Shown: positions 1 to 64,000 of the stretch, piece after piece
Position numbering within the stretch: the first letter of the stretch is position 1
How the letters are laid out: every line of letters starts with the position of its first letter
NCBI RefSeq assembly: GCF_000315625.1
Contig: NW_005434647.1
Location: 480,936 to 544,935 of the forward strand
Length of the DNA stretch: 64,000 bases
Direction: 5' to 3'
Source of the DNA: Guillardia theta CCMP2712
Taxonomy: Eukaryota; Protista; Cryptophyta
The notes under the pieces: model-generated
Told to the model about the DNA's origin: nothing
Database searches by the model: none
Seen by the model: the letters and a program-made list of their open reading frames with translations, nothing else
Made by a program: the position numbers and the translations under genes

Positions 1-1522
1 TATAAGCGCGATGCTTCTTTGCGCAAATGAAGTGACTGGCAGGCTCTCGGTACGAGGGAAACTTCGAGGAGCACAGGTGCTGCATGGCCGTATCGCCGCG
101 GAGATGCTGAGGCTGCAGGAAGGTTGAACGGAACGGGGACTATGGAGCACAGCAACGGCGACCGTTACGAGGGTAATGGAAGTTGAAGGCTTTGTGAGGA
201 GAAGTGAGAGTTCGATCGTGACATCAGGCGATTGGTGTAACGGTAATCGAGACGGTCATGGGGTCTACACGTACGGCAACGGTGACAGCTACAAGGTCGG
301 AGGCCATGCGGGAGCGCGAGGGACTGAAGAGCATGGCAGGGAAGATTTGCGAGGAACTTGCGGTCAGGACCAGGAGTCTTCTTCCACCATGAAAGGTGTG
401 GCGACGAAATGTTAGAAGAGAGGCCGTGACTGAGAAGCTTCAGCGGCATGAGCTACAATTGCGACTGGTCCAATAACATCCCAACCATCTTGCCGGCCAA
501 GTTGCGAGGTGCGTGCATGGCTCTGCGAAGTTGAGGAGGCGGCAAGGGTTCTGGTTTTTCACGAAATGGTCAGCGGAAACAAGCGAGAGGCTGGAGTTCG
601 AGGCGGCAAGGAAGGAGAAGATAGCCCAGGAGCCTCAATCCTCTGAGGCGCAAGAAGGGGATCAAGAAGCTGAAGGAAGTGAGGAGAAAGGAAACGAGGA
701 AGAGGCGGAAGCTCCACAAGGACCGAAACCTCTTGCTGAGCTCCTCTCGCAGGATTTTGCCGCTGGTCACAGTCCCATGTACGCTGTTCACGTCTCCTCA
801 CACATTTCAGGGAGCGAGATTCCCCGCATGGTGATTCAAGTATGCTCAGAGGATGGCACAGCACAGACCGGAGAGTCAGGTACTAGAAACTCATCCGAAT
901 TGCAGAGCTGATCGAGTGCCAAGGACGGCTCCTCGAAGTTACTTTCGGTGTCTTCGAGCGGGAAGAGGAGGAAGGTAAGCAGGAGGAGCAACTTCTCGTG
1001 GACTTTGGTGATGAGAATATGCCGCAGAGGCTGGGAAGGAGGGCGAGGCAGAAGCGGAGGCTGCCGACGAGGTTCAGGCAGACAAGGGTAAGTTCAAGAG
1101 ATATCCCAGCAAGGCCTATCCTCTGCAACAAGAGGCCGCTTCGAATGCGGAGAAAGACAAGGAAGGGGCCGAAGAGTCTGCAGCAGGTGAACAGCTGAGA
1201 AGAGCAACGCAGAGCTCATCCTTTTGATGGCAGAGAGATCTCGTCCTTACCCTCCGACGTTTGTCATCGGAGGGATCAAGATGGCCGACGGGGTTGCAGT
1301 CCTGGAGGGCTTGAAGTTGCCCCGGGAGGTGGAAGGTCGATCAACCCAAAGTGACGCTCTTGGATGTGCATGACATGCTCGACAGCGGGGGCCTATCGCC
1401 TTCGGATCGGTTGTGTGTACCAGAATTGTTTCCAAGACGTTGAGGTATGGCGCAGCTGCTCTGTTTGCAGAGGGTGTGTAACAACTTGACAGGCCTTGTA
1501 TCTTCTTTTCAATGTGAGCTAG
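1..1522 (+). CDS. MORN1: MORN-repeat protein, MORN1-like (5' end outside window, multi-exon)
   Basis: Spliced reading gives MORN repeats GSRYEGNF, GTGTMEHSNGDRYEG and DWCNGNRDGHGVYTYGNGDSYKG. It continues QVCSEDGTAQTGESG|RLLEVTFG, resembling the post-MORN region of MORN1. Probable stop TAG at 1520-1522. Confidence 0.65.
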
Positions 1523-1673
1523 CATAATTGTAAGAGTAGGAGAAATAAAAAATGAGAACAGAATCAACTTAAAGTCCTCGATCACACCTCAAAATCGTGA
1601 AGCTACTCACTCTCAACGAAGTCCACAATATGGGCAGGAAAATTCAGTCGTTACCATGAGAGGCCGCTTACAC

Positions 1674-2210
1674 TCAGATTTCCTCCTTGGTTTGCTGCTC
1701 TTTCTTCCTGGCCTTGTCCGCTTTTAGAGTTCCATGCACAGCAACTCCCTGCGAGAAACATGAGGGGCAGGAGGAACGAAGCAGCTTCTTGCCTTGGTGG
1801 TGCCACCGTATATCTCGTGCGTGTTCTGGTAAATGTTGGGATCCCACGGCACCTTAGGGTGCTTCGACTCGTGATGCATCTCCATGTTCTTCAGGCTCGG
1901 AGCTTGCATCATACACAGCGGGCATATCAGTCTACGTGAACAGGTCAAAGGACATCAGGAGTTTGACCTGCAAGACTCACTTGGCATGTCCTGCCTTTCC
2001 TCCGAGCCTGTCTTCGAGACCAGCCTTTCCTCCCCCCATGTTCTTGTTCGCCAGCTTATTCTTCTCCGAGATTTCCTTGGCTGTGTGCTTGGCTGAGACA
2101 CCTTTCCGCCCCCCTCGGAGCCGGAGAACGTGTGCCTCGATGCCCTCGTGGGATCCTGCGGTTTCGAGAAGCAACGCAAGAGCCAGCACGAGGCTGAAGA
2201 TGCGCTGCAT
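1674..2210 (-). CDS. MBS: Methylene Blue Sensitivity (MBS)-like C2H2 zinc-finger protein with N-terminal signal peptide and LRLRGG motif; 3 exons
   Basis: Exons 2210-1981, 1931-1793 and 1748-1674 give MQRIFSLVLALALLLETAG...HVLRLRGGRKGVSAKHTAKE...NMGGGKAGLEDRLGGKAGHAKLICPLC...MEMHHESKHPK...GVAVHGTLK. The KHTAKE, GGGKAG, GHAK-CPxC and HHESKHP motifs are characteristic of plant/green algal MBS. Confidence 0.85.
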
Positions 2211-2914
2211 GGCTGCTTGAAAACGAGCGATGAAGGAGAGCAAACAGAGAGAAGAGTGGAGGAGAGAGAGACTAGCGAAGGAAGAGAACCAGGAGGAGGG
2301 AGTGGAGGGAGGGAGGGAGTGGAGGGAGGGAGTGGAGGACGAGCGGGCGCAGCAGGCAGAAGCCGGGGAAAAGTGCCAAAGAAGTACAAGGCATGCGTGC
2401 CCCTCGTCCCCACTCCACCCAGTCGCTAAAATCAGCGATCAGATCAGCGATGCTGGGAGCTATGTTTGATGAAGCTGACAGTGTGCGGTGGAGAGAGGAG
2501 GAAAACGATCCGTGGATCAGTAGGACGAGGAGAGAGACAGAAGGAAGTACACGGAGGAAGAGGAGAAGGGGAGGGGGAGGGGGAGAGAAGAGAGGGAGGG
2601 AGGGGGGGGGGGATAGGGAAGGTCGACAAAAGACACTGAGCAAGAGTGGGAAGGAAAGAGGGGGGGGGGATGGAGAGGAAGGTTTCGAGTGAGGTTAGAT
2701 GGTCAGGAAGATGCGACACCCTCAAGCTGTAGAGTAGGGGCAAAAGAAAAGATGAAGGGAGCAGGCAGGGAACATTGCAATGTGTAGAACGAGATTCTGC
2801 GATTATGCCAATTGTTAATCTTGTTGGATGCAGGTTTTGTTCACGACTTGCTGTCAGATGCCATGGTATCTGAATTGACTCGATCGAGGAAAAGTTAGCA
2901 GGGCAATAATATCG

Positions 2915-3214
2915 ATGTCGTTGATCTCTCCGTCATTCGAGGGACCTTTGATTGAGCTCAAGGAGATATCCAGTACAGATTATGGTGACAGTGGGTCATT
3001 CAACAACTTCTCGAGGACAAACACGTCGAAAAACTATCATACGTGTGGGAATGATCAGAGTAGATACGGACAAAATCACAACTTTCGAAGGATCTTCTCT
3101 GCATTTCTTGCTACATGCTTTGTCGTTATTGCTCTGTTGGTAATCTTCGTGTGCTTTGAGTCACTCCAACGAGCCTTGAAGGTGCTACGATCAATTCTTG
3201 TTTCTTTAACATGA
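2915..3214 (+). CDS. Possible first exon of a hypothetical single-pass membrane protein (may be a pseudogene)
   Basis: 99-aa ATG ORF with one hydrophobic stretch (IFSAFLATCFVVIALLVIFVCF) and a donor-like AAG|GTGCTA at 3182. No clean downstream continuation was found. Confidence 0.3.
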   Translation: MSLISPSFEGPLIELKEISSTDYGDSGSFNNFSRTNTSKNYHTCGNDQSRYGQNHNFRRIFSAFLATCFVVIALLVIFVCFESLQRALKVLRSILVSLT

Positions 3215-5615
3215 CTTGAGGTTTTAGAAAGAACAACACACTGAGGAGGCACTGGAAAACGGCTAAAGGATTCTCTCTCAGTTACAGGTATGAGATTGAT
3301 GACAAGGAAGGCTCGCTCAGCAAGTGAGGGGGCTTTCAGAATTCTAGCAGTGCACACCAGTTTCCTACAACAATCTAGAATCATGATAGAAACTCGATGG
3401 CCATGATGTGAGACCTGGAGAAGTTGCAGGTGAAAGCGTTGCGCTGCCTTGTCTCCATGGTCCAGGAACCATCCGTTTCGAAACCTTCAGCTTGTGTCAG
3501 CAACCGATTTAGGGGAGTGTCCCGTCAGGCTACCGGAGCTCGTTAACAGCCAGTGTCTTTGAAGGAATGGCGGTTGGTATGTTCCGTGAGTAAGATTCAA
3601 GATCTGAAAGGACATTGTCCAGCTCAAGCTCCGGCATCGAACTGTCGAGGAAGTCAAGCAGGTTGCAACAACTGTTCGTACCTGGAATCATCTACATGGG
3701 CCCTTCACTCGATTCACTCGATTCACTCGAACAGAGACGATCGTAGAGGGAGAAGAATAGCCGTTAACACGATAGAAAGTGACGAAAAACGGAAATGAAT
3801 AAAGGGAAAGAAACCAGAAAATGGAGATGGAGAGGAGGTAGAGTAGAAGTACTCTCCTGTTTGAGCTCGGATGATTGGTAGCAGTTCCTCCACAAGACTT
3901 CGCAACTGCGATGAACATCTACTTTTGATGAGCGAGCTAAAACTTGGTAAAATTTACCTGTCTGAATCGTGAACTTGTCCGACGGCGATGCCGCCGTTAA
4001 CGTGACAAATAAGCCACAAGCAGGATGCCCACCTGGCCTAAACTCAGCAGCGACAGCGGAACGATAGGAGCAAAAACAGTAGCTTCTTCGCCGCCTTAAT
4101 ATCGAGTTGTCTGGATGAAGATAGCACTTTACATGACATACCGCCATTCCTGCCCGGGCTTGTTACTTCAGCCTGCTTGGATGAGCGAATAATCTTTCAA
4201 GTGACATATCAAGCAGTCATTAGGAGAAGGGCATCTGGTAGAGATTGACGCCGATGGGGCCGATTATATCTAACAGTGGGGAGATAGTGAGAGACACACG
4301 CACTACTTGAGAATGTTGCAAAATTCCTGGGCCCATCTGCCTTGGACATTGAGAACGCTAAAGGGAGGGAATTAATTGCACCTTCCATGCACATAGCTGC
4401 ATCCTCCTTCCTTAGCAGGACCATTTCGTTCCAACACAGAGAAGTACAATACAGCAATTGTTTGATCCTCTTCGAGATCAACCAGCAAGGACCTCACCAA
4501 TCCATTCTGGACGAGAATGAGGTCGTATGGCATCGTCGGTCGGACAAGTTCGACCTGCATGAAAACCAAGTCTCTTCTTCTCGATGGTTCTGTCTTGGAT
4601 ACAACTTCTTCCAGATTCTCAACACCTTCAATGCATCATGAACATGTTCTGAATTCAGGATATTATAATAAATACCAGTACACACAAAAATCGGAGTGTT
4701 AGTCGGAGAATTGACTCCTATCTTGTCGAGCTTCCTTGTACAGTATAGGTCATCCTGAGGAATTCTTACAAGCATTGAGCTCGGAAGCATGAATCTTTAC
4801 CCCAGCAAATCTCCGAATCGCGCTGCCTATCCTGCCGTTCCCACCAACAATCTCCCCTAGCATCGTGAACTCGTATGGTGTCGGGGAACTAGGGCAGGAA
4901 CAAGGTAGCTGAGTCACCCGGGCCGGTGACCGGGGCCGATCATTACACTCAAAGTTCAGTTAAATCAATCTCACGAGGCCCGCCTCATACTCCGGTATCT
5001 CAAAATGACTCGAGATGAAGTTATACATAACGCCGTCAGTACCATTCTAGCTGAAACACTAGTACTATAGAAAGTTTTACTTACTGTGTCACAGTAGATT
5101 TGGAAGGTGCTTGCTACGACAACCGTTGTACGATTTTTACTACCGCCGCTCCAACTGTCTGCTTGCAGCAGTGCAGCACTACTGATCGGGCGGCACGTAC
5201 GTGTAGGAGTACCCGATGAATAAGTTAGTACTTTCATACTAACACGTTGAGTATAATTGTTGTACCAGGTTCTCGGCTTACAGGCGTACCAGGCTGCTCT
5301 CCGAGTTACTACGGGTATGTAAGCTTTTACACCCGCCGGTACTTGGGCGTTGGGAGTTACGGCAGATCCACACTTTATCCTTATCCCTTATCAGGCATTG
5401 TAGTGTTACCGGGGTGGGGTCACCGGCAGTGACGGTTACAGTGCCTAAGAGGGCCCAAGCCATGAGATCGTTTAAGTCTGGTATTAGTGCAGAAAGCGCT
5501 AGTACTCTGGGGTGTAGTCGATGTCTTTTTCGGGGATGCCCCAGCCTTCCGCCCTGGGTGGGTATCTATGCCAGGTGTTGTTGAAGGTTTCTGCACTGCA
5601 GCTGGACAAAATTCT

Positions 5616-8600
5616 ATGGCGATGGGAGGGATGGCAGCAAACATGCTGCTGCTCGCAGCCATGGCGTTGCTGTTGAGTAGTGCACCTTGTTGTGATGCGA
5701 GAGTAAGCAAGGAAGAGTTCGAACATGGTTTTCGGCATGGAGAAAGGCGTTCTGTGGTTGCCAAGAACCTTCCCGGAAGACCTCTCATGATTCACAACCC
5801 CGAAACTTTGCTGCTTCATCATACAGAAGACAGAGCACATGCAAAGCTCAAGACTCGATTCAGACAAGATTCGACCATTGCTCAGCAACAGATTGTGTTT
5901 GAGGAATCAAGCAAGAGTCATTACCTTGTTCGAGTGAAATATCCCGCTCCTCCCGACATGCTCTCTCAGTTGAGGGCCACCAGCGGAGACAAGTTTGTGC
6001 AATACATTCCATACGACACGTATGTGGTTGCTATGGAACCTTCCAGGAAACTTCGTGTTGCGAGCATGAAGCATGTGGAGACGATTTATCACCTCCCGTC
6101 GAGCATGAAGATAGCCAACGACCTTCAGGATTACATGTCGTTGGCGATGAGATCGCTCTCAGCCAAGCAGCCCGAGACAGTCATCAACAGCAACCCCCAG
6201 CACCCTGAGAAGCGAGGGACCCTAGACAACAGCCACAAGAAAGACAAGGGAAACCAGGGAAACTCGAAGTCTCAGACCAAACAAGACAAATATGGACAAG
6301 ACAAATATGGACAAGACAAAGAGAAGGGAGCACCGGCTGGACCTGATGAGAGCGTATTTCTTGAGGCAGCCATCTCAGTTCATCCGGATCAAATGTCTCT
6401 AACCAATATGCTTCAATTGTTGGAAAATGCTTTCAGCACAAGATCGGGCAAGATCGCTCAAGTATGGGCGAAAACGAGCAGCAAGCTGACAATTGAAACA
6501 AACGCACAAAATGTTGGGAAGGTTGTAGAGCATTTGGCAAATCAAGCATCGGTGAAATGGATGGAAAAGAGGTCAGAGTACCGCACTTTGAACAAGTATT
6601 CTTCCTTGATCGTTCAGGGAACCTATCAGTGGCAACCAACCAAAACGAAGCTGGAACAGCTCGGTTTGAACGGAACAGGACAAATAGTGGGCATTGCTGA
6701 CACTGGCATTGATTTTGATTCTTGCTTCTTCTATGACTCCAAGGTTCAGGTCTCTGTGTGTGAGGATTGCTATTTCTACGGTTATTCGTGCAGCAGCATG
6801 TGCCCTGCTCAACCCAGTCACCGTAAGATTTTGTCTTACAACTCTTATCCTCCTCCTCCCCCCTATCCTCAGCCTTATGACTCGTATCATGGTCATGGCA
6901 CGCATGTGTCCGGTATCGTTGCTGGCGCCGCTGGTCCCAACCACACTCTTGCGACTCAGTACAATGGATCAGCTCCAGGAGCGAAGATCGTGTTCGACGA
7001 TGTTTCGAATTTTGAGCCTTACCTCAACTACCTGCCATGGGACCTGAGCTCGAGTATCTATCCCCATGCATACAACAATGGAGCAAGGATTCACTCCAAC
7101 TCATGGGGGGGCTATTCTTATGGATACGACTTCCAGTGCATGGAAACCGATTCATTCATGTACGACCATGATGATTTTCTGGTCGTGTTTGCTGCAGGGA
7201 ATAGCGGTCCTTATCACTTCTCGATTGGCAGTCCAGGGAATGCCAAGAACATTCTGTCGGTAGGATCAAGCTTGAACTCCCGTGAGTCGTACGTGGCGCA
7301 TGGTTATGGTACCTACTTCAACCTCTCCATGCTGCTCTCTGATGGCTCAGACGAGAGGCTGGTTGACATCCTCCCTGCCTCCTTTGGAGCTCCGCTGACC
7401 CCCGACACGGAACCGATCAACGCTCCGCTAGTCGGTCAATACTTTTACAGATGGTGCTATCCGTATGATCCTTGGTGCATGGATATTCAGACTCTGCTGT
7501 GCCTGCCTTATCCGGACTCGAACTCAAGTTGCGCCAAACCGACTTCGTCAAATGCTGAGATCTCAACAAGCTTGTCAGACGTGCATACTGTTGAAAATCT
7601 TGGTAACGTTCAATCAAGCATTCGGCTTCAGGATTATCGGTCTTGTTATGTTGACCCTTGGATGTCAACGACGACATGTTCGTTCTCAATGTATGTCAAC
7701 AGAACATCTGGAGGTGATGTCGATCTTATGATTCAAGTGCCTTTGTCGTACTGGATGGGCAGCAACAGTGTCACTAATGTCAAGGGAATCACTGTTGCTG
7801 GCGACTATGTTCCTATGGACTTCAGTGTGTTAGGCAGTCAGTCATGCGGGCAATCAATCAGTACAACATACAGGATACCGTCACAGGTGTCGGGAACGAT
7901 TCAGATCGTTGTTCAGTATGACCAATCGATGAGGTACTGGTACCCTTGTATGTGGTCTGGTGTCACCTTCACGATGATATCTCATGCCGCCACGTCATGG
8001 GACATCCTGTATGACTCGTCTATCTTTCAAATGTACAACTATTACTATTATTATTACTACTACTATCCTCAGATGTTCATTGATTTGAAAATTGACTTCG
8101 ACTTCTGCGTATTTGGAGAAAATGCAAAAAATCGTACGTATCTGACGGGAGGTTCTGTTGCATTTGCTCATTCCTATGATTTGTCATTCTCGCAGTTTGT
8201 TTTTAACAATGAATATGAGGCATATCCAGTTTTCATGGCGGGAAAGAAAGTTCAAGACAACGGCATTAATGGGTACACTATCTACATCAAGAGTCATCAC
8301 ATGGAAACCTCACATGATCAACAATCGCGAGTCACGCTGTATGAAAATAATAGCATTACTTACTCTGTTGTCAGCCCGGTAACCGATGGAGATGACTCAT
8401 TCTCCTTGTCCGTCCGGCAATGGTACTCTCTTTATTCAGGATCGATCAACATCAACCAGACGGTGACTTTGACAGGCTTCTCTAATCCATTGAGTGATTA
8501 CTTTCGCGGCTTCTTTAAAGGCAACATGGTTGCTTCTCCTTTTATGGGCTATTGCGATGAAGTGCTCATGGCCTGGAATGCTCAGAACATGGGAGCCTCT

Positions 8601-11600
8601 GCGCTGATCTTGTACGAACCTTCGATCCAATACCCCGCGCCTCTTTTGAAAGGAACAGGAGGACCGAACGAAATGTTGAAGGATCAGATCACGATACCTG
8701 TCGCTGGCATCTCAGGTTTGGACGCGTTCAACCTCACAACAGGATGGTTTCAGCAGACCTGCGCTCCAGGTTTCTCTTATCTCTGCCTCTATTCTATGCA
8801 GTTGGCCAAGTTACCACTGGTCAGCAACGTTCGCTCAGGACAAGAGTACAAGCACACCGACTTGTCGATCTTCTCATCGCGGGGGCCAACCTTTGATCTC
8901 AGAAACAAGCCGGACATCGTCGCTCCTGGTCAGAACATCTTCTCCGCTTCTTCCGATGGAATCCGCAACAGCTTCCAGTGCGCTAACTCCGTCGGGCTCA
9001 ACAAGAGCTGCATCCTCGAGATGAGCGGAACCTCCATGGCTACTCCAGCAACCGCCGGGGCAGCCGCCATAGTGAGGCAGTACTTCGAGGAGGGCTACCA
9101 TGTCACGGGCTCTCCCTCAGGTGCGGATGGTGTCAACCCTTCCTCGGCGCTAGTCAAAGCTATGATCATTCAAAGCGGCAAGCCTCTGCGCCATGCTTAC
9201 CAGTATGGGTCTAAGATGGTGAGGAACGGCTTGTGGGGCTACCTTCAAATCTACGGAGGGTCTGGAGTCGCATGGCAGGAGTCGACTGCAAGCCCTTCAG
9301 CGGAGCAGGGGTACGGGCTGCTTGACTTGTCGTCGGTCTTGTGGTTCGGAGCGGATTCAGACTTTGTGTTGAAGACTTACGATCGGGTGCAGCTGTCTCA
9401 AGGTCAGGTCGTAAAGAAATGCTTCTCCGTCTCCGGCGGCTCTCAGTTCCGAGTCACTCTAGTGTGGACGGACCCCCCCGGGTCCACGTACGCCTCCAAG
9501 GCGCTCATCAGCGATCTCGACCTCGTGCTCATCGATGGCAGTGGCAACACCTTGTACGGCAACAACCGCTCGGGCTCGGACATGGACCGAACCAACAATG
9601 TCGAGCAGATCACCCTGCCGCAGGCTCCCGCAGGCACCTACAGCGTCTACGTGTCTGCCTATGACTTGCCTCAGGGGTCGCAGAACTTCGCGCTGGTGGT
9701 GACGGGCGCCATCACTGCTGAGCCAGACTGCAGCTCATCGCCCTCCTGCCCCAACAGCTGCTCAGGTCATGGCACGTGTAGAGCCCCCATCTGCGATTGC
9801 GACGCAGGATACTTCTCGATCGATTGTAGTCAGTCACCCAAATGTGGTGATGGGATTTTGACAGCTCCGGAGCAGTGCGACGACGGCAACTCAGTCTCAG
9901 GCGACGGCTGCTCGTCGACCTGCCAGGTGGAGCAAGGCTGGGAGTGCGACCAAGAGTTGTGGCCGCAAGACAAGTCCTCCTGCTTCAAGTGCGCGTGCGG
10001 ATGCGAGAGATACTATGAGGAGTCTGGCGTTGTCAACGGGTCGAGCTCTGTCTACTACAATTACAACATGTACAATTACAACATGTACTATGGGCCCATG
10101 TATTACCCAGGATATTACTACTGGGGCCCGCAATGCGTGTATGATATCGAGCCGACTGGTTTGACGTCTCTTCAGGTTTCGTTTCCTGATATGCAGAGCA
10201 ACGCTTATCTCAACATTGAAATCTACACCTGTGCAAACTCAGACTGTAGCCAATGGAACTACAATGGTTGGATATCAGGCAGCTACATGAACTTGTGGTT
10301 GCCCGACGCTCAGATGTACAACTCTGCGTTCAGAGCCAACGTGTCTAAGGTGAGAGTGGCCTCTTACAGCCCGTTCCTGCTCAAGTATGGACCCATCGTA
10401 TACGACGTGTGCGGCGATGGCATCCAAGAAGGGCTGGAGGCGTGCGATGACGGGAACCTCGTCGACGGCGACGGATGCTCGTCGACATGCAAGAAGGAGT
10501 GCACGGCAGCACATTGCTGTCACTTTGACTTGTCACCGCATGACGTCTTCGCTAAGAGGTACGAGAACGAAGTCGCTCCTGGCGCCACGTGCGCCTCGTT
10601 CAGCATCTCCGACAGCAACAACGGTATGGGCGAGATCGAGATGGCAGTCATCCCAACCCTCCTGCTCCCTACCGTCTGTGCGCAGTCAGAGGTCGACAGC
10701 TCCTCGTCTACCAGCATGAAGTTCAACGGATCGTCGACAGCAAGCCAGTACAACTCGGCCACTGGAACCATCATGGGCCATTGGAGCTTGCTCTATCCCT
10801 CTTCCTTGTCCAATGGGATGCAGAACATGGATGACGGTAACTGGCTGCTCCCTGACTTTGGCTTCGACTTTTGCTTGGAGGGCAAGAACGTGAGAAATCG
10901 GACGTACATCAGTTCCAACTCCTACATCACCTTCTACAACGGCTTCTCCTTCTACTCTGGTCTTTCTGCTTCCTGGCCTCCCACACCCACCATGTTCGTC
11001 GGAGGCTCAGAAACGTCGGCTCAGCTCGTGCTGACCAAGAGAGTGTATGAGGCGGGCATGCGAGGCTTTCTCGTTCGGTTTGAAGGTACAGCCTCAACCA
11101 GCGGTCAGCTCGGCTCGCCCAACATCATCTGGGAGGCGACATTCTTCGAGGACAACCGCATCAGAGTCTCTGTCGGGCTCATGGCGAACAGCTACGGTCT
11201 CTCTCTGCTGAGCGACGGCAACGGCAAGGTCCTCCTTCCTCTGACATTCAAGCAAAAATCAGCTGAGCTCCTGCACCTCAAGAACTTCTGCACCATGTAC
11301 AAGCAGCAGGTCGCGTGCGACAGACTTGAGATGAGCTCACAGGAGGAGATTCAAGTCTTGCCCAACGAGTTTCAAGTCTTCCGCGGTCGCTCGCTAACTT
11401 TGAACTACTTCTCCACCGTCAACAACCGAACCTCCTCGCCATTTCCCTTCGAGCTGTCATGGGGAGGCAAGTCGAAGCCCATCTGCGGCAACGGGCTGCG
11501 GGACTGGACGTTCAGCATGCTCACAGCTGTGAACTGCACTTCGACGACATCTTACTGGTACTCGTCCACGATCAACAACGGAATGGGAGGAGTCTACTAC

Positions 11601-12428
11601 CAGAACTACTGGATGTCTTCCTGCCAGGTTCCCCTCTGGCCTCTGATCAACTCATCGGGGCCCATGTACCTTCTTGTCGACATGGACTCGACCTCTCTCT
11701 ACGGGGGTTCCATCATGAACGTGACCCTCAACGGCGTCAGCATCCCCTTCTCCTCTCCTTACCAGATGAGCCCCACCTGCGGGATGAAAGTACCAATCGT
11801 CCTCACTGAAGTTCCTCCCAACGTTGAGGGACCGAAGTTCTCTCTGCAGATCAACGTCATGTATCCTAACTGCTGGTACTGCTCCAACACTCCCTCCTGC
11901 TACTACATCAACGCCGAGGCTTTCCTCGCCGCTCCTTATGTCTTCGAGCAGTGCGACGATGGCAACCAAGTGGACGGTGACGGATGCAGCAGCACGTGCA
12001 CCATAGAGCCCGGGGCCTCGTGCGACAGCTCCTTCAGCATCGGGTCGCTGCAGAGAGGGCCGGACGTCTGCCTCGGCAAGTACGGCAAGCAGATGCCGGG
12101 AGGATGCTCCAACTGGATGGCGATGCTCAACTCGTCGACGTATCCGTTCCTGTGGGGTGAAGACCCGAGCTACAGGAACTGCTCGCTCCCTTACACGTGG
12201 GAAGAGATCGTCATTCCAGCCCTCAAGAACTGCTCGGTGCAGTACAAGATGGGAGGCCTGGGCCTGCTGATGACGGATCAGTTTCAAGTTTGGATCTGCG
12301 TGAAGGATCACCCGTGTGCGTTGAGCGCGAGCAACCCTTACTTCTGCTTCGTCTACGATGAGATGAACGCGAAGTTCATTCCTTGGGGAAGCAACTCCAA
12401 GCTTGAGCTCTTCCAACTCGTGAAATGA
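5616..12428 (+). CDS. Giant secreted S8 subtilisin-like protease (KP-43/TagC-like) with PA domain, EGF-like module and Myxococcus Cys-rich repeats; intronless
   Basis: Likely start ATG 5616 with signal peptide (MAANMLLLAAMALLLSSAPCCDA). Catalytic motifs GIADTGID (Asp ~6699), HGHGTHVSG (His ~6894), FAAGNSG and SGTSMATP (Ser ~9033). Also FSSRGPTFDLRNKPDIVAPG, the KP-43-type C-domain (VTLVWTDPPG...DLDL...NNVEQI), EGF-like CPNSCSGHGTC and CGDG..CDDGN..GDGCSSTC repeats. Confidence 0.95.
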   Translation: MAMGGMAANMLLLAAMALLLSSAPCCDARVSKEEFEHGFRHGERRSVVAKNLPGRPLMIHNPETLLLHHTEDRAHAKLKTRFRQDSTIAQQQIVFEESSKSHYLVRVKYPAPPDMLSQLRATSGDKFVQYIPYDTYVVAMEPSRKLRVASMKHVETIYHLPSSMKIANDLQDYMSLAMRSLSAKQPETVINSNPQHPEKRGTLDNSHKKDKGNQGNSKSQTKQDKYGQDKYGQDKEKGAPAGPDESVFLEAAISVHPDQMSLTNMLQLLENAFSTRSGKIAQVWAKTSSKLTIETNAQNVGKVVEHLANQASVKWMEKRSEYRTLNKYSSLIVQGTYQWQPTKTKLEQLGLNGTGQIVGIADTGIDFDSCFFYDSKVQVSVCEDCYFYGYSCSSMCPAQPSHRKILSYNSYPPPPPYPQPYDSYHGHGTHVSGIVAGAAGPNHTLATQYNGSAPGAKIVFDDVSNFEPYLNYLPWDLSSSIYPHAYNNGARIHSNSWGGYSYGYDFQCMETDSFMYDHDDFLVVFAAGNSGPYHFSIGSPGNAKNILSVGSSLNSRESYVAHGYGTYFNLSMLLSDGSDERLVDILPASFGAPLTPDTEPINAPLVGQYFYRWCYPYDPWCMDIQTLLCLPYPDSNSSCAKPTSSNAEISTSLSDVHTVENLGNVQSSIRLQDYRSCYVDPWMSTTTCSFSMYVNRTSGGDVDLMIQVPLSYWMGSNSVTNVKGITVAGDYVPMDFSVLGSQSCGQSISTTYRIPSQVSGTIQIVVQYDQSMRYWYPCMWSGVTFTMISHAATSWDILYDSSIFQMYNYYYYYYYYYPQMFIDLKIDFDFCVFGENAKNRTYLTGGSVAFAHSYDLSFSQFVFNNEYEAYPVFMAGKKVQDNGINGYTIYIKSHHMETSHDQQSRVTLYENNSITYSVVSPVTDGDDSFSLSVRQWYSLYSGSININQTVTLTGFSNPLSDYFRGFFKGNMVASPFMGYCDEVLMAWNAQNMGASALILYEPSIQYPAPLLKGTGGPNEMLKDQITIPVAGISGLDAFNLTTGWFQQTCAPGFSYLCLYSMQLAKLPLVSNVRSGQEYKHTDLSIFSSRGPTFDLRNKPDIVAPGQNIFSASSDGIRNSFQCANSVGLNKSCILEMSGTSMATPATAGAAAIVRQYFEEGYHVTGSPSGADGVNPSSALVKAMIIQSGKPLRHAYQYGSKMVRNGLWGYLQIYGGSGVAWQESTASPSAEQGYGLLDLSSVLWFGADSDFVLKTYDRVQLSQGQVVKKCFSVSGGSQFRVTLVWTDPPGSTYASKALISDLDLVLIDGSGNTLYGNNRSGSDMDRTNNVEQITLPQAPAGTYSVYVSAYDLPQGSQNFALVVTGAITAEPDCSSSPSCPNSCSGHGTCRAPICDCDAGYFSIDCSQSPKCGDGILTAPEQCDDGNSVSGDGCSSTCQVEQGWECDQELWPQDKSSCFKCACGCERYYEESGVVNGSSSVYYNYNMYNYNMYYGPMYYPGYYYWGPQCVYDIEPTGLTSLQVSFPDMQSNAYLNIEIYTCANSDCSQWNYNGWISGSYMNLWLPDAQMYNSAFRANVSKVRVASYSPFLLKYGPIVYDVCGDGIQEGLEACDDGNLVDGDGCSSTCKKECTAAHCCHFDLSPHDVFAKRYENEVAPGATCASFSISDSNNGMGEIEMAVIPTLLLPTVCAQSEVDSSSSTSMKFNGSSTASQYNSATGTIMGHWSLLYPSSLSNGMQNMDDGNWLLPDFGFDFCLEGKNVRNRTYISSNSYITFYNGFSFYSGLSASWPPTPTMFVGGSETSAQLVLTKRVYEAGMRGFLVRFEGTASTSGQLGSPNIIWEATFFEDNRIRVSVGLMANSYGLSLLSDGNGKVLLPLTFKQKSAELLHLKNFCTMYKQQVACDRLEMSSQEEIQVLPNEFQVFRGRSLTLNYFSTVNNRTSSPFPFELSWGGKSKPICGNGLRDWTFSMLTAVNCTSTTSYWYSSTINNGMGGVYYQNYWMSSCQVPLWPLINSSGPMYLLVDMDSTSLYGGSIMNVTLNGVSIPFSSPYQMSPTCGMKVPIVLTEVPPNVEGPKFSLQINVMYPNCWYCSNTPSCYYINAEAFLAAPYVFEQCDDGNQVDGDGCSSTCTIEPGASCDSSFSIGSLQRGPDVCLGKYGKQMPGGCSNWMAMLNSSTYPFLWGEDPSYRNCSLPYTWEEIVIPALKNCSVQYKMGGLGLLMTDQFQVWICVKDHPCALSASNPYFCFVYDEMNAKFIPWGSNSKLELFQLVK

Positions 12429-12820
12429 GCAGGCGTTGGACTCGTGCTTGTTTGTGTGATGAGTTTACGCTATTTGCAACGTTGTGCTGCTTTGATATAT
12501 TTGTGTCACCATATAGCTATTTCTGTCTTGTGACGCTGTAATTTGCAGTCATTCACAATTAAATAACTATTATCCATTTTGTTTTCGTATGAACAGCATT
12601 CTGCATGCTTGGTTGGTTTACTTTTACCTCGTCGCTGGTTCATGGTTGACATGGTCAAGATCGAAGGTGTAGGAGATTAAGATCATGTCACTCGTGGCAA
12701 TCACGATCTCAAGAACTCTGAGAGGTCCTCATCATCATCCTGCAGCATCTCTCTGAGAGGTCCTCATCATCCCGCAAGCTTGACTGTATCTTTACTTCAC
12801 AACCATAACACTGGGAGCCA

Positions 12821-15800
12821 TCAGAAGCTGTCGCAGGAAGTCTTGCCGAAGGGGCTGAAACATTTCTGGCAGAGATTGAAGGAAGAGTCGGAGTTGAGAG
12901 ACTTCCAGAGGTCCTGCGGGTCGAGACGAGGGGAGCAAGCATGGTCAGCGAGTGAGGCAGCGAGGAGAGGCAGGGCGTCTACCTGCGTCAACTTGGGGTT
13001 GACGAGGCCGGACGTGCGGTACTCAGGGCACATCCAGCATTCTTGATTGTAGGTGAAGTTTGCTTGAGGGAAGCCCGTGGGGTTCGGGCAGAAGAAATCT
13101 TGACCTCCTTGACAGAAGTCTCCGCTTGTCAGGTTGCAGTCCGCGTGCGAGCTGCAAGGCTTTCGGCTCTCTTGACATGTTGACGGCTGATTGTTCTGTT
13201 GGAGAGTGAGAAGCCGATAGATGGAGGAGGGAAAGTCGCTCACAGTCCCGTTGTGGAGGAGGATGCCGTACTCGCGGATAGACGTGCTACACTGCATGAT
13301 CTTGTACGCGACGTTCTTCATGCAGGCCCTGCCGTTGGCACAAACAGACCCCGGAGAGCAGGGGATGGTCGTTTCTGACGGAAAACCTTGAGACCACAGG
13401 ATACGAAGGGGTGAAGATGAGGGTGAGCAGAACTAGAAGAGGAGAGCGGGAGGAGAGAGGAAAGAGGAGGAGAGAAGGAGGATGCCGCACAGGAGGGGTT
13501 TTCGAGTGGAGGGCTGGCAAGTGTTCCAGGGAAGAGAGATGGCACGAGCAGAGGGGAGGAGAAGTTCACCCGGACAGACGTACTCGGAGATCTGATTGCA
13601 GTAGCCGTAGAGCTGCGGATCACCACAGGAGCATCTGCGTCCCATCAGCACGTGCGAGCAGAGCAGCAGTGGCTCTCACGAGATCACGTTGATGCAGGGG
13701 CGACAAGCGCACCTCCTGTCCTTCTGCAAGGTGCCGAAATATTGCTAGGAGGCGTCTCAGCTCCCCTCCTCCCTTCCCTCTGACTTCACTCCACCTGCAT
13801 GAACGATACCGCCTGCTGTCGGGCAGTCCCACTTCCCTTCCACAACTAAAGGGCGAATTTCAGAATCATGGCAAAGGGTTTGTCAGTAGACCACGACGCC
13901 ATCAATATATATAGACAAAGGGGACAGGAAAGAAAGAGAATGGGAAATTCTCAACCACCACCACGATAGAGTGTTACGCACTTCAAGCACATTCTTTCGG
14001 ATCTCCGGGTAAGAAATGACATCTCCTCCTGCGTTGCACGACACTTGCTCGAACGAGGAGCCGCAAGAGACCGAAGGAGAGATAGCGCGGTTGCTGTACT
14101 GGGGGCAAGGCCAGCAAAGATATGGGCCGAGGGGAGGGCCGAACCACACGATGCCGGAGGGGAAGGCGATGATGGAGCAGAGGGCGGAAAAGAAGAGAAG
14201 TTTGGACAGCATCGACCTTCCTCCGACCTGCGAGCAGGACGTGAGTGAATACTCGCCAGGGACGCATGCGGGCTCACCAGCATGCCGCGGGGTTTCCTGC
14301 AATGATAGATGAGACGGTACCTGTCGATGGGCCACTCGACGATGTTGGTGAGCAACGTGATGCCTGTGCCATGACGAACGGTCAGAAGAGAGGAATGGTG
14401 GGAGAATGCACGGAAGCAGCATGGGAGGGGTGGGCGAAGGCAGCAAGGAGGAAGGAGGAGTGATTTTGGCCTTAGGACCAACGAGGAGTTGGCAACGAGA
14501 GTGGTGAGAAGGAATAGGTTAGAAGAGACATGCGAGGGAAGAAGATCATCAGATGAAATATGATGATGGCACTTGCCTGTTATCATCGGGAAGACTGAGA
14601 TGCCAATGTACATGATAAATTGCCTGTACACAATCTCGAAGTATTCGTCGGTAAGCTCGAATTCAGGCCTACCAAATCAAAGTGAGTGTAGGTGAGAAAA
14701 TGGAGGGCAGGGAGGGCGCAAGATAGGAAATGGCGAGAATGGAAGGGAGAGAGGGGAGGGAGGGAAGGAGCTCACTTCTCATCTTCGTTGCTCCCCTCAT
14801 TGTTTTCCAAGGACACGAAAGGGCTTAAAAGGCAGACGACCAATTTCCAGATATAAGGCCAAAAGAATTCGACAAAGTTGTTGATAGTGATGTCCATCAA
14901 AATGAAAATGAATATCTACAGAAATCGAGTTAGAAGGAGCCCAGTCTAGACCAAGAAACTCCGGTCCACTTAAAGTTTCAGCACATTGAGGATCATATCA
15001 AACGAGAGCATTCACCTGGAAGGCAATACGACTTGAAGAGCATGTATAGAACGGGAAGTCTGCATAGTAGCGGAAGATAAAAAGTCCGTAGACGTTGACG
15101 AGACGGAACAGAATGATCTTGAGCAGACGATGTCTGCGGTAGGAAGACCAGGTCGGATGCTTCTCCAAGTCCGTGAGGAAGCGAACAATGCTGTCAAAGA
15201 TCAGGTTGGAGATCGGGACGATCGCAGAGGTGATGAGAGAGACAGCAAGCTGCACTCCTTCTTGGAAAGCCCCGATTTGCTTCAAACCTGAGTCGTACTG
15301 ACTCGGGATGGTACGATAGAGCATCTGAAACAGCACCGCATACATGATCGCAAGGGGGCATGCGCACATGAGCACGAAGATTGAGTAAGAGATGATCATG
15401 CGCTGCTTGAACCCGAAGGATACTTCTTTCTCGAGACCATCATAGGGAATCTTATCATCTTCCGGATTTGTCGACGCCTCTGCGTTCTTAACATAGTCGC
15501 GAAAGAAAAGGGTTGAGGTGTAGAAGTAGACCGGACCAAGGACAAAGGTGAAGATAGTGACGAGAACCATCATCGTGACCCAGGGTCCATCTGTAGAAGG
15601 TTGGAACGACGACAAGAACAACAGATCCAGAGAGGAGATTGAACTAGCGTTGAGAAATCCAAAGCCAGCATCCGATAGCTTGGGAGATGCATTCGAAACG
15701 TGAGGAACAAACCCTATCAATGAGAATAAGAAGAGGATCAGATTGGAGACAATCACGAAGTTCAAGAAGTTGAAATACTGAGTAACCGGCTTCCCGTAGG

Positions 15801-16609
15801 CCTCTTCAAGCTCATCCCTACTACAGAAGAAACTGACTTCTTTCTTAACGTGCTCATTCGACGCAAGGCTAGCAGCCGCATCTTGGAAAGCGATATAGGG
15901 GTTTCCATTCTTGTTGAACAATAATGTTTGTTGGTTTCTGTCAATCTCGAGCTGTTGAGCAGGTTGGGCAAAAGACAGAATCGATTGCTTGATCGAGCTC
16001 AAAGAAAAGCCTCCAGAGCTCTCCACATTTGCGCCTTCGTCGTGGGCGTCATGATGCCTGCAATTCAAGTCAACCAACAACATTGGCAGAAATGTTCATT
16101 TCTGCAAAACAAAGTGATATTGACCTCGCTTCCAAACGAGTAGCACTGATGTCAACATCAAGAATCAGAATAATGCACATTTACACACAGAGCAAACTCA
16201 GGACCACGAACAGTCTTTCACTATGTTCAGCAACAGCAGCAGACACATCAGAGCAGCACGTTGAATACCTTCCTTGTTGACCTTGACCTTGCTGCATGCC
16301 TCCCGGAGGTGTGAAAACATCGTTTGCCGGCAAGCTGGAGTTCATGAGCGTTGAAGTTGCTTCAGGACGAACCATAGCATCGCTTGCAGGATAGATCGAA
16401 CGGATAGATGCTGTGTTGTACAATGCCGGCTGTGCCGGTTGTGAGGGTTGTGGGGCAAAAAGGTCGGGCCGCTCCCACTGTGTGGTTCTTGTTTCATGAT
16501 TCACATAATACGCTTGTCCATCTGGAGTGAACTCTTGGACCCAGGGATGAGGAAGCTGCTCGCGAGTCAGCCGACTCTGCATTTCCACGGGCTGCCATCC
16601 GTCCACCAT
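12821..16609 (-). CDS. Transmembrane channel-like (TMC-superfamily) protein with N-terminal WW domain and Cys-rich C-terminal tail; multi-exon
   Basis: WW domain LPHPWVQEFTPDGQAYYVNHETRTTQWERP. TMC-like motifs EEAYGKPVTQYFNFLNFVIVSNLILF, IVRFLTDLEKHPTW..LLKIILFRL and PEFELTDEYFEIVYRQFIMYIGISVFPM. Cys-rich exons continue to the stop at 12821. Confidence 0.8.
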
Positions 16610-18746
16610 GACAAACAAACTGCACAAACCTGATCAAACATGAGAGCAAGCAAAGAATGATGAGATTATGTCTTCTCCACGCATCAGTCAATCATGATCC
16701 TCGTAAGCTTGCATCTTTCTTCTTCTTCAAGTAATTGACCTCTTCCCCTTGTGCACTACACAAATCTTTCTTGTACCTTCAGTCTCAGTACTGCTCCAAT
16801 TCTCAATCACTGCACCGAGCCTGTCCTTTCCTACAGAACAACGATCCATTTCAAAATGGCCATTTGAGTACCATTGTGCGAACATACTTCCTTTTCTCCT
16901 TCCAACTTTGAAGCTTTCTCATGGATCCATTTCCGAAACAAAGTAACTCCTCCTTCCTTATCCTTGTCTCTCTCCATTTCCTGTAAAGAGCTGATCACTG
17001 CAAAGCTTGCCTTGTCTCCCTTCAGTACTATTCTACCATTGTGCCTTCTTGGTCCTTTCATATCGCATCCCCAGCCAACCACAACTCTCCTTCTCTCGCC
17101 TCTGCCGTTCACCATAAACAACAATGTACTTCGGTCCTACTACAGCTTGTCGAGGTTTAAAAATCGTTCGAAGTTTCAAAGTTTTAAACTATCCAAAGTT
17201 TGGTACCAAACCTTTCAGGCAGCTCATACAGCTCATAACGGTTTCAAGTATTTGTAACGCTCAGAGTCGGAGGTCAATTTATCAATAGGGTGGGGGTGGG
17301 GCGAGACTTAGATGAACTACCCCTGGTAAAGAGGACAAAACAAGGTTCAGACTGGGGTACGAAAACTTTTGGTGGTACAGGATCATTTGTAATAAGACGG
17401 GTCCTGGCATCTAGCGGCGTTGGTGAAAACACAGGGGTGAGGGACATCAACGGTGGGGTGGGCTATCATGGGGTCGGGGGTTGCTTCTGATGGAAGGGTG
17501 GGTCATGTGGTACCAGCCGTGGTGCTATAAGATGATTTGGGTGATAGTAGAGGGGTGGGGGTAGTGAAGCAATGTCTGATCTCCAAGAGGGTGGGTGAGT
17601 AATTGGAATGGAGGGTGTAGAAAACAAACCTGAAAGGGGTGGGGTGATATCGCCAACTTGAGCTGGATCCCTCTATTTTGGAGAACGCCAGCCTCCTGCA
17701 ACAAACATTGAAAATTTTCTGTAGGGGTGTTGAAAGAAGAAGAATATTTGAAAAATTCTTATATTCATTGACTTATTTGATAATGATGCATTCAAATAAC
17801 AAACTTTGCTGTGTCGTTTCATCTAATTGGGTTAAATTGCTTGACAGTCATCTGACCGCACAAACCCCTTTTGGTTTGAAGTCGCTTCCTCGCCATTCGC
17901 CTCCTCCTGGCGCTGAGGACTCTATCCTCTGACGCGCACAGCCTGCCCGGCCCCCAGCCCTCCTCATTTGAGCTTTCATTCAGTCTTTTTCGTTATCGTT
18001 CTATCACTCCCGCCCCTCCTTCCATCTGCTTGCTCTGTGTTTGATCGAGCCTCTTCGTGTCTGAACCTGGATTCCTCCGTCGTTCGTGATTCTGAGGATT
18101 TCCTATTGGCGCACAGATCCGTGAGTGACACATCTTGGCATTCTTCTCCCTTCATCTTGTCGTTTCTGCTGATTTCAGTTGTGATTCCATTCCCTCTTGT
18201 CGGCAAATTTAGCGTCATCGGGATCTTTCCGAGTGATCAAGCCGTCAGCTGTAGCGTCCTTTACCTTCAGCAGTTCAAAGTCGAGTGATTGCTCTGATTT
18301 AGTTTCCGATTCTCCTACTCGGACGCTGTGCAGGGCTATCCTTGATCAAAGCTATCAGGATTGAACTGGAGCATAGCTAGCTGCTTCATTCTCTATCGAG
18401 ATCACTGTCCCTTGCTGTTGGAACAGAACCGAACGCATCGTGGTGAGTTGATATTGATTCTTGGCCTCAAGATCTGTCCAAGAGCTCTTGAGAATCAGCT
18501 CGGTTGCCTTTCACAAGGCAGGACTTCCTTAGGCAACACACCTTCCATCCGATCAATTGCTTTCGCAGCATATCTTGCTTCAGGCAAGTTATCAGTTTTC
18601 TGTGTGGATTCAACCGTCGCTGCGAGCGCCGGTTTCTTTGCCCAGTATAGTGAGTTGGATCAAACTTGGGTGCAACAGCACCACCAAACTGTTGCGAGAC
18701 CATAAAGTCTCGCGAATCGATCTCGAAGGCTGGAGACAATTCAGGA

Positions 18747-21338
18747 ATGCCTCTGCCGAACGCGATCGAGCTACAGAGGAAAATGCCTCCGTCGCGCGAA
18801 AAACGTCGTTCGAAGCGTGCAGGCAAGCCAGATCAGCAGCCTGTAGCGAAGACATCAAACATAGCTTCCTCCAAACCCTCAAGGCCGTTCACAACGCCTG
18901 CCCCACGAAAGGGACAAGATGCGAGCCATCTTCTCAATTTCAGAACACCAGAACGAAGGACAGATATGTCGAACACCGGTTCATACCGTCGAAGAGGGCC
19001 AAAGGTTCGTTACGACAAGGATCGATACATGGCAGCAAATTACCACTTTGTTGTTGATGGATCACAGAATTTCAGCGTGCATCTTGCTGTACCTGATAAG
19101 GCCATTGACTGGGACTTTGTGCGTGAAGTTCACTTGTCCGAAGAAGGGTGTTACCAGTGTCCGATTTGTTTGGAGCCACCGGTAGCAGCAAGAATCACTC
19201 AATGTGGTCATGTGTACTGCTGGCCTTGTGTGAAAAGACTGTTGTCGGTTGCAGGGAAGAACTATGCGCCTTGTCCAATCTGTACAAACATTGTCACTGG
19301 TACTTTAGGACAACTGAAGCCGGCCGTGGTTCATATGCATGAGGCCATCTCTGTGAAATCCGAGGTCACGTTTGAGCTAATGCGCAGGGAGAAAGGATCC
19401 ATGACACCTCTGAAAGCATCATCGTTCACATCTGATACTCTTGGGTGTATGAATTCGGCATCAGATATCTTTTCGGGTCTCACAAATGGCTGCCCCATAA
19501 GCGTGGACCGTGCAGATGCCAGGTTTTCTCAGATGTCGTCGGTGAAGAATTCTAAACATATTCTTGAACGAGAAAGAAGTGAATTGCTCGATGCCCTGCA
19601 GCTTTGTCATTCATCGCAAGATTTAGAAATGGTTCCCCACATCGAATCATGCCTAAGGGATCTGGATGTGCAGATATCCCAGGATGAGAGAATTGCCTTG
19701 GAATTGGACCCGGGCAGCACTCCCATTCCTGTTCCAAGTACACCAACGTCATCTTCTGCTTTGAACGACAGTCTGCGCAGTCCTACTGATTCTAGTGGTC
19801 TGACACGGTCCGGTAGCTTTAGCAAACGACTCTGGGTCAACGGTGAACTTCATGATGTTGAATATAGTGACGAAGATTTCGACCCCGAAGACGATTACGA
19901 ATATCACTACGATGAGACATGTGACCTTTCGGTTGCGGCCTGCGATGGATTTGGTGGAGATGAAACAGAATCAGCCGCCACAGATGTAAGCACCCCTGAT
20001 GATACGCATGAAATTTTGGACAGCTCGGTAAATATCTCGAAGTCTGAAAGCGATCGTGTGATTGAGGGGATTCACTTCTTCTATCAATCGTCCGAAGGCC
20101 AAAAAGTGTTTCTTCACCCTGTGAATATGCGATGTCTGTTGGAAGAGTATGGATCTTATTTGCATCTTCCACACAGTATCAAGGCGAACGTGATTGAAAT
20201 TGAGAGATTCACACAGAATGATGAAAGCAGAAAGCGTTACAAGGCGTTGGAACATCTGCCTCTTGGAGCAGAGATGAGATTCGTGGAGGTAGAAATTGCA
20301 CCACTTGTGAGCAAAGACACACTCAAGAGGATGCAGCCGAAGTTGCAGGAGAGAGCAAAGTCTAGGAAGTTCAGGGCGAAGCGAGAGGCGCAATTGCAAG
20401 CACGCGCAGAGAAGCAGAAGCAAAAAGACATGAACAAGGTTGCTCCGCCCCCCGATGACCTGCTTACGGGACCTTCCTTGCTGGAAGCGATGGCTGCTGC
20501 GCAAGGCCACATGGACGACGATGCTCTCTGTGCGCTCCTCATGTCTGAAGAGCATTCTCCTCCTCTTCCTTCACAGATGGCTTCCACCTATGGTGAAATC
20601 ACTTCTGGTTCCCCTGGAAGCGCAGGGCCAAAGTGGAATGAACTTGTACGTGAAGGGCCTTCCTTTCGCCAGAATCAAGCCCAAATGCAGGTGAAGTCCT
20701 ACGAATTTGAGACCTCTTTCTGACATGAAGTAGATCGATGATTTTCCTGCCCTGGGAGAAACAGCTTTTCCTTCCTTGACGAACTCATCGCCGAAAACAA
20801 GTTAGTGCTAGAAACAGTTCACGTTGGTATACACTCATCTCACTGATCAGGTTCTGGTGTATGGGGTGCAAAGCTCAGCACAAGCCCCTCCATGAAGGAC
20901 GAGTCTCCGATTCGTAGAAATACGAGCACTCCAACGAAAACTACCTGGGGTCAACGAACGCCAACCACACAAGCAGCTTCGACGGGGAGGTCTCAATCAG
21001 GGGTCGACTCACTGATTTTCGACATGGATGAAGACGACGAGGTCGAATAATTGTCGTGCATGTACATGTCATACACCTGATTGTAAGTGCAGGTGACAGA
21101 AGAAGAAAGACGAAGGCGAGTTGCCGAAGCTCGTGACAGGTTGAATTAGACCTATCCTCCGTAACATAGCTCCTGATCAGCTTGCAGAGCCTGGGAAGCC
21201 GCACTTGCTGGATCAAGCAATAGTTCTCAGCTCGAAAATTGCCATTCAGGTTCCCAAGATGATATCAGTGGCAAGGATGGCAAGAATGGAGGCAAAAAAG
21301 GTCGCAAACAAAAGACGATTCTTCTTTCATGGGGATGA
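18747..21338 (+). CDS. RNF10: RING finger E3 ligase RNF10/Mag2-like
   Basis: ASHLLNF, YDKDRYMAANYHFVV..DWDFV, C3HC4 RING (CPICLEPPVAARITQCGHVYCWPC..CPIC), FYQSSEGQKVFLHPVNMRCL and RKRYKALEHLP. Later exons end KKGRKQKTILLSWG* at 21338. First ATG 18747 used. Confidence 0.9.
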
Positions 21339-22262
21339 AAACTTATTTGTGGATATCGATGTCGAGGTTGCATCATAGGAAGTTTGACATCCTCTTTTAT
21401 TGCTTCTGAATTCATTACCATCGCAAAATCAAGCATCGTGCCAATGTCATCCACACTTCGCAAAAGTCACAAGTTGTCCTTTTCAAAGTCAAACCATGAT
21501 TGGTCATTCATACCTTGGCGACTCTGACATGACTCAGTGATGTTCAAGGGCCACAATTTGACGTCAAGCCGCAGCCCCGGGCCCGCCGTAGCCGCAGTGG
21601 GCTGGGCCGGGCAGCGGCCCGGGCGGCTGGCAGCGGGCGGCTGCCTAGCCACGTGATGGTTTAGCTCAGAGCCCCGGCGGCTTGAAACTGACTATGATGG
21701 TTTAGCTCACCTGTATGAGTTTAGTTACAAAGTCTCTAAAGTAGCACTCCCGAGGCCGCGAAAGAGGGTAGGGGTAGTAGGCAATGCCAGGGGTTTCAGT
21801 GGGTGGGGGTGGAACATATAGGGGTGGGGTAAAGATGTGGAAATAGGAGGCCCCCCTCGTGCGAGAGACGCTTAAGCGACATGGCGGTGGAGGGCGACAA
21901 GAGGGAGGAGGACGGGGAGAGGACGGAGGGAGGACGGAGGAGGAACATGCTAGAGTCAAGATAGGATTACCATCACATGGCTATCCAACTGTTTGCTTGT
22001 ATTAGAACTTGCCTGAAGATCTTCAAAAGCTTGAAAAAAAGTAATGAACTGAGTTTGCGCTTATGCTGTTGCTAGTCAGAGTATCGTTTGATCTGAATCA
22101 GTGACTAGATCAGTTGAAGCATTTCTTTCCCTTGATTCCATTTGCTTCACATTGCCATTGCATAATCGCATTAGACACGCCTGTTTCGCCCCTTGCTGCT
22201 TCCCAAAACGATGTCTGGGGTGTTGAATTGACTTGCCTCGAACAGTGCCTCGTTGACCTCGA

Positions 22263-24106
22263 ATGTCGTCATTTGGTACTTTCTTCCGCGTCACAACCTT
22301 CGGCGAGAGCCACTGCGCTGGTGATGCTCACTGGAAGAGAGGAAGCAGGAGGAGGTTCACTCATTAGATGTGCAGGTGTCGGGTGTATCGTCGATGGCGT
22401 CCCTCCTCGCATGCAGCTCTCCGAAGCCGATGTCCAAGTCCAGCTGAGCAGGAGGAGGCCAGGACAGGCAGGAGCAGGAAGCATCAGCACCGGAAGAAAC
22501 GAGGAGGATGCGGTTCAGATCCTCTCAGGTAGCGGCAGAAGGACATGTTTTAATGGCGTTGACGAATCCGGTACAGGAACCGAGAAAGGCTTCACTCTGG
22601 GGACGCCGATCGGCATGTTTGTGAGGAACAAGGACATGCGACCGCACGACTATGGGGAGATGAGCCAGGTCCTCCTCCTCCTCGTTCCGCTGCCCCGTCC
22701 TTCTCGTGACACCAGCGGCAGATTCCTCGTCCCTCGCACGCAGACTTCACCTACCAGATGAAGTACGGCTTCCGTGCTGCGAGTGGAGGAGGACGCTCGA
22801 GCGCTCGTGAGACCATTGGGCGAGTAGCAGCAGGAGCGATCGCAGAGAAGTTCCTCAAGGAGCGCTATGGCGTCGAGATCGTCTCCTGGGTGAGCGGAGT
22901 AGGAGACATCTTCCTCCCCGACGACAAGGTGGACCTCGCCAACATCTCTAGGGAGCAGGTGAAGCGCAGGGAGCGCGAGCAGGAGCGAGTTGATTCCCTG
23001 GCAGGTCGACCAGCACATGGTCCGCTGCCCTTGCCTGGAGACTGCGGAGAAGATGACAGAGTGCATCAAGGTGCTGGGGAGCTGCTGGGGAGGCTGTGGG
23101 GCTGACAGACGTGCAGGCGGCGCGAGCTGATGAGGATTCAGTCGGGGGAGTTGTGAGCTGCGTTATCCGCAACGTGCCGATCGGACTGGGCGAGCCTTGC
23201 TTCGACAAACTCGAGGTCAGCCGGTGCTGCTGCCCACCTGCGTTGCTGACTGGCCTCAGGCGGTTCTTGCGCACGCGATGATGTCCATCCCCGCGACCAA
23301 GGGGTTTGAGATCGGAAGCGGGTTCGCAGGAGCGAGGATGCGAGGCTCGCAGCACAATGACATGTTCTCCATCGACGGTAGCAAGGGAGAGAAGGGAGGG
23401 AGGGAGGGAGAGATGGGATGGGAGAGATCAGAGGCAGGGATGGGAGGGAGGAAGAGGAGTGAGGGCAATTGACGCATCAAGGGGAGTAGTGTCTGAAATC
23501 TGGTCGCAGCGCAAGGCAAGATGGTGACGGAGACGAACTACTCTGGAGGGATCCAGGGAGGGATCAGCAACGGCATGCCTATCGTCTTCCGGATGGCGTT
23601 CAAGCCGCCGGCGACCATCGGCAAGGCTCAGAACACAGCTGACTTCACTGGATCTTCCACTGTGTTGGAGGCCAAGGGACGCCACGACCCCTGTGTGGTT
23701 CCCCGCGCGATCCCCATCGTGGAGACGATGGCGGCGCTAGTGATTGCGGACATGTGCCTGATGCAGGAGGCTAGAGTGAGCTCCGCAGCTCGGCTTCCAG
23801 CTGAAGTGAGCCCCTACTTCTGCGACCCCTCCATGAGCGGCGACGTCTCGTACAACGGGACCTTCAGTGGGTGGCCGAACTTGAGCGGAGAGAGTCGCAA
23901 GGTGAGAGCGAGGGAGAGAGGAGGATTGAGGGGGAAGGGTAAGGGAAAGGTTGGAGCGAGGTGGTAAAGGGAGGGAGGAGGGAGAGGGAGGAAGGGACTG
24001 AAGGCATTGCTGACTTGATGGACAGTCTGAGCTGACGAAGCGAAAGAATGAGCTGGAGGAGAAATTGAAGCAGCTGAACTTGCAGCTGGATGAGGCGGAC
24101 AAGTGA
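22263..24106 (+). CDS. aroC: Chorismate synthase (multi-exon)
   Basis: [19 protein letters not shown]|[89 protein letters not shown] and [11 protein letters not shown]. Confidence 0.97.
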
Positions 24107-24202
24107 GACTCCAGCAGCTGGAGAGCTGAGGTTGAAACTTTTAGAATGAACGTGACGAGCAACGTCAAGGTGTGTGAGCCCAGAGGAAGCTGGAGAGGAA
24201 CT

Positions 24203-26773
24203 TTACAGGTCCTCTTCCGAGACCCCCTGGGCCTCTTCCTCCCGTCTCTTGTCCTGCCTCATGCTTGACCTCGTGAGATCTTCGTACTCCTGCTTCACAT
24301 TCCACGACCTCCCAGGGAAGTCGGTCACTCTTCTCGACTCGTTGAGCACCCGCGCCTTCGCCATGGCCACGTCATCTGCGAGCTGCCATGACTGCTGGGA
24401 CTTGCCAGGGGCTGCTGCACCAGGCTGAAGGATGCCGGGCGATGGCACGAAAGGAGTAGCTTGAGGCTGCGGCGTCTGCGGGAGAGGGACGTTGGGGACC
24501 GGGTTAGTCCGCCCATCGGCCACGGGGTACTGCGCCATGGGGTACTGCAAGCGGTGGCGCTGGGTGAGCTGGTGGATCCTCTGCTTGTCGATGAGGCGAC
24601 GGACGAAGCGAAGGTTCTTGTCGCTGGCGGTGTGGGAGGGAGCGAGGGAGATGGCCTGCAGAAGGATCTCCTCGGCCTTCCTCAGGAGCCCGTTGCTGCA
24701 GTGAACTACCGCCAAGTTGCTCATGGTGTCCACACTGTGAGGCTGCAGGGTGAGGGCTCGCCCCAGCATCTCCTCTGCCTCAGTGTCGTTGCCCCACACT
24801 TGCGCGAGAAAGAAGCCGTAGCTTGTCAGGCTGGCCACGTGGTTGGGCTCAAGGCTGACTGCGAGCTTGAAGTTCTTCTCGGCTTCTTGGCACAAGCCTT
24901 CGCACGTCTGCTTCACCTGATGGTACGTCTCCTTGGTGATGTTGGCATGCTCTCTCAGCGCCTTGTGGTGCAGCACCAGCCCCAGGTTGTTCAGAACACC
25001 AGGGTTTTGAGGCTCCAGCGCCAGCGCCTTCCTGTAGTATTCCTCTGCCTCCTCAGTGTCGTTCCGATACAGCCACTGGATGTTTCCCAGGTGCATCAGG
25101 GCCTTCACGTGGACCGGGTCGAGCTGGAGGGTTCGGAGGTACATCACCTCTGCTCCCACCAGATCGCTCCTCACGTTCTCCAGAAAACACGCAAACTCGA
25201 ACTGAAACTCCGGGAGGAAGGGGAAGCCGTCGGCTGCGCGGTTGTAGTACTTCTCTGCCATCCTCGCGTCCTTCCTCCGCTCGAGGAAGATCCTGGCAAG
25301 GGCGTTGGTAGCATGCGAGTTCTCAGGGTCGGCGGTAACGGCTCTCCCAAAGAGGTTCTCCGCTGTCTCCCAGTCCTCGTCCTGCATCTTCACACCCAGC
25401 TCGTACAGGGCTGAGCTGTGCGAGGGATCGACACTGATGGCGGCGACGAAGTAGTTCTTCGACGTGTTGCTGTCATTCTTGCAGTCCTGCACAAACTTTC
25501 CGTACTCGTAGAGGATTTCCGCGTTGTTGGGGTTGGCTCGAAGTGAAGTGACATAGACGGCCTCTGCTTCCTCCAAATTCCCGTCCATGACGTAGGTCTC
25601 CGCGGCCCCCTTGAGATACTTGCTGCACTCGGGCTCACGGATCATCAGCCTCTTCAAGATCTTGAGGGCAGAAGCGCTGTCATCCCTCCTGTCTCTCAGG
25701 AAGATGGCGTAGTCGAACAGGCAGCCGTTGTCTCCGGGAGCGAGCTGCAATGCGCGTCGGTAGAGAATATTGGCTCCTCCATAGTCTTGTTTCGCATCCT
25801 CCAGGAACCTCGCGAAGCAGATGGCCGCCTCTCTGTTGTTCGGGTTGGACTGCACGGCTCGTGAATACACTTCCTGTGCACCATTGATATCCTTCTTGAC
25901 GAAGCACAAGGCGCTGCCGTAGCCCATGAGCGCTTCAGGGTCTGCAGGAGCAAGGTTCACCGCACGGGAGAAGCAGTCAACGCAGGCCTCGTCCCTTCTC
26001 TCCACCAGACTCTCGTCGTATGCTCCATACACATTCGTCTCCGACCGTCGCTGCACATTCAACCAGCCCAACCGCTTCCAGGCCTCCGGTCTGTCCGGCT
26101 CAGACTCGGTGGCACGGTCGAGAAATTCTTCAGCCACGACGACGTTGTGCCGGATGTCCTCGTAGATCACCGCAAGCTGCAGGAGCGAGGTGTAGTCAGT
26201 GGGGTCAACGGTCAGCAGCTTGTGATACGACTCGATGGCTTCATCGACGTCGCCATCCTTGAGACATTCGTTTGCGAACTGCATAATGTTGTCGAGGGTG
26301 AGAACTTCGGGCAGCTGCCTCCTCCTCTTGAAGGTCAACCTCTGATATTCCTCCTCTTCCTCCTCATCCTCATCGCGGGTGATCAGAGCGAGTTGGGTTG
26401 CTTGTTCTCGTTCTTTCCTCTTCCTTTCCTGGATCTCTTGCATCTTTCGCTCCTGCTCAGCCACCTGTGCTCGCTCCTCTCTCATCTTCGCTTCGATCTC
26501 TGCTCGAAGATCCGAACCTCCTCTCACATGCTCAAGATACTTGAGACACTCAGCAGAAGACCTCGAGGTCTTGAGGCAAATCCTAGCCTTGCGTAAAGTG
26601 ACAACAACACCTGCTCTCCATGCTCGATAGGACTCAAGATCGGGATGGGAGCTGATCCGATTCCAAGTAGAGCAGAACTCCTTTGGCACCGCATGTGCAT
26701 CGCTCACATGACCATGACCTGACCCCTCGATGCACAGACACGACATTGCCAGCACATAGTACAACACCTTCAT
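24203..26773 (-). CDS. Multi-TPR protein with N-terminal signal peptide; intronless
   Basis: 856-aa ORF with hydrophobic N-terminus MKVLYYVLAMSCLCIEG, a coiled-coil region and many TPR units (e.g. AEEYYRKALALEPQNPGVLNNLG). Confidence 0.85.
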   Translation of the reverse strand: MKVLYYVLAMSCLCIEGSGHGHVSDAHAVPKEFCSTWNRISSHPDLESYRAWRAGVVVTLRKARICLKTSRSSAECLKYLEHVRGGSDLRAEIEAKMREERAQVAEQERKMQEIQERKRKEREQATQLALITRDEDEEEEEEYQRLTFKRRRQLPEVLTLDNIMQFANECLKDGDVDEAIESYHKLLTVDPTDYTSLLQLAVIYEDIRHNVVVAEEFLDRATESEPDRPEAWKRLGWLNVQRRSETNVYGAYDESLVERRDEACVDCFSRAVNLAPADPEALMGYGSALCFVKKDINGAQEVYSRAVQSNPNNREAAICFARFLEDAKQDYGGANILYRRALQLAPGDNGCLFDYAIFLRDRRDDSASALKILKRLMIREPECSKYLKGAAETYVMDGNLEEAEAVYVTSLRANPNNAEILYEYGKFVQDCKNDSNTSKNYFVAAISVDPSHSSALYELGVKMQDEDWETAENLFGRAVTADPENSHATNALARIFLERRKDARMAEKYYNRAADGFPFLPEFQFEFACFLENVRSDLVGAEVMYLRTLQLDPVHVKALMHLGNIQWLYRNDTEEAEEYYRKALALEPQNPGVLNNLGLVLHHKALREHANITKETYHQVKQTCEGLCQEAEKNFKLAVSLEPNHVASLTSYGFFLAQVWGNDTEAEEMLGRALTLQPHSVDTMSNLAVVHCSNGLLRKAEEILLQAISLAPSHTASDKNLRFVRRLIDKQRIHQLTQRHRLQYPMAQYPVADGRTNPVPNVPLPQTPQPQATPFVPSPGILQPGAAAPGKSQQSWQLADDVAMAKARVLNESRRVTDFPGRSWNVKQEYEDLTRSSMRQDKRREEEAQGVSEEDL

Positions 26774-27519
26774 CCCTCGTGCTCAGAGGCTGGCCAGAAA
26801 CGTTCACCCCGCTAAGGGTTCACAAGCGCCTCAGCATGAGCGCTGAAGCCGAGTCTGTGCCTCCCTGCTTCTCCTTCATGTTTTCAACTCTCCCATGTTT
26901 CTGATGTCCTCTCTGTCGCTCATTGCAACATCATATCCTGATCCCCTTCCCTTGTATTTCACTTCGCTTTCCCTCTTGCCTCCTTCTAAGGGATCCCTCC
27001 TATGCTGCAGATTGTCCTTGCATCACTCCCTCTCCCTTCTTCTCCCTTCCTCTCCCTTCTTCTCCCTTCCTCTCCTTATCTTCGCCTCGGTTGTCATTGC
27101 ATTGAGTCCCATGCCCCCAAAACCACCCACCCCCCTAGCCTACCCCCTCACCTCATTGATGTCTCGTCACCCCTATGTTTGATAGAATTTAAGTGGGTAG
27201 GGGTGTGGAGACTGTGGATGGAATCGAAGGATCGATGCAGGCGCAATGGGCGAGGAGAGCGAGCAATGGCGAGGGCGAGGGCGGGAGAGAGGAGGAGGGA
27301 TCGAGGAAGGGAAGTAGATATGAAGAGGGGATCCAACATAAGGAGCTGTTGAGCATGGTGGAGAGTGTGAAGGTCAAGAATAGAAGAGCAGCGAAATTGA
27401 GCAGGATAGGTGAAGGTACAAGAATGTAATCGACATGTTGGAGCTCGTGGCATCGGAGAGTTGCAAAGTTGCTTCAAGCCATGTGATACTTCTCACTCGT
27501 CAATTCTTAGGTACATCGC

Positions 27520-28301
27520 ATGCAGTTCGCTCCTCCGCCTGCTTCACAGACGCCATTGGTCGCCAACGCGTTCGGATATCTAGTTCCAGGCAGACCGCCA
27601 CAGTACAGCGACAGCTTTCAACAAATCGAACCTGCGAAATGGAGCATCGACATCGACAACAGCCAGCAGATCAGGTGTTGTGAAGATGTGATCATCGCTG
27701 GAAGCTCACTCGGATGGCAGGGACGTGGTGGTCTTCTTGACTCAACCTCTGACGGTCGCGGGGATGGGGTTGAGCTGCTACATCACGGGGCCTCCTTTCG
27801 AGAAATGGCATTTCATTGGCGCTCTTACCAACGAGTGTCCAAGTGGAGTGTTTCGCGTGAGATGGCCGCCAGACGAGGGAGCTCCGACAGCAGCAAGGTA
27901 CGACACGGAGGTCGTTGGATCATCGTTTGTTGCTCTGACTGTCACCTGTCACGCTCGCAGACTAGGGGTCTCCATCGAGAGCTTGGATTTGATAGCACAA
28001 CAGCAGGCGTCTCTTCCTGGAACTGAACTTGTAGATTTTGGCAAATCGGTCTGATGAATGCATGCATGAAGGTGCTCGAGCTCTCCTCACGTGTTTCTCA
28101 GGTGGCGAAGGATCTTTGGAACTATCTTACGAGCTTTGAGATCATGCACCAGCAAGGGCAATTTCTCCTGCAGTACTTCGATGCCTGGATGAAGCGCTTC
28201 GAGGAGAAGTGCGCGACCTTGCGGAGCATCTCGACCTTGACCTGACTTTTGCCTTCAGGTGCAAACGAGATCCTTTCTGGTGGCTCAACCGCGTTGACTG
28301 A
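27520..28301 (+). CDS. HIKESHI: Hikeshi/OPI10 (Hsp70 nuclear import carrier) homolog
   Basis: Spliced protein AFGYLVPGRPP..|DVVVFLTQPL..WHFIGALTNECPSGVFRV..LGVSIESL..VAKDLWNYLTSF..FDAWMKRFEEKC|KRDPFWW; stop at 28299-28301. Confidence 0.9.
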
Positions 28302-28455
28302 TTGTGGAGATTTCATTTGGGAGAGAAGCTGCGAAGGAGAGGGAACAAGAGAGGGTAACTTGCTCTCACTAGCCAGAGCTAGCCGAGCGAGAATCGTGCT
28401 TGTCAAAGGGTGGCAATCAGACTTGGAATGGGCGTACCTTGTTGAATGTAATCAT

Positions 28456-30004
28456 CTACACTAGCTGCAGCACAAACTCGAGCCCAAGGTGGTCACTTAC
28501 TACCGTACCATCTTGACATCTCAGATCGACAACCTGAACGCAGACAGATATGTCAGTCTTAGTGCGAATGAATGTACAGGACCTCCCACCTTTGCGTCTA
28601 CCAGGTCCACACCAGACACAAAAGCGTGATCTATCGCGCTCGCAGCCTTCACCTTCCTCCTGTCTCCTTGTCAAGCCCACCATCAGAGAGGGAGCTTGCA
28701 GGCACACACACCATCCCAGCAGCTTGCGTGTTGCTCGTCGAGTCGCCTTCGACTCGCCACCGCTGAGCGACGGGCCATAGATGTCGATGAGCGGCATGAA
28801 GATCTTTTGGAGGTCTGCATAGCCCTCCCCGTGGTCCTGCGTGTCGCCCAGAAGCTCAGACATGGAACAGGGTCAAGACAAGGACCTGAGTCTTGCGGCT
28901 GCAGACGTTGAAGTCGCCGGCAATCACGACCGCAGGATCTTTGCTTTCTTCGCTGCGGTAAAGTCTATCCAACACCTGCTCTTTGATTTGGAAAGCCTGG
29001 CGACGAAGTGAACATTCGTTGCAGCGTGATAGGCAGCACCTGAGAGGTCGTAAGCCGCATTTTCTTAGACTTGGAATCCATGTGAGTGTTGACAATGGTC
29101 AAGATTCTGTCATTGGACAGCTTCACATCCGTTCTGACGAACCCCTTGACGCAAATCCTTTCCGCTGTTTTCAGGAAGGTTTGTGAATCTGTTTTCCCCA
29201 CGACGTCGACTCTGGAGAAGGTGCACAAACCGCTGTTCTGACCGCAGAAAGGAAGAGATGATCGAGGATCTGCTCCCAGAGTGTATCCCATCATTCGCAT
29301 CCGAGCGACAAAATACTCGAGGTTTCGTGTAATGGCGAAAGGGCCAACCCTCAAGAGGAAAAGTTCCTGAACCATGACGACATCGTATGCGTTCTGAGCA
29401 ATGGCATTGAGAAGACAGTCGAGCCTCCTCTTTGCAGAAGGAGCATACCATTGCTGTAAGTAGTGACACCAGACATTGTGGCTCAGGAATTTGACCTGGT
29501 TTGTGGCCAACCACGATGGTTCGAACATCTCCTCTTCTTTCTTCCCCACATCGATATAATCGTACAAGGGGAGTTTGATCTGGGTGGAATTCTTGAAGCC
29601 TACATACCGAATGTCCAAGAGCTTTGCCAGGATGACCTGAAGAAACTTGAAACAAGCTCAATCAGTGTCAAGGTGCTCCCTACCGGTACCAGGCCCACCA
29701 CCACGAAGAGGCCTTTGTCAATGAAGAAGGAGCCGTCCAACGAGAGAGGGACGCCACCTGAGGAGATAGAGGTCAAACAATGAGCCAACAGCAAGAGAAA
29801 GTTTGACCATGGGAAGGAAGTTCCTGAGCTCCCGCCGACTGCGACATGCCAGGCGTCTGCTCTGCTCAAGAGGGATAGTAGTGGATTCAGGATAGCAGGG
29901 GGAGAAGAGAGCAGGTCGGGAGAAGAGAGCGCGGCAACGAGAGAGGAGGAGCCGATGATGATACAAGGGCTATCAGGAGCAGGAGAGCAATCTGCTTCTT
30001 GCAT
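28456..30004 (-). CDS. Endonuclease/exonuclease/phosphatase (EEP) family protein, neutral sphingomyelinase-like
   Basis: KFLSHNV, YDVVMVQELF, NSGLCTFSR, KGF, IVNTHMDS, VVIAGDFNV and VSDHLG motifs. The N-terminal exon structure near 29600 is uncertain. Confidence 0.8.
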
Positions 30005-31056
30005 CGTGTCTTGCTGCCATGAGCGAGAAGCGCCTAGTCGCTCTGCCCGACATTGCGTAAACCCTGGAGGTGGGGGCCAAGGTGGTACCTCAAGGGTGGT
30101 ATATACTTGGAAAGTGGGTGGGGGTTCAATAAAGGTTGAAGATGATATCATACAGCGATTATTTATATAGTGTTGTAATAGTAAAACAGAGGCAAGTAGG
30201 GAAGTAGTCATCCAAAGAAGAGAATTGATTTTGAAAATCGAGCAGGGTGGGTAGTAAGAGGTGGGTAGGAATCGCGCAGGGCAGCAACAAGAGATAGAGG
30301 CACAGGGTAATCGTGAGTTAGGAAAAGAGTGGGGTGGGGTAGTGAAGGAAGTTGAAGAAAGTAAGGGGGTGGGGTGGTCCAGGCTGGGAAGGGCATGCAG
30401 AAGAGGAGCGGCGCAGGGAGGGAGGGAGGGAGGGAGGGAGGGAGGGAAGAGGGGGCTGCGAAATTGTTGAAAAGTTTCGGAGGAGAGGTTGATATCTACC
30501 CAAGGAAGAAGATGAAGATGAAGAGAGAAATGCAATGAGGAAAGAGAATATGAGGAAAGGAATCAGCTGCAGGTGCCAGAACCAGGAGCTGGGAAAGGGA
30601 ACATATTGAGATGTGGTAGGGGCAATCAGGAGGAGATCAAGAAACGTATCGGCTAGTAGAAAAATCGAGAGATTAACTAGAGAATGTCGGACGAGAGGTG
30701 CAGAAATTTCCTGCATGACGGCAGTGCCTGAACAGTGCAAATGTAAGCGCTTCAAACCACCTCGGTGGTAACGTGTCTCTCACTTAGGTAACGCGCGGAC
30801 CGCGGACAGTGGCATTATCAGTAATACTTGCGCGATCGTTTGGTGCTGTGGGCGGGTCAGCTCGTATCTGCCTGGTCCTTGTCCTCGTAGGTAAATCCTA
30901 ATATTCCTCTCTGCCACCAGGAACTTGTCTGACCCCCTGCATGAATCTCAAGGTGTTGTTGGCGGTGCTGAAACAAGAGGCAGAGCAAGTGCAGTCTTCT
31001 CCAAACGTTCGAACCCGCCATTGAGACAAGGAGGATTTGCCGCCACACAGCCAGCG

Positions 31057-32676
31057 ATGCAAGTTCCCATTGTCTCCAACGGGGGACAGGACGGGCCGGG
31101 AGATCAAGTTCAGGATAAGGAGAAGCTGTTCCAGTTGGTTGCTGATCTGTCGAGGGAGGAGACGAGGGAAGCGGTTTGTTTCAGCATGAGGGTACGGGGT
31201 GAAGATTCTGATCCCATCCTCAGGCGCTGCTAGAGCTCTCCAAGAAGAGAGAAGCTTTCCCTGACCTTGCTCCCATTCTCTGGCATTCTTTCGGTAGGAA
31301 CCCCACACCTGCTGTGCTGGTCTCACGTGCTGGGCAGGAACGACAGCGACTCTGCTGCAGGAGATCGTCTGCATCTACCCCTTGCTCACCCCTCCCCAAC
31401 TTACCGCACATGCTTCGAACCGAGTCTGTAACGCTCTCGCCCTGCTTCAGGTCGTTCCCTCCATGACGGGGCTGGAGACGAGTTGACCTGTCTTTCAGTG
31501 TGTGGCATCACACCAAGAGACGCGGACTCTCTTCCTGAAAGCTCACATCCCGCTCTTCTTGTACCCCTTCCTCAACACGGTCTCCAAGACTCGCCCGTTC
31601 GAGTACCTCAGGCTGACGAGGTTGGCGAGGGCGGAGGTTCGACGAGACCGGAGGGTGACTGATGGGACGCAGTCTCGGGGTGATCGGAGCGCTGGTGAAG
31701 ATGGACGACTCCGATGTGATCAACTTCTTGCTGACGACTGAGATCATTCCGCTCTGCCTTCGCATCATGGAGGTGAGAGGAGGGGGTTAGCTTCTTCTGC
31801 TCCATCGGCCTCACTCTCGCTCAGACGGGCAGTGAGCTCTCTAAGACGGTTGCAACTTTCATCGTGCAGAAGATTCTTCTCGACGACATGGGGCTGCAGT
31901 ACATTTGTGCTACTGCTGAGGTATTGCTTCCTCCCTCTCCCTTCTTCACCTTGCGTCCCTCCCCTCCTTTGGGCAAACAAGTTGATTTCAATTCTTTCCA
32001 TTCGTAATGCTCCGTCCATCCTCTTTCTCGTTTCCCCTTGCTTGTGTTGCGTAACATTCTCTCAGCGTTTCTTCGCCGTTGCAAACGTGCTGTCGAGCAT
32101 GGTGAACGGGCTCACCAAGGATCCTTCTGTTCGCCTCCTCAAGCACATCATCCGATGCTACTTGAGGTTGCGACTTGACTTCTCCCATCAGAGCTGAGAA
32201 AACTTGTCAGACTTTCAGAGAACATGAGGGCACGAGACGCGCTGCGCACATGCCTGCCAGGTTTGACATGGGGGGACGTGAGCGTGAGAGTCATTGCGCT
32301 ATGCCAGAGCAACTCAAAGATCCAGCCTTCACCAACTGCCTTCGCGACGACAACAGCACGCGCCGGTGACCTGCTCTCACACTCTCATGATATGACGTCT
32401 CCCTCTCCTTTTGCTTCTCCCTCCCTGTCTCTTCCTTTACTCCCCATCAACCTGTCCATTCATTTTTTTTTGCCCCCCCCCCCCCCACACACTCTCCCCC
32501 CTTTTCCTCCTCCTCCTCCTCCTCCTCCTCCTCCTCCTCCTCCTCCTCCTCCTCCTCCTCCTTTCCCCCAACTCTATTGTTTTTACTCTTCGATCTGACC
32601 CCTTGGCAGTTGGTTGTCGCAGCTTCTCTTCACGGTGGGCAATCCAAACACTCATGAGGCTCAGGTTGAGTTGTGA
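31057..32676 (+). CDS. CNOT9: CCR4-NOT subunit 9 (Rcd1/Caf40)
   Basis: [95 protein letters not shown] and [16 protein letters not shown]. Confidence 0.97.
32506..32561. repeat. (CCT)n microsatellite in the last CNOT9 intron
   Basis: Pure CCT run. Confidence 0.95.
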
Positions 32677-32980
32677 TGCCAAGATTCGAGGAAATGAAGA
32701 GTTTGCTGCAGATGCAAGCTCCAACGCTGTCACATCAGTAGCACTGCGCAGCAGATGCTTCAAATTTGCATGCTGAAGTGAAGGAATTGCTTGTCGATTC
32801 AGACAAATAAAACCTCATCATGTCAAATGCTTGTTCAACGAATTTCATTTATATCTATTTCAGCATTGGTAACCAAAGGAAATGTACAAGCGAGCTCAAG
32901 CAAATGTACAAACAACATTATTAGCAGTCAGCGTCATTTCTCAGTGTCTTCATCATGTAAGAAAGAAACTGCCATAAGCG

Positions 32981-35900
32981 TCAAAACCTCTTGGTTATTA
33001 GTAACACTAGCAGACCTTTTCTCTTCAGGCCCTTGCCAGACCCGCTCGACTCCGTAGACCTGAAGTCGAGTAAGACTTGTTCCAACTCCCGCCGCTCTCT
33101 CGCACTCACTTGATAAGCGACAACACGGCAGCAGCAGCAGGCGTCTCACTAGACCTTCCTCCTGCTCCCTCCTCCTTGTCCTCCTTGGCCCTCAACAGCA
33201 GGGAACCAGCGATCTTGCTCAGAGACGCGTCAAGGTGCTTCACTCGGTTCGCGACCGCATCAATCTTCTCCGAGCGGCTGCCGAAGTCTTCGACGTCTCT
33301 CTTGACTTGCTCCTTGGACGAGACAAACTCCTTGCGCAGCGCATGAAAGTCGAACCCTCTCTGCATCCTGCTGAGCTTCGCCTTTCGCTTCCTCCTCCAC
33401 CACAAGGAGATGATGTTGACAGCGCACTGATGCAACCTCACCCGCGCCGTCTCGCGCCCCAGCACTCCCAGAGCTGTATGCTCGGAAGAGGAGAAGGTGA
33501 TCAGATTCCCCAGGGCCGCGGCTGCGATCGACGTCAGCAAGATGCCGAAGAGCATGGCGATGGCAGCGACGCATCTGCCGAAGTGAGTGGTCGCTATGGT
33601 GCCGTTCCCAGCTCCCGGGGTGATGGTGGTGAAGATGAACCAGCAGGCGTTGAGGAAGTACATGTCGTTGAACTTGTAGTACTCGTCGCCGTTGATCGAC
33701 CAGACCTTGGCCGTCTCGCTCTCACACCTTACGTTCTTCACGTTGGGGAAAAGACACGCGGTCGCTTCTGCATTGCGAAACAGATACCCCCCGACAAAGA
33801 CCACGAAGGTCCACAGGAACGCGAGGTAGTAGATGGCACTCCAGCTGTTGAGCATGCGCTTGAGCACGAAGGAGGTGTCAAACTTGACGCCCGTGAAGGA
33901 GCCGATCGAGTGCTTGCTCGGGATGTCACTCACCATCCAGTCCGCGATCACCCGCCACAACAAGTAAACCCGAATGATGTTCCATGAGCAGAAGACAGTC
34001 TCTGCCTGGTAGAGCACGTAATTGCCCATCGTATTGCTTCCCAGCTCAAACGTCGTGAAAGGCGGCAGGTGGAGGCCGACGACGATCATTTCAACCCACA
34101 GCAGAGGATCGTCGAGCACGTGGGAGACGCTGATGATGTAGTCGAAGTGAGCTCCGTGATGAAGGTGCTTGACGAGTCGCCTGATGAGGACTTGAGTCCA
34201 GTAGATGCGGTAGATGAACACCTGCTACCAGTCAGCAGCAACACATGAGCACAACCAGCCTCTCACCAAGCACCCCACCGTCGATAGAGAGCTCAGCCCC
34301 TTCATCACGTCCATGGCGGGCGTGTGAGGCTCCAGCCCGGCAAAGACCAACTCGTTCTCTACGATTGCAAAGAGAGTGCCGAGCATGCCAAAAAGAGCTG
34401 CAAGCATCCGATTGCGACGTAACAAGTCGTCCACCAATTTGCGATTCTTCTTCCAGTCATGTTTCGCAGGCATGAAATCTTTCATGATTGCTATCAGACT
34501 TGAAAGTTTTCGCTGCATCTGCACGGCCGAGGATCTCCTTCTAAGTCGGTGGTGTTGCGGTTTGGTTTGCGTCTTGGCTTCAGTCTCCATCAAGAGCTCT
34601 TCAATCTCTTCTTGGCACTGAGGTCGATTGCATTCAAGAGGAAAGATCCGGCACTTCAATACATCAGATATCTCACACAGTCGTTTGGTCTTAGCTACGA
34701 TGAGGTCTAGCTTTGATTTCTCTGCCATGCAGTCTTCTGTGTGAACATTGGCTGCATTCTTTGTTGTTTTGAAGATCTGTTTGAGCTGAAACAAAGAATC
34801 TTTCTTGTTTTTCTTGGCGATCCCTTTCCTTGCCATCAACCAAGCCTTGAGGAAAGTAGCGGAGTGTTTCGACAAGTTCTTCCAGGCCTTTTCGCGGGCG
34901 ACCATGAGCATGGCCGACTCTTCTTCAGCTGAGAACTGCAGGCGATGCATGAGAGAGGAGGTCAGCATCGCCACCATCACCAGCCCGATCACCGACGTCA
35001 TGGCCGCCACTATCCTTCCAGCGTGAGTGGTGGAGGTGATGTCTCCGAAGCCAACGGTGGTGGAGGCTTGGAACATGGACCAGAGGGCGTTCTGGAGGTA
35101 GGGGTCGTTCACCTTCGTGAAGTAGTTCGGTTGCCCGCTCAGGGAGCCTGCTCCGAAGTCGATGATCCACCTCTTGGCGTTGTCGTTGCCGCAGTTGGGG
35201 TTCTTGCTGGTTCCAAACTGACAGGCTGTCAGCTCCACAGCTCTGAACCAGTACCCGCTGATGAGCAAGAGAATGAGCCAGAGGATCGCAATGAAGTGAA
35301 CCGCGTATCTGCCGTTAAGCAGCAGTTTGATGGTGAAGGCTGAGTTCAGTTGGATTCTTGTGAAACTCGCGACTGTGTGTCTTCGTGGGAGTTTGCCGAG
35401 CACCCATTCTCGAAAGCAACCCCAGAAGAGGAACACTCTCAACACGTTGATCGCTGCTCCCAGCGTCTCTGCCCGGTACACAAGGAAGTTGTTCCAGTTC
35501 ATCATGGGGATCTCAAACGTCACAAAGGGAGGGATGTGAAAAAGAATAAAGAGCGTTTCTGCCCAGAAGGAGGCGTCCTGGAGGATGCAGCTAGGGGGCA
35601 CATGGATGTCCAGCTCGTGAAGGATTCGAAGATGTCTCAAAATGCGACTGAAGAGCTCATCGAGCCAAAATCGTCGATACAGAAAGCCTGCACAACAACG
35701 AGGTCAGAGAATCACAGGAGAATACCCTTGGAAGAGAGTGTCTCACCTATCGCTATACATGTAAGAATGGTGTTGATAGCCTTGAGAGTGTTGACAAACA
35801 CGTGCTGCGGATCAGTTCCTCGAATGATCAACTCATTCTGGGCGCAGGCAAATATGGCTCCAGTGAATCCGAAGATCGCTGAGTTCAAGTTGCTCCAGTA

Positions 35901-36470
35901 CATCCGGACCTCCACTTTGTCTCTGCTCCGACGCCAATCGGAGACGAATGCTGTTCCCGCACCAGACCCAGCGCTCCACTCACCCAGACTTTGTCGTCTC
36001 GACCCTCGACGACTGACCCCAAGAGCCTTCAGCTTCTCCTGGACTTCCGAATGAAGTTTCATCATGCTGTCCCTGCGCTCCCTGTTTCTTTCTAACTTCT
36101 TGGAGTCTCTTTGCAGCTCGAAATCCAAGTCTTCAGACTCAACTTGGAGTTCATCGTCTTGTACCGTCTCAACGAAAGGATCGTTCGCCGGTAAGTTTGG
36201 ATCTTGAAACGAATTCTCTTTGACAAGCAAGTCATGGTTTCTAGGTGAGAGGACCTGGACAGTGTCATCACTGCTGTTGGACCCATTCGCGGCGCTGGCG
36301 GCTGAGTTTGAAGGGAAGAAAGGAGTGCTCAATCGAGACATCACCCCTCTCGGTGCTGTCCATGTCATTCGCCTTGGACGGTCTGCGCTCTTGTCGTCCT
36401 CCTTGTCACCGCCCTCTGCGTTGCTGACCGCATTGGTACTCATTCGCTTTCCATAGAAGACGGAGGGCAT
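32981..36470 (-). CDS. Tandem two-repeat (2x6TM) SK/KCNN-like potassium channel
   Basis: ORFs 35712-36500, 34225-35640 and 33106-34221 are joined in frame by short introns (e.g. 34222-34266). There are two homologous units, each with an S1 (A..G..G..FA...NEL), HxPPF, a 6TM core, pore and post-S6 basic helix. Pore 1 is STTVGFGD. Confidence 0.85.
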
Positions 36471-37857
36471 CTTGAAAGACTCGTATCCGTTGCTTCGCAA
36501 ATTATGAAAACCAATCGATATGATTTACGAGCAATGGTGGGGTATGAAATCTCATGAATTAGACCTTGCAAAGCTACATGTGAAAAGCAGCAGAGGAATC
36601 AAAATCCTCGACGCCCTCAATGGTATTGAAAATCCGAAAGCTGTTCATGCTGCAATGGTAATCTGATTTGTTTGATGTTCTTCCTGGCCAAATAAGCTTG
36701 ATACAAGTGCTTTCTGAGTCCTTCAGTGTCTTCTTTTACTTCCTATGGATCTCTTCCTTCCCGACTGATTTGTCGTTTGGGCGTCAACCTCTTCTTGCTC
36801 CTGCTCCTATTCGTGCTCCTTTGCATGGTAGCTTCCCTGGCTCTTGGTCAACTTCCCCATTGTTCTTCCCATTCTCCTGCTCCTGCCTCTGAGCCGGTTT
36901 GTCTTCTTCTGCGCCTGCTTCTGCTATGCCACAGGATACTTGCGCTTAAACTCCAACGCTAGGTTTGCTCTGGCTCCTCCAGGACTTGACGTGACTGTTG
37001 CTGCTCTCTCGCGTTTCCCTGGCTGCATCGACTATTACTGACATGGAAGTTATTGCTTGTATAAGTTTTTTAACGCACTGTACCCCCACCAGGAAATCCG
37101 GACCCACCCCTCCTACTCCATGACCTACAACCGAAAGGGCTCGATGGATGGACCCTTCCCAGGGTCCCCAACCCGCAGGCTCTGATGAGTCTGGTGGTAT
37201 CAGCACTACTACACCAGGGGGTACCAGTAGCGCGGCAGTCCTCTATGGCCCTACCTATTCTCCCAAAGGCACTGTACGGTACAGACACGACCTGGCAACG
37301 AGGGTGCTACTTCCGGAGTACCGGTCATTGGTCATAGCAACTACCCCTCAGGGACCCTGGCGATCACGCAATCAGAGCCCCAAGTTTACTAACCCTACCC
37401 CCAGCTGTTACCATACAGGGCCTAGCCTTTTACAATACAGGACCGGGTACTGTAACCTGTGACTACCAGGGTGGCCAACTACCCCCCACCCGTCGGGCAG
37501 GCCGAGTGATGAGAGTAGCCGGGCTCACAGGCTGAAGGCTTTGCAGTTTAAAAATGTTTAGTATACTTAAATAGTTTTACGTGAAATCTTTGTGATGACC
37601 CCCCCCGAGCCCCTCCCAGAGTGGGGTCGCGGTACTCACTGATAGAGACATATGACGGTTGAAAGAAGGGGTACTGAACTGCTGACAGCCCGAAGTAAAG
37701 TGAATTCTCTAAAAGATTCGACCAGGTACTAGAGTACAATTTTATAAGCCAGTATCTCGTTTTTGAATCCTTGTGAGTGCTGCTACCACGGTAAAATACT
37801 CATTCACTCAAAGTTAAGTTAAAAACCAGTAAATACTCGGTTCAACCTACCAACTTC

Positions 37858-38350
37858 GTTTACTCAAAGTTAAGCCTGAAGTTCAATTTCGAACCCAGTG
37901 GTGCAGTGCAGGATCAGTGATGCGTTGCGCTTTCTGTGGTGGCTGGCGGATCGCTTGGCCGCAACAAGGAAACGACAGCAGCAGTCCGGTCCACTGGATC
38001 TCACTGTTCGTCCCGCCGCACAGCGACATTGCTGGCCCACGGTGGCCGGGGCCGCCCGGCGGCATGGCGCGCCGGGGGAATTGTCCTGCAATGTGCGCAC
38101 GCCCGGCCGGTTACTAAGTGAAGGTATCACGGCGGCGGTCTCAGGCCGGGCTTTCTTTTCTCTTCTCCGACTCGGCCGGCGCCGTTTGGCCTGTGCGTGC
38201 GGCCGCAGTCTGAGGGTCAAGGCCTCACTGACTGACAGTGAGTCATTCCGAGTTCGGACCGTGGACTGGCAGGCTCCTGATCCGATCGGATCCGATGATC
38301 AGTGTCCTGGTACAGCCGGTGACTCAGTCTTTACTTAACTTTGAGTAAAC
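37858..38350. mobile_element. Candidate MITE-like element with 17-bp terminal inverted repeats
   Basis: GTTTACTCAAAGTTAAG at 37858-37874 and its exact reverse complement at 38334-38350. TTC flanks both ends (37855-57 and 38351-53). No coding capacity. Confidence 0.45.
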
Positions 38351-38509
38351 TTCCGGGCCACGGTTGGGCCGCCGCCGACGGTCACCCGGTGACAGTCAGT
38401 CCGAGGCAGGCCCGGGCCGGGCCGACGGTGCCCGGTACCGGGTACTCGATGGCGCGGGCCTCGGGTCCCCCCCCACCCCCGCCCGTCCCGGCCCGGCCGC
38501 CGCCGCGCC

Positions 38510-38609
38510 NNNNNNNNNNNNNNNNNNNNNNNNNNNNNNNNNNNNNNNNNNNNNNNNNNNNNNNNNNNNNNNNNNNNNNNNNNNNNNNNNNNNNNNNNNN
38601 NNNNNNNNN
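38510..38609. other. Assembly gap (100 N) inside a GC-rich island
   Basis: Run of N flanked by GC-rich repeats. Confidence 0.99.
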
Positions 38610-39199
38610 AAAATTGCCCTACTACCTGTTCGTCCATCCAGTAGTGTTGACCGTTGTTAATATCTGCGGAGAAAGGCCTAGCACTGGCGTAAGGAACAGT
38701 GATTCGGAGTCTTAAATGTGAGATCTGAGACCTCCCCCCACCACCCCCCTCCCCTCACCGGGCCCCGGGCGCCGCCCTGGCCCGCGCGGTGGCCCAGTGG
38801 GCCGGGCCCGGCGCCGCCCTGGCCCGCGCGGTGGCCCGGGCCGGGCCCGGCCGGTACGGCTGAGTGGCGGGGGCCCCGGCCTTTCACCCCACCCCCTCCA
38901 CATCCTTTTTCCGCAATGTCCGGACCCCCCTCTTGACCATTCTTGCTTCCTTCCAACCACCCCCCTAATTCACAGTCGTCACATAAAACAACCTTGCTTG
39001 ATCCAATCGGTCCTAGCAGGGTTCTAGAAGCTTTCTAGAGAATAATATCATCATAAGAAAACTGGTCTTAGGAATAGGACTACTAGGACCGTCCTATCCA
39101 CCAGCCCCCATTCTGCTGTTTATGGTGCGCGCTGTCATGGAGTTTGCGGGCTTCTTGTCCTCCTCCCCTTCCTCATCCTGGGCTGTCTCTGGGCGGACA

Positions 39200-39914
39200 A
39201 TGGTGGCAATTCCTCTAGCTATGGTGCTGTGCCTTGCTGCCTGCCCCATGCAGGCCAACGCCTTTGCGTTTCCTGCAGTTCCTACATTACCATCAAGGAG
39301 TGCTGGTAGCAATGGCATGTCATTTCGGAACAGGTCCCCAGCACTTCGCATGGTGGACACTATGGGAGAGGAAAAATCAAAAGTCAAAAATGTTGAAGAG
39401 GTGACAAAGAAGTGGGGCCTGGAAGCAGGTCTCTTCACTGCACTAACGTGAGATATCATCGTGTTGTGATATGAAAACTGACTTTTGGAAAGCAACAAGA
39501 ACAAGGAAGGGCCAGACGCAAAGCAGCTCTTGGCAAAATATGGTTCTGCATACTTGCTGACATCCATTTCTCTTTCACTTGTCTCTTTTGGAATTTGCTA
39601 TGTAAGCATTTTGTTTTGTTGCCTGTTGAATTGGATGACTGTTTTCAGGTTTTGGTCGACAACGGGGTTGATGTGGCCGCTTTATTGTCCAAGGTTGGAA
39701 TCACAGCCAATGGAAACACGGAGACTGCTGGGACTGTTGCTATTGCCTATGCAGCGCACAAGGCTGCTTCACCCATTCGGTTTCCTCCCACTGTTGCTCT
39801 GACGCCGTTGACAGCCAAGGTACACTCGTTGTCTTGGCTTTGATTTGAATGACATTGCTTCTGCAGTACTTGTTTAACAAGAAGGTTGAAGACTCTTCAG
39901 ATGAGCAGCAATAA
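39200..39914 (+). CDS. Plastid-targeted DUF1279/FAM210-like membrane protein
   Basis: Signal peptide ending MQANA-F followed by an S/R-rich transit peptide. Core motifs KKWGLEAGLF, AKQLLAKYGSAYLLTSISLS and AIAYAAHKAASPIRFPPTVALTP. Confidence 0.88.
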
Positions 39915-40083
39915 CCCGTCATCCTTGACGACTTGTAGCAGAACACTGTTTCAGTAAACGGACCTCGCACCTTGCGCAGACTCACTCAATTTTTCTGTGC
40001 ATATTGGAAGAAACATGGGCCAATATTTGTGAGTGAGACAGAATCATACTATGCAAACTCTTGCATTGAATGTGGGCGATCAT

Positions 40084-41643
40084 TCAAGCTTCTTTGTGCC
40101 AAAAGTCTGATCGTTTAGAATGACCAGGAGTCACAACGCTTGGAAGACCAACTCCCTGCTTGTGAGCGATCAGACTGAAAAGCGAACAGGAGTTGTGGGA
40201 GAATACGCACCTTGGCCACTGATGACAAGACGTTCCATCCTCGTAGAAGTTCATGCTGAAGCTCCGACTCAATTTTCAACGCCTGAAAATTATCACATAA
40301 TCAACAACCGCAGTTCGCTCGTCTTCAATCTCAACCTCCTCCTCGCTCGTATCCACGTATGTCCTGTTGAAGAGTTGTTTGGCACCTGGCAAGCTCTGCC
40401 GTCATGCAAGCTTCCTCGACCTCCTCATTCACACGACGACCTGCCACAGCATCTGGCGATTGATTCGAAAGAGTTTCGCAGAAGGCCATTGCTTCCTCGA
40501 ATGGATCATCACAGAGCTGCAAAATCTAATCAGCAACACAATCAAACACACAAACGTCGAGACCTTGGTAACCAAACCCAAAGACTGATGACATTTAGGT
40601 CATGAAACGTGTCCATCAAAACTTCCCACAAATCATGTTTCCTACCTTTGCCTCTTGTGCGTCAAAAATCCTTGCTGTCATCGTGAGTTCCTTTGCCACA
40701 TCAATGGGCACCTAAAGATCCTTGTGATGACATGGACATGTGCGTTCAACCAATTTACTACCAGCTCTCTCAAGGTGATTGTGGCTGACATGTCAGGCAC
40801 CAACCCCCATTTTCCCTCCATGATGCTGAATTTGCAGCTCTTGTCAGAAAATCTGCAAATTCCCCCTTAAAATTTGATGGTAGGAGAGAAAAATGCTGCA
40901 TCCGACCTGAAATCAGCTCCAAGAGCTATCTGGAACCCGCCCCCGAAACATACTCCATGAGTTACCTGTGTAAACTTCAGCTAAACGAAATACACGCTTA
41001 TCCTCGTATCACAGCAATGACAGGTGCAGGAACTTGTCTCCATAAGTATCCAACATCCTGCCATCAAGAAAACAAAGTGATTCGATGGTCAGGAGATGAA
41101 GGGGCAGGTGATACTTGTGCCAGGTTGGACAGTTTGCCTTCAGGGCGCTGCATTAGCTTTCGGATGGATTCTACAGACTAGAAGTAATTAAGCTTTGACT
41201 GAACACTTCAAAATTACCTTTAGAGGATTTGTGATGATAGACTTGACGTCCAAACCAGAGCAAAATGCCCGACCAGCACCTCTCAATACCACGACTCGCG
41301 TTTCTCTATCTTTTGCTACATCTTCGGCGGCCTTGGCGATTGCACGAAACATGTTGAGGTCCAGAGCATTGAGCTTATCTGGGCGAGAGAGTGTAACGAC
41401 AGTGGCGTAGGATCCGTTCTTCAAGGTTCTGCGTTCCAGGATGAGAGGCTCGTCCTCCTGTGCGGCGGTTGAGAGCGTTCGCCTTGGAGCAAAGAGCACG
41501 GAGGCAGGGGTCGAGGAGCATCGCACAGCACAATGAGCAGCGCGAGGGCTCGAGGAGAGGAAGAGACCAGAGGAGTGAGGAAGTGAGCTGCTCCACAAGC
41601 CAGCAGCATGCGGCCTGGTGCTGATGCGCCTAAACCCCAGCAT
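40084..41643 (-). CDS. Mitochondrial enoyl-CoA hydratase/isomerase (crotonase family)
   Basis: R/S-rich presequence MLGFRRISTRPH, then VTLSRPDKLNALD..RVVVLRGAGRAFCSGLD, and later exons with MEGKWGLVPDMS and NQSPDAVA. Confidence 0.9.
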
Positions 41644-41742
41644 TATGCAGTCGCTGCACCTTTCCGCAGCGAGCCCGCGCCGGGGAAGTGCTATGCGTAC
41701 ATAAGTGGCAGGTGAGGGCTGGAGGAGGGAGGGGAAGGAGGA

Positions 41743-42485
41743 ATGGGGCTGCGAGACAACTTGCGACTGGCGTCGATAGTATGGAAGGAGTTCTGGGGTT
41801 ATGGGCAGAAGGTGAGACGACAATGGGAGAGAGCATGCGCGGCTGAATGATCCATGCAGGAGTATGAAGCTCTCAAGCTGAAGAATGAACAGATGAGGTC
41901 ACCTCTTGTTGCATGTAAGCATGTAACGCTGCGGGGATTGAGATGTCGGTGCAGACAGAGGCTGAAAGAAATCCAAGAGATGCACAAGAATTTAGACATG
42001 TGGATACTTTCTTTCTTTTGATGTTCATCTTGCTAACATCTCAATGTCAATAGCGAAATCGAGCAGAGGCGTGCTCAGATGCTTCAGATGGCGGCTAGCT
42101 CTCTCAAGGTAAAACCTCCTTGTTTGCTCGCCCTCAACTCAGAGCCTGTGCAAGGATCTTGATGCAAAGATGAACAAAGATCAGCAGGGTGAGATGTTGT
42201 GGCGCAGTCAGCGTATACTAGACAACTGATGATGTTTCTTCGTCAGAAATTTCTCAAACAATGTCCAAAGACCTGGACGACCTGATGTCGAAATTAGAGA
42301 AGCATTCTGCAACGTCCGAGGCTGAGCTTCTTCAGCAGATACAGAGTATGGAAATTGAGGTTCCGAGGAGAGGAGAGAAGAGAGACGCTGCTCCGAGTCC
42401 AAGTGGTTCAGGGTATCAAGGTGTGAACAAGAAAACCAACTCCCCCAAACAGCCTAACAAAGGGAAGAATGAACTGGCCTCTTGA
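41743..42485 (+). CDS. Small hypothetical coiled-coil protein (multi-exon)
   Basis: Spliced MGLRDNLRLASIVWKEFWGYGQK|EYEALKLKNEQMR...MSKDLDDLMSKLEKHSATSEAELLQQIQSMEI with canonical short introns. Confidence 0.55.
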
Positions 42486-43591
42486 ACGGTGAACTCAATA
42501 CATTCGTTAAGCGAGTTTCCGTCCCTTGCTACCTCACTCGAGTCGATCTTTTGGCATCTTTCTGGCCTCGTCTCTACCTTGCAAAGTTCTCATCATCCCT
42601 TCAAAGATTGCTTGCCAGCTGCCTCTTGAGGAGCCATGCTCACAAGCTGCTGCTATCATGAGGATGGCTATGACTGTGCATTCCCAGGAGATGAGCGAAC
42701 AACACTAGAGGAGGGTATGGGACAATTTTGCCAAGTCTCAGAGGGTCCGCCCAGGAGAGGGATAGAGCGACGTGGGATGGTAGTGAAAGGACGAGCATCG
42801 GGGTAGAGAAAGACAAGTCAAGTAAGATGAGAGAAGACCACAGTCTGATATCTTGCTGGAGAGATGAAACAAGACTGGAACACTGACAGTCTGATCTTGT
42901 TTTGAGTGCAGTCAGAGCGATCGAGATTGTAGAATCTCAAGCGGCGGAAGCTTCTATCAGCCAGACTGAAAATTGAGGGGTGGGGGGTGGGTAGAAGACT
43001 AAATGACATGGTGGGTGATCCAGACTTTCTCTCAAAGGTCGCGCCATATTGACCTTTGTACCCACCCAATGAGCATATAAATACACCGGTGTCGCTTGGT
43101 TAAATGGGTCCATTCTAGGGGTAGAAGAAGAAGGGGTGGGGTAGGTCCTCATGGGGTTGTTCCATTTTGATCATCTTCACGTGCGACATGCCAATGTAGC
43201 GATGCCGATTCATGCAATGCCAAGGACGAAGACATGAGGAGGAGAGGACGAGAGGAGTAGAGGAGTGGAGGAAGAGGTCATACGAGACCAGGCTTGACAA
43301 GCAAATGAATAGGAAGGCAAGTAGGTTTTAGGAGAGGAGGGAACCTGACAGGACGAGAGAAAGAGAGGGGGATAAGAAAATCGAAGAGATCAGAAGCACA
43401 GAAGATGACGATGAGAAAATTTTACCATGCACAAGCACAGATTATTGTAGGAGTTTCTCGAAGCATGATTATGAGAGTGAATACTGGGCCAGGATTGACA
43501 GGACAGGCACACGACCTCTAATCTATACAGACTTGTAACATGTTGCAACTTCTCCATCATTTCTGATCTTCCATTGATCTTATTTTTACAG

Positions 43592-45791
43592 ATGAAGAAC
43601 CCAATACCCAGCCAAGAAAAAACAAAAAAGATTGCAGCAGAACAACCCGAGACAACAGGAAAAGAAGAGAAAATCAAACAGAAGAAGCGAAAAAATGAAG
43701 AAAATCAAGGTGAGCCTACCAAGAAGCAGAAGGGGGATGGAACGAAGCTGGTTGTTCTGGACGACAAGGTACAGTACCTCCTGCATGCGCCTCTTCTTGT
43801 GACCTCCAAGTGTATCAGTCCGAAGAGAATCAAGCTGTCGACGGCATCCTGACAGCCCGCAAGTTTGAGGAGCTGAACATCTGCGAGGAGAGCAAGAAGG
43901 GGGTAGCCGATCAAGGCTTCACGTGCATGACGGAGATTCAAGCCAAGACCATTGCTCCCTTGCTCAGTGGCCGTGAGTTGCCTGCAGCTCCCGCGCTCTC
44001 CTGCTCCTTTGACGATCTTGCTGCAGGAGATGTGCTCGCTCAAGCTAAGACTGGCTCCGGCAAAACCCTTGCCTTCCTCCTCCCCTGCATCGAGTTGCTG
44101 TAAGCCCGTCAGCTTGTTTGGCTCCTCTGACCCTCTGCCAGTCATAAGGGTCATTTTGCGCAAAGGAACGGAACTGGAGCAATCGTGCTCGCCCCCACGC
44201 GAGAGCTGGCCCTGCAAACTTACGCTGTGAGCTTTCCCTCCCTCCCTCCCTCCCTCCCTCCCTCCCTCCCTCACTCACTCACTCACTGATTGTTGGGATT
44301 GTTGATTGACACGAGGCGCTGATGATGCCGTGGGGAGCAGGTTGCGCGCGAAACGATGAAGTATCACAATCACACGCACGGAGTGGTCATGGGAGGAGCG
44401 AACAGACGAGCGGAGGCAGAGAAGCTGGTCAAGGGCGTCAACCTCCTCATCGCTACTCCTGGGTCGAAGGTGCTGCTGCCCGAGGCCTCCTGACGCTCCT
44501 GCAGGCGACTTCTGGACCACTTGCAGAACACCAAAGGGTTCATATACAAGAACTTGCAAGTGAGAGAAGAAGCAATGGAGAGGAAGGGAGTGAGGGAGAG
44601 GAAGGGAGCGAGGGAGGGGAATGGAGCTAGGGAACTGGTGGAAAGAGGGAAGAAAGAAGGGGGAAAGGAGAAAGAGAGGGAAAGAAGGAACAGGAAGGAT
44701 GGTGACGCGTCACGAACGCAGGTTCTTATCATCGATGAAGCGGATCGCATCCTGGAGCAGGGGTTTGAGGACGAGATGAGAGAAATCTTGAAGCTCCTCC
44801 CGTCAAATCGACAGAGCATGCTCTTCTCAGCCACCCAGACCTCTAAAGTTGAAGACCTGGCCAGGTTGTCTTTGAGAGGAAAGCCAGGTCAGTAGAGGAG
44901 GAGGAGGAGGAGGAGGAGGAGGAGGAGGAGGAGGAGGAGGAGGAGGAGGAGGAGATGTTGAGACTATACATAGTGATCGTGGGATTGGATGAGTCGAAGA
45001 GCAGTCAGCAGCATTCCAACACAGTCCTGTCAAGCACGCAGCAGGGCTACGTGGTTGTCTCGTCAGAGCTGAGGTTCCGATTGCTCTACACCTTCCTAAA
45101 GAAGAACTTGAATAAGAAGGTCAGAAGCAGCTGCCGCAAGATCCTCTCATGCTGCTGCTGCCCGACAAGCTCTGACGGCCCGCAGGTGCTGGTTTTCTTC
45201 TCCTCCTGCAATGCCGTCAAGTTCTACGCGGAGCTTCTCAACTTCGTCGACATTCCAGTGCTTGACCTGCACGGCAAGCAGAAGCAGCAGAAGCGAACCA
45301 CCACCTTCTTCGAGTTCTGCAACGCTGAAAAGGGGATCCTCCTCTGTACCGATGTTGCTGCTCGAGGACTCGACATCCCAACGGTCACCCTTCCCCCAGC
45401 TCCCTCCCTTCCTCTCCCTCCTCCTCCTACTCCTCCTCTTCCTCCTCCTCCTCCTCCACTCTCTTCTCTCTTCTCTCTCACCGAATTCTTTCCTTTCCTT
45501 TTCCTTCACATTTTCCTCCACATGTCTGTCTCGTCTCAAACCTCCGGCAGGTGGACTGGGTCATCCAATTTGACCCCCCAGACGAGCCCAAGGAATACAT
45601 CCACCGTGTCGGCAGAACAGCTAGAGGAATCAACACACAAGTACGTCCACCACCACCACCACCTCCTCCTCCTCCTCCTCCTCCTGCTCCTCTTCCTCCT
45701 CCTGCTCCTCCTGCTCCTGCTCCTCCTCCTGGTCCTCCTCCTCCTCCTCCTCCTCCTCCTTCTATTCCACCACCACCACCACATCATCATC

Positions 45792-45837
<46 letters not shown>

Positions 45838-46665
45838 TCTCCTGCTCGTCCTCCTTCTGCTGCTGGTCCTCCTCCCCCTCCTCCTCCTGTAAAGTTTTCC
45901 ACAGGGAAGGGCTCTCTTGATGCTACTTCCTCAAGAGCTGCAATTTCTGAAATATCTTCGCCATGCAAATGTGAGTCGTCGATATGTTGTCTTGTGTTAG
46001 AAGTCAGACTTCCACTCTCAACTTTTCTACTCCCCCATATCCCTCTGATAACCTTCCTCTATCTTAACCTCCCTCCCTTCATCCCTTCTCCTCCCTCTCT
46101 TGGTTTCTGCTTTTCATACTTCGAATTCACATCTCTCTATGATGCTGGCCGCCTGTTTCCTTATCTCTTCACGCAGGTGCAACTGACGGAGTTTGAGTTT
46201 CCTCCCCACAAGATTGCAAACATCCAGCAGCAACTCGAGAGCTTGATCGCCAAGAACTACTACCTCAATCGCAGCGCCAAGGATGCCTACCGCTCCTACA
46301 TCTTAGCCTACGCCTCTCACGGGTGAGCAACGGAGGGCCCGTGCAGGAGCTCACGAGTGCTCAGGCTCAAGAACATCTACGACGTGAAGTCGCTCGACAT
46401 GCTCGCCGTCGCCAAGTCCTTCGGCTTCAGCAACCCGCCAAACGTGAGAGAGCAGAGAGCGAGAGAGCAACGTGACGTCTGCATGCAGGTCATGCTCAAC
46501 TTCGGAGTCAAGCCATCCGATAGCGTGAGGAAGCGAGGAGGAGGGGGAGGATTTGGCACGGGATACAAGAAAGCCGTCACCAAGAAGAAGACAGGACATG
46601 GATTCAGCGCTGATAACCCTTACGGCATGAGACAACAGAATGACAAGCGACAGTTTGCAAAGTGA
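43592..46665 (+). CDS. DDX18: DEAD-box RNA helicase DDX18/HAS1
   Basis: [82 protein letters not shown] and [23 protein letters not shown]. The start may include an upstream exon. Confidence 0.95.
44894..44953. repeat. (GAG)n microsatellite in a DDX18 intron
   Basis: About 20 uninterrupted GAG units following the GKP|GTCAGT donor. Confidence 0.95.
45648..45890. repeat. Compound (CAC)/(CTC)/(CAA) microsatellite in a DDX18 intron
   Basis: Successive trinucleotide runs between the donor at ~45641 and the acceptor at ~45904. Confidence 0.9.
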
Positions 46666-46766
46666 ATAAAATGAAACTTGTAAGTGAAGATTCATGTAAC
46701 ACTAAAACACTTTCATACACTTTTATCGCTTTTATTCTCTCAAAACCTCACAAAAATAATATCGCA

Positions 46767-47672
46767 TTAGAAAGGAGGCTGCGAAGTGCCCTGTTCCCTC
46801 CTGTTCTCCTGCTGCTGGGTGGTGTAGGTGTAGGCGGGGTTGGCAGTGTAAGATCCATAAGGGTAGGCGTAGGAGTATCCGTACTGCGGCACAGCAGGGG
46901 TAGCAGCGGTGACTCCAGTCTGGTAGGCGGTGGTTCCAGGGAGGTAGTAGGAGTTGGTGATGGTGGGCTGGTACTCAACCACCTTGTTCACCGTCTGGAC
47001 CGTGTTAACAGTCTGGGTGACGGGGACCTGAACCTGAACGGGCTCCTGGACGGTCTGGTTGGTGTAGGTGGTGACGTTCTGGGTCTCGTAGTCGACCTTG
47101 GGGACCTGGTAGTTCTGGGTCTTGGTCTCGTAGACGGGAACGCGGTAGGGCACAGAGACGTCCTCGTAGACGGTCTTGGGGACCTTGTAGGTCTGGTAGC
47201 GAGTCTCGTAGACCTGCTTGGGGATCTGGATGGTCCTGGTCTCGTACTCAATCTTGGGGACCTGGTACGGCTGCTGGTAGGTCTCCATGACCTGAAACAA
47301 CAACATACATCAGCGCCCATATCAAGGGGTGTGATGACGTCATAAATAGAGGTTGGCAAAGTTTTCTTCATAGATCATGTATAGAAACAATCATTCTGGA
47401 CACAACACACAGCTATGCATCCAGGACAAGGAGAATTATCAAAAGAACAAGTTGCAAGACATTTGACTCACCGTCTTGGGAACGCGGACCTGGGAAACCT
47501 GAGGAACAGACACAACCTTGTTGACATAGGTGGTCTGGGGAACCATCACAGTCTGCTGAACAGGGACAGTGTAGGTCTCAGGGATGATGGCGCTCTGGGT
47601 GGGGAGGCCAGCAGTAATGCCAGGGGCAAGGGTCTGGGTTGGGTAGCCGTAGGAAGCGTAGGGCGTTGCCAT
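46767..47672 (-). CDS. Epiplastin/articulin-like cortical cytoskeleton protein (2 exons)
   Basis: V/T/P/Q/Y-rich with repeated VPK/VPV motifs (YQVPKIEYETR, YKVPKTVYE, YRVPVYETK) and Y/P-rich head and tail. Intron ~47292-47471. Strongly C/G-ending codons. Confidence 0.75.
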
Positions 47673-47707
47673 GCTGCTGCGATGCTCTTCCGCTCCGCAC
47701 GAGCCTC

Positions 47708-47716
47708 TCTTATACC
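47708..47716 (-). promoter_or_regulatory. Possible TATA-like box of the epiplastin gene
   Basis: GTATAAGAG on the minus strand about 40 nt upstream of ATG 47672. Confidence 0.35.
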
Positions 47717-48759
47717 CACGGGGCACAACACCCCCACCCCCAATCTGTCAGCCCACCCCTTGTTCCTCCGTTTTTTATTCGTACCCCCACCCTCCGAGCA
47801 TAACGGTTCCACGGGAAGACCCGAAAGTACTTCTACACCCCTATTATCATTGAAGAAATAAGGGGTGGGCGATCATCTACTGAGCTAAAAGGACCCTCTC
47901 ACCGTGAATACCCCTAAGGTAGCAGTACCATTATTAATTTACCCCTACAAAACTACCCTCGCCCCTCCTCTGCCCTCCTCTTTCCTACCAGGATCTTACG
48001 CCTCGACAACCTACCCCATCTCGAATGCCGAAGACACTACCCCATCTATTGTACACCCCATTTTTCTGGTACTGTGGAGTACCCTTCTACCCCCTGGTAC
48101 TCCCTTGACAGTAAGGCTCTACCACCCCTTTCAATCAGCCGTTACCGTCTTGGTAATGATCCCCAATAACCCCCACCCCTATTTTCCTAATACGACTCAT
48201 GGGTCCTCCTCTCCTCCATGATCCTGCGGATCTTCGTGTTCTCGAAGGACCCCACTACGACCCCTACAGGCATCCCTGGATTCACCACCCCCACCCCCTC
48301 TGACAATTCCAAGAGATGGTAACTTTCAGTGAGACGCACCGGTAATGACCAGACATTTACCGGCTACTAGAGGGGGACTACCCACCCCCTTTTCACGAAT
48401 CATTTACCGCTAAATTCACACCCGTAGTGACGTCGGTTACCCGGGGGTAACAATCGTCCGTGTACCCCACCCTCTAATATGACGACGGTCCCTGGGTGGC
48501 GCCCCCTTCCCGTTTGGGGCACCGGGCAGTTACTAAGTCTGATGAGCGGGTGCAGGTTACTGACAGTGAAATCATTGTACTGACCCCCACCCCCATGAGA
48601 TGACCGTCTGACCCCGTGGCCCTCCCTATGGGCAACCTCCTTCCAGTACGGCGCCGTACTTTTATCATTCGAGAAGTGGTCCCCTGCCACTCGCAAGGAC
48701 CCATAGTATCTGGATACGGCTTGCCCTAAGAGTAGTACCCACCCCTCAGTCCCGTCCCC

Positions 48760-50090
48760 TGGTCAGAAGTTTCCCGCCGGGAGCTGCAAGTTGCCGCGAG
48801 TTGGTCAGAGGGGCTGAGAACAGCGCGGCGCCGGGGCCGGCTAGCCTGCACTGATTTGGGGGAAACTAGGGGAATAGTTCCATCGAAAGTTAAAGGCACC
48901 GGTACTTTACCCTACAATGATACCAGGACCCCTGGGCCTACTAGGCTCACATTCCCGGCCACTGGACTGAGGAGTCCCGCCGGCCCTACTGAGAGTCGCC
49001 TACTCCGTGTAAGTTACAGAACGGCAGCACCGGGTACCCCCCCCATCCGGGGCTCAGGCTGGGGCCCGGAATAGTTCCCTGGCAGCGAAAGTTAAAGGCA
49101 CCGGTACTACCCTACAAAGATACCAGCACCGTGACCCCTCCTAGGCTAGGCCGCTAATTCCCCGCCCGGCGCCCCCCCCGCCCCCCCATCCTCTGGGGGT
49201 TCGTCGGCCCAGCCTCGGCTCCCGCAGGACTTCGGTACCGTGCCGGTTGTCGGCCCTCGGGAGCCGCTGGTGGCACGGCCGGGGGGAAACCTTATCATGC
49301 CGTCGCTGATCGGATGATTTACAGGCTGAACTCAAGTTTTTCCGCCGTGCCAGGCAGTCACGCCAGGAGGCACGATGGTCAGCAGTGACCGGGTTGAACT
49401 ACCCCTCCGAGGCTCCGGGCGACCGTAGGCTGCCAGGCACCGCCGGGCCCGGCCGCCGGGCCGCGCACTGGCGCAGTGCACGCGGCTTGAAGAAGAGAGC
49501 CGACCCCCACTGAACTTCGGAACTGGAAAGCTTGTTTCCGGTCGCCGCGGCGGCGGACTCAGCCTCCGGGTGCGGCTGACGCCGGGCCTAGTGCTCAGCA
49601 CGTCCCCCCAAAGGCCGCCTTTCAGGCTTCCCATCATCGCCCGGCCCGGCACTGCCATGATGGACTCTTGCCCGGACCGTACCGTACTCCGCGGCCGCCC
49701 GCCGATGCGTACGGTCACGTTGCGCTTTCTGTGCCCGGGCCACGCCGGTGACGGTGGCTGGCCGCGGATCCGCGCTCGGTATGCGTCTCATCATTCGGCG
49801 GCCGGGCCGGCCGGCCCGGCCACCGTCGGGACTCGGCTCGGACCTTCGGCGGCGGCCACAGCGCTATAGCGGCTCAGCGCCTGGCATGGCGCGGGGGATC
49901 TTCAAGTCTGAGTCTCGCCGTTCAACGTTTGGCCAGTGCTTGAGTAAAGGCCTGACGGTCCGACAGGGTACGGTCCCGGATCAACTTCCGCCGGGCCGGG
50001 CGCCGAGCACTCAGCCTCCGGCATCGGAGTCGCCGCACCAGGCCGGGCCGCATCCAAAGCTTGTAACGGATGCGTAACGGTTGTTGGCTC
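48760..50090. repeat. GC-rich palindromic intergenic island (similar islands at ~4905-4990, 21520-21690, 37860-38880, 57640-58510)
   Basis: Dense CCGG/GGCC/CCCGGG palindromes and shared TGAGTC/GACTCA, CCGTACGG and CCGATC modules; no credible ORFs. Confidence 0.7.
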
Positions 50091-50097
50091 TTCGGCC

Positions 50098-52260
50098 ATG
50101 GCTGGCGATTACGGCAGTGCAACGGGGGAGGCGATGCATCGATCGCAAGAGAGGGGGGAAGAAAGCCGCCATGCTTGGTCGCGTGAGCTCTCCTCTCCCT
50201 CATCCACCTGCCTCTACAGTCGTGAAGGTCGTTATCTTCTGTTGGTGACCAACCTGGTGCTCGTCGCCGCTGTGCTACTGTCCGTTCCAGCTGTCAGCAG
50301 ATCCATGTTGGCCTCATCACCCGCTGCCGTTGACGTCTCGCAGTTGGAGCAAGAGGCGAGCAAGGGCCTCCCGGAGGATCTTGCAAGGACACAAGAGCTG
50401 AGTGAGATTGCAGAGGGCGGAGGGGGCAGAGGCAGGGTGCAGGAACTGTATGAAACGCCTACGATACATGTAGGAGGTCAAGGTTTCATTTCTAGCGTCG
50501 CCCCCGCGCATGGATGCGGTCCATCAGGATGTACCTCCATGTTTTCTTCTTCAGCTCCCTACACCCATGGCGTCGATCCCTACCCGGCCTCGGCTGCTCG
50601 TGCTGCTGTGGACCAGGAGTTGCCAGCAATCCGAGAGCTGATTCGCAAGGCTTCTGATGACGAGAGCTACAGCGTCGAAGAGGAAGAGAAAGAGATCGAT
50701 ACAGTTGCAAGCGCTTCCCGTGCAGTGGATAGACAGGTTCGACTAGCAGGCTTGTCAGTCGCTCTGTTCTTGATCTCCATTTTTCTAGATCTCCTCGTTC
50801 GACGACGACATGCATGATGCAGCGAAGCGAACGAGAGAGCTTGTACCTGACTGACATATTACCGTTCCACCGTTGAATCCCTCCCGACAGGTGCACGAGC
50901 TCGAGAGGGTGAGGAGCATTGGATTGACCGCAGGACCCCCTGGACGGAGAGGCCCCCCTGGTCCACGAGGACAGCCAGGCCCTCAGGGGGTAGGGATACC
51001 AGGACCACAAGGAGCGATCGGTAGCGCTGACCTTCTACTCGAGTCGAAGATCTTGTAAGCTGCTCCATGCAGGGAACCCCGGGCTTGAGGGGCCACCAGG
51101 CCCTGACGGACCAGAAGGGCTGCAAGGAGCAGGTTGCGCGAGAGGCGTCGCCTCGAAATCAGCTGAGCTGTGTGTAGATGGCCTCGTTGGACTCCCAGGA
51201 CGGACTGGACCACGTGGCAGGAGGGGACGAGCGGGTCTGCCCGGGCGAATGGGCAAGAGAGGACCTCCTGGCAAGCCTGGTTATCCTGGGCCGCAAGGAT
51301 TGATGGTGTGTTGTCACCTCGCGAACATCTGTTGTAGCTCATCAGTGAGCAGGGCCCTGCTGGTGTCCCTGGACTGAACGGCAAGCATGGGCCCATGGGA
51401 CTTCCTGGTGCTCCCGGCACGCCAGGGCAGGTGAGAGCTGATCCTCCGCCGGGTCGGTTGCGCTCTGATGCCCCCCGACTCACTCCTCGTGTTAGTCCGG
51501 TCCGGTGGGCCCGCGGGGATTCGCCGGCCCTCCAGGCGTCCAAGGGCCCGTGGGCTTGCCTGGTCAGACTCGCTGCCATGGATTCTGAAACTGATTTTGG
51601 TTGAAGGCGCCATCGGACCTGCTGGCATCCCTGGAGTGTGGGGGAGACCTGGGGAGCAGGGAACTGACGGACAAGAAGGGAACGCCGGTAGAGGAGGCCT
51701 TGGAGCAAGGAGATGGGCTAACAACATTGAGCAGGTGCCCCTGGACCTGCAGGATTGTCTGGCAAAGGAGGGCAACGTATGCCTTGAGTTCTTCTTAGAG
51801 TCTCGCTGACGAACGAATTTCTTGCTGCTCAGCTGGAGTGCCTGGAGTCCCGGGCATGATGGGAGCAATGGGTCCAGCTGGAAACGACGGTGTCAAAGGT
51901 GGCCAACAGCAGCAGCATTCCTTGCATGGCCTTTCTCATGTTCTGCCCACCTCTCAGGTGCGAAGGGCCCTCAGGGTCTTGGACTAGTTGGAGCCACAGG
52001 ATCGCCGGGTGTCGCCGGAGTCCCCGGCCGACAAGGAGTGCCCGGCGTACCGGGCAGGAACGGAGTTATGGGAGTGCCTGGAGTGCCGGGCTCTAACGGT
52101 AGGAACTTGGCAAGGTGGAGGGTGAGTGGTCGCCTGACCAGCTGTAGGTATCAACGGATCGCCCGGAGCTGCCGGAGCGCCTGGAGTACCTGGAAGGAAC
52201 GGACACTCAGCAGGCTGTAACTATGCTTGCTTGCGTCGCTATGGGCACTGCCACTGCTAG
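50098..52260 (+). CDS. Type II membrane-anchored collagen-like (Gly-X-Y) protein
   Basis: N-terminal TM (YLLLVTNLVLVAAVLLSVPAV), helical neck, and Gly-X-Y exons from ~50933 (GPPGRRGPPGPRGQPGPQG...) split by many short introns. Ends GHSAGCNYACLRRYGHCHC* at 52260. Confidence 0.85.
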
Positions 52261-52415
52261 AGCAGAGAGCGACTTGATGTATCATAAGCGTCTAGAGGCG
52301 GGGGAGAATGAACAGGATCAGAAACTCGACCATTCATCGTTGAGTGAGGTTTTCTTAACATAAGAGACGAAGGGGAAGTGTTGAAGCCTGAACATGAAGG
52401 GCCGGGAAGAAGAGT

Positions 52416-52489
52416 AGAGATAGATGAAGGTATCAGAGAGAGAGATAGATGAAGGTATCAGAGAGAGAGATAGATGAAGGTATCAGAGA
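52416..52489. repeat. 25-bp minisatellite, 3 copies
   Basis: AGAGATAGATGAAGGTATCAGAGAG at 52416, 52441 and 52466. Confidence 0.95.
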
Positions 52490-52537
52490 TTAGAGATAGA
52501 CAGGTTTGCAGGGGGTCACGGAACGAGGGAGGGAGGG

Positions 52538-55500
52538 TTACTTCTTAATCGATGGCTTGCTCAAGTCATGACGGTACGGAATGATCTTGTCGCTGTTGAT
52601 CGGGGTGAGTCTGTTCCGATCAACAGCAACCCTTCTTTGAGCAAGGGGCTCGGGGAGGGCGAGGACGTGCTGCCAGGCAAGTCAGTTGGGCTCAGAGCAT
52701 GACGGCAGACTCACCTCCTCAGGAGAAGACAAGATCTCCTCGATCTCCTCGCTCTTGTGCGCCAACAGCCCTTGGGTCTCGCTGGGGTTCTCCGGGCTCT
52801 CCTCAGATTCGTACTCCCTCTCGCTGCCTACTGGGGTCCCTTGCAGCTCCTCGGGCCTCTGGTCCTTGTCGCTGCTGCTGTCGGCGAAGGGCCAGAGAGA
52901 GACGTCGAGCTTCGTCGCTTTCCTGCTGCCGTCCTTGAGAGGTGAAACCTCGCTCGCCCTCCCCTTGGCCCTGCTCGACGAGGCCGGCCTGTTCTCACTC
53001 TGCCCGAAGTTCTTGCGCGTCGCAGGAGAGCGGGATGGAGAGCGGAACCTATTCGATCCTCTCCCGCCCTCCAGGTTGCTCTCCACCCCTGCAGCCTCAA
53101 CCGTTTGCGGCCTTTGGCTTGCACTCTGCGACTCAGGTCGGTTCCTGGTGGGCGTTCGGTTTGTCCGAGCAGCGTTGGAGCTCGTTAGGTTCATCATGGA
53201 GCTCGCGTCCTGGGACCGCAGCATGTCTGAGGCGGGCGAGGGCCTCCGCTGGTTTGCGCGGAGCTTGGGAGGACGGGAGAACTGCCCTACGTACCTCACC
53301 TGCCTCTGGTCTGTCAGAAAGTCCTCGATCTGTCTCAAGGCATCTAGGATCTTGTCCCAGGACGGCCGTTTGTTGGGGACGCTATCCCAGCAGCTCTTGA
53401 TGAGATTCTTGAGCTGCTTGGGGATGTTGTCGGGCAAGGACGGTCTTTGTCCCTGATAGACCGTCGCGAATGCGATCTGCATCTGGTTGAGCCCCGCGTA
53501 AGGCTTCTCTCCCGTCACCATCTCGCTCAGCACAACCCCGTAAGAGTACATGTCCACCTTTTCCGTGTACTTGTCCTGCTTGTAGATCTCTGGAGCAGAC
53601 CAACCGGGAGTGCCGAGCATGCCGCTGATCTTGGTGACGCTTTCATCCTTGATCCGAGAGAGCCCGAAGTCAGAGATCTTGCAAACCTTCAAGGAGTCCA
53701 CGAGGAGATTGCTGCTCTTGAGGTCCCTGTGGATGATCATCGGCCTCAACGAGTGAAGGTACTTCACCCCCTTTGCCACGTCTCGTGCAAACCCAAGGAC
53801 TTGTTCCATCTTGAGCTTCAGATTCTGCTTGTAGAGGAGGTCCGACATGGAGCATTCCAGCAATTCGGTCAGGACGCACAAGTCGGGCGACTGCAGCGAC
53901 GCTCCCATATAGCGAACGATGTTGCGATGGCGCAGGTTGCTCAGCAGCTGAACTTCCTTTCGGAACTCATCAGCATGCTTGTCTCCACCATCCGCGTATT
54001 GAATCTTGAGCTTCTTGACAGCAACCGACATGCCCTTCCAAGTCCCCTTGTGAACCACACTGAACCCTCCTTCCCCTATCACCTCCCCGAGCTCGATGTC
54101 CGAGAACTCGATGTTGGAGTTGTTGTCATAGCTGACGATGTCTATGAATGAGATTTCGCTCCAGGCTGACTCGCCCATGGCATTGACAGCTTTCAGCCGC
54201 AGCAGCATCCTCTTGTTGCTCGACAGCCCTTCCACGTTGCACATCAAGTCCGGCCCCCTGTAGACTTCCACAGAACTGCCGAAGGAGTTGGAGCTAGAAG
54301 AACGTGTCACTGGGGCACAGGTATCGACCACAGCACAGCTCACCTTGACTTGAGGTCCGTCTCTGACATCTCTAGCACGTACTCCTCCACAGGCAGGCCG
54401 TTGCCATCCGCCGCTTCCCATTCCGCACAGATATGGCCAGCATGCGCGCTAGAGAGCTCCAGCGAGCCCCGAATGGCGGGAGGGCCACACTCAGGAACGT
54501 AGCTCAGCTCGTCACTCCACTCTCCCGGCCCTGCTTACCTCGTCAAACAGACAAGTCAACGTCAAACCTCCTGACCTGCTTCATTCACGGCTCGCACACG
54601 GAACCTGTACTCCATGCCCACGTTGATATCCCCAATCGTGCAGATTCTTGTTGAGGGATCGGAAACCACAAACTCTTGATGCTGCATCCTCCCTTCACTC
54701 GTGGAGCTGCCGTCTCCCATGTACATCCCCGACGCCTGATCGAGCGCACCGCTTCCCACATCGGGCCCAGGAGGTGGCCTCTTGATGGAGGCGAGCATGG
54801 GGGACGTTCCTTGGAAAGGAGAGGTGCTCCTTCCTTTCAGGCCTCGAGACTCGTCGAAGAGAGATCGTTTACAGCCCACCGAGTTGACAGCAGCACCTTC
54901 TCCATTGGTGCCCGGCTGCATGTTATCGTCACGGTTGCTAGCATCTTCTACAGGAGAAACTTTCATTTGCACAATGTAAGATCTGATTTTGCTCCCCCTG
55001 TCGTCAGGATATTGCCAAGACAAGTCGACCGAAGTCGCAAGGCAGTTCAACAGACTCGGCAGAGGAGGAGCACCTGGAGCAAGGGCCGTAATCATGAAAA
55101 CCCGTTCCTCACCCCATGGCCCGATCCCGACGGAGTTCCTCGCGCACACCCGGAACCTGTACGTGCCTCCAATGCTCTGAAAGGTGACGATGCACGAGTT
55201 CTCTGGGCCATCATACACCTCTCTCCACGTCTCGTCCGACACTGAGTTGGAGATGTTGAGGGACCCTACCGCCCTCTGACTTGATTTCTCCACAGACACC
55301 TCCGCAGCTTGCACAAGGTAACCCTCAACCACCGAGCCGTTGTCCACGGCTTCGTCCCACCTCAGCTCCACCTCACCCGGGCCCCTGCACCGCAAACATG
55401 ATCAGATCACATCGTCAGTCAGGTTCGGAGGTACCTCAAGTCGATCCTCAGCCCAGTACAAGGATCAGGAGCCGTCACAGGGGTGACAAACATGGTGCCG

Positions 55501-56783
55501 GGGCTCCAGTTTGTGAATATCCAGGATTCGGGATTCTTGGGAGACGTCGAAGTGTTGGAGGCCTGGAGAGAAAACTTCGCTCGTACCTTGAAGGTGAAGG
55601 AACAGCCGGGTGAGAGGCCGGACACAGCACAGCACAAGGCCTTCCCCTCATAGACAATGCTCTGATCCCTCGTGTGTGTCTTTCGTCTTTCCATCTCCAC
55701 CACATAGGTGACATGATGGTCGAGGATGCCTTCTGCCTTCTGAAACTCGGACACGGACACCTGCTCCCAAGTGATCTGAACTTGATTCGGGTGCAAGTAC
55801 ATCAGTTCGGGAGCTTTCAGGTTCACATTCTTGAGGTTCTCTATGGCCGCATCGCCTTCATTCTCACTCTGAAAGTTCGCCTGGTTGCTCTCGTTCTCAG
55901 GGTTCTGGTTCATCTTGTCAACTCCCTCGCAGCACAACTCCAAATCAGTCTGTGAAGACTGCGGCGACAGAGACGCCATAGACAAGAGCACCGCGTCAGT
56001 TTGGCAGTTGGGGTTGCAAAACTGAGAGAACAAAACAACGGCGCTCCAATCACTCCACGGGCTGCAGCCCATCTTGTTGCTGGCCTGAACCCTGAACCTT
56101 GCATGAACTTTGTCGAAATCCCCACAGGACTTCAAGTCCTGAACTTGCAACTTGTACTGGTTGCTGCTGCCGTGGTAAACGATCCTGGTGTTGCTGTGAT
56201 TTATGGCAGATGTGTGTAAGATGTGATCTTTCCCTAGATTGTCTTCATCTGTTTCAATCAGAAGCATTTGCACATCATAATTCTCAATTTCCATTCCACC
56301 ATCCGTCCCAGAGTTCCAAGAAATCATAACCGTTGACTCTTTCGAGTTTGCCTCTGCACTTGGCGGATCTGGACGAGGAGGAACTGTAGCATGAGAAACG
56401 AAACTGACCAGGTTACTCCAGTTTCTCTCTTTGCCGTGTTCATCGATGACAGCAACACGGAGACAGAGCGAGCATCCTGGTTTCACATCAATGTCGAAGC
56501 TCGAAGACTCTCCTCTGTATATTTCACTGAATCCCTCATTCACGTCCTTCTCCATCTCCAGACAATAGATCTCATGACGAGCAGGAGCGTCCGCATGCGA
56601 CCTCTCCTTGCCGTTGGTTTTGCTCGGTGAGCTCCACATTGCACGGGCATGGCAGGGCCCCAGCGTTTGAACTCGAAGATACGGGGCGGCCTTGGCTTTG
56701 ACAAGTTTGGGAGAGGAATAGCTTCTTGTGATGTCTGCATTTGTTTCTGCGACATGAGCGCTCGTCGATGCCCCGCAACCCAT
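52538..56783 (-). CDS. N-acylated fibronectin type III repeat / Raf-like (TKL) protein kinase
   Basis: MGCGAS start, about six FN3 modules (e.g. RFRVQASNKMGCSPWS, YRFRVCARNSVGIGPWG), then kinase IGEGGFSVV, VAVKK, HRDLKSSNLL, DFG and GTPGWSAPE. Last exon ends PSIKK* at 52538. Confidence 0.9.
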
Positions 56784-58764
56784 TCCTTCAACCTCGGGCA
56801 AGTATATGCAAGCGAGTTGAAGCTATTTCATCTTGTGAGCATAATCATTTGAGCTGCTTGTCAACGAGCCATCCTTTCTATCTCCAATCTGACATATATC
56901 ATGCTCTACATGCTGCTTGTTGCGCCTGCGTTTAGGTCGGTCGGTCAACCACAGTACGATGTAAGCTCAATGGACGATGTGTCTCCCTATAATCAAAACT
57001 GAATGATCCACCAAACTTGTACCCGCCAACCCCGACAAATGCCGATGATCAGCTCCTCTTACTTTTGCTGTCCTCTGCTTGCGTCTATCTCTTCTCTCCT
57101 CCCCTCCTTGACTAAGACCTCCTGTCTTGCTTCGGCTTTACCATGCTCAACCCAACGCAAGTTGGCATTTCAACCCGCTCGAAAAACCCCGACCCCAAAA
57201 ATACTCTACCCCACCCTCATCATTTCCAGGATATACCCTACCCCACCCCTTGACAGTCCTACAGCAGCAATCACTACTACCTCCTCCAAGACCATTTGAA
57301 CCTCCTCTATACCACCGGTTAACATCCTCGTGTCCCTATAACCCCACCCATTTCCATCGCTTTGACCCCCTTTGAGCCCACTACGACCTTTCCATCCCCA
57401 CACCCTCCTACGAGTACCCACCCCCATCTCGTCACGACTTCCAAAGATCTTTTCATAACCCCCCACCAGTTAATTTACACTACCCACCCACCCCCAATAA
57501 TGAACTCGCTAAACCCTTTGTAAAACAGGACTCCCCATGTTGAAACTGTCCCCCTATCCCCCATACCCACCCCCACCCCCACCCCCCCACCACCCGAATA
57601 ATTTCACTACCCCTGGGACAACGATCCTTGGAAAGGCCTGATGAGCCTCGGAGAGCCAGTGAGCGGCCCGGCCGGCCGCGGGGCCGGTGGCCCAGTTTGG
57701 GTTGGCCCGGGCCGGGCGGCCCGAGGACTCCGACTCAGGCTCTGAGCCGGCGGGCGGGCGGCCCTTCCGAAGTTCGTTGCCCTGGCCCACTGTTAGTATC
57801 GCGGCGGGTGCTTTCGGGCCAGTATGCCGGCGGCGTCTCCGAAGTTTGAACTGGGCTTCGGCCACATCATGTGCTGCGCCCGGTTGGCCCACTGGCATGG
57901 CGCCGGGCCGCGGGCGCGGCCCGGCCCGGCGGGCCTGCTCACGCCACTGGGCCTCCCGAGTCACTGTAGAGTCACTGCCGTATCCGATCTCTCAGGCCCT
58001 TGAGTCGCAGTGCGGCGACAGGGTCCCGGCCCGATACTGTCATTTTTGACGGACTCTTAACAGGCTTTGCCAGGTAAGAACTGAGACCATTCCATGCGCC
58101 CGGGGCCGGTGCCGGGGCTTCTTTCAGGCTCAAGTAAATCAGTCCGATCACTACCCTGACCCTAGTCACGGTACGGTACGTACGGTATCAGGCAAGTTTC
58201 TACTCCGTAGGTCACTGTGGGCCCCCCGGACCGTACGGTACCGTGGCAGCAGTTCAGTGGCCGCAGGACAGGCTCCGGGGAGGCCCGGGGCCGCCCGGGA
58301 CTTCCCGGAAGTCCGTGACTGCTCGAGTCCCGAAGTTTTCTCTTCTCGCCGTTAGGTTTGGCCTGTGCGACAGCCTGAAAGCCTCCTCGACTCTCCTGAT
58401 TGTCCTCGTACTGATTTTTAACCATCTGAGTACCGTACTGATCAAGCCTCCGCTCATTGGAATTGAACTTTCAAGATGATCATATAGAGGGCCGGGCGGG
58501 CCTGTGTGGGGAAGTGGACCGCACGGCTCAGACCTTCGCTTCGCGATGTGCTAAATCGGGCAGTAGTGCCGTATGACTATTCCTTTCCGATGGGGGGTAG
58601 GTCAACATATACTTTTAATAAAGGATTGAAAGTTTCATCTTACTTTTCATAGCTATTTGAAAATATAACAGTAAATAGATCAGCCTTTGGTTGAAATTTC
58701 TGCCTGTGTCTGCTTGCCGCGAAACTCCTCAGTCACACCGCAATGCAAGCAGGGGAGGAAAGGG

Positions 58765-60188
58765 GATGGCGATCGAGCGCCCTGCTGATGGTGTCAGCAT
58801 GTCTGGCCGTCATGGCACTTGCTTACAGCATGGTAAGGATTATGGATTTCGATTGTTGATGTTGTTGTTGTTGTTGTGGTGGTGGTAGTGGTAGTGGTAG
58901 CGATGAGGAAGACGGATCATGAGGGTGATTTGAGGAGTAGTAGTGGTAGTGGCACTTGGAGGAGGAGGAGGAGGAGGAGGAGGAATGAGAATTGAAGAAG
59001 ATGTCAGTGGAGTACAAGGTTGAATCATGTGGATGAGGATGGGAATGTTGGTGTTGGTGTTGGTGTTGGTGCTGATACGAATGATTTTTGGATGATTTGG
59101 TTATGATATCGACCGTGAAGACATATATGATATTGATGATAGTCAAAGTACCTGTGCTTTACACAATTATTCTAATCTTGCCTCTATCTGTACAGAAAGG
59201 ATTCACTTCTGCAGATTCGCTCCTCCAGACATTCCAGTATCCGACTGCTGTTGCTCAAGCCTCTCTCGCGCAAGCTAGCAGCTATCCTGTACAAGGGCAA
59301 CCGATCTTGGCACAGCCTGTGATGGCTCAGGTATGCCCTTGATCTTGCAGGGTTACTCGCAGTTTGATGCTTGATGTGTTAGGCGATTCCCTACAACAAC
59401 TATGCAAGAGCCATCCCTCAGCGTACGCCATGGTTGTTGACTTGATCTTGGCTAACTTTTTCACAGTTCGCGCTGCTCAGCAGATTCTGCAGGCGGTGAG
59501 GATAGATCTCACTGCATAGACGTGTGGTCTTACTTTGATGTTCAATCAGGCGAACGCCTCAGCAATAGCCCCAGCAGCAGCAGCAGGTGGGGGAAATCCT
59601 CTTGCCAACGCCATGGCTGCAGGAGGGAGCGCAGCAGCTGGGTCAGGGATTCAGACTCCTCCAGCAACGCCTCCGCCCATATGCCCCGTGGGTGAGATGC
59701 AGTGCAAGGTGAGAAGAAGCTGCTTCTATGCCAGAAGTTGCTGACGTCGGTTGTCATAGAACGTCAAGTGCATGGGCGACATTGGCTGCATCAACGAGTT
59801 GCCCGATGGCTCGTTGAGGTGCGATTGCCCTCCTCCCCCTCCCCCTCCCCCTCCTCCCGTCTTGGGCAGCAAGGAGTGGCTGGGACAGCAGAATAACCAG
59901 ATGGAGGACGTGGGTGAGGCAGCCGGAGCAGCCGGAGCAAACTTGGCCATGTACGAGTCAGGCCCTGTGGCAGTTGCGTTGGCGAACTACTTGAAACAAG
60001 AAGGAAAGTTGGCTGAGACGTCGGCCAAGATGCATGAGCTCCTCCTCAAGGACTTGGAGGCCGTCCAGGAGCAAGAGTCCTCCACCACCACCTCCTCTTC
60101 GTCCTCCACATCATCAGGCTCCGGAGCAGGAGGTGCGCCGGCAACGTCTTGGCTACCTGATAATATCTTTGGCATCAAGTTGGGGTAG
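58765..60188 (+). CDS. Hypothetical Ala/Pro/Gln-rich protein with one EGF-like Cys cluster
   Basis: Spliced exons ...ICPVGEMQCK|NVKCMGDIGCINELPDGSLRCDCPPPPPP...DNIFGIKLG*. The 5' exon structure is uncertain. Confidence 0.55.
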
Positions 60189-60239
60189 GCAACAAGACTG
60201 AAGTGCTGTAGTTTGAAGACATTTACAATACAACATAGT

Positions 60240-63000
60240 TTACAAGGCGCATGTGTTGGCAAGAAAATCTTGAGTTGCTTCTTCCATAACCTGCATATGG
60301 AGTGAGGGCGAGGGGAAAGATTGAGCGGAGGGACCTGATGGAACCGAAGAGCCTTCGAGAACAAACCGAACAGAAAGCTTGTTCTGATCCTGTCCTCTCC
60401 GTCTCCTTCCTTCACATCGCTGGGCTCGTCCTTGTCTTCCTCAACTTGAGTCGCCGCACACGCCTTGCTGTCTTCCTGCAAGTCTGCAGGGAGCGGGAAG
60501 GAGGAAGGGAGGGTCCCGTTTGCCTCGGGGATGTGATACTTGATCTCCCCGTTGGGGTCGAAGCGGATGGAAGGAAGAGAGGCGCTGCTCATAAAGTCGA
60601 CAACCTCCTTGCACAGGGAGCGAGCAGGCAGCGTCTGCTCGAGGAAGCCCAGGAGCTCTTCTCGTCGGCCTCGGTCCATGCTCTCATACCTGCCTCCTGC
60701 ATGAGACATGCACGATGGGGACGGGGGGAGAGAGGAGGAGGACGAGGAGGAGGACGAGGAGGAGTAGAAGGAGGAGGAGTAGAACGAAGTAGGAAGAGTA
60801 GGAGAACAATGAGGAGGACAAGGCGGAGGACAAGGAGGAGGACAAGGAGGAGGACGAGGAGGACAAGCAGCTACCGGTTGATCACGATCACGTTCTTTTC
60901 ACCCAGGAGCTCTTCATTGTCATCCCACAGGTAGGACTGCAGCACCTTGAGCGCCTCCCTTCCTCCCCCCTGCCGCTCACCTTGTCCGGGTCCAGCCCGA
61001 GAGCTCTGGCGGTGGGGAGAAGCTTCTTGGGTGCCGCAGTGACGACGACGGGAGGAGGATGTTCAAGGCCGAGAGCCTCCTTGATGGCATCGCGAGCAGC
61101 AAGCAGCCTTTCCAAGCTCATAAAGATGTCGAGGCGTTCCTGCTCCCTCCTCAGCCTCTTCTCCCTCCTACGGCTTCCTCTGCCTCCTCCTCATCTCACC
61201 TTAGCCATGAGCCGAATCTTGCCGGAGAAAGTCGCCATGATTTCATGCGCGTGGTTGAGCTTGGAAGGAAAGACAACTTGGGTGTCACTGCCGCAGCTTC
61301 AGCGTCGCTTCCCTTCCCTCCACTTGTAAAACCTGTGATGCCAAGCTGGGTTCCAGCTGAGCTTGATGTGCTTGTCTCTCAAGAAGGAGATGTAGCGGAG
61401 CAGGTGAGCTCTACGGGTGTACAGGACGACCTGAGGTGAGAAATTCCTGCCCACCTGCCAAGACACGTCACGTGCTGGGGGAGATCAGAGCACTCACTGA
61501 CCAGCTCGCGGTAAAGTTTGATACAGCTGGGGTTGATCAGCAGAGAGTAAAGCTTGTTCCTGCATGTGCAATGAGACCCGGCGAGGGATGAAGAGAGGGA
61601 GGAGAAGCAGCAGGAGGAGAAGCTTACAAGTGCTGCGGGGTGACTTTCATGAGCTGGAAAGCGACGGCCAGGTCGTTGCCGTCCTGGAGAAGAAGAGGTG
61701 AACATGAGGAAGGAGTTGGAGAGAAGAGCTAACCTGACCGAAGATGGCGCTATGATCAAGGTCAAGAAACAGCGTGACATTTTGTCTGATCCCGTCCTCC
61801 CCTCCCTCAACTCCTACATCCCCATCTTCCTCCCCGGGGCACGGACCAGCCTCCACTCCTCCCTCCGTCTCTCCCGTCGATCGGTTCTTCTGCCCCGGCG
61901 TGTCCTCTGCTCCATCCGCCGTCCTGCAGCTCCTTGCATCGCCCTCAGAGGTGTTGAGAGGTGACAGCAGTTTGACATCAGTGCCGTTGGTGCTTGACAC
62001 GTTGTCTTCCTTCTCGCGCAGAGTCGGTGGGCTGCTTGCCAACAGCCCTCGGAAGAAGGAGGAGAAGCCGGAGGTTGTGTTCACCAGATTGCCGACGACT
62101 GAGTACAGTGACAAGTTGAGGTTCTGACTCTTAACGTCCTCGCCTCCTAGATACTTCGAGCTCGATTCTGCCTCAACCCTCTCCCTCCTCCCCTCTTCCT
62201 CCATCGCCTTCGTTTCCCGCCCTTGTGATCCCTTCTTGTCCGCCTGCTTCATCCCTGCCTTGACCTCTGCCTCCTCCCTCCCCGTCACTCTTGTCGTCAT
62301 GTGTTGTTCCGCCTCTCTAGTTGCAGGGGATCCAAGGAGGCTGTTAGCCGACTCGCTCTGCTCCTTTCGCAGCCTCGCTTGCCCCAGCTCCTCCTGCTGC
62401 TTCATCGCATCCTTCCTCGTTTCTTCCTTGACATGCTCCCCTTCGGACTTGTCTTGCTTCATCTTCATCTCCTTCCTCTCCACCTCTGCCTCTTTTGCTG
62501 CCATCGTCTCCTCTTTTTCCCTCTTCTCCCTCCTCCCCTCTTCCTCCATCGCCTTCGTTTCCCGCCCCGTTGCCCCCTTCTTCTCCACCTCCTCCATCGC
62601 CTTCATCCCAGACTTGACCTCTGCCTCCTCCCTCCCCGTCACGCTTGTCGTCATGTGTTGTTCCCCCTCTCTAGTTGCAGGGGATCCAAGGAGGCTGTTA
62701 GCCGACTCGCTCTGCTCCTCTTGCTGCTTCATCGCTTCCCTCCGAACGATCTCGCTCTCCTCCTTGAGGCTCTTCAAGTCTTCCGCCTGCTTGTCTCCTG
62801 GTGAAGCTACAGCTCCTTCCCTCTGACTCGCTCTCACCAGACCTCTTTCAGTCTCGCGGGAGTTTTCAGAGGCTCTGCTGCTCTCGACTCGCACAAGCTC
62901 CTGCTCCACAGTCTGCTGGCCTTGTCCTTGAAGGAGATCTTGTTGTTGTTGCTGCTGCTGCTGCTGCTGCTGTTGCTGCTGCTGTTGCTGCTCACTGTGC

Positions 63001-63034
<34 letters not shown>

Positions 63035-63042
63035 CACTGTGC

Positions 63043-63076
<34 letters not shown>

Positions 63077-64000
63077 CACTGTGCTGCTGCTGCTCCATCT
63101 GTTTCAGCTCCTCTGCTGAGGATTGAGCTCCAAGACCAGACGAGGATTGATCTTGCTGCTCTTTCAATCTCACATCCTCCTCCTTGACTCCCGTCAAATT
63201 ATCTTTTCTCCCTCCCCAGGGCCACTCGTAAGTGGGGAGGAGGGAGAAGGCAGGAGGGCGCTTGAGCTGCTGCCTGCGCGACTGACCTTGGGGGTGAGAG
63301 GAGGAGGCGCGAGAACGGAGAAGAAGCGAACGAGCAGGGAGACGAGAGAGCGGGAAGAGCGAGAAGGAGAAGAAACTCCTCTTGCTCTCTTGAGCATCCT
63401 CCGCCTCTACTTTCTCTTCCTCCTCTCCTTTCTCCCTCAGCTCACCCGTCCTGCCTTCCACATGTGTTCCCTTCCTTTCCACAACATCCTTCATCGCTTG
63501 CTCCTCGCTCCCTCTCCTCTCCTCCACAGTCTCTGCTTGTCTTTGTTTGCCTGCAATCTTCGTGTCTTCCACACTCTCCCTAGTCCTACCCTCTTTGCCT
63601 CCCTCCCCCTCCTCTTCCTCCTCCTTCACCATCGCCATCTCCTCCCCTCTTTCTCCCCTCCTGCCCTCCCTTGCCTGCTGCCCCTCCATTCCCCTTGGCT
63701 TCTCCTTCTCGACTCCCGTGTTGTCCTCCTTCCTGCCGTTCTTCTCCTTCAACACGACAGGCTCCGTACATCTCGCCTTCCCCTCCTGTTCGAGCGATCA
63801 GTTGCAACAAGGCATGGAAAAAGTTACCTGGGGAGGAATCCTTATTCTTGCATCCTTCACCTCCTCCTCCTTTATCAGCATCTTGCTATGTGCGCTTCTT
63901 TCCCCTCCATCCTTCCTCTCCCCCAGCTCCTCCGTTACAGCGTCCCTTCTTCCCATCCTCTCCTCCACTCCCGCCTCCTCCATTCGCCGCAGCATCTCCA
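60240..64000 (-). CDS. Large E/Q-rich protein with C-terminal FCP1/SCP-like HAD phosphatase domain (5' end outside window)
   Basis: Low-complexity ORF 61647-63755 ends in TLFLDLDHSAIFG (motif I-like). Later exons give VVLYTRR (motif II-like) and YLWDDNEE (motif IV-like). Probable last intron ~60291-60334 and stop at 60240. Confidence 0.6.

What the first reader, a model, noticed from the sequence alone, without database searches (positions are those of the whole stretch)
2109..2210. Signal peptide + ubiquitin-tail mimic (HVLRLRGG) fused to the natural N-terminus of an MBS protein: candidate DUB-type maturation of periplastid proteins
Seen: the minus-strand protein reads MQRIFSLVLALALLLETAG-SHEGIEA-HVLRLRGG-RKGVSAKHTAKE. 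Known: ubiquitin ends HLVLRLRGG and DUBs cut after GG. Plant MBS1 starts directly at MTGKAKPKKHTAKE, has no presequence and acts in singlet-oxygen signalling outside the plastid. The conserved KHTAKE therefore places the ancestral start at the GG. There is no Phe after the predicted signal cleavage site, unlike the stromal DUF1279 protein at 39200. Inference: the protein enters the ER, is moved into the periplastid compartment (the remnant red-algal cytosol, imported via ERAD-derived SELMA), and is matured by a ubiquitin C-terminal hydrolase-like enzyme that uses the 8-residue mimic as a processing tag. From memory, LRGG-like motifs have been noted in presequences of complex-plastid algae, but I know of no established mechanism.
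Basis: partly seen in the sequence, partly recalled or inferred. Interest (0 to 1): 0.85.

Follow-up and report, generated by a model that had tools for sequence, protein, structure and literature searches.

The report
Ubiquitin-tail box ends periplastid import leader
The only MBS-type zinc-finger gene of the cryptophyte alga Guillardia theta makes a protein with a signal peptide and a short leader ending in ubiquitin's last seven residues (VLRLRGG), placed exactly where the ordinary protein starts; dozens of other genes carry the same leader ending, including all six proteins already shown to enter the relict endosymbiont cytoplasm, so it is probably an undescribed cut site.

Summary
The window belongs to Guillardia theta CCMP2712. 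On the minus strand lies a three-exon gene for a 147-aa MBS-like protein (CDS 2210-1674). Transcript contigs from three studies cover the ATG at 2210.

The protein reads signal peptide (aa 1-19), 8-aa spacer, VLRLRGG (2129-2109), then RKGVSAKHTAKE. Homology to leaderless MBS proteins begins at the GG. Cryptophyte orthologues (Baffinella, Rhodomonas) and environmental relatives keep [LM]R[LI]RGG while the rest of the leader cannot be aligned.

The box is genome-wide:
- I counted 68 true ΦLRLRGG sites, against 10 for the reversed peptide.
- 54 of them lie outside ubiquitin genes. 25 of those sit 11-91 aa after a signal-like start, against 0 of 10 controls.
- All six G. theta proteins localised to the periplastid compartment by GFP fusion end their leader in (LR)LRGG.

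A USP14/Ubp6-like deubiquitinase gene carries the same kind of leader.

So periplastid targeting is well supported. Cleavage after GG by a ubiquitin-specific protease is plausible but untested. I found no description in the searchable literature. This scan had already noted the same motif on other pieces of this genome; I reached it independently before looking.

The parts
2211..2348 (-). 5' UTR. Contigs map to at least 2291 and carry 37-57 further letters inside a CT-rich repeat. There is no ATG in this stretch.
2154..2210 (-). Signal peptide, aa 1-19 (MQRIFSLVLALALLLETAG). It has an uncharged hydrophobic core, and T and G stand at -3 and -1 of the proposed cut.
   Evidence: hydropathy 2.98 over 10 aa; the -3/-1 rule was applied by eye
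2130..2153 (-). Variable spacer SHEGIEAH (aa 20-27). The first residue after the presumed signal cut is Ser, not aromatic, and the spacer contains two Glu.
   Evidence: spacers of orthologues are unalignable
2109..2129 (-). Ubiquitin-tail box VLRLRGG (aa 28-34), identical to ubiquitin residues 70-76. It is the proposed leader/mature junction and cut site.
1981..2108 (-). Rest of exon 1: N-terminal MBS domain RKGVSAKHTAKE...GGGKAGLEDRLGGKAGHA(K).
1932..1980 (-). Intron 1, GT-AG, 49 nt.
1793..1931 (-). Exon 2: zinc finger CPLC...HHESKH.
1749..1792 (-). Intron 2, GC-AG, 44 nt. The joint is ambiguous by up to 3 nt.
1674..1748 (-). Exon 3 coding part (GVAVHGTLK...EEI) with the stop codon at 1674-1676.
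1491..1673 (-). 3' UTR as far as the transcript contigs reach.

Best explanation
The gene encodes the only MBS-type zinc-finger protein of Guillardia theta, made as a preprotein.

Proposed route:
- An ER signal peptide takes it into the lumen of the outermost plastid membrane. This is inferred from sequence.
- The short leader that remains (SHEGIEAH-VLRLRGG) takes it across the periplastid membrane into the periplastid compartment, the relict red-algal cytoplasm that holds the nucleomorph. This is inferred from the fact that every experimentally localised G. theta periplastid leader has the same ending.
- The ubiquitin-tail box marks the exact border between leader and mature protein.

Most likely mechanism: a ubiquitin-specific protease in that compartment cuts after GG, as such enzymes cut natural ubiquitin fusions. 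That would release RKGVSAKHTAKE..., one or two residues shorter than a normal MBS protein. This step is inferred and not shown.

The box is a module shared by dozens of unrelated genes. It is kept at the protein level only.
For: Organism and gene model:
- The organism is identified by the partial NCBI model GUITHDRAFT_45817 on a contig of 751,997 bases, the length of C27.
- The gene model and the leader are transcribed.
- It is the only MBS gene in the genome.

Junction and conservation:
- Homology to plant MBS1 and to the leaderless MGRKGV proteins starts at the GG.
- The box is invariant while spacers range from 5 to about 50 aa and cannot be aligned. This holds in Baffinella frigidus, Rhodomonas salina and eight environmental relatives.

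Genome-wide:
- 54 ΦLRLRGG sites lie outside ubiquitin genes, and 25 follow a signal-like start, against 0 of 10 reversed-peptide controls.
- The 25 sites use 25 different codon strings, and the DNA upstream is at most 43% identical between any two loci.
- The box often abuts the native start: LRLRGG|GKEK in EF-1 alpha and LRLRGG|MKLFTHNLL in a Trm112-like protein.

Localised proteins:
- All six G. theta proteins localised to the periplastid compartment by GFP fusion (ugg-t, EF-1 alpha, 14-3-3, RRM1, CyP, Ubc8) end their leader in (LR)LRGG (supplement of PMC12136025).

Candidate enzyme and literature context:
- A USP14/Ubp6-like gene has a signal-like start, LLSLRGG, a UBL domain and a USP Cys box and His box.
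- The leader peptidase for periplastid proteins is only postulated (PMC5756292).
- The diatom periplastid deubiquitinase ptDUP is missing in cryptophytes (PMC12412216).
Against: - No mature N-terminus has been measured, so cleavage at GG is not shown.
- From my own knowledge, cellular deubiquitinases bind the ubiquitin fold and cut bare LRGG peptides very poorly. The leader has no such fold: Pfam ubiquitin does not match it and it is only 34 aa long.
- USP14 is normally a proteasome-bound chain trimmer, not a precursor-processing enzyme.
- In some leaders the box is nearly all that remains after the signal peptide (h-region to box 11-17 aa). It could therefore be the targeting determinant itself.
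- Cleavage after GG would expose Arg here. In 16 of the 25 loci it would expose residues that are destabilising N-degrons in a normal cytosol.
- Signal-peptide calls rest on a hydropathy script, not on a trained predictor.
Confidence: 0.55

Rival explanations
1. The box is a sorting or retention signal, or simply the functional core of the transit-peptide-like leader for passage through the ERAD-derived translocon. It is not a protease site. The leader is then kept, or is cut elsewhere.
For: - In several loci the box is almost the entire leader after the signal peptide.
- Its two Arg supply the positive charge such leaders need.
- G. theta leaders with the box work in a diatom.
Against: - A charge patch would not need an invariant LRLRGG at the amino-acid level in 25 genes with 25 different codon strings.
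- It would not need exact placement at the ancestral Met.
Confidence: 0.22
2. The leader is cut at or near the box by a peptidase that is not a deubiquitinase. One candidate is an M16 presequence peptidase of the MPP/SPP type, which reads an Arg at -3 or -2.
For: - Arg stands at -3 of the proposed cut (R-G-G|).
- A 'TPL peptidase' is postulated but unidentified.
Against: - M16 enzymes have loose motifs (my own knowledge). An exact copy of ubiquitin residues 70-76 is not expected from them.
- The relaxed forms still keep LRGG: MSLRGG and IPLRGG.
Confidence: 0.15
3. The protein is an ordinary secretory or ER protein, or the N-terminus is a decayed ubiquitin left from an old ubiquitin-MBS fusion, and the tail has no present function.
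For: - There is a superficial resemblance to ubiquitin: MQ-IF at the start, EGI in the middle and the tail at the end.
- Ubiquitin fusions to small proteins exist in algae (my own knowledge).
Against: - Pfam ubiquitin does not match exon 1.
- None of the 58 homologues carries a ubiquitin domain.
- Orthologous leaders share only the box.
- The same box heads dozens of unrelated proteins, including six with proven periplastid targeting.
Confidence: 0.05

Closest known systems
Bipartite topogenic signals of periplastid (PPC) proteins in cryptophytes and diatoms (Gould et al. 2006; ASAFind 2.0, PMC12136025)
   Same: A signal peptide is followed by a transit-peptide-like stretch. The first residue after the signal cut is non-aromatic, and acidic residues are tolerated.
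   Different: The published descriptions score only the first 20-25 residues after the signal cut and define no C-terminal element. Here the leader ends in a conserved ubiquitin-tail box at the mature start.
Natural ubiquitin fusion precursors (polyubiquitin, Ub-eL40/UBA52, Ub-eS31/RPS27A) processed by deubiquitinases
   Same: ...LRLRGG stands directly in front of the first residue of an unrelated mature protein.
   Different: Those precursors carry the whole 76-residue beta-grasp domain and are cytosolic. Here only seven residues are present, behind an ER signal peptide.
Viral polyprotein LXGG sites cut by papain-like or deubiquitinase-like proteases (e.g. coronavirus PLpro)
   Same: A short ubiquitin-tail-like peptide, without a ubiquitin fold, serves as a protease site. 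This shows the principle is feasible.
   Different: Those are viral enzymes acting on viral substrates. No homologue of them was sought or found here.
SELMA ubiquitin system of complex plastids (plastid ubiquitin sUbi/PUBL, ptE3P, ptDUP)
   Same: A ubiquitin system and deubiquitinases are at work in the periplastid compartment during import.
   Different: In that system ubiquitin is attached to lysines of the preprotein and removed again. ptDUP is absent from cryptophytes (PMC12412216). A ubiquitin tail encoded within the leader is not part of the model.
Plant and algal MBS1 (METHYLENE BLUE SENSITIVITY 1) small zinc-finger proteins
   Same: The mature part is homologous from KHTAKE through the CxxC...HxxxxH finger to GVAVxG.
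   Different: Those proteins start at Met-(Thr/Gly)-Gly-Lys and have no leader.

Membership tests
MBS1 / small C2H2 zinc-finger family | N-terminal K-H-T-x-x-E ... GGGKxG..DR.GG..GH.K domain | tested here: met
   K36, K41, H42, E46 and G59 are invariant in an 18-sequence alignment that includes a named plant MBS1. A phmmer search found 58 homologues.
MBS1 / small C2H2 zinc-finger family | Single zinc finger CxxC...HxxxxH recognised by Pfam | tested here: inconclusive
   The motif CPLC...HHESKH is present. Pfam zf-met2 scores only E = 0.058, 13.9 bits against a cut-off of 27.
Periplastid bipartite targeting leader | N-terminal ER signal peptide | tested here: met
   There is an uncharged 10-aa core with mean hydropathy 2.98, and T and G stand at -3/-1. 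No trained predictor was available.
Periplastid bipartite targeting leader | No aromatic residue or Leu at +1 after the signal cut (this distinguishes periplastid from stromal leaders) | tested here: met
   Ser20 follows the presumed cut. The rule is as quoted in PMC4494062 and PMC12136025. The result depends on the predicted cut position.
Periplastid bipartite targeting leader | Localisation in the periplastid compartment | not testable with these tools
   Indirect only: 6 of 6 experimentally localised G. theta leaders share the LRGG ending.
Ubiquitin / ubiquitin-like domain | Beta-grasp domain of about 72 residues | tested here: not met
   Pfam PF00240 does not match exon 1 at E <= 1. The whole leader is only 34 aa.
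Ubiquitin / ubiquitin-like domain | C-terminal tail LRLRGG | tested here: met
   VLRLRGG is identical to the tail in the genome's own ubiquitin genes.
Deubiquitinase substrate | Cleavage of the peptide bond after GG | not testable with these tools
   No N-terminal proteomics data were held.

The most novel reading that the evidence does not exclude
In cryptophytes, the long-postulated peptidase that removes the leader of periplastid and nucleomorph proteins is a ubiquitin-specific protease. It reads a seven-residue ubiquitin-tail box written into the leader. Organelle presequence removal has thus been handed to the ubiquitin system, and one cut could also dispose of any ubiquitin attached to the leader during SELMA transport. 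Traces of the same logic (LRGG at the leader end) in diatom periplastid proteins and in chlorarachniophyte MBS orthologues would make it more general.
Probability: 0.4. Interest if true: 0.9.

Novelty: new variant of a known kind. Interest (0 to 1): 0.8.

Why it matters
It is an open question how proteins of the periplastid compartment lose their leader, and how that compartment is told apart from the stroma beyond the missing Phe. A conserved box at the exact leader/mature border offers three things:
- a simple sequence marker for predicting the periplastid and nucleomorph proteome of cryptophytes;
- a testable cut site;
- a candidate enzyme class.

If a deubiquitinase does the cutting, it would be the first organelle presequence peptidase drawn from the ubiquitin system. 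It could also explain why cryptophytes lack ptDUP.

For this gene in particular, the result means that G. theta's only MBS homologue works in the relict endosymbiont cytoplasm or nucleomorph, not in the host cytosol. It also shows that the public gene model (partial, starting at VLRLRGG) misses the leader.

Tried and rejected
- **Decayed ubiquitin.** I tested whether the 34-aa leader is a shrunken ubiquitin (MQ-IF...EGI...LRLRGG). Pfam gives no match, no homologue has ubiquitin upstream, and orthologous leaders share only the box. Rejected.
- **Upstream exon or other start.** Transcript contigs run through the ATG, and no ATG lies in the 5' UTR. The next in-frame Met (aa 58) would delete the conserved domain. 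Rejected.
- **Second, leaderless MBS gene.** None was found.
- **Leaders on other deubiquitinase genes.** I looked 2.5 kb upstream of the UCH/C12, OTU and C48 genes and of 25 other USP genes. No signal-like start plus xRGG was found in one open frame. Leaders split by introns would be missed, and JAMM enzymes and nucleomorph genes were not examined.
- **Literature.** No paper holds LRGG or RLRGG together with periplastid, nucleomorph, Guillardia or plastid. Stork 2012 and Deschamps 2006 are not held. No proteomics supplement is held for PMC6559170.
- **Raw RNA reads.** Run X16 hardly covers this gene, so the transcription start could not be mapped.
- **Complex prediction.** Not attempted: the catalytic domain is split over exons without a single reference, and the substrate is a short peptide.

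Full report
**What is there.** The minus strand of 2109-2210 reads MQRIFSLVLALALLLETAG-SHEGIEAH-VLRLRGG, followed by RKGVSAKHTAKE, exactly as reported. The window is G000:C27:480936-544935 of an 87.1-Mb assembly in 669 contigs. A homology search returned the partial NCBI model GUITHDRAFT_45817 of Guillardia theta CCMP2712. It is 95 aa long, starts at VLRLRGG, and sits on a contig of 751,997 bases, which is the length of C27. The organism is therefore a cryptophyte, and the public model lacks the leader.

**Gene model and expression.**
- Assembled transcript contigs from three studies lie on the locus with two joints, skipping 1932-1980 (GT..AG on the minus strand) and 44 nt at 1748-1791. The second joint can be shifted by one base to a GC..AG intron.
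- All three contigs reach 2291 and carry 37-57 further letters inside a CT-rich repeat that the tool skipped.
- No ATG lies between 2211 and about 2348, so the ATG at 2210 is the first one in the mRNA.
- The spliced product has 147 aa: leader, N-terminal MBS domain, one CxxC...HxxxxH finger and a GVAVHGTLK tail.
The one raw-read run barely covers the gene, so the exact start is not mapped.

**Where homology starts.** An exhaustive phmmer search with exon 1 found 58 relatives. Ordinary members start M-(T/G)-G-K-A-K-P-x-K-H-T; one example is the protein named METHYLENE BLUE SENSITIVITY 1 from Cannabis. The nearest leaderless relatives start M-G-R-K-G-V-K-T-K-H-S. In the alignment their Met falls on the first G of the GG and their Gly-2 on the second. 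The box therefore sits exactly at the ancestral N-terminus.

**Conservation across species.**
- A group of relatives carries N-terminal extensions with a hydrophobic stretch, a spacer of about 5-50 residues that cannot be aligned, and then an almost invariant [LM]R[LI]RGG directly before RKG(V/I).
- Named members are Baffinella frigidus (AVLRLRGG) and Rhodomonas salina (ELLRIRGG).
- Eight environmental sequences show the same pattern.
- None of the 58 homologues has a ubiquitin domain, and Pfam ubiquitin does not match exon 1. The idea that the leader is a decayed ubiquitin is rejected.
- G. theta has no second MBS gene.

**Genome-wide test.**
- A degenerate DNA pattern for Φ-L-R-L-R-G-G has 101 matches in the genome, against 58 for the pattern read backwards.
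- After decoding the codons by eye, 68 are true ΦLRLRGG. About 15 of these lie in ubiquitin genes already found with PF00240.
- The reversed peptide GGRLRLΦ, which has the same composition, has only 10 true sites.
- I fetched the 53 sites outside ubiquitin genes and the 10 controls.
- I applied a fixed criterion: a Met in the same open frame, followed within 35 aa by a 10-aa uncharged window of mean hydropathy at least 2.2.
- 25 of 54 sites (including this gene) pass, against 0 of 10 controls. The box lies 11-91 aa behind the hydrophobic core. Fisher p = 0.005. Several more look the same by eye but fail the strict rule.
- The mature parts are unrelated proteins that normally live in a cytosol. 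In EF-1 alpha the box replaces the initiator Met (LRLRGG|GKEKHH...GHVDSGKSTTTGH). A Trm112-like protein keeps its own Met (LRLRGG|MKLFTHNLL). A J-domain protein is a third example.
- The 25 boxes use 25 different codon strings, and the 150 nt before them are at most 43% identical between any two loci. The module is therefore kept by selection on the peptide, not spread by DNA duplication.

**Which compartment.** The supplement of the ASAFind 2.0 paper (PMC12136025) prints the full sequences of its periplastid reference set. Six G. theta proteins in it were localised by GFP fusion in Phaeodactylum (Gould et al. 2006). All six end their leader in the box:
- ugg-t: MSLRGG|AGSD
- EF-1 alpha: MLRLRGG|GKEK (this is my locus L045)
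- 14-3-3: ALRLRGG|VDGE
- RRM1: PLRLRGG|FRGD
- CyP: ALRLRGG|GLPY
- Ubc8: IPLRGG|ANPT

Reference proteins added only by BLAST (NTRC, GLRX2, sTLP-1) and hemE, which is only listed as an example periplastid protein, lack the box. The authors scored only 25 residues after the signal cut, so the box mostly lay outside their window.

In this gene the first residue after the presumed signal cut is Ser, and the spacer holds two Glu. Both fit the published periplastid type rather than the stromal type. I therefore rate periplastid or nucleomorph targeting of this MBS protein at about 85%.

**How it may work.**
- Shown: the box is conserved, it is placed at the mature start, and it is tied to periplastid leaders.
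- Inferred: it is a cut site read by a ubiquitin-specific protease.
- The leader peptidase of periplastid proteins is only postulated (PMC5756292).
- Cryptophytes keep a ubiquitin system and 26S proteasomes in that compartment but lack the diatom deubiquitinase ptDUP, which a recent phylogenetic study calls surprising (PMC12412216).
- I looked upstream of the deubiquitinase genes found in the genome. One gene has the leader. On C13 its first open frame reads signal-like start...RRTSLLS|LRGG|, then a UBL domain whose best solved relative is the UBL of USP14 (E = 1.5e-5). A Cys-box exon follows, whose best relatives are USP14 and yeast Ubp6 (E = 3.7e-16), and a His box lies further on.
- So at least one USP enzyme is apparently sent to the same compartment. 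The UCH, OTU and C48 genes and 25 other USP genes showed no such leader within 2.5 kb.

**Doubts.**
- Cellular deubiquitinases normally need the ubiquitin fold and cut LRGG peptides poorly (my own knowledge).
- USP14 is a proteasome-bound trimmer.
- In some genes the box is nearly the whole leader, so it may itself be the targeting element.
- A cut after GG would expose Arg here. In 16 of the 25 loci it would expose residues that are N-degrons elsewhere.
- A metallopeptidase reading Arg at -3 is a fair rival.

**Beyond cryptophytes (leads only).**
- Chlorarachniophyte MBS orthologues also carry a signal-like leader ending at the same junction: FLCRLRGG in Bigelowiella, VVLHLQGG or ILRHLQGG in Lotharella-type sequences, and ASTVGG in one more.
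- A tree of the short mature part groups them only weakly (81/78) with the cryptophyte clade and the MGRKGV proteins.
- Two Thalassiosira periplastid reference proteins end their leader in LRGG: TrxH (GVLSLRGG|VVHE) and protein 9466 (VIFDLRGG|AKKK).

**Novelty.** Four full-text searches combining LRGG, RLRGG or LRLRGG with periplastid, nucleomorph, Guillardia or plastid found nothing. Subscription papers are not covered. This scan had already noted the same motif on other pieces of this genome, with three follow-up reports reaching the same reading. I reached the genome-wide result before looking, and I tested their claims here. The leader type is known; the conserved ubiquitin-tail box at its end, and the processing it implies, appear undescribed.

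Noticed in passing
G000:C13:4753-8000 (+); loci L098 and L113: A USP14/Ubp6-like deubiquitinase gene. Its first open frame has a signal-like start and a leader ending LLSLRGG, followed by a UBL domain and then USP Cys-box and His-box exons. It is a candidate periplastid deubiquitinase.
   Followed up: partly
window 24209-26773 (-): An 855-aa TPR-repeat protein with a signal-like start (MKVLYYVLAMSCLCIEG) and ...KYLEH|VRGG|SDLR 67 aa after the hydrophobic core. It may carry a relaxed form of the same leader ending.
   Followed up: partly
proteins P0087, P0021, P0075, P0088, P0029: Chlorarachniophyte MBS orthologues (Bigelowiella longifila, Lotharella oceanica and relatives) have signal-like leaders ending FLCRLRGG, VVLHLQGG, ILRHLQGG or ASTVGG at the same junction. 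Their mature part shares the derived GG-RKG start.
   Followed up: partly
supplement file 19 of PMC12136025 (Thaps3a_19991, Thaps3a_9466): Two Thalassiosira pseudonana periplastid reference proteins end their leader in LRGG: TrxH (GVLSLRGG|VVHE) and protein 9466 (VIFDLRGG|AKKK). A short form of the box may therefore exist in diatoms.
   Followed up: no
window 1674-2210 (-): The public model GUITHDRAFT_45817 is partial. It starts at VLRLRGG, ends at ...GGTT, and so lacks the signal peptide and the last exon.
   Followed up: yes
window 1400-1567 (+): A convergent plus-strand transcript has a 48-nt GT..AG intron (1443-1490) and poly(A) ends at about 1563-1567. It overlaps the 3' UTR of the MBS gene. 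One assembled contig (X4) joins the two transcripts.
   Followed up: no
window 1749-1792 (-): The second intron of the gene uses a GC donor (GC..AG, 44 nt), confirmed by three transcript contigs.
   Followed up: yes
loci L018-L065 (25 signal-like LRLRGG sites): The residue after GG is G 6, E 5, K 3, I 2, Q 2, and F, H, M, S, A, Y, R once each; it is never Pro. Most would be destabilising N-terminal residues in a normal cytosol if the cut is after GG.
   Followed up: no
proteins P0098 and P0101: Leaderless environmental MBS proteins that start MGRKGVKTKHS are the closest relatives of the cryptophyte mature part. They show that Gly-2 of the ancestor became the last Gly of the box.
   Followed up: partly

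What the first reader, a model, noticed from the sequence alone, without database searches (positions are those of the whole stretch)
32981..36470. Tandem 2x6TM SK-like K+ channel with asymmetric selectivity filter
Seen: two homologous channel units in one reading frame. Repeat 1 pore is STTVGFGD (35041-35064). Repeat 2 pore is TTITPGAGNG (33601-33630), lacking TxG[YF]G, though both continue TTH[AF]GR into S6. Both repeats have a Cys-pair turret and a post-S6 basic/Trp helix like the SK calmodulin-binding region. Known: SK/KCNN channels are homotetramers of single 6TM subunits. Inference: a dimer-forming pseudo-tetramer with a half-degenerate filter and altered selectivity, an independent parallel to TPC/K2P duplications.
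Basis: partly seen in the sequence, partly recalled or inferred. Interest (0 to 1): 0.75.

Follow-up and report, generated by a model that had tools for sequence, protein, structure and literature searches.

The report
Tandem SK-like channel, odd second pore
This gene of the alga Guillardia theta fuses two SK/IK-type potassium-channel units into one protein, and the second unit carries a conserved TPGAG loop where nearly all potassium channels have TVGYG; the gene is expressed and under selection, but nobody has measured what it conducts.

Summary
A five-exon minus-strand gene (CDS 36470-32934, 1,111 codons) is spliced into one mRNA in three studies. It encodes two homologous 6TM channel units, 31% identical (E 2e-58).

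Both units belong to the SK/IK (KCa2/KCa3.1) lineage:
- A family profile hits only SK2/IK structures at E about 1e-32; the next family reaches 1e-17.
- Foldseek's top 18-20 hits for two AlphaFold models are all KCa2.2/KCa3.1.

Unit 1 has TTVGFGD. Unit 2 has TPGAGN, which the model (pLDDT 90.9) places in register with TVGYGD, so the two glycines are kept.

Unit 2 is not decaying. dN/dS is 0.047, against 0.037 for unit 1, and P-G-x-G is present in all ten cluster representatives of its clade.

The tandem layout is not unique to this gene. It is a cryptophyte family with several Guillardia paralogues, most with canonical filters in both units, and the duplication predates those paralogues.

The scan found a paralogue with a PGxGG loop before, on other DNA of this genome (s1-432795). 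Tandem 6TM Kv-like and CNBD channels are published; I found no paper on a tandem SK-type channel.

Dimer assembly, calmodulin gating and altered selectivity remain inferences.

The parts
35747..36470 (-). CDS exon 1: ATG at 36470, a probably disordered N-terminus, the WRRxRD motif, S1 and the first half of S2 of unit 1
   Evidence: The ORF is. The splice joint is seen in transcript contigs. The translation has no stop. Divergence from relative L004 is 12% upstream of 36470 and 3.2% inside the exon.
35688..35746 (-). Intron 1 (59 nt, GT..AG), inside S2 of unit 1
34267..35687 (-). CDS exon 2: unit 1 from S2 to S6 with its post-S6 helices, the inter-unit linker, and S1 plus the start of S2 of unit 2
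35041..35064 (-). Unit 1 selectivity filter, STTVGFGD (canonical)
35191..35223 (-). Unit 1 turret Cys pair
   Evidence: The homologous columns are nearly invariant in 47 units.
34222..34266 (-). Intron 2 (45 nt, GT..AG, holds an in-frame TAG), inside S2 of unit 2. It lies one nucleotide from the position homologous to intron 1.
33110..34221 (-). CDS exon 3: unit 2 from S2 to S6, the HA-like helix and a long C-terminal helix
   Evidence: AlphaFold model with pLDDT 90.9.
33601..33630 (-). Unit 2 filter region, TTITPGAGNG. T201-P202-G203-A204-G205-N206 of exon 3 takes the place of TVGYGD.
   Evidence: The sequence is identical in relative L004.
33724..33756 (-). Unit 2 turret Cys pair (C156 and C166 of exon 3)
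33388..33489 (-). Unit 2 post-S6 helix (residues 245-278 of exon 3), Trp/basic. It aligns with the calmodulin-binding helix HA of SK2.
33060..33109 (-). Intron 3 (50 nt, GT..AG). It removes the apparent stop TGA at 33108-33106.
33016..33059 (-). CDS exon 4 (44 nt)
32969..33015 (-). Intron 4 (47 nt, GT..AG)
   Evidence: (also seen in 4 raw RNA reads of X18).
32934..32968 (-). CDS exon 5, ending in the stop TGA at 32936-32934
32828..32933 (-). 3' UTR, up to the poly(A) site near 32828
   Evidence: Poly-T loose ends in raw RNA reads at 32828.

Best explanation
This is an intact, expressed nuclear gene of Guillardia theta for a 1,111-residue protein made of two SK/IK-type (KCa2/KCa3.1-like) 6TM channel units in tandem. 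Each unit has S1-S6, a weakly charged S4, a two-helix S4-S5 linker, a turret with a Cys pair, a pore helix, and a post-S6 Trp/basic helix that aligns with the calmodulin-binding HA helix of SK2. Shown here: one mRNA and one reading frame; SK/IK kinship; purifying selection on both units; a unit 2 pore loop T-P-G-A-G-N in the structural register of T-V-G-Y-G-D; and P-G-x-G fixed in a whole clade. Inferred: two chains dimerise, as in K2P and TPC channels, so that four pore loops alternate P1-P2-P1-P2 around one pore. Opening is probably driven by Ca2+-calmodulin, as in SK/IK. The P2 loop keeps the two glycines, and Pro and Ala sit where the canonical residues have ordinary backbone angles, so its carbonyls can probably still line the pore. 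It lacks the aromatic residue and the Asp that brace a canonical filter. The most likely result is a K+-permeable pore with weaker selectivity or different filter gating. The tandem layout arose once, before the cryptophyte paralogues diverged. The PGxG loop is a later change in one subclade.
For: Transcript and frame: spliced contigs from three studies bridge both units, and all four introns are GT..AG. An intronless single ORF covers both units in an environmental relative, P0160. Repeat homology: E 2e-58 and E 4e-13. SK/IK kinship: a profile of 47 units hits KCa2.2/KCa3.1 at E 1e-32 to 1e-30 over S1 to HA/HB, while the next families are TOK at 1e-17 and KcsA at 1e-14. Pfam SK_channel passes its cut-off in tandem relatives P0008 and P0009, and 21 of 47 units match at E <= 0.1. 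Foldseek's top 18-20 hits for both models are all KCa2.2/KCa3.1. Fold: the unit 2 model has pLDDT 90.9, with the pore helix ending at I200 and a loop at 201-212. The same one-residue shift appears in the P0160 model. Selection: dN/dS is 0.037 for the unit 1 core and 0.047 for the unit 2 core against a relative with 94.8% DNA identity, and introns diverge by 4-15% against about 3% in the three large exons. P-G-x-G is present in all 10 representatives of the clade, and that clade has 99% support. Age of the duplication: unit 1 and unit 2 of this gene and of P0007 and P0010 fall in separate clades with 98% and 97% support; unit 1 of P0009 joins the unit 1 clade, but its unit 2 falls outside the unit 2 clade.
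Against: Pfam SK_channel does not reach its cut-off on this gene's own pieces (11.8 bits against 31.8). Pfam CaMBD matches no family member, so calmodulin binding rests only on alignment of the HA helix. No oligomer model could be made. The full tandem model has a pTM of only 0.60 and its coordinates cannot be inspected, so the dimer arrangement is an analogy. AlphaFold cannot predict ion selectivity. Within the clade, the Thr before Pro is replaced by I, Q, M or F in other members, so the innermost K+ site may not be conserved.
Confidence: 0.7

Rival explanations
1. Unit 2 is a decaying or purely structural pseudo-repeat whose pore loop has lost function. The protein relies on unit 1 alone, or does not conduct.
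For: The unit 2 loop lacks the aromatic residue and the Asp of TVGYGD. Its Ion_trans_2 score is lower than that of unit 1 (25.6 against 36.2 bits).
Against: dN/dS of the unit 2 core is 0.047, as low as unit 1. P-G-x-G is fixed in 10 of 10 clade representatives that are only 41-48% identical overall. The loop is modelled with confidence (block pLDDT 86 within a 90.9 model) in the canonical register.
Confidence: 0.07
2. The two units are separate genes or transcripts joined by assembly, or are used separately from an internal promoter.
For: Contigs cannot prove that every molecule is full length. The raw RNA run X18 covers only the 3' end.
Against: Unit 1 and S1 of unit 2 lie in one exon with no stop. 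Intron 2 splits S2 of unit 2, so unit 2 cannot start after the linker without losing S1. Spliced contigs from three studies span the whole gene. More than ten relatives carry both units in one ORF, some of them intronless.
Confidence: 0.03
3. The architecture is as described, but the mixed filter makes it a Ca2+-activated non-selective cation or Ca2+-permeable channel that depolarises the cell, rather than a K+ channel.
For: From established knowledge of Shaker mutagenesis and of NaK and HCN filters (recalled from memory, not tested here), loss of the filter Tyr/Phe or of the Asp usually lowers K+ selectivity. The same genome holds an SK-like gene with a NaK-like TTGDG filter, according to an unchecked scan note.
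Against: Two of the four loops are canonical. The variant loop keeps both glycines in register. K2P channels tolerate GLG or GFG in one loop and remain K+ selective (PMC13715775, read).
Confidence: 0.3
4. The protein does not form homodimers. It pairs with other tandem paralogues or with single-unit SK-like subunits, so that the PGxG loop occurs once per pore or in other combinations.
For: Guillardia has several tandem paralogues: GUITHDRAFT_106691, GUITHDRAFT_149535 and the gene in s1-432795. Many apparently single-unit relatives exist, although a good number may be fragments.
Against: Nothing found here argues against it. Homodimers are simply the simplest case.
Confidence: 0.2

Closest known systems
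Animal SK/IK channels (KCa2.1-2.3 and KCa3.1; e.g. PDB 8v2g, 6cnm)
   Same: Each unit is 6TM. It has a weakly charged S4 (R-x-Y-L-x-x-R), a two-helix S4-S5 linker, a pore helix and S6, followed by a Trp-containing HA-like helix. These structures are by far the best sequence-profile and fold matches.
   Different: There are two units in one chain instead of four separate subunits. An extra 30-40 residue turret carries a Cys pair. No Pfam CaMBD match was found. Unit 2 has TPGAG instead of [ST]IGYG. Identity to the animal channels is only 15-20%.
[quoted passage not shown] 2020, PMC7576140), and the 12TM/2P channels noted in Paramecium (PMC2234077)
   Same: Two 6TM-P repeats in one polypeptide. 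First and second repeats form separate clades and are about 30% identical, which points to an old duplication followed by specialisation.
   Different: Those belong to the Kv-like and CNBD families and have TVGYG-like filters in both repeats. This gene is in the SK/IK family, in cryptophytes (that paper mentions neither cryptophytes nor Guillardia), and has a clade-wide non-canonical second filter.
K2P (4TM/2P), fungal TOK (8TM/2P) and TPC (2x6TM) channels
   Same: Two pore-forming repeats per chain, expected to dimerise into a pseudo-tetramer. As in K2P channels, the second loop is free to diverge.
   Different: No specific sequence or fold kinship. TOK reaches E 1e-17 on the pore only, and no TPC appears among the listed hits (best 60 and top 50). 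The topology differs from K2P and TOK, and the ion-selectivity chemistry differs from TPC.
Guillardia paralogues: GUITHDRAFT_106691 (P0009), GUITHDRAFT_149535 (P0002) and the gene of earlier scan finding s1-432795
   Same: The same tandem SK-like family. Unit 1 of this gene groups with unit 1 of P0002 and P0009 in the tree; unit 2 of P0009 falls outside the unit 2 clade of this gene, and P0002 has no unit 2 in the tree. s1-432795 is reported to carry a PGxGG second loop.
   Different: P0009 has TTIGYGD and TTVGYGE. P0002 has an N-terminal SAM domain and is cut off by the end of its scaffold. The window's gene has TPGAGN and is 41% identical to P0002 over exon 2.

Membership tests
SK/IK (KCNN, KCa2/KCa3.1) channels | Specific sequence kinship to KCa2/KCa3.1 over S1-S6 and the proximal C-terminus | tested here: met
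   The profile of 47 units (A4) gives E 9.5e-33 to 8.5e-30 for SK2/IK chains, covering model positions 5-366. The next family is at 1e-17. The single exons already rank SK/IK among the best PDB hits.
SK/IK (KCNN, KCa2/KCa3.1) channels | Pfam SK_channel (PF03530) above its gathering score | tested here: not met
   The window's own pieces score 11.8 bits against a cut-off of 31.8. It is met in tandem relatives P0008 (36.0) and P0009 (35.4), and 21 of 47 units match at E <= 0.1.
SK/IK (KCNN, KCa2/KCa3.1) channels | Fold: 6TM with a two-helix S4-S5 linker and a long post-S6 helix | tested here: met
   The unit 2 model (pLDDT 90.9) has helices at 103-110 and 116-124 between S4 and S5, and a post-S6 helix at 245-278. 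Foldseek's top 18-20 hits are all KCa2.2/KCa3.1.
SK/IK (KCNN, KCa2/KCa3.1) channels | Calmodulin-binding domain (Pfam CaMBD PF02888) and Ca2+-calmodulin gating | tested here: inconclusive
   No CaMBD match in the window's pieces or in any of 47 units or 9 full-length relatives. The post-S6 helix does align with SK2 helix HA, including the Trp. Binding and gating cannot be tested with these tools.
SK/IK (KCNN, KCa2/KCa3.1) channels | One 6TM unit per chain, forming a homotetramer | tested here: not met
   There are two units in one ORF and one mRNA.
SK/IK (KCNN, KCa2/KCa3.1) channels | Canonical G[YF]G filter in every pore loop | tested here: not met
   Unit 1 has TTVGFGD. Unit 2 has TPGAGN.
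Two-repeat tandem 6TM K+ channels (PMC7576140) | Two 6TM-P repeats in one chain, with first and second repeats in separate clades | tested here: met
   Domain table and unit tree.
Two-repeat tandem 6TM K+ channels (PMC7576140) | Membership of the Kv-like or CNBD clusters | tested here: not met
   KCNQ and Kv chains reach only E about 1e-12 on the pore, against 1e-32 for SK/IK. No CNBD domain was found.
K2P / TPC | 4TM/2P topology (K2P), or kinship to TPC | tested here: not met
   The model shows 12 TM helices. No TPC is listed among the hits, and the best K2P chain reaches only E 1.3e-11 on the pore.

The most novel reading that the evidence does not exclude
Cryptophytes have a natural potassium-channel-type pore built from two different filter loops, TVG[YF]GD and xPG[AG]G, alternating around the axis. 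This two-fold filter would give a selectivity or gating behaviour not seen in four-fold K+ channels, for example a Ca2+/calmodulin-gated cation conductance that helps shape the alga's Ca2+-dependent escape or phototactic responses.
Probability: 0.3. Interest if true: 0.75.

Novelty: new variant of a known kind. Interest (0 to 1): 0.6.

Why it matters
Textbook classes of K+ channels are 2TM/1P, 4TM/2P, 6TM/1P and 8TM/2P, and SK/IK channels are taken to be strict tetramers. This gene shows that the SK/IK lineage also produced a 12TM/2P form. That form is old, has several paralogues and is expressed in cryptophytes. In one clade, evolution has fixed a Pro-Gly-x-Gly loop opposite a canonical loop. 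This is a ready-made natural experiment on how much of the TVGYG signature a K+ pore needs on each of its four walls. Until now that question has been addressed mainly with engineered concatemers. It also adds a candidate Ca2+-activated conductance to an alga already used as a source of optogenetic channels.

Tried and rejected
Word-index protein searches with exon 2, unit 2 of P0001 and unit 2 of P0160 returned only 2-4 relatives each. The exhaustive profile search was needed to see the family.

The paralogue GUITHDRAFT_149535 could not be read through unit 2, because its scaffold ends just after S1 of unit 2.

Pfam CaMBD gave no match anywhere.

Literature searches for tandem or 12TM SK-type channels, or for Guillardia K+ channels, found nothing specific. 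They did turn up the Paramecium remark and the tandem Kv-like/CNBD paper.

My first unit tree used a wrong frame for exon 2. I discarded it and rebuilt the tree.

The full tandem model (pTM 0.60) cannot show how the two units pack, because coordinates are not returned. No multimer job exists, so the dimer idea was not tested.

The joined 1,111-residue spliced protein was never sent to a search or fold tool. Exons were handled one by one, and stored relatives P0001 and P0160 stood in for full-length chains.

No other channel-like ORF lies in the window.

Taxon names could be obtained for only a minority of relatives, and all of those are cryptophytes. The range outside cryptophytes is therefore open.
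Full report
**Source and gene model**

Earlier notes of this scan name the genome as Guillardia theta. This fits the closest named relatives, which are G. theta paralogues.

On the minus strand, three long ORFs (36500-35712, 35640-34225, 34221-33106) carry channel-like sequence. Transcript contigs from three different studies (runs X1, X2, X7) were laid on 32400-37000. They cover the whole gene and skip four short stretches. With the stated offsets these are introns 35746-35688, 34266-34222, 33109-33060 and 33015-32969, and all are GT..AG.

The third intron removes the TGA at 33108-33106. The CDS is therefore five exons:
- 36470-35747
- 35687-34267
- 34221-33110
- 33059-33016
- 32968-32934

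Together they make 1,111 codons, and each exon is free of stops in its frame.

Raw RNA reads from a 3'-biased library show intron 4 and a poly(A) site near 32828. Against a relative with 94.8% DNA identity (L004), the region upstream of 36470 diverges by 12% and exon 1 by 3.2%. This supports 36470 as the start.

I did not send the joined protein to any search or fold tool. Exons were used one by one, and the stored relatives P0001 (98% identical, intron 2 read through) and P0160 (a full tandem relative) stood in for longer chains.

**Check of the observation**

The two units are clearly homologous:
- S2 to post-S6: 31% identity over 324 residues, E 2e-58.
- S1 segments: E 4e-13.

Both units have Ion_trans_2 above the Pfam cut-off. 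The turret Cys pair is nearly invariant in 47 units of the family. The post-S6 Trp/basic helix aligns with helix HA of human SK2. No other channel-like ORF lies in the window.

**Is it SK-like?**

Yes at the level of lineage, with caveats.

- Sequence: single exons already rank KCa3.1/KCa2.2 among the best solved structures, at E about 1e-5. A profile of 47 units gives E 1e-32 to 1e-30 for every SK2 and IK entry, aligned from before S1 to the start of HB. The next families are TOK at 1e-17, KcsA at 1e-14 and KCNQ at 1e-12.
- Fold: the AlphaFold model of the window's exon 3 has pLDDT 90.9 and pTM 0.77. It shows S2-S4, two short helices between S4 and S5 (the SK-type S45A/S45B linker), S5, a structured turret, the pore helix, S6 and a long post-S6 helix. 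Foldseek's top 18 hits are all KCa2.2/KCa3.1, with KCNQ following at E >= 3e-3. The full tandem model of P0160 (pLDDT 69.7, pTM 0.60) gives the same ranking.
- Caveats: Pfam SK_channel is below its cut-off on the window's own pieces, although it passes in relatives P0008 and P0009 and is seen in 21 of 47 units at E <= 0.1. Pfam CaMBD is never matched. Calmodulin gating is therefore an inference from the conserved HA helix and S4-S5 linker.

**The second filter**

An ungapped sequence alignment puts TPGAGNG opposite TTVGFGD. The models tell a different story.

In unit 2 the pore helix ends one residue earlier, at I200 of exon 3, and the loop is one residue longer (201-212). In P0160 the unit 1 pore helix is 306-318 with a loop at 319-329, while the unit 2 pore helix is 829-840 with a loop at 841-852.

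In that register T-P-G-A-G-N stands for T-V-G-Y-G-D. Both glycines are kept. Pro and Ala fall on the two positions that, to my knowledge of KcsA (recalled from memory, not tested here), have ordinary right-handed backbone angles. The loop is thus a variant K+ filter, not a wreck. What it lacks is the aromatic residue and the Asp that brace a canonical filter.

**Selection and conservation**

Against L004, dN/dS is 0.037 for the unit 1 core and 0.047 for the unit 2 core. The filter codons encode an identical peptide. Introns and UTRs diverge by 4-15%, against about 3% in the three large exons.

The exhaustive profile search found 1,036 relatives, 101 of them at E < 1e-30. Ten cluster representatives carry x-P-G-[AGS]-G-[GNA] in the second loop: P0001, P0003/P0160, P0005, P0013, P0014, P0037, P0038, P0053, P0057 and P0085. 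The five complete ones form a clade with 99% support, although they are only 41-48% identical to the window's unit 2.

**The tandem family**

At least ten further representatives hold two units in one chain: P0006-P0012, P0015, P0022 and P0023. Most have canonical T-x-G-Y-G-D in both units.

Named members are all cryptophytes:
- Guillardia theta (GUITHDRAFT_106691 and GUITHDRAFT_149535)
- Hanusia phi
- Hemiselmis tepida and H. rufescens
- Teleaulax amphioxeia
- Rhodomonas salina
- Proteomonas sulcata

In the unit tree, unit 1 of this gene groups with unit 1 of P0160 and P0002 (97%), inside a unit 1 clade that includes P0007, P0009 and P0010 (98%). Unit 2 sits in a separate clade with unit 2 of P0007 and P0010 (97%). 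Unit 2 of P0009 falls outside that clade. The duplication is therefore older than most of these paralogues, and the PGxG loop is a later change.

Other members show different asymmetries: P0012 unit 2 has TTVGFTT, P0017 has STKGNNG, and P0009 unit 2 has TTVGYGE. This is what one expects once two loops in one chain are free to diverge, as in K2P channels.

P0160 lies on a 3.2-kb contig as one uninterrupted ORF through both units. This is independent support for the fusion.

**Mechanism**

Shown: one chain carries two complete SK/IK-type units, each with its own gating linker and HA-like helix.

Inferred: by analogy with K2P and TPC channels, two chains form one pore with P1 and P2 alternating. 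Ca2+-calmodulin on the HA helices and S4-S5 linkers opens it. The mixed filter conducts K+, but with changed selectivity or filter stability. I put about 0.7 on this whole picture. The architecture is near certain, and the selectivity claim is about even.

**What is known**

- A 2005 review remarks that 12TM two-pore-domain K+ channels exist in the Paramecium genome, citing unpublished data (PMC2234077).
- Pozdnyakov et al. 2020 describe two-repeat tandem Kv-like and CNBD channels in dinoflagellates, oomycetes and chlorarachniophytes, with TVGYG-like filters. The paper does not mention cryptophytes, and it mentions calcium-activated channels only once (PMC7576140).
- A 2026 paper on a viral K2P channel stresses that the origin of tandem K+ channels is open (PMC13715775).
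- Six literature searches found nothing on tandem SK-type channels. The Guillardia proteins are annotated only as hypothetical or 'potassium channel domain-containing'.
- This scan has already reported a paralogue with a PGxGG loop on another piece of the same genome (s1-432795). The present gene is a second member of that clade in Guillardia.

**Verdict**

This is a new variant of known kinds: the SK/IK lineage combined with the tandem 6TM architecture, with a conserved unorthodox second filter. It is worth an electrophysiology experiment, and it is not categorically new.

Noticed in passing
window 35688-35746 and 34222-34266: Introns 1 and 2 interrupt S2 of unit 1 and S2 of unit 2 at homologous places that differ by a single nucleotide (phase 1 against phase 0). 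This suggests the intron predates the internal duplication. The unit 2 intron position also seems to be shared by the paralogue GUITHDRAFT_149535, whose gene model runs into it (L001, about 8390-8400).
   Followed up: partly
window 32609-32827 (+ strand): A convergent plus-strand gene has a GT..AG intron at 32662-32708. Its transcript ends near 32827, tail to tail with the channel gene's poly(A) site near 32828 (one contig of the channel transcript reaches down to 32804). Two of three assemblies merge the two transcripts into one contig.
   Followed up: no
window about 32400-32570: A long CCT/CTC-type simple repeat reads as poly-Pro, poly-Leu or poly-Arg depending on the frame. The reads tool skipped it as a repeat.
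   Followed up: no
L004 (ENA metagenome contig, 4,469 nt) against window 37028-32606: An environmental contig is 94.8% identical in DNA over the whole gene, introns included, so a close relative of G. theta is present in that sample. Its intron 2 lacks the in-frame stop, so a prokaryote-style gene caller read through it and produced P0001.
   Followed up: partly
P0012, P0017, P0011, P0009 (relatives): Other members of the tandem family show different one-sided filter changes: TTVGFTT, STKGNNG, TIGFGESG and TTVGYGE. Filter asymmetry therefore seems to have arisen repeatedly in this family.
   Followed up: no
L001 5395-8400 (GUITHDRAFT_149535): This paralogue has an N-terminal SAM domain (by its UniRef name) in front of unit 1, and a long low-complexity intron region. 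Its scaffold ends just after S1 of unit 2, so the database protein is truncated.
   Followed up: partly
window 36471-37040: Transcript contigs run about 570 nt upstream of the ATG without splicing. This is either a long 5' UTR or a merge with a neighbouring transcript.
   Followed up: no
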